This document shows, piece by piece, positions 1 through 64,000 of a stretch of 64,000 nucleotides of DNA. The stretch's first letter is position 1. Each line of letters opens with the position of its first letter. A model generated the notes under the pieces. It ran no database searches. It worked only from the letters and a program-made list of their open reading frames with translations, and was not told where the DNA came from. This DNA comes from Ostrea edulis (Eukaryota), in NCBI RefSeq assembly GCF_947568905.1, contig NC_079164.1:77438001-77502000 (forward strand), read 5' to 3'. Made by a program: the position numbers and the translations under genes.

Positions 1-13905: not shown

Positions 13906-15533
13906 AAACAAGAGGCCCAAGGGTCTAGAATCGCTCTTCTGATAAATTGTACAACCCCACCATTTCTATTCTTAGCCTCTTAGTATTCTAAATCTTTAGT
14001 TAAATCCTAAGAATTCAAAAAAAGTAGGTCAATGTGACCTACTTTTTGGTTTACACATTTTGAGAACCCAAGAAATATCAACTGACAAAGTTTGATGATT
14101 TTAAGCCCGAATTAGTATCTGAATATTGAAATATAGCTGTCAAATTCCAATCGTAGGTCATGGTGACCTACTTTTTGGTCAGCGAACTCCGAACATGCAA
14201 GACCCATCAACTGACAAAGTTTGATGACTGTAGGTCAAATAGTATCTGAATTATATAAATATAGCCATCCAATTTCAAAAGTAGGTCAAGGTGACCTACT
14301 TTTTGGTCGACACTCTTTGAACATGCAAGACGCATCAACTGACAAAGTTTGATGACTGTAGGTCAAATAGTAACTGAAATATATAAATATAGCCGTCCAA
14401 TTCCAAAAGTAGGTCACGGTGACCTACTTTTTGGTCGAAACCCTTCGAACATGCAAGACCCAACAACTGACAAAGTTTGATGACTGTAGGTCAAATAGTA
14501 TCTGAAATATATAAATATAGCCGTCCAATTCCAAAAGTAGGTCAAGGTGACCTACTTTTTGGTCGAAACCTTTCGAACATGCAAGACCCATCAACTGACA
14601 AAGTTTGATGACTGTACTACACTCCGAAGACTCAAGACGCATCAACTGACAAAGTTTGATTATCCTAGGTTTTATAGTGCCCAAAATATGCATCTAAAAT
14701 TGAAAATGTGAAATTTGAATATCTGCAAAATTCAAAAAGTAGGTCACTGTGACCTACTTTTTTATAAATATGTTTCAAGGCATCAAGATGCATTAACTTA
14801 CCAGATTTGATGATTCTAAACCTCTCGGTATTTGAAATAACAACTTAAAATATATCTATAAATGATAAGCCATAAAATTCAGAAAGTAGGTCACGGTGAC
14901 CTATTTTTCAGTTGACACATTTCAAGGTCCCATGATCCACCAACTGACAAGTTTTGATGATCATAGGCTTCAAAGTGTCCAAGATATGCATCAAAATTAT
15001 TTTTAAAATAAATACCTGCAAAATTCAAAAAGTAGGTCACCGTGACCTACTTTTGAAACAACTTGACACAAGGTTCTAAGATGCATCAACTGTCAAAATT
15101 TGATGATCCTAGTCCTTATAATGACTAAAATATCAAAGATTTAAGGAAATATAAATTTAGGTCAACTTTGAAGTGACTTTGAGACCACGCCCTTTGCCCC
15201 AGGGTAATGCCTTGAACAATTTTTAATCTACAACATATCCTCATCCTTATGTGTAAGTTTGGTGATAATCTGCCCAGTGGTTCTTGAGAAGAAGATTTTT
15301 TAGCAACCACTACTTTTGTTTGTATTTTCCTGATTATCTCCCCTTGTTAAAGGGTCACATCCCTCTATTTAGTATGTATGAAAGCCCTTGGGCCAATGAT
15401 ACCCTGTAACAAATTTGAAAAGAATTGGCCAAGGGGTTCTTGAGTTATAGCCCTTTTCCTAAAAAGTTTACGCACACCGCACAAATGGCCATAGCATTAG
15501 CTCTTTGAGCCTTCGGCTAATAAAGAGCTAATA
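13906..15533 (-). mobile_element. HINE with 128-147 bp tandem units, each carrying a 12-bp inverted repeat (ERE-like)
   Basis: Start AAACAAGAGGCCCAAGGGTC; end TAGCTCTTTGAGCCTTCGGCTAATAAAGAGCTAATAAA. GTAGGTCA recurs at 14024, 14153, 14281, 14409, 14537, 14739, 14886 and 15032. Confidence 0.8.
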
Positions 15534-15769
15534 AAGGGTGTCCGGGTAGTATAGAGTTAACATTATCTTGTTAAATCTATAAACATACATAAAAACCAGA
15601 ACAAACGCAATGCTCTATATGATAAACCTTGTACAAATTTTTAAAAATGAGTTTAATTTTTGGCTACTTTAAACAAAAATCTGAAAAATGGCTATAATGC
15701 AGTATTTTGTGACTTCATAATACCTGCAAATACAAACTACTGTGTAAATTTAATGTTATCACTTATAAT

Positions 15770-15860
15770 TGATTCATTGATTGTAACTTGCTTATAACGT
15801 CTCGCTCGAGAATTTTTCACTCATATGGAGATATCATCAAGACCGGTGAAGGGCTTCAAA
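15770..15860 (-). mobile_element. 3' fragment of the Meta/MESC-like SINE
   Basis: GAGAATTTTTCACTCATATGGAGATATCATCAAGACCGGTGAAGGGCTTCAAA matches the tail of the 1867-2204 SINE. Confidence 0.75.
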
Positions 15861-16229
15861 CACTTATCATGATGCACTTTCTAAATATCTTTCATGCCAA
15901 TTATTTCAAACATGGGCCTATGTGAATATCAACTAGTTTTAAATGAATTAATTGAAATTTCATTTTGTCGATTTTTTAAATGAATATTTTTTATTCAAAT
16001 ATTCATAATTTCTTTAAAAAGTATATCAAAAATTCTGTCCAAATGTCAATCATGCCACAGAATTTCATAGCATACACCACAGACTGCAAGATAAATTTAT
16101 ATACAAGAAACAGGTTGACACAATTTTAAGTGTCAAACAATGGCTGTAAATAATTTGTTTCATTTTACTGACCATATAAAATGTTAATTTTTGCATGAGC
16201 ACAATTAAAGTGTATCAATATGCAGATTA

Positions 16230-16526
16230 ATTTCCTTCTAAAATTTGATCCCCTACTGTTGCTTCACCTTACCCTCCAGGTTCATGATATGAATAAATTG
16301 GGATCTACTCTACCTGATGATGCTTGCATATTAATATGACTAACTATGGCTCTGCTGGTCTTGAGAAGAGGATTTCTCCCCATACATTTGTATGTAAAAC
16401 TTTGATCCCTTATTTTATAACTCCATCCTGAACTCCAGGGACATGATTTAAATAAACTTGAATCTGCACTACCTGTGGATGCTTGCAATATGACTAACAA
16501 CCACGGCATCTTTGCTTTAAATAAGA
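16230..16526. repeat. Two diverged satellite (Cg170-like) monomers
   Basis: AAAACTTTGATCCC, AAACTTGAATCTGCACTACCTG and CTTGAGAAGA motifs are shared with the 19287-23291 arrays but diverged. Confidence 0.6.
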
Positions 16527-17917
16527 TTTTTATGCATCCCATCCCCCTTTTGAAAAAAAGGGGGCATTATAATTGTTTTGCACCTATCGGTCAGTCAGTC
16601 TGTACAGGAAGTCTTGTCTGCTCAATATCTTGAGGACCCTTTGCTTGAAAGACATCAAACTAAAATAGTACACTGGTAAATCTTAAGGAGTAGACGACCC
16701 CCTTTTGATTTGAGGTTGTGGTCAAGGGTCAATCCACTCTGGACATAGGAATATACATGTACTGTCCACTCAATATCTTGAGAACCCTTTGCTTGTCAGA
16801 TAATTCAAACCTGGTATACTGGTACATCCTAAGTAGTAGATGAACCACATTGCTTTTGAGTTCACATGGTCAAAGGTCAAGGTTCAATCCACTTTCTACT
16901 CCTTAGGATGTACAAGTATACCAAGTTTGATGTCTGTCAAATATCTTTTTATGTCCAGAGTGGACTGACCCTTGACCTTTGACCATGTGACTTCAAAATC
17001 AATAGAGTTCATCTACTCCTTAGGATGTTCCAGTGTAATAAGTTTGATGTCTGTCAAGCAAAGGGTTCTTAAGATATTGAGTGGATAGTATATTCCTATG
17101 TCTATATATAGTTAGAACATTGACCATGTGACCTCAAAATCAATAGCCTTAGGGGTCATCTTTTCCTTTGCATGTACCAATGTACCAACTTTGATGTCTG
17201 TCAAGCAAAAGGTTCTCAAGATATTGAGTGGGCAGTATATTCCTATGTCCAGTTTGACCCTTGACCTCAACATTTATTCCTTTGATGTACCAAGTTTGAT
17301 GTCTGTCAAGTAAAAGGTTCTCAAGATATTGAGTGGACAGTACATGTATATTCCTATGTCCAGAGTGGATTGACCCTTGACCTGAAAATCAATAGGGGTC
17401 CACTTCTACTCATGAAATATCATAACAATGAATGGTTCTCAAGATATTGAGTGGACAACATGTGGTCTACTGACCGATATGCTAATGGACCAACAGACAG
17501 GTGTAAAGGAAAACATCACTTCTGTGAAGGGGGGGGGGGGCACAAATATAGGAGACAATATATTACTATGTCCAGTTTGACCCTTGAACTTTTATCATGT
17601 AAATCTAAAATTGATAGGGGTCATCTACTCTTTATGATGTAACAGTGTACCAAGTTTGATGTCTGTCAAGCAAAGGGTTCTCATGATATTGAGTGGACAG
17701 TATCTTCCTATGTCCAGTTTGACCCTTGACCATGTGACCTCAAAATCAATAGGGGTCATCTATACTCTTTAGGATGTACCAGTGTACCAAGTTTGATGCC
17801 TCACTCACTCAAGCAAAGGGTTCTTAAGATATTGAGCTGACAAGACTTGGTCTACAGACTGACCAATGGGTGCAAAACAATTAATATGTCCCCCTTTTCC
17901 AAAGAAGGGCATAAAAA
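16527..17917. mobile_element. Cluster of three copies of one HINE family, first copy inverted relative to the other two
   Basis: Terminus TTTTTATGC..CCCCCTTTTGAAAAAAAGGGGGCAT at 16527 (+). Reverse-complement termini lie at ~17510-17548 and 17885-17917. The ~140-150 bp units (AAGTTTGATGTCTGTCAAGCAAAGGGTTCTCAAGATATTGAG) switch strand at 16893/16894. Confidence 0.75.
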
Positions 17918-18423
17918 TATAGAAAGTGTATGTAAGGATTTCATGCCAAACACCCTAGGCACAATGTAATCCTGGACAAACATTGAAATGACTCTATCTG
18001 ATTTGGATTAGATGAAACAATGCTTTAGACCTTGTTTCCATTGTCAAAAATAAATAAACAAAATAAATTTTTGTCAAGAATCATTAATACTATCAAAAAT
18101 ACTTATGATAAGATACGTTTCTGTGGTTTTTTACTATACATGAAATATTTTATCCCACACAAATGCATAGCCTAAAAAACTTTCATATCATTATAACTGA
18201 CTGCCTCCTAGTGACCGTAATAAAGTAACACAGTATATATCTTAGAAAACAGTGACATTGTGGAGACGATAATAGTCCATGCATAAAATCCCCCATTTCC
18301 TCTAGGTCTTCAACTCTTGGAGCAGAATACCAATTCAGTTTTAACTTACTTATAGTTATATCTATTCCAGAGATAAGCTACAATAAACAAATTAGCAAAT
18401 ATTTCATGAACATAAACCCTTGA

Positions 18424-18668
18424 CTACAGTGCATTACTGAGAGATAAACTAGCAGTTACTGACGTTGCTTGTCCTATCATATGAACAATAATTGTTTGAA
18501 GTTTGCTGATGTCATCTAATGTGGTGACAGTTAGACCAAAGGAGGCCATTTCCAACAATCCTCTGGTGTTGCAGAGGCAGGATGGGATAAACTGAAGCGA
18601 AGAATATTCTTTACAGTCAGATTTCGCTGACGACACCCAAATGAGTACTCCAGCATATAGTAGTCTAT
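18424..18668 (-). CDS. Possible coding (terminal) exon of an unidentified gene
   Basis: Pyrimidine-rich acceptor TTGATTTCCTCAG (AG at 18670-18669), followed by a less AT-rich stretch open for 82 codons in one frame (RLLYAGVLIWVSS...LSNAL*) and 45 in another (IDYYMLEYSFG...WKWPPLV*). No family recognised and no partner exons found. Confidence 0.2.
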
Positions 18669-19286
18669 CTGAGGAAATCAATGGTTGCTTAATACAATTG
18701 TTTCATGCACACTCAAATCCCTTTTTCATGATTGATGGTCAAAATAAATGAAATTGTTACATTATATCCAGACTTATCAAGATCAATATGGGTGTAGAGT
18801 ACTTTTAAGGGATTTCACTATCACCATGACAATCATCACACTACACATTACATACTTATTTAAAATTTTGTTTCAATATATCTACCAATCAATCTTTTAA
18901 CATTGGAGAATCTTCAGAAGCAATTTAACATCAACGGCTCCTCTATAGAATTTTACCAATTGAAAGTTCATGTACAGTACCGTATTTGTCATGATTGGCA
19001 ATATGTATCATAATCAAGTGACCTAATAAAAGTTAGGATAAATAAAATGAATAGAATTCACTTAAGAGATGAACTGGATTGGTATATGATCAATTCTAGC
19101 AATAACCTACGGCTTGTCCTAATGGGAGTGGACCCCCCCCCCCCACCCCAGGGATCATCCAATATGGAACATGTTTGAAAGCATTTATAGCTGTGCATGA
19201 CCAGAAAGGCAAGAGTTTCACTTTTCATGTTTCACCTGAATACAAATTACAGAATATACTAAATTCATTTAACCTCAATATTTATC

Positions 19287-20389
19287 AACAAGAGGTCCAA
19301 GGGCCACATCACTCACCTGAGTCATTTTGGCCCAAATTTAAAGATTTTCCCTAGTTGTATGTAAAACTTTGATCCCTACTGTGGCCCCAACCTACCCCTG
19401 GGGCCATGATTTTTACAAACTTGAATCTGCACTATGGTCAGGAAGTTTTCATGTAAATGTAAACTTCTTTGGCCCAATGGTTCTTGAAAAGATTTTTAAA
19501 GATTTTCTCTACATATTTGTATGTAAAACTTTGATCCCCTATTGTGGGCCTCATCCTATCCCTGGAGGCCTTATTTTAACAAACTTGAATCTGCACTATG
19601 TCAGAAAGCTTTCATGTAAAATTCTACCTTCCTAGCCCAGTGGTTCTTGAGAAGATTTTTAAAGATTTTCGCTATACATTTTTATGTACAACTTTGATCC
19701 CCTATTGTGACCCCATCCAGCTCCCGGGGGTCATGATTTGAATAAACTTGAATCTGCAATATGTCAGGAAGCTTTCATATAAATTTCTACTTCCCTAGCC
19801 AAGTGGTTCTTGAGATGAATATTTTCCCTATATATTTGCATGTAAAACTTTGATCCCCTATCGTGGCCCCATCCTACCCCCTGGGGCCATGATTTGAACA
19901 AACTTGAATCTGCACTATGTCAGGAAGCTTTCATGTAAATTTCTACTTTCCTAGCCCAGTGGTCTTGAGAAGATTTTTAAAGATTTTCCCTATATATTTG
20001 TATGTAAAACTTTGATCCCCTATTGTGGCCCCATCCTGCCCCCCTGGGGCCATGATTTGAACAAACTTGAATCTGCATTATGTCAGGAAGCTTTCATGTA
20101 AAATTCAGCTCAGTTCTGGCTCACTGGTTCATGAGAATATTTTTAAATGACGTACCCCATCCTATTTTTGCATTTTTGTGCTTATCTCCCCTTTGATGGA
20201 AGCATGGCCCTTCATTTGAACAAACTTGAAAGCCCTTCACCCAAAGATGCTTTTGCTTAAGTTTGGTTGAAATTGGCCCTTTGGTTCTGGAGAAGAAGTT
20301 GAAAATGTGAAAAATTTACAAACCGACAGAAGACAGACAACAGGCGATCAGAAAAGCCCACTTAAGCTTTCAGATCAGGTGAGCTAAAA
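19287..20389 (-). mobile_element. HINE carrying ~5 monomers of the ~160-166 bp oyster satellite (Cg170/HindIII type)
   Basis: AACAAGAGGTCCAAGGGCCACATCACTCACCTGAG start; GAAAAGCCCACTTAAGCTTTCAGATCAGGTGAGCTAAAA end. AAAACTTTGATCCC recurs at 19363, 19525, ~19687, 19844 and 20006. Most monomers contain AAGCTT and GGCC sites. Confidence 0.88.
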
Positions 20390-21484
20390 CTCAAGAGGCC
20401 AAAAGATCAAAACAAGGTATGGCCAAGAAAATTGGCGATTTTTCAACTATGGTGTTATGTGTTTATCTATCTCTTATGTTTTGTTTTTACTTACCAAAGC
20501 TAAAGTCAACTAGACTTAAAGTATGAAAATGACATATAATATTTGATAGTGATGTCATAAAATCACGTCATATGGAGGGCATTTGGTGAAATCTGCTTAT
20601 TTTCAATGTAATATCAGTAAACTTATTATAAGATCCTAAAGATATTCCTCCATTATTAAATTTGTGGCGGTTATTGCGTGTGAAAGTTAATTATTTCTAT
20701 AAACAGTAAATCCAGAAATAAAATTGCAACACTATCGTTTACACGCTTACATCATATATATATACGTTGGAAAGTAATACTACATTAATAAACTTAGTAT
20801 TATTAAATAGGTGTGTATATGTACTGCACATCATCCTCATGCATCGTAATAACATCTACGCACCTACAATTGTGTCATCAGTTTGAAAGAAATCATCTGC
20901 ACTGCAAACAGTATTCTCTTTAAACAACAGGCCCATGGGCCACATTGCTCACCCGAGTCACATTGGCCCATATCTTAAGATTTTCCATACATATTCACAT
21001 GCAAAACTTTGGTCTCCATTGTAACCCCAATCTATTCCCGAGGGTTATGATCTTTACAAACTTGAATCTGCACAAAGTCAGGAAGCTTTCATGTAAATTT
21101 TTCTGCCCCAGTGATTCTTCAGAAGAAGATTTTTAATGATTTTTCCTATAAATTTGTATGGAAAACTTTAATCCCCTATTGTGGCCGCATTCTACCCCCG
21201 AGGGCCATGATTTTAACAAACTTGAATCTGCACTATGCCAGGAAGCTTTCATGTAAATTTCTACTTGCCTAGTCCAGTGGTTCTTGAGAAGAAGATTATA
21301 AAAGATTTTCCCTATATATATTTGTATGGAAAACTTTGATCCCCTATTGTGGCCCCATCGTATCCTCGGGGGCAACGAGTTTTACAAACTTTAATCTGCA
21401 CTATGTGAGGAAGCTTTCACGTAAATGTAAACTTCTTTGGCCCAATGGTTCTTGAGAAGATTTTTAAAGATTTTTTTCTATATA

Positions 21485-22714
21485 CAGCTTACTCCATTTG
21501 TATTGAAGTCGCTTATTTTGAAATATCGCTTAGTTTGAAGTAAAACAAAATCCCCAGTCTCAGTCTCTTATTTTCTTTGCATTAAAATATTGGTTAAATT
21601 GAAATTGCTTATATTGAAATATCCCTTATTTTGAAATCAATTATTGGTCCACTGAGTAGATAATGTATTGTTTTTATAATGGCTATATTGAAGTCACCTG
21701 TAAAGGTAGTCACATGCACCTAAAATGGTGGCTTCATAATTACACAGGTAGGTGTCAGTTAATTAGTTTCCCATGGATTACTTTTCAGTGTGTGTTTTTA
21801 TAGAAATAAAATTACAGTGGGGTATAAACACTCTTTTAACAGCTTGATGACAGGATCATTTGTAAAATTTGACCTCACCACAAAAAAAAAGGAAAACTTT
21901 ATCATTGGACAACAAATACAAATTAGTAACTGCAATAGATATAAGATATAATCTGAAATGACAATTTTGCTTAACCCCAGTAATTTCAAACACCTTACTG
22001 CTATCACGGTGCATTAAAAATAGTTTTTGCAAGACTGGATTCACATGAAAATCTCTAAATAAAGTCTATAACATCTGACTCGGACAACGACAATGTCTTT
22101 ACAGACAACACGATGCCACTTGCTTATGTTAGTGAACTTTATTTATGAAAAAAAACTTGTTCTGAAATTCTGAAGGTATAGACATACATGTACGTGTGTC
22201 AAACGTTTTCATGGCGATCGTTTCCAGGGAAGAACTTACTTCCGATATTATATACATGTACATACTGCAAGGGAAATATCGGTGGCGAGAGCAAAAACAA
22301 AATTCCGGATGAAAATGTGATGTACAATCAATCTCGTAATTGTAAGCGTAAATTTAAAAAGAAAAGAAGATTATGTACAGACGCTACCTAAAGTAGGTGA
22401 CGAAATTTTTGTATACATCAGAAATTGAAATATTCATTCTTGGTCAACTCAATAAGAAACAAAAGTTAACAAAACTCACATATTTTTTTTTAGAAATAAA
22501 AATCTTCAGTGGACTAATTTCAATCAATTATCTAAATGTTGTAAATTAATTGTGTAATGTAATAAATTCATATTTCTGCTTTCATAATCGGGATTGAGAT
22601 GCCAAATGAAGCCTCCGATATGGTCGACATTTCCGATTTCGCTTATTTTGAACTTCGGTTATATTGAAAGAAAAAGATTGGTCCCCTGAATTTCAATATA
22701 TTCGGAGTAAACTG
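21485..22714. mobile_element. Tc1/mariner (pogo/Tigger-like) non-autonomous element, 1.23 kb
   Basis: Left TA|CAGCTTACTCCATTTGTATTGAA; right end reverse complement TA|CAGTTTACTCCGAATATATTGAA. TA duplicated at 21483-84 and 22715-16. Repeated subterminal TCGCTTATTTTGAA motif. Removing it restores the host monomer. Confidence 0.78.
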
Positions 22715-22762
22715 TATTAGTGTGTAAAATTTTGATCCCCTATCGTGGCCCCATCCTACCAC

Positions 22763-22807
22763 TGGGTGGGTGGGTGGGTGGGTGGGTGGTTGGGGGGGGG
22801 GGGGGGG
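22763..22807 (+). repeat. (GGGT)n plus poly-G tract, G-quadruplex-capable
   Basis: GGGTGGGTGGGTGGGTGGGTGGGTGGTTGGGGGGGGGGGGGG read directly. Confidence 0.85.
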
Positions 22808-23457
22808 CATGATTTTAACAAACTTGATTCTGCACTATGTCAGGAAGCCTTCATGTAATCTCAGCTTTTCTGGCCGAGTGTTTCTTAAGAAGTAGATTTT
22901 TAAAACTTTTCACTATATATTTGTATGTAAAACTTTGATCCCCTATTGTGGCCCCATCCTACCCTCAGGGGTCATGATTTTAACAATGTGACTCTGCACT
23001 ATGTCAGGAAGGTTTCATGTGAATTTCAGCTCCTCTGGCCCAGTGGTTTAATTGATCTTGAGAAGAAGATTTTTAAATGACACCATCCTATTTTTGCATT
23101 TTTGTGATTATCTCCTCTTTGAAGAAGGCATGGCCCTTTATTTGACCACACTTGAAAGCCCTTCACCCAAGGATGCTTTTTGCCAAGTTTGGTTGAAATT
23201 AGCCCAGTGGTTCTGGAGAAGAAAATGAAAAGGTGAAACAAATTTTGATCAGAAAAGCTCAATTGAGCCGAAGGCTCAGGTGAACTAAAAAGTGGACAGG
23301 CATATCCTATATTCAGGATGTAGGCTATCGCCTGTACACTTCTCTAAAAAGAATATAATAATATAAGAAAGTTAAATAACAAACGTAGTAAATCTATTCT
23401 ACAATTGATTACAAAATTAATTATTGTGAATGCGCTGTCATTCCCGTACAATTACTA

Positions 23458-25150
23458 CAGACCCTGAAGCGTGTACTACACCTTCAAATCATTTCGTTTC
23501 GTTCAGTGCAAAGCGTTCACCATTCTTTGCAGACTGTTCAGCGTTTCGTGCAAACCGTTCACCGTTTCGTGCAGACTGTTCAGTGTTTCATGCAAACTGT
23601 TTCATACAAGAATCATTCCGTACATGACCAAGCCACCACCACAGAAACGTGCAGACCGTTCAAACCATGCCCTAAGAAACTTCAGATCGTGCAAAACATG
23701 CAAGTCATTTCGGCATGGGATCTAGGACAGGTGTACATTGTGGGGAATGCAAGCAATTATTTCAAAATTTCTCTAAGACGGACTTACAACTATGAAAAGC
23801 AAATAATTGAAACGAAACCGTCATTTTAATACCACCAGACAAAACAAAATCCAATACATTCCTAGCCCTTGAAGCAATTTTAACACCCTTGGTAATCTCC
23901 AGCAAGTGCAGAGAAATGATATATCTCTGCCCTTGGTAGTTTAGTGTTGTATGTAGGAATAATTTGTCTTGATACTTGTTTGATTAATTTTCTTTTTTCA
24001 AAATAAAAGATATATTTTTATTAAAATTTGTTTATCGAAACTGTCTCCATAATGCAAAGACCAACCTGTGTATAACTTGAATATTCTACACAAATTCCCA
24101 TTTTTTTTTTTACCACAATAGAGGTATTTGAAATTAACATTCGTACAGAAGGTTTGAAAATTAATTGGAGGGGGCAATTTAAAGACAAATACCACAATGT
24201 AATTAAAATAGATGTTAGATCTGCACCCATACTCGTATAAATAATTGAAGAATCTGTAAAGTTGCTGTAGTAAGTCATTATTTGTTAATACTTATTCATT
24301 CATATATTTGATTTATTTCTCAATCTATTTCCACCATATTTTATTGTTCCTTTTTGTTTTGTATTGCTCTTTTTTATCCAAGGTGACGGTTTCTTATCGA
24401 CTGACTACTATGATGCCTATATGTACCCCCCTCCCCGCCCCACCTGAGAATATGTTTCAGTCTTGCCTGATGAGATGTTTTTTAAAATCATTTCATCTGT
24501 TGTCATACATGTATACTGAAATGTTTATGTAACATCTGTGTTTGAGAAGAGACCTGTAATATACAAATTGCACATGCATTTTAACGACACTCAGAATGAA
24601 TACACATGCAAACAGCAAAACAGACGCGACCATTTCATTTTCAGTTTGAATGAATTGAATAGAGCAATGAATCAATAAAAGTTGAATAATCGATATTGAT
24701 ACAATTTTTACATCTTTTTCTTTTATATACAAAGCTAAAAAATATTCATTTGTTTTTATCCTAATTAATGTGTTCAGAAGTCATTGAGCTAATATGTAAC
24801 AATGGAATTGAAACCACACCGTGTATGAGCAATCATATTCAAAAATGGATAATCACCATTTCTTTCTCAATCTTTTTCAATATCTAGAATATTATCATTA
24901 TATTGAAATTATTTCATGTTTAAACAAACCCCAGGGAGAACCAAATAATGTCGATAAAAATGAAAGCCTGCAGGCCATGCCTACCATTTTGTGCAGACCA
25001 TTCAAAAAGCATGCAAGCCATGCCTACAAAGTGGTCAGCATTTTGTGAAAAGCATTCCATGCAAACAGTTTACCATTCCAAACAGACAGTTCAGCATTTC
25101 ATTCACTATTCCGTGCAAGTGGTGTGGTAGTATGCATCAGTTAGGGTCTG
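23458..25150. mobile_element. Putative 1.7-kb TA-flanked non-autonomous DNA element with 21-bp subterminal repeats
   Basis: TA|CAGACCCT at 23456-65 and AGGGTCTG|TA at 25143-52. TGCARACYGTTCASCGTTTCR 21-mers lie near the left end and related motifs near the right end. A further copy of one end occurs at 62530. Confidence 0.55.
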
Positions 25151-25804
25151 TATGATGTCAGAAAAAAATGACACTTTGCATATATGGCCGCCATTTTCAG
25201 CATAGAAGTTTTATTATCTAATCTGAATTACATAAATCATAGATACCATTGAATTGAGCAGAACCTACGCTTTTAACCCAGTTAAGCTTTATGGAGCTAA
25301 ATAACGTGGCATATTCTGCCAACAACGTACCTTTTTCTTTTGGGGAAAATCCACATACTAGTCTCTCACATGTTCAGACAAAATCATGTTTACAGACAGA
25401 CAGATGGATGGACAATCTTATTCTAATATAACCCCCACCTCGGGCTGGTTATATTAGTTTATTATCTCCCTGCAAACAGAGCCATGCAGTTCATTTCCTA
25501 CTGAATTTTTAAATCTAATTGTTAATAATTTCTTAAAGAATAAAAGTCTTAAAAGGTGCAGCATCAGCCTATTTTGACCCAAAGGTTGCAGACCTCATAT
25601 TTCTAATTCAATACTAGGAATTTTAATGCAATTGTTACAAATTTATGCAGTGTGACTTAATAAACACAAGTGCAGCTAGTTTATGCTCCCTTCCTCAATT
25701 TTCATAAAATAATTACAAATCATTCTTTTTATGTCTATAGTTTATATCTCTAGGTCTTCTATGTGCATGACCCTCTGTCATGAAGTCCTGGATCTACCAT
25801 TGAA

Positions 25805-26095
25805 GCTTTTTGTTTATTGTTTAGTTGAGAATATTTCAATCACTTGCTGTAGGTGAATTTAATGCCACAAATTTTGACCCAATTGCATGACCCACAGGGC
25901 CAAATTAGTGCAAGTTCTTCAATGTGCCAATGTTTAATGTGATACAGGATATTAGTTTTTAAGGTCATATTCAAAAGACCTGGCCTACGACTTGCCCTCT
26001 AATGCTGACCACTAAAGTGTTGAAGGAACAGTCACTTACCAATGTAATAGATCAGAATTTAACCTGGGATCTCTTGGTTGTGAAGCCAACACTAC
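25805..26095 (-). mobile_element. Old, highly decayed SINE copy
   Basis: Colinear remnants (GAGAATATTTCA, AAATTTTGACCC, TTTTAAGGTCATATTCAAAAGACC, GAAGGAACAGTCAC) of the 1867-2204 SINE. Confidence 0.4.
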
Positions 26096-28266
26096 TGCAG
26101 TTGTGTCGTGATAAGCATAGTCTAATTAAAATTAGCCCCTAAATTTTATTATTTGTTATGCCATAGGAAACGTAGGGGCTAATTCTAATACACCGGTTTT
26201 GAGATACACCAGAGTTATTTCCTTTTGGAGAACTCTCGTATATAGTGAGGCGCGAAACAATTTCTTTACACGCGGGAGTGGGACTAATATTCATCACTGC
26301 ATAAGTGAATATACCCAGTAAGTTTCTCATACACTGTTTGATCACCCGAATTCGACTGATACACAAACTAAGTAAGTTATAAGTATTTAGGGAGTAATTA
26401 AATACATAGAATTCTTATCATATGTTATTTCGTTGGTCATAAGTACCATATCTAAGATTACTTGCAAATATGACATTGTTTTTGTCTCCACTTTAGTAAA
26501 ACATTTCTTTCGATAGTATTTTGTATTTCCCACATTTACATATTAAAAGAGAAGCAGCTTTTAATACATTTCATCGTCTTCCTTGCTGACTGTAGGTCCA
26601 CTCTGTCCCACTTAGTCATTCAAAGTTCTGCTAAATGCAACTCCTACACAGAAGAGTTCATATCTCGAAACTGGCGTATTAGACTGCATGGTGATAAGCA
26701 GTGTAGGAAATCAATGATATTGCATATATATGCATTTTTTCTTCCACTATTTCATACTATTTAACAGCAATGCCTATATCCTTGTGATCACGACCAATCA
26801 CAGTGATACAATATATTTCTTTTTTTCATACTTTGTGTAGCTTTTGAGATGTTTGGTATACCCCCCCCCCCCCCCCCCCCAACATTATAGATAATTTTTT
26901 ATACACCAGTGATGCAATTTGTATCAGTAATGAATGCTTAACATTATGGTTGATATATATATATATGATACAATTAAGTTTTTCAGATAATTGATAAAAA
27001 CAAAAAATTGAAATTTGTAAAATGATACGTGAACATTTCAAACTTTTTGTTTTAAAAATCAAAAGTGAGTAACTCAGTAATCCTTTTATTAGATATTTTT
27101 GTAGCTTCACTTGGATGTGAGTTAAATTATTTACATTTATGGCTGATAACTGAAACAATAGTTTTAAGCGCTTAAAACCGTTGATTAATCATACTCATCA
27201 AGGGAAGTACATTTAATTTAATTCTCCTAATCTACTTAAATTCTCTCAGGTCTATATATATATATCTTGTCAATCAAAAGGACTATAAACAACAAGGTCA
27301 AGGTCGTCATTGGATGACCAGTACTTTCTCTGTTATGTCATTATGTGAACATTATCTTGTACCTTAGCGGAGTTTAGGCTTCTATAAGCTTCTCTTTCAG
27401 CCCAATCCTTATTATGTTTTACATAATGGAATATTGTTTAGGTATAAATCAAAGGGCTACAAGTGCATTATATTTGTGGAGAATTTTCATCCCTAGTGTT
27501 GAGTACTATAGTGATAAACGGTGGCTGACACTCGGTTGGTTAAGGAAGTGCATAGATTTAACAATCTTTTTCTCACAGTTTTGTTTTAAAACACTTGCAT
27601 TTCATCAACTCTACCACTATGGAGAGAATCACCATTCAATGTTTTGTGCAAATACAAACATTGAATGCAAAGGTATTAATGTGCTGTATAAATTACAGAA
27701 ACCCTTTCATACTGGAATCTGCTTTGTTAATCACCAACTTATATAATTTTGACACTCATTTTAAACACATTCATAAAGTCAAGGTTGTCAAGCCTTATGA
27801 TAAATGATACTACAGATCTATAGTTTTAAATAAACTATCTAACAGATTTCACGGAGATCAAGGTTAAATTCAGTTTTGGTCAAGGAAAACTCTTCTTTTG
27901 AAGCAGCGTTACCTGTCACAAGAAACAAACATGTCTGTCGTCATTTTACAATCAGCAAGTGACATCGATATTCTTTTTCTAATTCGTTATGCCGGGATAT
28001 TTTTTGAAGTTTTGGATCAAATAAACATAAACTGCAATCATTGTCTTGTCTGTGCATATCATCACACAAACTTTTTTTTGTATTCATGCTTAGGTAAGTA
28101 TTGAAATTTGATATGCACGCCAGCCATATTTACCAAATATGAATTAATCACCAAAAAATGTAAAAACCACAAAACCACAATAACTGAAGTAGACTAATAT
28201 GAATATAAAGATTTGACAAGGAGTCCACTCTTAGTCAGTAAAGAGTTTGTGGTTTGCTTCACATAG

Positions 28267-28329
28267 ATGATCTCCGAGACTAAACTCAGCATGGATTGAA
28301 CCAAGGAGCCATTAGCCATCAACTCACAG
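28267..28329 (+). other. Candidate non-coding (5' UTR) exon
   Basis: TTTGCTTCACATAG acceptor and CAG|GTAAAT donor flank a 63-bp segment with stops in all three frames. Inference only. Confidence 0.2.
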
Positions 28330-29949
28330 GTAAATAAAGGACCTAGCCCTTAGGTACTCAGGGCTATCTGTCGTTATCTGACATTTTGTTCTGTGTAGAT
28401 TGATGATTTTCTGTGACAACCTCTGATCCGTTTGCCTCTGATTGCAGTTAATGGCAATTTGGATCATTTGTTCTACAATGATAACGGAATCAGCCATAAA
28501 ATATCATATTCAAAATGTGGATGATTATTGACAATGACTGTAATCCTCTTGAATTGATGACTTTTAGAGCACTTTTTTGTTTCCACCTGATACATTTCGC
28601 AAGTTTTATTTGTCTTTCTTTAATGTTTTTAAGTGTTTTCCCAACAGATTGCTTAAAACTCTTTTATTTGCTACATATTGCATGTGTAAAAATTATTGTC
28701 ATCTAGGAACAATGTCTTGAATGCCCCGAGGATTATTCTGTACTAAGGAGAAATTTTACCCAATGTTTATTCTGATACACATCTTGATTGCCATAAATCC
28801 CATGATACATCTCAAAATATCTTAACAGATATTTCAAAATATATTTTCATGTTTCTGAAGGTCTAAAGGAAACAACTTCAAATGAAAACTGCTTTAACTT
28901 CATCCAAATATCAAACATAACAGTGATTTTATAAGACCCAGTTAGGTCTGAATATCGGCCCTTTCCCCTCCCAAAAATGACCAATTTCCCCCCAATTTAA
29001 CTTGCACTTTTCCCAATAATAAAAACTGGCGCAAAACGTATTTGTTAGAGAATAAGTTCAATGAGAATAGTTTATGAACGACATGACAAAGACGCATCAA
29101 TTCTAGATCATGATGATCGATTTAGAAAGAATAGTCGAAAATTTTAAGAGCTTATAAAGAAAAGAAAGTTAAATATGTAAAATAAAAGAAGAATGTTTGA
29201 TTTCTTGTTTGATATGATATATTTTAATAGCATATTTACAATAATGACTAGGTTTTCCCAATTTGATCAAAATGTTGACAATTTTTCCCAATTCGAAAGG
29301 CACAGAACCCTTTTGAAAAATGTTGAAAAATCACTGCATATTAATGTAAACATTTATAATTGTTTTAAAACATCAGTTCAAACTGAATGATTAAGCTGCA
29401 CTAAGCAGTGTATATATTTCTTGATATGTTTTTCTACCCAAATACTACTCAATCCCACAAGTTGTTCAAATCTATACAGTCAATTTCAACTGAATCTAGT
29501 TCATCAATTCAAACTGATACACAAATACCAAGTAATACCTTTTAATCATTAATGATCTTAATACCATTACACCCTGTGACCTTTTATCTGATGAAATTTT
29601 GTATCTTTTGAACAATCCTGCAATTTGTATTACAAGAATTATTCCAATCATGTTCCAACCTAAGGAGCAATATAAGCATTCTACCACTCAATAGTTACAC
29701 TTCTGAACAGAAATTAAACCACAAAAAATACACACAAGTGATCTCACAAAATCTCAAGTGCTGCTACTTCAGAAGGGAGAAGAAGTGCTTTGGATAGATT
29801 CCATTAATTTTTGTGTGACCATCCTTGTGGAGTTTCCCACCGACAGATGCAGTACTTGTTATTTCTTTTGTCTTCACTTTCTTTCAATTCTTCATAAATA
29901 AGTGCATCATTAGTTTAGTTTCCTTGCAATACCACGCCTTCTGTTTCAG

Positions 29950-30027
29950 CTGCATCTGCTGAGGATGATATAACGTAGTAAAACAACAAATAGGGCTACA
30001 GAAGCTCTGTTGATCAGCCTCCACAAG
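29950..30027 (+). other. Candidate non-coding (5' UTR) exon
   Basis: CCTTCTGTTTCAG acceptor and AAG|GTAATC donor flank a 78-bp segment. Inference only. Confidence 0.25.
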
Positions 30028-31677
30028 GTAATCGAAAACTCCTGTTCCTTAAGAAATTAAAATACCAATAAATCAGAACAGATAAATCAACTGAAATAAT
30101 TGTGAAAAAAAGGTAAAATTGGGTGAAATTAGACACTGGTTCAGACCAATGGAGAGGTTACATCCTCATCCAACGGCTGAATCTCTAGTGGTGGCAGGTA
30201 ATTGGTCAATTTTCAGCAGACCTGTGCTAATGACTGCCCAATCAGAAAATCTATGCTAAAATGACAAAGGTTTGATTTCTGACGTCAATCAGTCTGCAAC
30301 TGAATTTACAATAATAAGGTTTACCAAAGGGCTTTGTGTATGTGATGCCACAAAACAACAAACAGTACAAGTAAACATTTCTTGGAATATATTCTCTTTG
30401 TGAACTATCAAACACGTTTTAATTCTTGAACATGAAATCTTCTTGACTCCAAGAAATTAGAAGGAAAAAATGTCTTGAAATAAAAAACATATATACTTCA
30501 TTTACCGATCCTGTTTTTCTCCCCCAAATACTATTCAATGTGAGTAGTATGCTTTCTTCCTAAGATAAGAGCATTGTGAGGTAATGCCAGGATTTGGGTT
30601 AAGCGAATGGAAGATGAAAAAAGCTGTGAAACAACATGAAATGGATAATATCTTATTATATTCGTAATAAATCAAACATGATTGTTTATATAAAAATTTG
30701 AACAGTGCACATGTCCTAAGATAAATATAGTAAAACTAGTAAACAACTTATAGAGGATATTGTCAGTGAAAACTGGTTATAAATGACACTACACTGCAAA
30801 ACCAGTTTAACATTATAAAGTATATTGATCCTATACTCTGCCTTTGTTGTCAAGTTCTGTTTAAGGTGATGGATTTTAGATTATTTTACTAAGTGAAATG
30901 GTCACACTCTCCAGACTGAAAAATCTGTTGGGTGTTACATTCCACAACTTCTACTCCACAAAACAACCTGTTGGGTGTTTTTACATAGCCAAACAATTTG
31001 TTGGGTGTTACATCTTATATCTTACACTTACTGGTATAAGTATATGTTGATAAATTTTTCTCCAGTACCAAAAGATTTATTTGGTGCTGAACGAAGTGAG
31101 TGTCTAAATCGAGTGGCGAGAGAAAAGTTTAACAATGTAACTTAATTGGTACATGTTTCGCAGGAGTAATTAAACTCTTTGTGGTTTCTGTTTAACTTTT
31201 CATGACTCTTCTGTATTTCTTATCCTTTAATTAAAATCATCAGAAGTTATCTTGATTGGTGCATATTCTGTGAGTTAGATTTCTGGGTGTGTCACTTTGT
31301 GAACGAAACCCCGAAAACAAAATGGTGAGTATACACTCTTTATGCTATTTTAATGAAGTGTTAGTGAAGGCCCAATGGGGCAAACTGGAGACTTCAAGAG
31401 AGAGAGAAAGTGAAAGAGAGATCCTAACTGGAGTACCGATTTATATATCACTTTATCAGCAAAATTGATCTCTTAATGCTTCTGTTGGTTGTCCAGGCAA
31501 CCCAAACATTTACTAATGCTTGTGTGTGTGTTTTTTTTAAAAAAAATTCAATGTTTACTCAGTAAGTGCAAACACTATGTTCATGGAGCATGTCACTCTG
31601 TTCTTGAATACTACCAATCATTGATAATTATTGGTTTAATACACATTTTTGCGCCATTTGGAGAAGTGTTGGTGAAG

Positions 31678-31708
31678 ATTGGTTGTATATTGTTTAACGT
31701 CCCTCTCA

Positions 31709-31741
<33 letters not shown>

Positions 31742-31929
31742 GCTGGTGAAGGGCTGCAAAATTTAGACCAATGCTCAGCGCTTCTGGCCTTTGAGCAGGG
31801 AGGGATCTTTATCGTGCCATACCTGCTGTAACACGGGGCCTCAGTTTTTGCGGTCTCATCCGAAGGATGTCACCTCTTACAACAAGCAAGGGGTACTGAG
31901 GACCTATTCTAACCCGGATCCCAATGGGA
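31678..31929 (-). mobile_element. 252-bp retroposon with SINE-type body and non-tRNA head
   Basis: Central and 3' parts align with the 1867-2204 SINE. The 5' part is TCCCATTGGGATCCGGGTTAGAATAGGTCCTCAGTACCCCTTGCTTGTTGTAAGAGGTGAC with no A/B boxes. 11-bp TSD TGTTGGTGAAG at 31667-31677 and 31930-31940. Confidence 0.82.
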
Positions 31930-32862
31930 TGTTGGTGAAGGAAAATTATGAAAATTAAGTTCTTTTTCCATTGACAGTGCAGTTAAGGCAAGGTCCATTT
32001 GTGCTCTGTCATGTAAGTGTGCAGTATGTTTTGTGTTAGAGTATGTAGAAGTACAGGTGTCGTCTCCTGTGGCAGCTAGCTGGTGGAGGGTTGTATTGTG
32101 CTAGTCAAACGTGGGTAGCATGTAGATGATCAACATACTCTATAGGAAATCCCCATCTTAATTATCACAGTCACAACACACTCTGTTCCTCATCTCTGGG
32201 TTTGAGAACAAAATTGAGTTGTCACTTTCCGCAAAGCATGACATCTTCGTACACTTTCAGTCTTTCACAATGTCTCAAGGTGTTATATATACAATCAAGA
32301 AAAAACTTGAAATTTCCAACAACAAAAAACCGAATTAAGATTTCTTTTAAAAAGCAATTTCATTGGCTAACAAAAAGGTAGCTCTCCTTGTATAGTGAAC
32401 TGCGTGAGTGGAAAGGATCCAAAGATTTTTAGACTGTGTTGGGTGTTGCATTCCATAACTTTTATTTCACAAAACAGTTAATTTTGTTGTGTTTTACATT
32501 CCATAATGTTTACTTAAAAACAACAACAACTCAGTTCTGTTTAAGGAGGTATACTACATCGTCATAATGGCTGACTTCCAATTCAAACTTGAATGAAAAT
32601 ATAAATATCAGAATTTGTTATTATATCAATTGCTAAACTATCGATCGCAGGTTCAAGTACAGCAGGGTTTTTAAATTTTCCCCCCCAGATTACTTTCTAC
32701 TAAAACTGCATTTTTTGACTAAATAAAGTAAGTTTGAAAAATTTCAATTAAAAAAAAATTGTATATGTCCTCTACTTTCCATCCACATCAAATTTCTCTC
32801 GTGTAACATTCCCCTTTAAGCCATCCATTCACAAGCTGCCAAATTTTTCTTTTGGGACAGAC

Positions 32863-32875
32863 CCCCCCCCCCCCC

Positions 32876-32916
<41 letters not shown>
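32863..32916. repeat. Poly-C followed by (GA)n microsatellite
   Basis: C run then about 19 AG dinucleotides, read directly. Confidence 0.9.
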
Positions 32917-32922
<6 letters not shown>

Positions 32923-33732
32923 GAGTGAGTGTACATTTGGCTTTAAATCCCATTCAAGAGTTTTTGACTTGTATTCTAAGTGCCACAAATATGACCTACG
33001 AATGTACTAATTAAGGCTGTAGCAGCAAGGTTTCTTTATCATGTCAATGCCTACTGTGATCTTTGTTTTTAAGGTAGCTCCATCCTCATGTGACTTAATT
33101 ACCAATATTAATGGTTGAAAGTGGAAAAACTGTATTAACTTCCACTCAATATAGTTTGATTTGATTAATAACCAAAAAAAATGTTGCCACCTTTTAAAAG
33201 ATATCAGACATACAAAAACAGTCTGAGAGGTAACATCAGAAAATCACACATTTTCGTAATACAGAATAATAGAAATAGATTTTATCTATTTGTTAAGATG
33301 ACAAATTTATAATGCCAACAGTTTATAAAAACTGCCAATTCATATAAACATATAAATCAATTGTGGATACATGTATATCAGGGAAATCATTGAATAATAG
33401 ACTTACAGTAGAAGAAATACCAGCATAGGAGTTATTGCCCTTGATAACATCTATGGAAAATATAATTTAAATTACCAGATTTTTTATTTTTTAATCTAGT
33501 GAGTAAAATTCCTATGAAAAATATATTTCTTTCATGCCAAAGTTTAATTTAATAAAGATTTTTGCAAAAACCCATGACATCACATGGGGATCGATCATAA
33601 CAAAAAACTTGGTAAAGGAATAATCACAACCTATGTTAAATATTGCAAGTTTGACATGGCATCAAGATCAAGAATCAAACCTCGTTGCAAGGCAAGCACC
33701 CTTATAACCACTAGGCTGTATATTTTGCCTAT

Positions 33733-34224
33733 CACTGGTATTAAACTGATGATAGTAATGATCGTTACTATCATCCCAAGATGGTGGAAGGAAATTCCGG
33801 AAAGACCACGTTTACTTCTTATATCTATTTGTATTGTTTATTTGCGAATGATATGTAGGCAAGAAATATCATACACTAGCAACAATTACGATCAGGTGTT
33901 ATTTTATCTTTTATACAGTTCATATGAACAGAAAATTCGTAGTAATGAAAGTTCTTACGTTAATTACTATCATCATTCATTTCCGTTACTATCATCCTTG
34001 CTGTTTTTTCAACGACGAATTTTCTGTTCATATGAACTGTATAAAAGATAAAATAACACCTATAATCGTAATTGTTGCTAGTGTATGATATTTCTTACCT
34101 ACATATCATTCACAAATAAACAATACAAATAGATATAAGAAGTAAACGTGGTCTTTCCGGAATTTCCTTCCACCATCTTGGGATGATAGTAACGATCGTT
34201 ACTACCATCAGTTTAATACCGGTG
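33733..34224. mobile_element. 492-bp foldback MITE with ~210-bp TIRs, CAC...GTG ends and 5-bp TSD
   Basis: Arm 33733-33940 is the near-perfect reverse complement of 34015-34224 (few substitutions, one 2-bp indel), with a 74-bp spacer. CCTAT lies at 33728-32 and 34225-29. Confidence 0.88.
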
Positions 34225-37200
34225 CCTATAGAGATTAAAAGAGTAAACATAAGATATATGATTAATATATGTAGCAGGTGAATCAAGAGGGCTAGGTGTT
34301 TTATGATGGGTCCTATCTGTAACACTTTTTAAAACATTCCTTTTTCCCCAATTCCCAACTTTCTAAAAATGTCCAAATCATTAGCATTCACTAAATTTGT
34401 AGGAGTTAGAATGTATCTATAATAATAATGATACATTGTAATAGCCTTTATTTATCCAGGATAACACAAATTAGCATATAGCTAGTTTCCATTCTGGTCC
34501 TGCAGTACTATAAAAGTATCTAAAACATTATATAACACAATACTAATTACATGTCAATGCATGAATTCAAGGGGAAAGCAATGCCTATCAAATGTGAAAG
34601 GAAGCTAGAACTTGCATGACCTCTGTTGGTCATATTCACTGAAACTGATACTCCAATGACAGAGAATTTAGGTATTATACCTACTACTACTGGTATGTCA
34701 ATCATTTAAAGCATTACCGGAGCCTCCCACACACAAACTCTCTGTTCAAAATAATATCAGCTGAATATGAAATGATAGCCTGACTCGTGGTTCTTTCAAT
34801 AACTGGAAATATAATCTTGTTTTGAGGCATAATTCCAAATCACATGTGTTAGCTTTTTTTTCACCCCTAAGATTAACAGGGTATTTTAATATCTTTCTCA
34901 AGAACAATAGCCAGCTAGCGCAAGACCACAAAAATGGCACAACAGGAGCTTCATTCATAAGTGTGTATTATCCAACCAAATCAACGTGAACTATCCTAAA
35001 TTAACCAATCAAATTAACGGAAGCAACAAAGAGGCTGTTTGGCTCCTCCTACTTATGACACAGACTTCTAAAATGGCTAATTGATCTGTAGATCATCTCT
35101 ATACCAACTTATATCAACTGGTGAACTTGTTTCTAAATTCACTACAATAGCAGCATGTTACAGAATAAAGTGATTACACTGTGACTTAACTAAAATAAAA
35201 CGCTTCAAAGGAAAATACTTATAACGGTTCTTTTAACTCAATTTACACAAAGGTAAGTGAAATACTTTGATGTGAAACTTTAGAAAGTGTGACAATTAAA
35301 ATACTATAATCTAAGGAAACATTCCTCTTCTGGATATATATATAAACAGATGTACACACATCAGCAATGAAATCTTGATTTATAACAAAAAAAATATTGA
35401 GTTAAATCACATATTTTTTTTATCAGACGTGAATTAATAATAAAGGTGTAAATTACATTTGCACCCAAAAAACCTTGTATGAGTAAAGTGACTAAGTTGA
35501 AAACACATGCAATAATTGTTAAACAGCCTGTCAAAGTCTGAACAAAATCAGGAGAACTCATGCATGACTCTTTACTTATAATACACCAGGAGAATTTGTC
35601 AGAAAGCAGTGGAAGCCAATTAAGTGTATTGTTAAAGTAAAGCAAAATTATCCCTCGGCACCATGTAATGAAAAACGTTTCTTAATCATATATTTAGCAA
35701 AGTTAGCTGTTAAAGCGGAGGAGCAATTGAGAATTCAATCTTTAAAAAAAATTTGAATTTTCAATCCAAGTTCTTGATGTACTGATTATCAGCACCATAC
35801 TCAGTATCTAGGCAGGTCCAAGAAAACTAATTACCTGACTTGTTTAATCAATTGGACAGGCAATCAGCTTTATAGAGACTATATTTTCCAATACCCATGC
35901 AGTGTGAGTGATGTGCAAAATAATCATCATCCTGCAGTCTCTACTAATTTGTATTCTGGTAATGTACACAAAATTGTACAGTCCCCAATTATAGTCAAAC
36001 TCTCCTCGGGGGAAATCATTCTATTGATAATTAACTTAATTGTATTGCTTTGGATTTAAACAAATATTTTATCATCATCATATTGCAAAATTCAAATAAA
36101 ATCCTCTGGAAAAACCACAATCAAGAAAATTAATGGATGAGTTCTTCAAAACCATTGGGGGTCAAATACTGGATACAAAAATTTGATTCCCAATTGAGCT
36201 TAAATAAAAAGAAGGTGAAAAAAGTTTACACAAAAATTTTGATGCTTAGGGTTGATGGATTTGAAATGCAAAGACAGAGTTAATAAGATAAATATACGTG
36301 TCCCATGTGCTATACAGTTTTCCATTATGTGTACCAATGAAAAGGCTTTGTCACAAGGATTATATTTACTAAATATGAAAATCTCTATACTAACATTTAA
36401 AAAGTTAAACACAATGTTAATGAATTCCATGTGTGGGTCGATGTCAAGGTCAGTGTTATGAAATGTGGCAATGATGGAAAAACTTATCAAATCCCTCTCC
36501 CTAACAGTTATATGCAATAGCAAAGAGAGGATCTTTGCATGATATACCAGTATAAGTATACTCACGTTAAAACACCAGTCAAACGTAGAAACACCCCTCA
36601 ATGCAAGGTGGCAGAGACATTTATTTCAATAGACAATAAATCTTCTCTTTATTTCCTTCTAAGAGAGTTTCAGAAACTGAACCTCCTTATGATGACAGTT
36701 TTAGCAGCAGTTTTGTATAACAAGTTACAGCCATCACAGTTGTTCTGATTTTCTGACACTAACAATACATGGCAGCCAAATTCTACTCACATAAAAATAT
36801 CAGAATGTTGGTTTTTTGTTTGTGGGTTGTTTTTTTTCTTCTTTCTTTTCTTTTATTTTTAAGGATTCCACCAATATCTGGGTTTGTATGATAAAGAGAT
36901 TTGACATATAATACCAGAACCACTTTCTCTCTTTGAATGTATACACCCTGGGTTTCAATTATCAATAACCCAGGTCAGTTTCTGTAATCATCTCATTTTC
37001 TCAGGACTTGGGGATAATTAAAAAGGAGGAGTGCTTACAGCCTGCATATGTAGATCACTGGCCAGTATTTAATGAGTGTGTGTATACTATAATACAATGG
37101 TTCACCTATAGGTATCTGAGATACACAGGGCTAATTATCAGAGGAAACATTTGTGGAGGAGGCAAACCCTGCCAAAATACCCCCTGAAGACTACCACATA

Positions 37201-50039: not shown

Positions 50040-50390
50040 GCCCCTTACCATAAGAAATCTATATACAAAGTATAAAAGCTCTACCCTCTTAAATAGTTCA
50101 GGAGATATTGAATAGATTTTTATCAAAAGTAGGTCAAACTTCCAGGTCAGGATCACAAGGTCAAATACCAAAGTATGAGGTCTTGCCATAAAGAATCTAT
50201 ACACAATATATGAAGGTTTTATCTTAAATGGTTCTGAAGATGTTGGTTAGGTCATGTTTTTAAAAAGTAGGTCAAGGTCAAAGGATCACAAGGTCCTGTC
50301 ATAATTAACAGGTTACATTTTTAAAGTAATGTCACAAGGTTAAAGGTCAGAAGCGAAGCTTCATTAGGCTCGAGCCTAAACATTATTTCT
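50040..50390. repeat. Decayed tandem-repeat element rich in AGGTCA half-sites
   Basis: AAAAGTAGGTCAA twice and CAAGGTCA repeatedly, including AGGTCAAGGTCA at 50269-80. Similar decayed units at 48920-49400. Confidence 0.5.
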
Positions 50391-51710
50391 AACTGTCATA
50401 ATATATTTTAACATTGAATATGCACATAATGAAAAGTTGATACATGTTTCTAGTGTTAAATATATTTTCAGTCCCTCTTCAAACTAAACAGCCTTTAAAA
50501 AATCTATGAAAATTGCACGATTGTTTAAATCGATTGTAATAAATTTGACGTTCATATTAGCATGAAACTGCCTACAAATCAATTAAAACAATGCTAGTAA
50601 AATCTATCTTTTGAAAATTTCTCCCCTTTTATGAACTCTTTGTTGCACCAACTCGAATTTGGTCCTGACATGTCCGGGCTTTTTGTAATATTAAACGTCG
50701 CAGTGAGGGTATTGTCTAGACATGGTTGTGGGCACTTTTGTCACACCCCAACTCCAATGGAAGAGTGCAAGTATTGCATTGACTTTTGAACTGTTTATTA
50801 TACAATGGTTCTATTTCACCACATCACACAGCCATGCCAACCATGAACTTATACCATACATTGTACAATGTGCACCTTGTGCATTGTTATTACAACAGGA
50901 ATGGAAATCACTTGATGTTAACAATGACTTCATTATAAGTGTGAATGCTGGGGAACAAAAGGACTAAGATAAAAATTGATTGAATCCACGAAAGATCATA
51001 ATCTAAGGTCACCGAGATGTGACTTTGTGAGATCAAAATGGACAGTTGATTTGATTTGTGGGAGTCTTTACACAACATAACAGATCTATTGGGTGAATAG
51101 TAGACTCCGATTTTCTCTGTCCTAATCTTTAAAGCTTGCTGATATTGTTATCACCCACGTAATGATTTTCAGAATTATTATCCTTAAGTGACATTTTTTT
51201 GCAGCCTTTAAAATTCTGATTTGTGAATGGCTATTGGCATTGAACGTTTTTGTTTTCCACCAGTTAAAAACTCGTGGCTCTGCATCATGATGCTAAAAAC
51301 TGGAAGCCTTTGTCAAAATATAAATAAATAGTGGGTGTAGTGATACAGCCTCATTACAGTGTACCACTTTGCCCCAAGTCAAGAACTTGACCCCGAGTTC
51401 AAATACAAATACAAGTCATAGCATATCATACATGCCACAATCAATATCACCTGATTCTATGATTATAGTTACAATGTTGAAGCCTGACAATTTTCCCACT
51501 ATCTTAAAAACCAGACTCAAATTTGAAGACCACATGCATATTCAATTACATGTCATATCATATAATAAATATGCCACCATAAAATCGCCTAGATATCATA
51601 GCATAGAAAATGTGCACACACTATCTAGACACAGGTCTCGTGTCTAAAACCCAAATACACAACTACAAGTCATACGAAACCATATGCTACTATATATCAA
51701 ATCTTTTAAT

Positions 51711-51952
51711 TGAAAGATGAAGATAACAAACAGTGATTAATCTCATAACTCATATAAGCAATATAAAATAGAGAGTTGGGCAAACACCGACCCCTGGACA
51801 CACCAGAGGTGGGATCAGGTGCCAAGGAGAGCATCCCTTGTTGACCAGTCACACCCGCCATGAGCCCTATATCTTGATCAAGTAAACAGAGTTATCCGTA
51901 GTCAAAATCAGTATGCTAAGAACGGTCTAACAATTGGTATGAAACATGTCAG
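51711..51952 (-). mobile_element. 3' end of a non-LTR retrotransposon (RTE-X-like) or derived short element
   Basis: Minus strand GGCGGGTGTGACTGGTCAACAAGGGATGCT..GGCACCTGATCCCACCTCTGG...GTTATCTTCATCTTT. Close copy at 56488. Clade assignment is from memory. Confidence 0.65.
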
Positions 51953-53289
51953 CGCCCTGTTTCATTTCAAATTTCTGTTTTTATGTCTATGCATGCAATT
52001 ATATATCATTAGTGCTTTGTGTTTTTTATGCTATATAGTCGGTTAAAGAGCTCTTAGTTCATGTTTATTGTTACCTGTATATAGTTCCGACTTTAAATAA
52101 AAATTACTTACTATTTTTACTTACTTGCCCACATTTCTGTCCATCCCAGGGTCTTTCTTTCATACAATTTTATCTTTCAAATATTTTATTTTGATTACCT
52201 CAACTCCACTATAATCATTTTAATTCATACATTGATATTTAATTATGGTGATTAAGTCAACAGTCAATGTTGACCAAGCTGAGATGACAAGATATCCAAT
52301 TCATTAAGGATTTTAGCTTTTCCACTTCACTGTATAAACAAAGCGTGCAACACTGCATATTTTCAGAGAAAAAAATACATTAAAATGTACATAATAATAA
52401 TTAAATCACTGAGGGGATGTGATAATGTCTAGATTCTACGAAACTGTACTATATTTCCCCCATCAATTTAAATACTACCACAGATAGCAATTGATTTCTT
52501 CCTTTACTTTGACAAAATTATGCCACTTGGGACATCGAGACAATCCACAGCCTGATTATCCGAGTAAAAACGGACCAGCGTTATCTTTTACACCTTTAAA
52601 AGGGTTGCAATCGCTTCAGTATTGTGCTGCCTGACAGTTGCCTTGATGACTTACTGATTCCTGGCATTAAAACACATCAATATTTGAGTTAATAGGTAAT
52701 GTTGTGCCTGATTTTATCATCTTCTGGTTTGAATACTATATATTGGGTTTCGGAGCATCCTCTTATCATATTCTTGTCAATACAAAAGTTCATGTACCCA
52801 TTTATCAATGGGTAAAACAAGTACTACCTAAAATAGCCAACTGATATTTTTTTATGACAATATAATTATCATCATTTTAACTAAACCAGGACTGAGATAA
52901 GGGAATTCAAAACCCAATAGTTCATTTGATGCATTCATAGTGAAAACTCTGATTTCATGAAATGTTTATAAAAATAGTTGATACTAGTACACCAACTAAA
53001 ATTCAAAATGAAGGAAATCTGATGTTCAAAACTTTGTCAGAATACTCAATTTTCACTTGATCATCAGTGATAAACCAATGATTAACCTGTTGTAGTAATA
53101 TAGAAATTCCTATTTTTAAAGTTCATCAAAATTTAATACCAAGAGATGCAACCAAGATATATATATATATAAGTAATGAAAATCAGAATGACACATTCCA
53201 TAAAAAACAATCATTTACTGCTAGCGCTTTCTCCATGTCTACATGGTTCATCAGGCAGTTGAAATATTTTTGGAATTTGATGTTTATAA

Positions 53290-54126
53290 AGGTCATGAAA
53301 TTTGAATGTCTGTAAAATTCAAAAAGTAGGTCACTGTGACCTACTTTTTTTTATAAATATGTTTTGAGGCCTCTAGACGCATCAACTTACAAGGTTTGAT
53401 GATCCTAAACTTCTCGGTATCTGAAATAACAACCTAAAATGTATTCATAAATGATTAGCCATATAATTCAGAAAGTAGGTCATGGTGACATACTTTTCAA
53501 ATGACGCAGTTCAAGGTTCCATGATCCATCAACTGACAACTTTTGATGATCAAGGCTCAAAAGTGTCCAAGACATGCATCAAAATCCATTTAATAATAAT
53601 TACATACGAAATTCAAAAAGTAGGTCACCATGACCTACTTTTGAGACAACATTATATTAGGTCCTAAGATGCATCAACTGACAAAATTTGATGATCCTAG
53701 TCCTTATACTAAGCAAAATATCAAGGTTTTAACAAAACAAAATTTAAGGTCAACTTTGAAGTGACCTTGAGACCACACCCTTTGCCCCAGGATGATGCCT
53801 TGAACAATATTTTTATCTACAACCTATCCTCATCCTTATGCATAAGTTTGGTGATAATTTTCCCAGTGGTTCTTGAGAAGATTTTTTAGCAACCACTACT
53901 TTAGTTTGCATTTTCCTAATTATCTCCCCTTGTTAAAGGGTCACAACCCTAGTTTTAGTACAAATGAAAGCCCTTGGGCCAAGGATACCCTGTGACAAAT
54001 TTGACAAAAATTGGCCAATGGGTTCTTGAGATATAGCCCTTTTCCCAAAAAGTTGACACACACAGCACGCCAGACATATGGCCATATGATTAGCTCCTTG
54101 AGCCTTCGGCTCAGAAGAGCTAAAAA
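53290..54126 (-). mobile_element. Truncated second copy of the ERE-unit HINE family
   Basis: Colinear with 14700-15533. Palindromes at 53328-42, 53477-91 (one mismatch) and 53622-36. End TAGCTCCTTGAGCCTTCGGCTCAGAAGAGCTAAAAA. Confidence 0.82.
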
Positions 54127-54287
54127 TGTTTAGCGACATGTTTGTTGTGACAATCAGTTAGATGAATCCTTTAAGACATCAAAATAACATTAACAGCTAG
54201 TAGCGTTTGGTATTGTCAACAATTCCTACAAATTTTGTAAAAAAGATGGGTAATTTGTAGTTGCATTGTTAAAATAACTATTATAGC

Positions 54288-54439
54288 ATTAAACATTCTT
54301 TTTGAAATATTTATCAATGTGTAAACTCCGGACATTTTGCTCAAACTGAATAAAATTGCGAAGCACTTTTATGTCAAGTTTGTGAGTAAAATGTCTGTCC
54401 GGAGTTTACACATTGATAAATTTTTCAAAAATGTTTAAT
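54288..54439. repeat. 152-bp imperfect palindrome with ~55-bp arms
   Basis: ATTAAACATT..TTTATCAATGTGTAAACTCCGGACATTTTGCTCA pairs with TGAGTAAAATGTCTGTCCGGAGTTTACACATTGATAAATTTTTCAAAAATGTTTAAT. Confidence 0.85.
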
Positions 54440-55976
54440 CCTCTTAATTCCAATTCATTCATCATATCAATAATCATTAAAAATTTGAATAGTTTCCCTG
54501 CACCACATTTTTTGATTTTAGGCGCGTATGGATACATCATGTTTTCGGATTTATTGATGTGTAAACTCTCATCCAGCTTTATTTTTGTCCAATCCAACAA
54601 TTATAATAAATAACATTGGAATAATTTTCTATTAAGGCTTAGATTCAAAAGTTTTATAGAACAGTCCTCTTTGGCTTTGTGAGTTATTTCATTTTCAGCC
54701 CACATGTTAAAGAACGGAAACACTTTAAATTTAGCACCCCTGCATTCCGCAAAATGATCACTACATGGGGTGTTCCACACACCAAGATCTTAAATCAGTG
54801 GCTTATGCACCTTCACTCACGCATTAAGTTGGTCAGTTTGTCCTATATGATATTGTTTTCTTCACAAGTTGGGCAAGTGGCACAGTAAATAAGATTTAAA
54901 GTTTTTCAATATTTTCCCCAATTTTAAAGTTATGGAATTACCCCCTCTTCTATGTGTTTGCACGTCTCACAACATGGGTCACCACATTTTTAAATTTGCT
55001 CTATACAGTTAGGAGTATTTTTTAGGTTTGGTACCTGATGCCGGCTGTCAATAATTTGAGATGATCTTTAAAGTTTACCGCATTTTTCATATTGATGGAT
55101 TGTTTCATTATTTTATTTTGATAATCTTACAGATATAAGATCTTACATGTACCATGTAATTCCATTTAATTGTTTTATTGTTTTATGCCTCTCCTTACTA
55201 TTGAAAATTAAGCGTAATTTGTTTTATATAATGCACTGTATAAATTTTATTATTATATCATATCATTTATAATTCCAAAATTGGATCGCTGTATTTTCAA
55301 GATATTGTGATTTCTTGGATTATGTGTGATGATGAAAGGGAGGCACATTGTTGTTCTTTTTTTGGCATCCTTTTGGCAGGTTTTCCGAAGTTCTGAAATC
55401 GATATTTTTTCTGCGTGTTGGATTCCAGGGTCAGTTAAGTTTTCTAGGTAATGTTGTCATGTTAAATGTATCGTTAATTCTTTTAATTTCTTTCTACCTA
55501 AGGTTGAACCGGTAATGATGGTGCATATATATCTGGCCATATTGTATTGGGATATTATGTTTAGTGTGTGATGGGTGACGTGATCTAAAATCTAGATTTT
55601 GATGAGTGTCCGTTTCTTTGCTGTTTTATAAATCAGTGGTAATATGATGGCCCTCTTTTATGATAAATAAATCGAGAAATGGTAGATTTTCAAATTTTGA
55701 ATTTTAGATATTTTGGTCGCTTCCATTATGAATTGAGTTGATTCATGTAGATTATCTAAAATAGAATGAAATCATGAAAGAGGGCAATCACATTTGGTCA
55801 GAAAATACCAATCATATACAGAAATGTGGTGATCCTTGAGGGCCTTGCGATATCTTACGTGAAGGCCAAAAGTTCATTTCTAAAAACGGCATACAACTTC
55901 AACATGAACTGCGAAATGAAATTAAAACCTAATATACTGTGACATTTGCCCTACCTGCAAAGAATACTATAAGGCA

Positions 55977-56068
55977 AAAAGAAAAACTTATAAACATGCA
56001 CAACCAGGGTTCATAAACACTAAAAGAAAAACTCATAAACATGCACAACCTGGGTTCATAAACACTAA
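55977..56068. repeat. 45-bp direct tandem duplication
   Basis: GAAAAACTYATAAACATGCACAACCWGGGTTCATAAACACTAAA at 55981 and 56026. Confidence 0.9.
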
Positions 56069-56487
56069 ATAAAGGACCCTAAAACTCATAACACACAGTA
56101 TGGTGAAAATTTTCAAATTGTGGAATAAGATATTTCAAGATACTTCCATTCTTTAAAATAGGAATTGAAAAATCAATATCTGCAATTATAGCCATGCAAG
56201 GAGGACGAATTCATTAGACACTTTAATCCAAAAGTCAACTGCATTTAATTCTGTGGATATGATTTTTTCTAATGTATACATTACAATTGTATTTTTCATC
56301 TAAATTTACTAAACTGTATAATATTTCTAACATTACAATGAAATAGCCTTTATGATGTCACAGATTTGCTACTGCACCGCTGTTGCACGTCACCTCAAAC
56401 AATTACTTTTAAGACATCATAATTTTACAGATTTTAACAGTTGTTTCATAGAAAAGATTTTGGGAACAGCCTGTAGAGCCACTTCTG

Positions 56488-56734
56488 GAAGGTGAAGATA
56501 ACAGTGATCAATCTCCTAACTCCTATAAGCAATATAAAATATGATAGTTGGCAAACACGGACCCCTGGATACACCAGAGGTGGGATCAGGTGCCTAGGAG
56601 GAGTAAGCATCCCTTGTCGACCGGTCACACCCGCCGTAAGCCCTATATCCTGATCACATAAACGGAGTTGTCCGTAGTCAAAATCAGTATACCAAGAACG
56701 GCCTAACAATCTGTATGAAACACGTCAGACAGCA
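56488..56734 (-). mobile_element. Second copy of the LINE-derived 3' end
   Basis: Colinear with 51711-51952 over about 245 bp. Confidence 0.7.
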
Positions 56735-59700
56735 ACCCTGGCTGAAAAACAGTAAAATTCAGTAACATATGTATATTCTGTGATGTTATTCAAAGACGAA
56801 TCTTTAATCATAAACTGGGGTATATGCATTTCTCTTTGTGTGTGAGTCTGTGTGTGATTGTATGTGCACACATGTGCATGCATGTGTAAGAGAGAAAGAT
56901 TGGTATAATTAATTTATAATGCATTCTTCAGGATCAAGCAGTTCATAGAATCATACATTTACACCTTAGTAGTAATTCTTATACCATTTCTACATAAATC
57001 TCACTGTACCAGAAACATTTCTCCAATTACCCTTTTCTTAATAATTTACTTACTCTTCAAATTTGCAGTATAGATAACTGGATTTTCTACTTCATTAACT
57101 GTATAGTTGGCATAAAGCATAAGACTAGAACTACCAAATTGTTCTTATGACAAAATTAAACAGAAAATCATTGCTTAACTACAACACTCCGGAACCAATC
57201 TTCTGCACATAAAACTGAAATCCCTATTCTTGCTTCATTGACCTGAAAAATCAATGCCCTATCCCCATCCATCACCCCAGAAAAGGAGCATCACCCATCC
57301 AGATGTTGATTCCGCAAAATTCATCATAAAAACTAAGAGGATAATAAAAATGCTTTTGATTTTTAAGTTTACCTAAAGAATATCATGGCTCATTATCTTG
57401 CTTGATTAGCAAGTATGTTTAGAGGAAACGAGGAAGAAGCAGAATTCCTTCATAATCGTGGGATCATCACAGCCCTCCTACGAAAAAAATCCCAGCAAAC
57501 ATATGTTCACAGATAATAAATGAGCAGAATGATAAGTCAGATTATGTCTCTGATAAATTCAAATAGTTATACCTACGTCACAGTAGAAAAGTAAATTAAT
57601 ACATCATTAGGCTCAATTAACGTTTCAAAAATCCTGATTACCAAAACAATGGTTTAAAATACCATGGAAGCATTCCATCACCCCAACATCTCATCAGATT
57701 TATTCAGTTTTCAATTTGATATTGAGTTAATCTTGAAAGTTTGTTCTTTACCATTGCAAGATCAATTTTTATTTAATTAATATACGGACATGATAATTAA
57801 TTGAACCAATCTAAATGTTAGTATTTATAGTAGCAATGACTTAAGACTGTTAGTATTAATTCAACAAACATCTTGGCCAGAATGCTCCCCATGCTTGTAA
57901 TGGGTGGATGGAGGTCTATAGACTAGACTATTATGTGACACTTCTGTTACAAGGCTAGGTTATCAATATCACTCGAGAAAGTTACACGAACATTCCCATT
58001 CGTAATCTGCAAAGAAAATCCATCAAGTTCTCTAAAGATTTAGATCAGAGTCCATAAAAACCAATAGCATCACCCTGAAAATGTGATTCCATTTGTGATT
58101 GTTAAGAATTGATAGATAACCTGCGATTTTCATGATTGATAGTTGTAGCCGCACCACGGTTACTATTGATGAAAACTATAAAGGTGTACCTAATATCCCC
58201 CCTCTCTGACATCACAATGACTCAGCAGTGATACACCACTATACTGCTATCATACGCTGCCAGATTTTCAACTTGTGCAGATCTTGACATAAAATGGTGA
58301 TGTAAAAGAACCCGGCAAAACAACAACAGATGTCGATGGATAATCCCCATTCTGAATACCTACCCCCTAATGACAGGTGCCTCATCCTACTCCTCCCCCA
58401 CGATAAAACAAGTAAAGTAAGTACTATTTTCAGTGAAACCTGCCATCTCCATCTTCCAAAAATACTCACATAGTCATATTTTTGGTACATACATTGATGC
58501 ATTTAGCTTCCTATCTACAAATATACACCACACACCTGCTAATGAGTCTCACTGCAACCTACATAAATCTATTCTCATTAGCAATCTTATTCATTTGACA
58601 TCTTAATTTATATCATATAAATCATCAATCAACTTGTTTTTACCATGAACTACTTCAATAGTACAGTTCTGGTTTTCAAAATGAGAATTCTTAAGAGTGT
58701 TTATGTCATTGGCTTAGTACTTTATCCCTAACTTCAGTCTTGGACTAATGATTATAGTGTTATGTAATTAACTGACTTCTGTCAATCTCAGTGAAGCATG
58801 GTATGACATCTTATTGCCTAGCTAAGGAGTGATTTGACAATGAGATGATGAATTAGACATACCAGAAGCTAATGTGCAATCATTCCAGCTCTTCATTTAG
58901 GTTCATTGGTAACATTTACACATGGTGAATCCCACACCAGAGACAGATTTGATTGTTAACTGTGCAGTTCAGCGTACACTTTACAGAAGACAGAATTCAT
59001 TCCAGGAAGCAATATCTAAACATGCAAGTTGTATTTCAGACCCATGGAAACTTTCCTGTTTCAGGGGAAGAAAATTGTACATATACCTTCTACAATAAAC
59101 ATACATTAGTTTTCAATATTAATTTTGTCCTAAATGTATCTATAATTCTTTGAAAACTCCAAAATGCAACAGGTATGGATTTGAGTACTTATACATAAAA
59201 AATCTTACTCATATACAAAAAGAAAAACATCTGATGTAGGATTGGGCTCTCAACACATTCATACTTTCTCTATTTCAATTTGACAGTTGTCTATCCCATA
59301 ATAACTTGTACAGGAAGTTATTCTTTGCCATCCTTCTAGCACATCTAGAACTGCAGTATGTGGTTAAGGTGGTATTAGCATGCATTATCTATGCTTATCC
59401 CCAGAAGCCATCTAATCAACAGAAATACTCCATCATCCTGCTAATTTTCATAGAGCTCAAAATACTGCATGCAAATTAGATTTTTTTGCTATACATTAAT
59501 GTTACATCAGTTCTTTCAATCACACAAGTTTGCAAATTTGTTCTACACTTCAGATGAAAGGATGCATCATTTGGATGCTTAATGGCCTTGCAATAACTGG
59601 GACTGTCTCCCTTCCATCAAATATGTACACTAGCTTTTTTGCTAGAATTTTCCCCCATGAAGCACTCATGCTCTTAACTCGCATATTTCATGCTTAAAGG

Positions 59701-62529
59701 GGGTGGAAAATATTCTAAATATATTCTGATAATTGTTTCTTCTTCATTTCCTCAATGTGTAGTTTGTTAGAAGCCATTACGGAAACTATTTAGGCCAGAG
59801 ACGAAACAACTCAGCCACGCAATATGATGTCAGAGGATTCAAAATCAAAAAGGGGTCTAACATATCTCTAGTCTAATGTTTCTAATTATTAAGTTTTCCT
59901 TAGTTGATAAGGCAAGTCGTCAGAATCGAAACAAGGAAACAAACCCCAGCAACAGAGAGAAATCTCCCCACACAAATCAGCCAAACTACTTGTGTTTTAT
60001 CAACTACTTAGCTTTAATTAAATTATTTTTACACACAAAAAAAGACAATGTTAAAGCTACTGCCAAGCACATAATGCCGAATAATTACAAGTTAAAGGCA
60101 AACCCACGAAGCAACATTACTGTCACAGCATGCAACAACTTCATAAAGAGTTCCAATCATTGTCAAAATTTTCACAAAGATAATTCAAATCAAGACAGCT
60201 AGTACAATGAAAATTCAATTTTCCAACTAACTAGGGCATCTCCAGAAGAAAAAAAATATAGTACATTCAGAAAGAATTGGATACTCAATTCCAGCTAAAC
60301 TAAAGAATTCACAAATGGCATGAGATCAAGAATGCCATCTTGATATCCTCAGATTGATCTGTGTTTTTTGAGTAAACTGCTTACATATCTGCCCAAAACA
60401 AAACTTTCTCACACAATGCTTTTTTATGTAACAAGTATACATTTGAATTGTAAATGTAAACCCTCAAGTATAGATAAAATGATGTAATCCTATATACAAA
60501 AAATCCAAGGAAGAAATTCAGATGTTCAATTCCCATCCAACTTGCTCCACTAACAACACAAAATTAAAATACTAAAATAAACATTGGCATCTCAATTATG
60601 AGTTCATAAAGTTCCTAGATGACTTGATGCATCCTTTTCATTTTATCATCTATCAGTAATGTAATTAGTTTGAGAACTTTTTTTCTTTTGAACTTAAGTT
60701 TTAGAAATATAGTACCAAGCTCTAATTTCCATTCCTTTGAATACACTGTATATGAGCTACAATATCAACACATTACCACAAATCCTTCATTTTGCAACCA
60801 ATCCATATATTTATTTGCTTTTCTGTTAACCCAGGAGCTCATTAAATGATGTTTAAGATGATAAAGCTCACTTAAAACACCTGGCAATATTTTTCACACA
60901 CCCTTTACTTACTACAGCACTTAAACTACAAACAATTATTGAGACAGTAAGTTTATTGTTTGCATTCATACAAAATTTTGGAAAACAAGACTTTTTTTTA
61001 ACAACTAGTGCATTGAGTACAGATGTCCTGCATGATATTCCATCCCTTCATTCATATAATTACTCACTGAACATATGCCAAATCAATACTATACATTTCA
61101 TACCATCAATGAATGAAAAATTCTATCTTCAATTCCCCTTTCCCACAATGATGAGGACATACAACTTATAACTGAAATTACCCCCTATTTGAAGAATATA
61201 GATTACTGGTAATATATTTTTTCATGAAAGAGTGCAGTCTTAAAGATCTGATGAATTAGAGCACCACATTGATTTAATCATTTGATTATAACCCTAATTA
61301 TAAGAATTATTCACAATCTTTTCTAATGAAGAGAAAATCATACAACATCCGGAATCATATTGTACATCATAAAAGTACAGAGGAAATACACTCAAGAACA
61401 TTATAAGGTGTAGGCTAGGAGGAAAACAAAAAATATCTAATATCATAATGAATTTAATTTGCAACATCTTTTATTCCAAATTCGTTAATGGAAAATCCTT
61501 CATGACTAATGGACTTGTATTCACGAGATGTGCCTTCATTTAAGGATTGAATGATTATTTTTTGACATCTACAATAGTGTGCAGACACATTGAATAATAC
61601 ACATTAGCACATTATAATACACGTAATACAAAGTTTGCAGTGATGTTCAGTGGAATGAGAGCAATGCTCGTGCTGCAAACTACACCCATCCGACACATTC
61701 AGTAATGCAGTACAGTAATCCAAGAAAGGATTTCCATCCAAATAAAGCATTTGTCAGAAATTGGCTCTGACAGATGTTCTTTAAACACTTTCTCTAATAT
61801 CAGAGAGAACGACTAAAACATAGCAGCTTTGTTAATTTAACATCACAATGTGGAAAGAATTCACCCTGATAAAAAGTGTAACTTCTGATGCAACATTATA
61901 ACTTTTCAAAATATACTTAGCACCAACACCATGGGGAACATGAACACCAAGACTGATGATCTTTTTAGTACTGCTTTTCCTTCATTAAAAAAACTCCATA
62001 GAGTCTTCCATATCTGCTTCAAATTTGGATATTTTATTGAACATGGATGTTAATGGCAAACTGACAATTCTACTTCATGACAAACAATGACAGGTGATAT
62101 CGTAACGGGTCTCGTTCGTGTGTGGGCGAGTGTGTGTGTGTGTAACACTAGTTTGTAAACACTCTAAGGCCACATTATTTGCTCCATTGGCTTCACATGT
62201 AGCATTGTTATCAAAAAAGGAATAACCCTATTGATTTGTGGGTCAAAAAGTCAAAGGTCAAGATCACTACCGGACTTCATAGAAAAATCTTGTAGACATG
62301 CTCTCATTGTGAGGGGATATGCACTACTTTGTGGAGTTTTTTGTTTTAATATATTTTGCTACCTGTCAAAATTTTTAGACAATTGTGAAGACAACTTCTG
62401 CGACTGCCTCCCCTTTTCACTCTTTGAAGAGAGTATTTTGTTGGGCAAGTGTCCTAGAGTCATCCAAAACCCTATTTCTTAACTGTTTTATATCTATAAC
62501 TATTGAGATCCTGACCCCTAAACCATATA

Positions 62530-62765
62530 CAGACCCCGAAGCCTACTACTACACCACTTGCATGGAATATTATGAAATTATTCTTACAAGAAAGGTGAAC
62601 AGTTTGCATGGAAAGGTGAGCAATTTGCAAGCAATGGTGAAAGATCTGCAGGGAACGGTGAATGGTTTGCACGGAATGCTTCGTACGAAATGTTGAATGC
62701 TTTTTAAGTGTTCTGCATGATATGGTAGGCATGTCTTGCATGGTTTGATTTTTCTGGCAGTTTAC
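62530..62765 (+). mobile_element. One end of the CAGACCC/21-bp-repeat element family
   Basis: TA|CAGACCCCGAAGCCTACTACTACACCACTTGC matches the reverse complement of 25110-25152; 21-bp repeats follow. Confidence 0.55.
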
Positions 62766-64000
62766 AGACAGACATATGGACAGAGTGAATGCTATATGGT
62801 GCCCATCATACGGCGGGGCATCTATTACTTCTTTCAGGTGAAACAGGCCACAGTATGACATATGTCAATATGAATCCGCAACAGATGATCAATAGATAAG
62901 CAAATAGTAAAGAGGGCTCAGGAATGAATTATTCTCCCTCTTGATTTACACAAAATAAATAAAAAAGAATCATCTGTAACCATACAAACAAACATAGCAA
63001 AGCGGTTATTTCAAGCCTGTATTAAGCCATTCTGTTAGAGAAGAAGCAACAAAAATATCTGTTTATATAGAAGAAACAAATAATACAAACATATCTATTT
63101 ATCACGAAATTCAAATAACTGTCCACGACATTTTGATGAAATCACGCACACCATTCTCAAAATTAATTAACAGAAAATCTGTCAACTCCTCAGAGAATTT
63201 CCTCTAATTGTAAATGACACTTTCAAACCGAGACCTCTTCAAACTGGCCATGACAGAATGCCAACAACATAGTCATGCTTTTGTTGGTTATCAATATACT
63301 GAAATCTGATTATTCCTTGCTAATTTCATGAATTACCAATCTATTGCAGATCTATCATCCATAAATGATTTCATTGGTTGCTACTGAGTTCTCTTGCATC
63401 AGGAATGAAAATACAGGATACCGTATATCACATTGAAAAATTCCCCTAGGGACATTGAAAATCATCCCAGTTCAGTTCAGATAAACCATAGAAATTCAAC
63501 AAAATACCCTATACAAAAATATATCATCTAGTTACATTATTTTTTTTGGTCTTCTAAATGTTGCAATATAAAAACAAAATGAAATAAAATTCATTGTGAT
63601 TATACATGTATGGCGTACATAGTGAGGTTTAAAATTTTGGACCGATAAATAACTCAAATCCACATATACATGTACATACAATGAATTTCAACACGCAACC
63701 CGCAATCCTATCATCTCGCTAAGTCACATCTCATTCACATCAAATTATGAACTTATTTGAATTGTGTAAATTTCATCCTAGTCTTGTGATCCCATGCAAA
63801 ATGCAGTGCACAAAACGGATTAAAAATGAGCAGGTCTAATGCATTTAGTGAATCAAAGGCCTCAAGGGCCTCAGCGTCGACTCATCCACGATTTCCAACA
63901 GGGGGAGGGGGGGGGGGGGGGGGTTGGTGGTTTATATACATACAGCGCCATCTTATAAACTTATTCTGAATCTTTAAAGTACGGTAAACAAAATGTACAT

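What the first reader, a model, noticed from the sequence alone, without database searches (positions are those of the whole stretch)
33728..34229. Foldback element with CAC...GTG ends and 5-bp TSD: Transib/RAG-transposon signature
Seen: ~210-bp near-perfect TIRs starting CACTGGTATTAAAC / CACCGGTATTAAAC, a 74-bp spacer, and CCTAT immediately on both sides. Established: CAC termini with 5-bp TSDs typify Transib and ProtoRAG/RAG-like transposons, whereas CACTA (2-3 bp) and Chapaev (3-4 bp) differ. RAG-like elements are known in oysters. Inference: this is a young non-autonomous partner of a Transib or RAG-like transposase. Caveats: no RSS-like nonamer is evident, and the duplication could be read as 6 bp (GCCTAT) if the last G is assigned to the TSD.
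Basis: partly seen in the sequence, partly recalled or inferred. Interest (0 to 1): 0.72.

Follow-up and report, generated by a model that had tools for sequence, protein, structure and literature searches.

The report
Oyster foldback MITE with CAC ends
This is one copy of a few-hundred-copy family of small, hairpin-shaped, non-coding jumping genes in an oyster genome; it is real but ordinary, and its link to the RAG/Transib enzymes is not shown, because half of its sister copies carry a 6-base rather than a 5-base insertion scar.

Summary
Window 33733-34224 is a 492-bp palindromic element. Its ends are CACTGG...CCGGTG, its arms are 211 and 213 nt (95.8% complementary with gaps), the centre is 68 nt, and CCTAT lies on both sides. 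It belongs to a family with a 509-bp consensus. The 23-nt terminus occurs 383 times in this ~895-Mb oyster assembly, against 0 for the reversed control. No copy I read encodes a transposase, so it is a foldback MITE.

The Transib/RAG reading is only partly supported.
- **TSD length:** of 25 copies with both ends, 13 have 5-bp TSDs and 12 have 6-bp TSDs. The two lengths are mixed within one subfamily.
- **TSD composition:** TSDs are AT-rich (20% GC, roughly A-N3-4-T). RAG, RAGL and Transib TSDs are reported as GC-rich and almost always 5 bp.
- **Terminus:** it shares only CACT with the published protostome RAGL TIR consensus.
- **No long copies:** among all 261 exact termini, no pair spans more than 3.6 kb.
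- **No nearby RAG1:** no RAG1-core match lies within 240 kb of an exact terminus.

The genome does hold three RAG1L-RAG2L families, one nearly identical across copies with an open 995-aa frame. The mobilising enzyme stays unidentified. Earlier scan notes describe similar CAC-ended elements elsewhere in this genome.

The parts
33728..33732 (.). left target-site duplication CCTAT
   Evidence: identical to 34225-34229
33733..34224 (.). whole foldback MITE copy, 492 bp, CACTGG...CCGGTG
   Evidence: It aligns over its full length at 86-91% to at least 20 other genomic copies
33733..33943 (+). left arm (long terminal inverted repeat), 211 nt
   Evidence: 95.8% complementary to the right arm in a gapped alignment
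33748..33775 (.). subterminal 28-bp palindrome made of the 12-mer GATGATAGTAAC/GTTACTATCATC; a candidate transposase-binding motif (inferred)
   Evidence: I7, D1, D2. The 12-mer occurs 7 times in the family consensus
33944..34011 (.). 68-nt centre. Compared with the 509-bp family consensus, this copy has lost about 17 bp of the inner left arm. It holds further copies of the 12-mer (33962-33975, 33984-33997)
34012..34224 (-). right arm, 213 nt. Its terminus is CACCGG on the minus strand, against the family consensus CACTGG
34182..34209 (.). subterminal 28-bp palindrome of the right arm
   Evidence: I8, D2
34225..34229 (.). right target-site duplication CCTAT

Best explanation
The element is one copy of a non-coding foldback MITE family. 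The consensus is 509 bp, with 232-nt perfectly complementary arms, and there are a few hundred copies.

It moves, or moved, by cut-and-paste. A DDE-type transposase supplied in trans recognises the conserved CAC...GTG tips, and probably also the repeated 12-mer GTTACTATCATC next to them. It inserts the element into AT-rich sites of the form (C)-A-N3-4-T-(G), with a 5- or a 6-nt staggered cut.

No element with the same ends and a transposase gene exists among the exact-ended copies of this assembly. The enzyme is therefore encoded either by an element with different ends or by one that has been lost.

The tips and the 5-bp scars place the family nearest the CACTA-Mirage-Chapaev-Transib group, with Transib/RAG-like as the nearest named member. 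The family does not meet that group's TSD rules, so the superfamily should be left unassigned.

Shown: the anatomy, the copy number, the TSD lengths and composition, and the lack of coding copies. Inferred: DDE cut-and-paste, the binding role of the 12-mer, and trans-mobilisation.
For: - **Anatomy:**
- **Family size:** 383 termini against 0 control; 261 exact 23-mer termini.
- **TSDs:** 10 exact 5-bp, 8 exact 6-bp, 3 and 4 with one mismatch. The two lengths are mixed among the least diverged copies and within the 128/382 T>C subfamily.
- **Target preference:** TSD GC is 20%, against 43% in the 12-nt flanks and 34% in the window. C is enriched at -1 and G at +1. The base just outside 261 termini is T 159, A 51, G 36, C 15.
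- **Longer copies do not code:** L033 (3.5 kb), L034 (2.3 kb) and L035 (1.7 kb) hold only a nested reverse-transcriptase fragment and non-coding DNA.
- **Pairs of exact termini:** all 38 span 0.28-3.55 kb.
- **Occupancy:** contigs from three independent studies bridge a junction of the window copy.
Against: - No transposase was linked to the family, so 'DDE cut-and-paste' rests on anatomy alone.
- 122 termini with 1-2 mismatches were never listed, and one of them could bound an autonomous copy.
- No empty-site allele or excision footprint was seen (contigs only).
Confidence: 0.7

Rival explanations
1. The family is the non-autonomous partner of a Transib or RAG-like (RAG1L/RAG2L) transposase of this genome. 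That enzyme nicks at CAC, hairpins the flanks and integrates with a stagger that is mostly 5 nt.
For: - CAC...GTG tips are invariant over hundreds of copies.
- 13 of 25 TSDs are 5 bp.
- Three RAG1L-RAG2L families are present. One has copies 97-99% identical and an open 995-aa RAG1L.
- In cell assays, RAG-family integrations with 3-7-bp TSDs are accepted as genuine (PMC10629977, methods).
- The resident RAGL ends also do not match the published protostome TIR consensus, so that consensus does not describe these elements. The MITE's mismatch to it therefore counts for less.
Against: - 12 of 25 TSDs are 6 bp. Natural RAGL and Transib TSDs are 'invariably' or 'almost always' 5 bp (PMC7204232).
- TSDs are 20% GC, against GC-rich for RAG, RAGL-B and Transib (PMC10629977).
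- There is no AAA at TIR positions 8-10.
- No exact terminus lies within 240 kb of any of the 41 RAG1-core matches.
- No MITE terminus lies within the 1.5-kb flanks of 12 RAGL loci.
Confidence: 0.3
2. The family belongs to an animal hAT lineage of the hAT5/hAT6 type, whose members make 5-bp or 6-bp rather than 8-bp duplications.
For: - hAT families with 5-bp (hAT5) and 6-bp (hAT6) TSDs exist and sit together inside an animal hAT lineage (PMC12730594).
- TSD length varying by one base within one hAT family is on record: hATm makes 8 or 9 bp (PMC6004678).
- Subterminal short repeats like the 12-mer are usual in hAT elements (my own knowledge).
- The tip CACTG fits the hAT rule YARNG at 4 of 5 positions (my own knowledge).
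Against: - The third base is C, where hAT ends have A or G.
- The target pattern A-N-T flanked by C and G is the reverse of the hAT pattern nTnnnnAn (my own knowledge).
- No hAT gene was tied to the ends, because no pair of exact termini is long enough to hold one.
Confidence: 0.15
3. The family is moved by a so far undescribed lineage of CAC-ended (CMCT-like) transposases whose normal stagger is 5-6 nt at AT-rich sites.
For: - The described CMCT lineages give 2-5-bp TSDs with CA..TG ends (PMC12730594); here half of the TSDs are 6 bp.
- The AT-rich target differs from that of Transib/RAG.
- Earlier scan notes list several other long-TIR, CAC-ended families without a transposase in this genome.
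Against: This is an argument from absence: no candidate protein was found. Repbase and Dfam could not be consulted, and they may already hold such families.
Confidence: 0.2
4. It is not a mobile element at all, but a chance palindrome or a locally duplicated inverted repeat.
Against: - 383 dispersed termini on all ten large contigs, against 0 control.
- Different flanks and different TSDs at each locus.
Confidence: 0.01

Closest known systems
Non-autonomous Transib / RAG-like (RAGL-B) elements of molluscs (Martin et al. 2020, PMC7204232)
   Same: CAC...GTG tips, no coding capacity, 5-bp TSD in about half of the copies, and a host genome that carries RAG1L-RAG2L transposons.
   Different: Half of the TSDs are 6 bp. 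The TSDs are AT-rich rather than GC-rich. There is no AAA (TR2) at TIR positions 8-10. The arms are 232 nt, against a conserved core of about 15 bp. No RAG1L element with these ends was found.
hAT5 / hAT6 families (hAT elements with 5-bp or 6-bp TSDs; cited in PMC12730594)
   Same: TSD lengths of 5 and 6 bp, subterminal short repeats, and occurrence in animals.
   Different: The tip is CAC, not CAG/TAG/CAA. The target pattern is not nTnnnnAn. Both TSD lengths occur within one family here, whereas hAT5 and hAT6 are named as separate groups.
CACTA/EnSpm and Chapaev (CMC group)
   Same: The tip CACTG and the repeated subterminal motifs.
   Different: Their TSDs are 2-4 bp. No copy here has one.
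Foldback elements such as Drosophila FB and Galileo (from my own knowledge)
   Same: Almost the whole element is two long inverted arms. The arms carry matching substitutions. One-armed remnants broken at the hairpin tip occur.
   Different: FB has 9-bp TSDs and Galileo 7-bp TSDs, and they belong to the MuDR-like and P superfamilies. No sequence similarity was tested.

Membership tests
MITE (generic non-autonomous TIR element) | Small size, TIRs, TSDs, no coding capacity, many copies of uniform length | tested here: met
   Copies of 481-513 bp; 232-nt arms; TSDs in 25 of 25 two-ended copies, counting those with one mismatch; no ORF with a Pfam transposase; 383 termini.
Transib / RAG-like non-autonomous element | 5'-CAC...GTG-3' termini | tested here: met
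   CAC is invariant.
Transib / RAG-like non-autonomous element | 5-bp TSD ('invariably' or 'almost always', PMC7204232) | tested here: not met
   13 of 25 copies have 5 bp and 12 of 25 have 6 bp. The window copy itself has 5 bp.
Transib / RAG-like non-autonomous element | GC-rich target duplication (PMC10629977) | tested here: not met
   TSD GC is 20%, against 34% in the window and 43% in the near flanks. T lies outside 61% of 261 termini.
Transib / RAG-like non-autonomous element | Terminal positions 1-11 align (at most 1 mismatch) to an autonomous member with the same TSD length (Repbase rule, PMC4455052) | tested here: inconclusive
   Against the published protostome RAGL consensus CACTWMCAAACKTYKBB, only 8 of 17 positions agree (by reading). 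The ends of the resident RAGL families could not be read and do not match that consensus either. Repbase is not on hand.
Transib / RAG-like non-autonomous element | A longer copy with the same ends encodes a RAG1-core/Transib transposase | tested here: not met
   The 38 pairs of exact termini span at most 3.55 kb, and the three long ones I read do not code. The nearest RAG1-core match to any exact terminus is 240 kb away. Termini with 1-2 mismatches were not listed.
CACTA/EnSpm, Chapaev | 2-3-bp (CACTA) or 3-4-bp (Chapaev) TSD | tested here: not met
   No copy has a TSD shorter than 5 bp as its best reading.
hAT (hAT5/hAT6 type) | 5-bp or 6-bp TSD | tested here: met
   However, both lengths occur in one family.
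hAT (hAT5/hAT6 type) | Termini YARNG, and a partner with a hAT dimerisation domain | tested here: inconclusive
   CACTG has C at position 3 (the rule is from my own knowledge). No partner of any kind was found. hAT5/hAT6 consensus ends are not on hand.

The most novel reading that the evidence does not exclude
The family, together with the other long-armed CAC-ended elements noted in this oyster, is moved either by the apparently intact multi-copy RAG1L-RAG2L transposase of this genome or by an undescribed CAC-end transposase lineage. That enzyme's natural stagger would be 5-6 nt at AT-rich sites. This would be a natural RAG-type transposase with relaxed target rules and hundreds of non-autonomous substrates in a protostome.
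Probability: 0.2. Interest if true: 0.65.

Novelty: new member of a known kind. Interest (0 to 1): 0.3.

Why it matters
In itself this is a routine repeat annotation. It matters slightly more because the genome also carries near-identical RAG1L-RAG2L transposons with open frames. If those enzymes move this family, oysters would offer a natural RAG-like transposase with a large set of substrates and unusual 5-6-bp, AT-rich integration. That would bear on how target choice changed on the way to V(D)J recombination. If they do not, the family is a warning: 'CAC ends plus one 5-bp TSD' is not enough to call a Transib/RAG element, because half of the sister copies break the rule.

Tried and rejected
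- **Longer copies.** L033, L034 and L035 hold only a reverse-transcriptase fragment (weak PF00078 match, E = 2e-4, below Pfam's cut-off), a very abundant ~275-bp repeat, and non-coding DNA.
- **One-armed matches as ends of a larger element.** They are truncated copies with unrelated flanks and no second arm within 10 kb on either side.
- **RAGL loci.** No MITE terminus lies within the 1.5-kb flanks. Family 1 extends beyond all the 4.8-kb loci. I did not try to read those letters by any other route.
- **Full listing of exact termini**. No pair is of autonomous size.
- **Same 14-mer with a different 15th base**: 28 scattered hits, no pairs.
- **Published RAGL TIR consensus as a pattern**: fewer hits than the control, and none beside RAGL copies.
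- **RAG1L relatives in other molluscs**. The best has 48-52% identity, and no CAC-ended inverted repeat with a TSD was found around the one locus that has both flanks.
- **Empty-site allele**. The runs are kept as contigs only. Junctions are occupied in three studies, and no joint across the element was listed.
- **tRNA and Rfam scans of the region**: nothing.
- **Literal search of papers for the terminus**: nothing.
- **5 bp plus an extra element base as an explanation of the 6-bp TSDs.** Rejected, because the sixth base is duplicated on both sides.
- **A 6-bp stagger in all copies.** Rejected, because the sixth base differs in the 5-bp cases.
Full report
**1. What is there**

Window 33733-34224 is a 492-bp element that begins CACTGGTATTAAAC and ends GTTTAATACCGGTG. 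CCTAT lies immediately on both sides. The arms are 33733-33943 and 34012-34224. The ungapped repeat finder reports 183 nt at 91% plus 50 nt at 98%. A gapped alignment gives 204 of 213 columns, 95.8%.

As single-stranded DNA the element folds into one hairpin of -222 kcal/mol, z = -42. No tRNA, Rfam family or credible ORF lies in or beside it. The one 155-aa ORF across the left arm is an accident of the repeat.

**2. It is a family**

The window's own assembly has 895 Mb with ten large contigs, and the public runs that hold the stretch are labelled as oyster. A search of it gave at least 40 scored matches out of 362 candidates. The 23-nt terminus, with up to 2 mismatches, occurs 191 times forward and 192 times reverse, against 0 for the reversed control. 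Exact matches number 261.

Twenty-one full copies give a 509-bp majority consensus whose 232-nt arms are 100% complementary. Copies carry 6-20 substitutions against it. The window copy carries 16, plus a ~17-bp loss in the inner left arm.

The 12-mer GTTACTATCATC or its complement occurs seven times in the consensus. It forms a 28-bp palindrome 15 nt from each tip, and further copies sit at the centre. I take these to be protein-binding sites; this is inference.

**3. Target-site duplications**

Of the 25 copies for which I hold both ends:

| TSD class | Copies |
|---|---|
| exact 5 bp | 10 |
| exact 6 bp | 8 |
| 5 bp with one mismatch | 3 |
| 6 bp with one mismatch | 4 |

These counts come; the raw flanks are. 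The 6-bp cases cannot be 5 bp plus a stray base, because the sixth base is present on both sides. The 5-bp cases cannot be 6 bp, because the sixth base differs. Both lengths occur among the least diverged copies and within the subfamily marked by the mirrored change at consensus positions 128/382. One mobilisation system therefore made both lengths.

The TSDs are 20% GC, against 43% in the 12 nt on either side and 34% in the window. C is enriched just before the TSD and G just after it. Over 261 termini, the base outside the tip is T 159, A 51, G 36, C 15. The preferred site is roughly C-A-N3-4-T-G.

**4. Search for the partner**

- **Longer copies with the same ends.** These exist at 3.55, 2.28 and 1.75 kb (L033-L035), and four more pairs of 1.35-2.13 kb are known by coordinates only. 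The ones I could read contain a nested reverse-transcriptase fragment (weak PF00078 match, below Pfam's cut-off), a very abundant ~275-bp repeat and non-coding DNA. None contains a transposase.
- **Complete list of exact termini.** It forms 38 forward/reverse pairs, and none is longer than 3.55 kb.
- **Same 14-mer, different 15th base.** Requiring the first 14 nt but a different 15th base gives 28 scattered hits (control 6) and no pairs.

**5. RAG-like genes in the genome**

PF12940 (RAG1 core) gives 41 matches. The 12 best loci fall into three families plus an older copy. In each family a RING finger plus RAG1 core is followed by a convergent Kelch/PHD gene, which is the RAG1L-RAG2L arrangement.

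Family 1 has at least seven copies that are 97-99% identical over more than 4.8 kb, and two of them have a 995-aa open frame. Its closest database relatives are mollusc RAG1L proteins at 48-52% identity.

None of the 12 loci contains the MITE terminus. The nearest exact terminus to any of the 41 matches is 240 kb away.

I could not read the true ends of these elements. I did not try to obtain those letters by another tool.

The published protostome RAGL TIR consensus is not enriched in the genome (50 hits against 106 in the control), and no hit lies beside the RAGL copies. The resident RAGL ends are therefore simply unknown.

**6. Comparison with what is known**

- RAGL and Transib elements have CAC ends, and their TSDs are 'invariably' or 'almost always' 5 bp (PMC7204232).
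- Those TSDs are GC-rich (PMC10629977).
- The CACTA-Mirage-Chapaev-Transib clade as a whole gives 2-5-bp TSDs with CA..TG ends (PMC12730594).
- hAT families with 5-bp (hAT5) and 6-bp (hAT6) TSDs exist in animals (PMC12730594).
- Variation of TSD length by one base within a family is known, for example 8 or 9 bp in hATm (PMC6004678).
- Repbase assigns a non-autonomous element to a superfamily only when TSD length matches and termini 1-11 align with at most one mismatch (PMC4455052).

By that rule this family cannot be filed under Transib with the data in hand. The tip CAC fits, the TSD length fits in half of the copies, the TSD composition does not fit, and no terminal alignment to an autonomous element is available. 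It fits CACTA and Chapaev by its tip but not by TSD. It fits hAT5/6 by TSD but not by its tip.

My odds for the enzyme:

| Candidate enzyme | Odds |
|---|---|
| Transib/RAGL-type | about 0.3 |
| Undescribed CAC-end lineage | about 0.2 |
| hAT5/6-type | about 0.15 |
| Other known groups | the remainder |

**7. Other evidence**

- **Occupancy.** Contigs from three runs of three studies bridge the left (33563/33568-33759) or right (34193-34310) junction without differences. The insertion is therefore shared among sampled oysters. No contig joining the two flanks was listed. Contigs cannot show absence.
- **Mirrored substitutions.** Copies show mirrored complementary substitutions on the two arms: 17 pairs among 251 substitutions, four of them in the window copy. 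The arms are thus kept alike in the source copies, as reported for other foldback elements (my own knowledge).
- **One-armed copies.** Five copies end within about 15 bp of each other, just past the hairpin tip at the start of the second arm, and have unrelated flanks. This fits breakage of the palindrome at its tip (inference).

**8. Verdict**

This is a real foldback MITE family, fairly young and of moderate copy number.

Earlier notes of this scan list several other CAC-ended, long-armed, 5-bp-TSD elements elsewhere in this genome. One follow-up on such an element reached the same 'enzyme not identified' conclusion. I did not test those notes.

Noticed in passing
L036-L040, L042, L045 (G000 C2:108461600, C3:19999665, C3:15528294, C7:74525486, C8:9123772, C1:93113451, C7:42066489): A RAG1L-RAG2L transposon family with at least seven copies, 97-99% identical over more than 4.8 kb. 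RAG1L has a 995-aa open frame in two copies (RING + importin-binding region + RAG1 core). A convergent Kelch/PHD RAG2-like gene follows. The ends were not reached.
   Followed up: partly
L041/L043 and L044/L046; L047: Two further RAG1L-RAG2L families (95% and 97% identical pairs, about 65% identical to each other at the DNA level) and an older copy with several stop codons. The best database relatives are mollusc RAG1L proteins at 48-52% identity.
   Followed up: partly
L028:109-386, L029:170-447, L030:129-407, L031:156-433: One-armed copies of the MITE. All break just past the hairpin tip, within about 15 bp of each other at the start of the second arm. Their flanks are unrelated and there is no second arm within 10 kb. 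This looks like palindrome breakage at the loop followed by loss of one arm.
   Followed up: partly
consensus positions 128/382, 53/457, 86/424 and others (copies in L005, L010, L014, L015, L018 and the window copy): Complementary substitutions at mirrored positions of the two arms, some shared by several copies. The arms of the source copies therefore evolve together.
   Followed up: partly
L033:2071-2354 and, inverted, L033:2526-2750: A ~275-bp sequence lying next to a reverse-transcriptase gene end. It has thousands of candidate matches in the genome, and the 40 scored ones are 98-100% identical. It is a very young, very abundant repeat, possibly the tail of a retroelement.
   Followed up: no
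G000 C8: 6.8-47.3 Mb (minus strand) and 66.4-74.3 Mb (plus strand): Eleven of the 28 genome-wide matches to CACTGGTATTAAACA lie on one contig. All are on the minus strand in its first part and all on the plus strand in its last part.
   Followed up: no
window 33200-33300, 33408-33459, 33512-33615, 34448-34499: The flanks of the MITE are themselves made of high-copy repeats (very high summed contig depth in all four runs). The element therefore sits in a repeat-rich, non-coding stretch.
   Followed up: no
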